Shown here: piece by piece, positions 1 through 7,026 of the stretch
Position numbering within the stretch: the first letter of the stretch is position 1
How the letters are laid out: the number at the start of each line of letters is the position of its first letter
Assembly: GCF_006345805.1 (NCBI RefSeq)
Contig: NW_021829000.1
Location: 1 to 7,026, forward strand
Source of the DNA: Octopus sinensis
Lineage: Eukaryota
Direction: 5' to 3'
DNA length: 7,026 nt
Translations under genes and position numbers: made by a program
Notes under the pieces: model-generated
Seen by the model: only the letters and a program-made list of their open reading frames with translations
Database searches by the model: none
What the model was told of the DNA's origin: nothing

Positions 1-63
1 ATGTGTGTGCGTGTGTGTGCGTGTGTCTGCGTGTGTGTGCGTGTGTCTGCGTGTGTCTGCGTG
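1..63. repeat. 10-bp unit tandem repeat (GTGTGT[G/C]TGC) x6, derived from a GT microsatellite
   Basis: Six consecutive 10-mers gtgtgtgtgc/gtgtgtctgc; runs off the window start. Confidence 0.9.
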
Positions 64-197
64 GAAGTTTGTGTATGGAAATAGATGTGTATGGAAATAT
101 ATATAGATATACGTATTAAAATAGATGGATATATATGTACATAAATTATGTGTGTATGTTCACATAAACGAATATGCAAACAAATATATAATATATA

Positions 198-207
198 TGT
201 GTGTGTT

Positions 208-245
<38 letters not shown>
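198..245. repeat. (GT)n microsatellite
   Basis: Directly visible near-perfect GT dinucleotide run. Confidence 0.95.
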
Positions 246-248
<3 letters not shown>

Positions 249-451
249 TTATTTAAGAAGACATATGACCATATATATATAGAGAGAGAACTTACAGTAG
301 TTCGGAGCAACTGAATTTTAATCAGGCAGTTGATAAACTCCACTACCCCAAAAGTCCTTAAAATTTAAATCCACATCTTTGTCTATATATCTACGTTCTT
401 TATAATGTTATCACTGGATATGAAAATTATGTATTAATGGAAAATCTCTAT

Positions 452-543
452 TAATGGGTGATGAGTGCTCAGCATTTTAAAACTGTTGTAATACTTACAA
501 CAATTAATAAAATGATGTAGTGCGAAACAATCGTACCAAATTA
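452..543 (+). ncRNA. Degenerate type-I hammerhead ribozyme motif (core C3->G)
   Basis: Stem I 5' TAATGG (452-457); core GTGATGA (458-464; canonical CTGANGA); long helix II GTGCTCAGCATTTTA...TAAAATGATGTAGTGC (465-523) capped by a perfect TGTTGTAA/TTACAACA hairpin; GAAA (524-527); C-AATC-GTA short helix III with GUA cleavage triplet (533-535); stem I 3' CCAAATTA (536-543, imperfect pairing). Confidence 0.65.
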
Positions 544-670
544 CCGAAGTTATACTTGTTGCTTTTTTTTATTATAATCGCCCCATGGATTTATATGGAT
601 AACACCATACAGAATTCTGGTGCATCTAACTTAAGTACCATATCCATTTGAATCTAAATTTTGCTGAACT

Positions 671-690
671 TATATATATATATATATATA
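671..690. repeat. (TA)10 microsatellite
   Basis: Perfect TA run. Confidence 0.95.
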
Positions 691-900
691 ATACATATGG
701 GTATTTAGGGTAAATCCCGCAGTTGTTTCTCCTGAATCATATCCGCTTATCCATTATTGCTATTAATATGGCATTACTATGCTATATTTATATACATCTA
801 TATTATAACTTTATTACTGTTGACTGTAAATCAAAACACACAGTAAATTGAGGATTATGGATGCATTATTATACCATTTGCAGATTTGTTGAATAAACAA

Positions 901-1230
901 GATAGATAAATGGAATTGTTTTTTGTATAATTTTTTCTCCATTATGTGGGTTTTATTTTCTTATGGGAAACACAAATATTTACATGTTATATAGACGTGT
1001 AACGAATTTTCTATTGGAGGAATATGAGAGACGGAGAGAAATGTTTATAACAAAAATTTTAGAAAAAACATTTTAAAAATTATTATTAAAAAATTTAAAT
1101 GACTGACGATTTCTCTAATAGGGAATTACTAACATGTCTATATAATATGTAGATATTCGAGATTTCTTTTAGTAAACAAAACACATGTAATGGGAAAGAA
1201 ATAATAGTAAAAAATTTCCGTTTTCCTGTC
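901..1230 (+). repeat. Long imperfect inverted repeat / RNA hairpin (arms ~901-1023 and ~1109-1230)
   Basis: Ungapped core 939-1023 pairs with 1109-1193; by hand count 63 Watson-Crick, 11 G·U, 2 A·C and 9 other mismatches over 85 positions. Pairing extends outward to about 901/1230 with one gap. Confidence 0.85.
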
Positions 1231-1235
1231 AAGGT

Positions 1236-1261
1236 TATATATATATATATATATATATATA
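1236..1261. repeat. (TA)n microsatellite directly upstream of the SINE
   Basis: Perfect TA run. Confidence 0.95.
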
Positions 1262-1271
1262 GTCACAGGAG

Positions 1272-1282
1272 TGGCTGTGTGG
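1272..1282 (+). promoter_or_regulatory. RNA polymerase III A box of the SINE
   Basis: TGGCTGTGTGG approximates the TRGCNNARYGG consensus. Confidence 0.75.
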
Positions 1283-1314
1283 TAAGTAGCTTGCTAACTA
1301 ACCACATGGTTCCG

Positions 1315-1325
1315 GGTTCAGTCCC
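1315..1325 (+). promoter_or_regulatory. RNA polymerase III B box of the SINE
   Basis: GGTTCAGTCCC approximates GGTTCRANNCC, at tRNA-like spacing from the A box. Confidence 0.75.
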
Positions 1326-1430
1326 ACTGCGTGGCATCTTGGGCAAGTGTCTTCTGCTATAGCCTCAGGCCGACCAATGCCTTGTGAGTGGATTTGGTAG
1401 ACGGAACTGAAAGAACCTGTCGTATATATG

Positions 1431-1461
<31 letters not shown>

Positions 1462-1704
1462 GTTTTGTGTGTCGTGTGTTGTCCCCTAGCATTGCTTGAC
1501 AACCGATGCTGGTGTGGTTTACGTCCCCGTCACCTAGCGGTTCGGCAAAAGAGACCGATAGAATAAGTACTGGGCTTACAAAGGAATAAGTCCCGGGGTC
1601 GATTTGCTCGACTAAAGGCGGTGCTCCAGCATGGCCGCAGTCAAATGACTGAAACAAGTAAAAGAGTAAAAGAGTACATATATAATGGAGAAATTATAGA
1701 AATG

Positions 1705-1745
1705 TATAAAATATATATATATATAACATTAATATATTATATATA

Positions 1746-1800
<55 letters not shown>

Positions 1801-1839
1801 AGATTAATATATATTATATATATATACATATATATATAT
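1705..1839. repeat. Imperfect (TA)n microsatellite
   Basis: Almost entirely A/T alternating run. Confidence 0.95.
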
Positions 1840-1852
1840 GGTATTACTAAGC

Positions 1853-2112
1853 AGGATTGAAAAGGATTCTCTACTATGAGCTTCTCCCAAGTAACCAGAC
1901 GATTAATTCTGAGAAATACTGCACACAACTGCATGAGTTAAAAGCAGCAATTCAAGAGAAACGTCCAGAATTGACCAACAGGAAGGGTGTAGTATTCGAA
2001 GATGTTTATGCTAGACCGGACGTTTTTTTGGGAACCAGACAAAATTTGCTGCAGCTCGGCTGGGATATGTTACCCCACCCTCCGTATTCACCAGATATTG
2101 CTCCTTCGGATT
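1853..2112 (+). mobile_element. Mariner (Tc1/mariner, DD34D) transposase relic, part of the catalytic domain; truncated at both ends
   Basis: Translation ILYYELLPSNQTINSEKYCTQLHELKAAIQEKRPELTNRKGVVF...LGWDMLPHPPYSPDIAPSD contains the mariner hallmark YSPDLAPSD (2085-2111). The HQDNARPH motif has decayed to EDVYARPD; no TIRs are seen. Confidence 0.93.
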
Positions 2113-2181
2113 TGCTCGACTAAAAGCGGTGCTCCGGCATGGCTACAGTCATATGACTGAAACAACTAAAAGAGTAAAAGA
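2109..2181 (+). mobile_element. 3'-terminal fragment of the same SINE family (or its partner LINE tail)
   Basis: Aligns without gaps to 1601-1673 with 6 differences in 73 nt, including the AGTAAAAG tail. Confidence 0.92.
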
Positions 2182-2300
2182 AACTCTTAATGGCGTTCTC
2201 GGTCGCAAAGATAAACGCGCATAGTCACGTGTGTATGCACAATCGGTCAGATACCCCCATATTTCCATAAACTTACGTGCATACTCCCTTTTTCTCTCTC

Positions 2301-2361
2301 TCACTCACACAAATACACACACTCACACAGACACTCACACCAACACACACTCGCACACACA
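2301..2361. repeat. Degenerate (CA)n microsatellite
   Basis: CA-rich run with interruptions. Confidence 0.8.
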
Positions 2362-2399
2362 GGCACCCATGTATGCTTACTATTAATATGCCTGTATAA

Positions 2400-2629
2400 T
2401 TGGTATATTTTGGTCATATTATGCGGAGAAAATCCCTGGAGAAGGACATCATGCTCGGAATGGTCAGTGGCAAGATAGGAAGAGGCCGACCAAGAACCCG
2501 CTGGCTTGACACCATCAAGAGTGATACCGGAATGGCATAGCCAATCTGAAAGAAGCGTCCCAGGATAGAACTGACTGGAGGACACTGATACAGCGAGTAA
2601 CCGGGAGTCGACTTCGAATGAGCGGATAG
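2400..2629 (+). mobile_element. 5'-truncated RTE-clade (BovB-like) LINE, C-terminus of the ORF, with one frameshift
   Basis: From 2406: YFGHIMRRKSLEKDIMLGMVSGKIGRGRPRTRWLDTIKSDTGM, a 1-nt frameshift near 2535, then IANLKEASQDRTDWRTLIQRVTGSRLRMSG* (TAG 2627-2629). This matches the RTE/BovB C-terminal pattern YFGH..RR..SLEK..MLG...G.R.RGR...RWLD...DR..WR......SR.RL. Confidence 0.9.
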
Positions 2630-2675
2630 ATAGATAGATAAATAGATAGATAGATAGATGGATAGATAGATAGAC

Positions 2676-2734
<59 letters not shown>

Positions 2735-2768
2735 GTGATAGATAGATAGATAGAGTGATAGATAGATA

Positions 2769-2810
<42 letters not shown>

Positions 2811-2857
2811 TGATAGATAGATAGATAAATAGATAGATAGATAGATAGATAGATAGA
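2625..2857. repeat. (GATA)n tetranucleotide array forming the LINE 3' tail
   Basis: About 230 bp of GATA with occasional variants (AATA, GATG, GACA, GAGT); it begins at the LINE stop codon. Confidence 0.97.
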
Positions 2858-3262
2858 ATGAGTGTGTAGGTTTGCGCGGGTAAGTACAGATATTCATTAG
2901 AAAAGACTAAAATGTTAATTCGTAAAAAAAAAGGTCTAAGCATTTGTCGTACTCGCTACGATCATAAACAAAAGAACTGAACTTATGTCGACCTGCAGAC
3001 ATATGCCAAAGTACTTTTGCACAAATGTCAAAATGAAGTCTATTGATGCATGATGAAAAGCAGTTATACGTCACACGTTGATGACTTTTCGAACGCAAAT
3101 AAACAAAAGACTTTAAATCTTTACTAATCATTTCTCTTCAATCCGATGGTGTGTGCTCTTTCGATCAAAACGTCGTGATTCGGCTGATTACATACTCCGG
3201 TTTACTTGACTCTGACACACAAAAAGAAACACACACACACAGGCATTTCCACGAATAGGCAC

Positions 3263-3303
3263 ATATATATATATATACATATAACATACATGTTTGAGTT
3301 GCC

Positions 3304-3337
<34 letters not shown>

Positions 3338-3393
3338 TATATATATATGTAATATATATGTATAATATATATATTATATATATATATATATGT

Positions 3394-3439
<46 letters not shown>

Positions 3440-3500
3440 GTATATATATATATAATATATATATATTATTATATATATATATATAGATATATATATATTA
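3263..3500. repeat. Imperfect (TA)n microsatellite
   Basis: Long TA run with a short interruption at ~3290-3303. Confidence 0.95.
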
Positions 3501-3675
3501 CGAAAAGCATTTGTTTTTAAATTATTTGGTTCTAAAGAACACAGCTGTATTGTTTTTGTTGTTGTTTGCCTTTCGGTTTTATGCTAGTTTTATGCAATGT
3601 AGTATTAGTTCTATTCAGTTTGTTTGGAACAACAATGAAGAGCCGTAAGATCACACATATATACACCCGTGCATG

Positions 3676-3920
3676 CACACCACCAACAACACACACGTAT
3701 ACACACATATACAGACACACAACACACACATACACACACACATATATATATATATATATGTATATCCATATATATATACGTATATATATATACATATATA
3801 TATGTGTATATATATGTAAATATATATATATATATACATATGTATATATACATGTATATATATGTATATATAGAGCATGTATATATATATATGTATATAT
3901 ATGCATATATATATATATTG

Positions 3921-3955
<35 letters not shown>

Positions 3956-4091
3956 AATATATATGTGATATATATATATGTATATATATATATATATGTA
4001 TATATAGTATATATATATATGTATATATCATATATAAAACGAGAGAATAAGAGAGAGAGAGAAACAGAGATACAAAGAGATAAGAGAGAGA
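3676..4091. repeat. Compound microsatellite: (CA)n, then (TA)n/TATG, then (GA)n
   Basis: CA-rich ~3676-3741, TA-rich ~3742-4036, GA-rich ~4040-4091; it accounts for the spurious Y/I/H/T-rich ORFs. Confidence 0.93.
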
Positions 4092-4739
4092 GCGTGAAAG
4101 ACGTGCCACATGTGTGTATGTTACTTCTCTGTCTTCATGTATACATACATGTACACATATTTTCCTTTTGTTCAAGAAATTGCCTAACACTGTTCTGGTT
4201 TAACAAGAGTCGCGCGAATGATCATTGACATTTTCACAAAACATTTGTGGTAGGTCTTAACGGAGAGGTGATTGCGATGAGGAATAAAATGGAAGATATA
4301 ACATGTAAATAGAGAGAGCGAATGAGAGACAGTAGGAGCGAAAGTGCGTGGGTGAGAGAGAACATATAGGAGAGTTCGTAGTTTGCTGGAATTAATTAAA
4401 TCGATTGTATATTTACGACAATTAATTAAATCTTAATTCAATATATTGTAGTTGTTGTTGGATGATTGAATAGAAACAAACAAAAACAAATTAACAAATT
4501 TGCAGACTTCGACACTTAATTGTTATTTCACGTTTATTATTACCTGAATAAAGTTGAGGTTTCAGGTTATTCCATCAAATAAACTTACATTCAAACACGT
4601 ACACATTTACACATACATACCTGTGTATATACATTCACAAACATGGCAGGAATACACATGCATAGACGCATAGAAAGCTTTCTAGACATGTTTCTGAACT
4701 CAAGAAGCTATCTAGATATGTCTATCTGCGTGAATGTGC

Positions 4740-4803
4740 CTGTGTATGTGTGTATATCTCACTCTCTCTCCACGTGTGTGTATTAGCGTGCTGTGCATGT
4801 ATG

Positions 4804-4835
<32 letters not shown>
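4740..4835. repeat. Mixed TG/CT/TA simple repeat
   Basis: Low-complexity dinucleotide runs ending in (TA)n. Confidence 0.75.
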
Positions 4836-4840
<5 letters not shown>

Positions 4841-5085
4841 CATGAACACGCACAGATACGAATGTATAAACACAACATATAAGGACAAACACAATTATAT
4901 AGATAAGCATGTATATGCGTGTATATTCAAATAAACACGTTCATATATATGTGTTTGTGGAATATACATACCTTTCATGTTCTGCTATATGAATGATGTA
5001 TATATTATATAACAAGTATGCATCTTAACTCATTCATCATGCAATATATAAATAATTAAGTATTTAACAAACTACATTAATTACA

Positions 5086-5174
5086 TGTATATATGTATAT
5101 ATATATGTGTGTGTGTGTGTGTGTTTTGTATAATATCTATATATATATATATATATATATATATAGATATATAT
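5086..5174. repeat. Compound (TA)n-(GT)n-(TA)n microsatellite
   Basis: Directly visible. Confidence 0.9.
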
Positions 5175-5666
5175 TTGTTTGATGTGTGTGCTTGTATTGT
5201 GTATATAATAGGTTGCAGTTGTTTTTAATTATTACGTAATTATTTCTATAATGATAAGCCATTAACAAAGAGCTCAATTAGATTAGAAGCGAAAACCAGG
5301 AAACGGTATTTTTTTTTACAGAAAATTAATTTTCATGTTAAAGTGAACATGTAATATACTCCGTGTCTTCTGCAATGGTCTGAGAAACTTACAGACAAAT
5401 GCTGTATTCTTCGGTGTTAGCTCAAGGTGGGTTGTCAGATAGTTGTATTGTGTATATACACGGGATATACAATAGTTATTGGATTTGTAAAACATGCCTC
5501 TTGTGAGCTAGAATTTCTGAAATTCTATTAATAATGGAACGTGATATTAACTTATGGAAACGTCGTTATATGATAAGGAATAAATTCTGTCAATTTTTAC
5601 GAATGTATTTCTTCTGTGCGTAGTGATTAGCAAGGGACTTAATGAAAGTGATATAAATGCGACTCA

Positions 5667-5714
5667 TATATATATATATATATTATATATATATTATATA
5701 TATATATATATATA
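5667..5714. repeat. (TA)n microsatellite
   Basis: Directly visible. Confidence 0.95.
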
Positions 5715-5715
5715 T

Positions 5716-6090
5716 TAGATGAGTGTATTTTTACACTTGTCAACAATTAACACGGAAAAATACTAATAGTTACCAGGGCAGCAGCAAAAATCTCACAAGT
5801 AAAGGTGTTGTAACTCCTTGTTTATAAAGGTAGAAACTCGTGTTTACTTTGAATATTTTGAATAATATGAATAAAAAATGGAGTTAAGGCAGGTGTAAAC
5901 AAGTGATTTTTACTTCCGACACATGTTTCGAAAATTTCCACTGATACTATTCAAAAATAAATGGTATAAACAATGCAATCTTCTCTTCGGGAAAGTGAAA
6001 AAAAAGAAACTCGTCAACACGACATTTTAGCAAAAAAATGATTTGTATAGCGATAGACAGAACGCTATTAATATTGTTTAAAAAAAACGT
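5716..6090 (-). mobile_element. Putative hammerhead-bearing repeat unit (Penelope-like terminal repeat or non-LTR retrozyme-like) between TA arrays
   Basis: A ~375-bp structured segment bounded by TA runs (5667-5714 and ~6091-6099) that contains the minus-strand hammerhead motif. Boundaries are inferred. Confidence 0.4.
5912..5996 (-). ncRNA. Type-I hammerhead ribozyme motif (core U4->C) with palindromic minimal helix III
   Basis: Minus strand reads ACTTTC-CCGAAGA-GAAGATTGCATTG...CAGTGGAAATTTTC-GAAA-C-ATGT-GTC-GGAAGT. Stem I is ACTTTC/GGAAGT (5 WC + 1 G·U), the core is CCGAAGA versus CTGANGA, helix II is GAAGATT/AATTTTC extended by CATTG/CAGTG, and GAAAC-ATGT-GUC places the predicted cut between 5918 and 5917. 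Confidence 0.75.
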
Positions 6091-6543
6091 TATATATATA
6101 ACGTCAGAAGTAGCTAACAGAAAGAGTAGGGATATTAATAGTGAATGTTAAATATAAAAGAAATTAAAGTTTAAATTATTATAATGATAGAGACTACTTA
6201 TATGCACTAAATGTATGTTTTTGCCAATGCTTACATCTGTATGCTCGCTCTGTAACCGTTTTTCTAGAGTGTTTTTTTTGAAATAATAATGAAAAATAGC
6301 TCAGATTGCAGAGAAGAGACAGAATTACTTGCCTTTGTCCTTTGTCATATGGTATCGAAATTGAGAGGATCAACCATTCTAAATGAAATTGTTCATTGTG
6401 CTCTTTTAAATCCCAAATCAGTTTGCTGAGACCGGTACTATTCCGTTTATTTTTCTATCCCTAAATGTTGAGTAATGGATAGAAATTCTTTTAGATAACT
6501 CTAACGATGTGCTTCCAATGTAAAATCGTACTTATTACGAGTA

Positions 6544-6976
6544 CTGATTATACACTGGTATATAGAATTTTTAATCTTAGAGTTACTTGACATAATTTAA
6601 TTCTATTGGAATTGACTTCAGATACAATAAACTTGTTATTAATATTTCTAGGGTTGGATGGTATTAGCTAAATTAATGTTAGTATTAGTAATGTATTAAT
6701 AATTAACAGTTTGTTATTTGAGAAGATATAATTTGCAAGAGATTTTTTGTGTTTGAAAAACCTATCCTAACCTTATGTGAATTAATTATAGAGTGATATC
6801 TAGAATATTATATCTTCTCATAATAACAAACTGTTAAATATCAATTTAGCTAATACCATCCAACCCTCTAGAAATATTAATAACAAGGTTATTGTATCTG
6901 AAGTCAATTCCAACAGAATTAAATTTATGTCAAGTAACTCTAAGATTAAAAATTCTATATACCAGTGTATAATCAG
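6544..6976. repeat. Long near-perfect inverted repeat (foldback/MITE-like or inverted duplication); arms 6544-6732 and 6807-6976
   Basis: CTGATTATACACTGGTATATAGAATTTTTAATCTTAGAGTTACTTGAC... is reverse-complemented at ...GTCAAGTAACTCTAAGATTAAAAATTCTATATACCAGTGTATAATCAG. There are few substitutions, small indels, a ~23-nt extra segment in the left arm, and a 74-bp spacer. Confidence 0.93.
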
Positions 6977-7026
6977 GGGACACCAGCATCGTGTTTTCAA
7001 GCAATGCTAGGGGGACAAACACAGAC
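6976..7026 (-). mobile_element. Fragment of the same SINE family in reverse orientation, continuing past the window end
   Basis: Reverse complement GTCTGTGTTTGTCCCCCTAGCATTGCTTGAAAACACGATGCTGGTGTCCCC matches ~1471-1528 (GTCCCCTAGCATTGCTTGACAACCGATGCTGGTGT...CCCC) with a ~9-nt deletion. Confidence 0.88.

Follow-up and report, generated by a model that had tools for sequence, protein, structure and literature searches.

The window, a stretch of 7,026 nucleotides from Octopus sinensis (positions 1 to 7,026 of contig NW_021829000.1), carries on its minus strand a feature that is almost certainly the hammerhead of a Penelope-like element. As a ribozyme it belongs to the pseudo-LTR of an autonomous element of this type, not to a retrozyme. 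In its core a C takes the place of U4 (U4C), a substitution with most likely a single origin, in the master lineage of the family. For the hammerhead of the intact elements of this lineage we favour, with moderate confidence, the reading of a weakened, dimer-dependent self-cleaving ribozyme that is still under structural selection. The single copy in the window, which has no ORF and is accompanied by no second motif on the contig, is probably inert.

The hammerhead motif and its conservation

The motif consists of the following parts, numbered as in the window.

5912..5996, minus strand: type-I hammerhead motif, from stem I to stem I, by sequence, fold and covariation in 20 family members
5991..5996, minus strand: 5' strand of stem I, ACUUUC, extended by the U residues 6002-5998 past a bulged C
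5984..5990, minus strand: core C3-A9, CCGAAGA; position 4 is window position 5989, C for U, a lineage-wide state
5930..5983, minus strand: long helix II, 54 nt (55 in most copies), G10.1-C11.1 first
5919..5929, minus strand: GAAA (5929-5926) and the self-complementary helix III ACAUGUGU (5926-5919), a predicted dimer helix
5920..5925, minus strand: C-AUGU-G, followed by U5919 and C5918, by sequence
5917..5918, minus strand: predicted cleavage site after C17 (5918) of GUC, from the hammerhead consensus; genomic 5' ends show no peak here
5912..5917, minus strand: 3' strand of stem I, GGAAGU (GAAAGU in 36 of 36 other copies)

All elements of a hammerhead that the sequence-only reading had placed in order on the minus strand, from 5996 to 5912, are found on inspection. 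The residues C3, G5, A6, G8, A9, G12, A13, A14, the A15.1-U16.1 pair and H17 are all present, and three helices surround the core, with stem I open-ended and the pairing backed by covariation, as in type-I hammerheads; the U4 of the CUGA turn is absent, and a C is found at 5989. A motif descriptor, drafted after the motif had been seen, gives one match in the window and none in 2000 dinucleotide shuffles. The proposed search against Rfam returned no hammerhead match in the window at E≤10, and canonical CUGA copies at three loci were likewise without a match, so that Rfam probably misses these hammerheads because of their long helix II. A covariance model gives the window copy 83 bits, a score to which the window copy itself contributed as one of the sequences from which the model was built.

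The folding energy of the window motif is ordinary (z -1.3). Its helix II is an irregular hairpin in the minimum free energy (MFE) fold, and the monomer hammerhead conformation lies 3.1 kcal/mol above the MFE. The palindrome relevant to dimerization is ACAUGUGU, which runs from A15.1 to U16.1 and includes two G·U pairs. The palindrome ACATGT put forward earlier is one base off this register and is not the dimer palindrome, since A15.1-U16.1 cannot form in it; the two registers have the same predicted energy (-6.0). Three G·U pairs had been taken as a clue to the strand. The minus strand is correct, but it is the ORF of the element that settles this, whatever the pairs indicate, and one of the three involves G5916, which is private to the window copy and is A in all 36 other copies compared. 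Such private letters may be sequence errors. The doubt is based on the many gap openings of this copy against other copies (22-31 per 1.09 kb, compared with 1-10 for L009) and on its location in a short, unplaced contig of 7 kb; among the matches listed for public runs, the private letters occur in no contig piece.

The fold is conserved well beyond this copy. Across 20 hand-picked copies, whose families reach down to about 60% identity in protein, a 23-pair structure has 89.6% of its cells paired and double changes at 11 of its 23 pairs, compared with 38–50% paired in slid controls; these sequences are related, the window copy served as the model for the structure, and the shuffle counts should not be read as probabilities. 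RNAalifold recovers only helix II (10 pairs, four of them with double changes). Invariant in the 20 members are C3, G5, A6, G8, A9, G12 and U16.1, and the helix III variants CAUGUG, CAUAUG, CACGUG and CAUG are each self-complementary. In about 15 copies among the matches listed, such as L175 and L171, the helix III loop is 2 nt shorter (CGUG or CAUG) and still self-complementary. At one locus, C20:4975937, the two strands of stem I are joined and the entire core is deleted.

With a gapped pattern, at least 8,335 long-helix-II hammerheads were found in the genome, 7,807 of them CUGA and 528 CCGA, while controls gave none. The stretch between A9 and G12 measures 53–58 nt in these motifs, which number more than 8,000 and make up a hammerhead class missed by Rfam and by short-spacer descriptors. 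In sister families (L130-L141) the ORFs measure about 900 aa and canonical long-helix-II hammerheads run into the thousands; one young family predominates among the first 100 matches listed. The predicted membership of a retroelement family is borne out, with paralogues that include canonical CUGA copies and with covariation in stems I and II.

The host element

The motif lies in a truncated copy of a larger element, for which L128, a complete paralogue in the same genome, serves as reference.

5716..6806, minus strand: copy of a Penelope-like element of the Hydra clade, truncated at its 5' end and sharing 92% identity with the 3' 1.09 kb of full-length L128
5716-6502, minus strand: counterpart of the pseudo-LTR (783 bp in L128), by alignment to L128
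6194..6806, minus strand: remains, with frameshifts, of the part of the ORF for the C-terminal GIY-YIG endonuclease; last frame 6454-6194, stop 6196-6194
5716..5864, minus strand: 3' tail of about 150 nt
6837..6976, plus strand: beginning of an inverted 5' piece, as is usual in these elements; it runs into another repeat and the contig end before any second hammerhead
5667..5715, no strand: (TA)n tract next to the 3' end; the family inserts into such tracts

L128 comprises a pseudo-LTR (2077-2859), an intact ORF of 775 aa (2910-5237, with its ATG at 2910), a second pseudo-LTR (4940-5722) and an inverted 5' piece. The pseudo-LTRs are direct repeats of 783 bp, 99.6–99.8% identical, with one hammerhead each, and a third hammerhead is located in the inverted 5' piece. 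The predicted structure of the L128 protein (pLDDT 80) has telomerase reverse transcriptases as its top nine PDB matches, with E-values of 2e-9 to 5e-8. The single ORF with a telomerase-like reverse transcriptase is thus present in the paralogue, the window holding the 3' end alone. The C-terminal GIY-YIG endonuclease is assigned by motif only, with conserved Y, YxG, R, H, E and N. A Pfam search gave no match, and a PDB sequence search and ARAGORN gave nothing relevant. Homologues of the family protein include two named ones from Argonauta.

Pseudo-LTRs from partial tandems, an inverted 5'-truncated piece, an optional 3' tail and a hammerhead in the pseudo-LTR are all found. Compared with the marks of the Hydra clade as described in PMC8557442, DKT is present, as are CxxC and CxH flanking E and N, and CCHH is absent; RWL occupies the aligned position at which the Hydra clade has RWK. 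The CxCX5C linker is missing in three of three proteins of the genome and is found, with x5 or x6, in all nine aligned homologues spanning the region. The family is therefore filed as Hydra-like, as a derived branch. The cysteine linker has been proposed as a mediator of microsatellite targeting (PMC8557442), yet the proteins of L128 (2910-5237), L131 and L132 do without it and the family inserts into (TA)n.

In the window copy, homology extends from 5716, next to the (TA)n tract, to 6806 and continues in the inverted piece to 6976; the contig ends at 7026. For the region 5716-6100 the 2.7-Gb genome yields 3,744 candidate matches, of which 40 were scored, at 91–93% identity. The ends of family copies gather at two sharp positions, differing by the optional tail of about 150 nt: 53 of 108 copy ends include the tail, 49 stop just short of it and the remaining six fell elsewhere. 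A (TA)5 or longer tract adjoins 48 of the 53 tailed and 41 of the 49 tail-less ends, against a background of 1286 in 18000 random 36-mers from the same loci (7%). A non-LTR retrozyme, the other host that had been proposed beside a Penelope-like terminal repeat, was rejected: the motif follows an ORF remnant, and the copies are dispersed or form inverted pairs rather than short non-coding tandem monomers. The Penelope-like half of that proposal holds, given the ORF and pseudo-LTRs of L128.

The window contains other repeats as well. Copies of a dispersed repeat at 1262-1680, 2109-2181 and 6980-7022, which we take to resemble a SINE, share 73 nt at 92% identity between 1601 and 2109 and, in inverted orientation, 44 nt with 91% identity where the contig ends. 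A 105-nt inverted repeat (919-1023 and 1109-1213, 73% complementary) is possibly a decayed miniature transposon. Two GC-richer stretches, 1843-2110 and 2410-2620, presumably resemble fragments of a mariner-type transposase and a LINE 3' end.

The U4C substitution and later changes

The commonest core of the window family is CCGAAGA. Exact 27-mer counts (n=710) comprise 385 CCGAAGA, 227 CTGAGGA, 83 CTGAAGA and 6 CCAAAGA, the last being the CpG mirror change; U4 accounts for 310 of the 710 family matches. The 83 against 6 mirror changes rules against CpG decay as the origin of CTGAAGA, although two U4 rows within a C4 group resemble reversions. In the 36 nearest other copies, position 4 is C in 29, U in 6 and A in 1. 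By eye, 85 of the first 100 CCGA motifs listed belong to the window lineage and the other 15 represent scattered changes within different families or subfamilies; applied to the 528 C4 motifs, this share gives a CCGA lineage of about 450 copies. Contigs of all eight public runs examined, under four organism codes, contain both the C4 and the U4 state, so U4C is no assembly artefact.

A tree of 52 copies, calculated from 866 columns with both core columns removed, shows a ladder of U4A7, U4G7 and C4. The sample is not random: copies were chosen for their similarity to the window, for their core pattern and for the similarity of their protein to that of a C4 copy. All 30 C4 copies fall inside one clade of 33 rows (support 94/77, not starred) that is nested among U4 copies and also contains two U4 rows and one unclassified row. 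The C/U label requires three changes on this tree, a number as low as which was reached by no shuffle, and four on a shorter tree of 89 rows. Mean pairwise divergence is 5.1% for U4A7 (n=19, without three rows that are outgroup or reversions), 2.9% for U4G7 (n=22), 2.3% for early C4 (n=23, without the window copy) and 1.5% for late C4 (n=16). With a C4 copy as the query, an open frame of at least 770 aa is retained by three of the 59 matches listed (at least 82% identity), all of them late C4, and the intact young elements have C4 in both pseudo-LTRs. Being a lineage trait, U4C stays in the family consensus, which keeps the CCGA state and does not return to the CTGAAGA (CUGA) core that had been expected of it.

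Between early and late C4 copies six changes were fixed in the 87-nt motif, none of them in the invariant core. Two lie in distal helix II and jointly lengthen its end hairpin. C11.1 became U, giving a G·U pair, helix III became a perfect palindrome and GUC became GUA; the perfect palindrome, GUA and U11.1 are also found in CUGA sister families. In the remaining change the outer pair of stem I was lost, and the fold regains it by slippage. Four of five substitutions after U4C are tolerated by the structure, a weak test with P = 0.04 to 0.13 depending on the weighting. Change was faster in the motif than in the remaining UTR (6/87 vs 6/247, P = 0.09), a pattern that also fits relaxation, and at such divergence the sparing of the 10 core letters has no statistical power. 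In L128 the double-hammerhead fold matches the best predicted cofold (-44.6); it lies 1.4–3.6 kcal/mol above the best cofold in three other copies and 7.2 kcal/mol above it in the window copy. Taken together, the pattern after U4C leans towards continued structural selection on the motif, short of proof.

Cleavage, dimerization and known elements

The weakened, dimer-dependent ribozyme could operate as follows, by a mechanism drawn from the dimer action described in PMC4209133 and PMC6765202. A transcript through both pseudo-LTRs would carry two hammerhead motifs, the palindromic helix III segments of which would pair, so that each core could cut the GUH site of its partner. The two cuts would release a unit of 2.86 kb (L128 2656 to 5518). 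U4C probably lowers the rate of cleavage rather than abolishing cutting; a viroid U4C variant is reported, in PMC3088659 citing its ref. 30, to be much less active in vitro and to keep infectivity. Copies end downstream of the cut (5519), at L128 5570 and 5722, at distances of about 50 and 200 nt. The template for insertion would thus have to be uncut or re-ligated RNA, with reverse transcription crossing the site, and a weaker ribozyme could be tolerated and may cost little. Such a template agrees with the account in PMC11167929 of an anole element, in which ribozyme mutants had no effect on insertion in vitro and cleavage required the protein.

Genomic 5' ends at the cut site were considered as fossils of cleaved RNA and rejected. 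Six loci (five independent) among 14 copies lacking U16.1 start at the cut site, but control truncations spread over -15 to +1 with no peak; the 22 truncated family copies of the control, for which 30 of 120 matches were examined by script, include 1, 1, 2 and 1 at matches of 0–3 nt and 4 and 3 at 11–12 nt. The core segment has 120 matches, against 42 for a downstream segment of the same design, an excess which may reflect stalling of reverse transcriptase at helix II or microhomology at the junction. As a separate observation, one public run (X4, guessed to be RNA, contigs only) reaches a summed depth of 10,000–24,000 at L128:5400-5530, over the hammerhead only and of U4 type, the ORF having about 14; this is possibly an abundant host transcript containing a short copy. 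A second run of the same study (X6) has a depth of only about 440 over the hammerhead.

A less probable, though serious, reading is that U4C abolished, or nearly destroyed, useful catalysis. The lineage would nevertheless have made its copies, about 450 in number, and is the only branch of the family in which intact elements were found. Cleavage would then be dispensable, and the dimer fold and long helix II, if kept at all, would serve otherwise, in protein binding or RNA dimerization. U4C may indeed leave no activity, as the hammerheads of Penelope-like elements are described as already slow (PMC4209133) and, in a co-transcriptional screen of a different hammerhead, activity was low when the CUGA turn carried a single mutation (PMC9901934). 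The 3' ends downstream of the cut, the 5' ends without an excess at it and the faster change of the motif after U4C are all in line with such dispensability, as are the normal insertion of the anole ribozyme mutants in vitro, with no reads ending at the site (PMC11167929), and the Naiad elements, described as thriving without the motif (PMC8557442). Against it, the dimer register was improved by the changes after U4C, and CUGA is kept in 7,807 of the 8,335 long-helix-II motifs, across families about 30% apart in protein, which points to long selection on the core.

Rescue in trans appears improbable. In that case C4 motifs would be poor enzymes and good substrates, and U4 transcripts would cut them by way of the helix III and stem I that both have in common. 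The 3' strand of stem I and helix III are nearly identical in the two classes, at least 310 U4 copies exist in the same family, and in the double-hammerhead dimer described in PMC4209133 one core cuts the site of its partner; yet the U4 copies of the family are older, no full ORF was found in the ones examined, and dimers in cis should be favoured. The original suggestion that U4C is a decay, perhaps a silencing, private to the window copy of a working CUGA family can hardly be upheld: CUGA is the ancestral state and the genome-wide majority, and sporadic CCGA does occur in other families and subfamilies (15 of the first 100 listed), but C4 is found in 29 of the 36 nearest copies, in 385 of 710 genome-wide and in both pseudo-LTRs of the intact, youngest elements.

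Hammerheads in Penelope-like elements, in the Hydra clade and in an octopus Hydra family are already published (PMC8557442). As described there, Hydra-clade elements, including Hydra-1_Obim from octopus, have in common with the window family a single ORF for a reverse transcriptase with C-terminal GIY-YIG endonuclease, less than 3 kb per unit; the DKT, CxxC-E and N-CxH motifs; (TA)n targets; a type-I hammerhead on the sense strand, in the 3' region, whose helix III is short and palindromic; and a partial tandem and inverted structure. The differences are equally clear. All 26 Hydra rows of File S2 of that paper have CUGA, and their loop II does not exceed 10 nt, whereas the window family has 53–58 nt and one CCGA lineage; two plant elements with loops II of about 30 nt are marked there as deviating. 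The Hydra clade has a three-cysteine linker, which the window family is without, and the tail measures 30–40 bp in the Penelope-like elements described, compared with about 150 nt here. Hydra-1_Obim itself, with another hammerhead and another N-terminus, represents a different family.

The metazoan Penelope-like hammerheads of PMC4209133 resemble those of the window family in being of type I, in occurring in both pseudo-LTRs, in a 7-bp proximal helix II, and in a palindromic helix III with predicted dimer action. The viroid hammerhead with the same core substitution, weaker in vitro and sufficient in vivo, is a variant of one plant replicon (via PMC3088659), whereas here U4C is fixed in hundreds of retrotransposon copies, in combination with a helix III of the dimer type. 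Animal non-LTR retrozymes (bioRxiv 10.64898/2026.07.22.740005) also contain type-I hammerheads related to those of pseudo-LTRs; as described, they are short non-coding tandem repeats, whereas copies of the window family are dispersed, 5'-truncated and inverted, with the motif after an ORF for reverse transcriptase and endonuclease. In the literature searched, with subscription papers mostly outside its scope, no report was found of the window family, its long helix II or a retrotransposon lineage with U4C.

What the hammerhead does in Penelope-like elements is described as unclear (PMC8557442). The window family offers a dated natural allele series in one master lineage, from CUGAAGA through CUGAGGA and CCGAAGA to the later changes, together with intact young elements, so that the need for the ribozyme can be tested with natural sequences. 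If cleavage should turn out to be dispensable, the C4 lineage would constitute natural evidence that Penelope-like retrotransposition needs no ribozyme cleavage.
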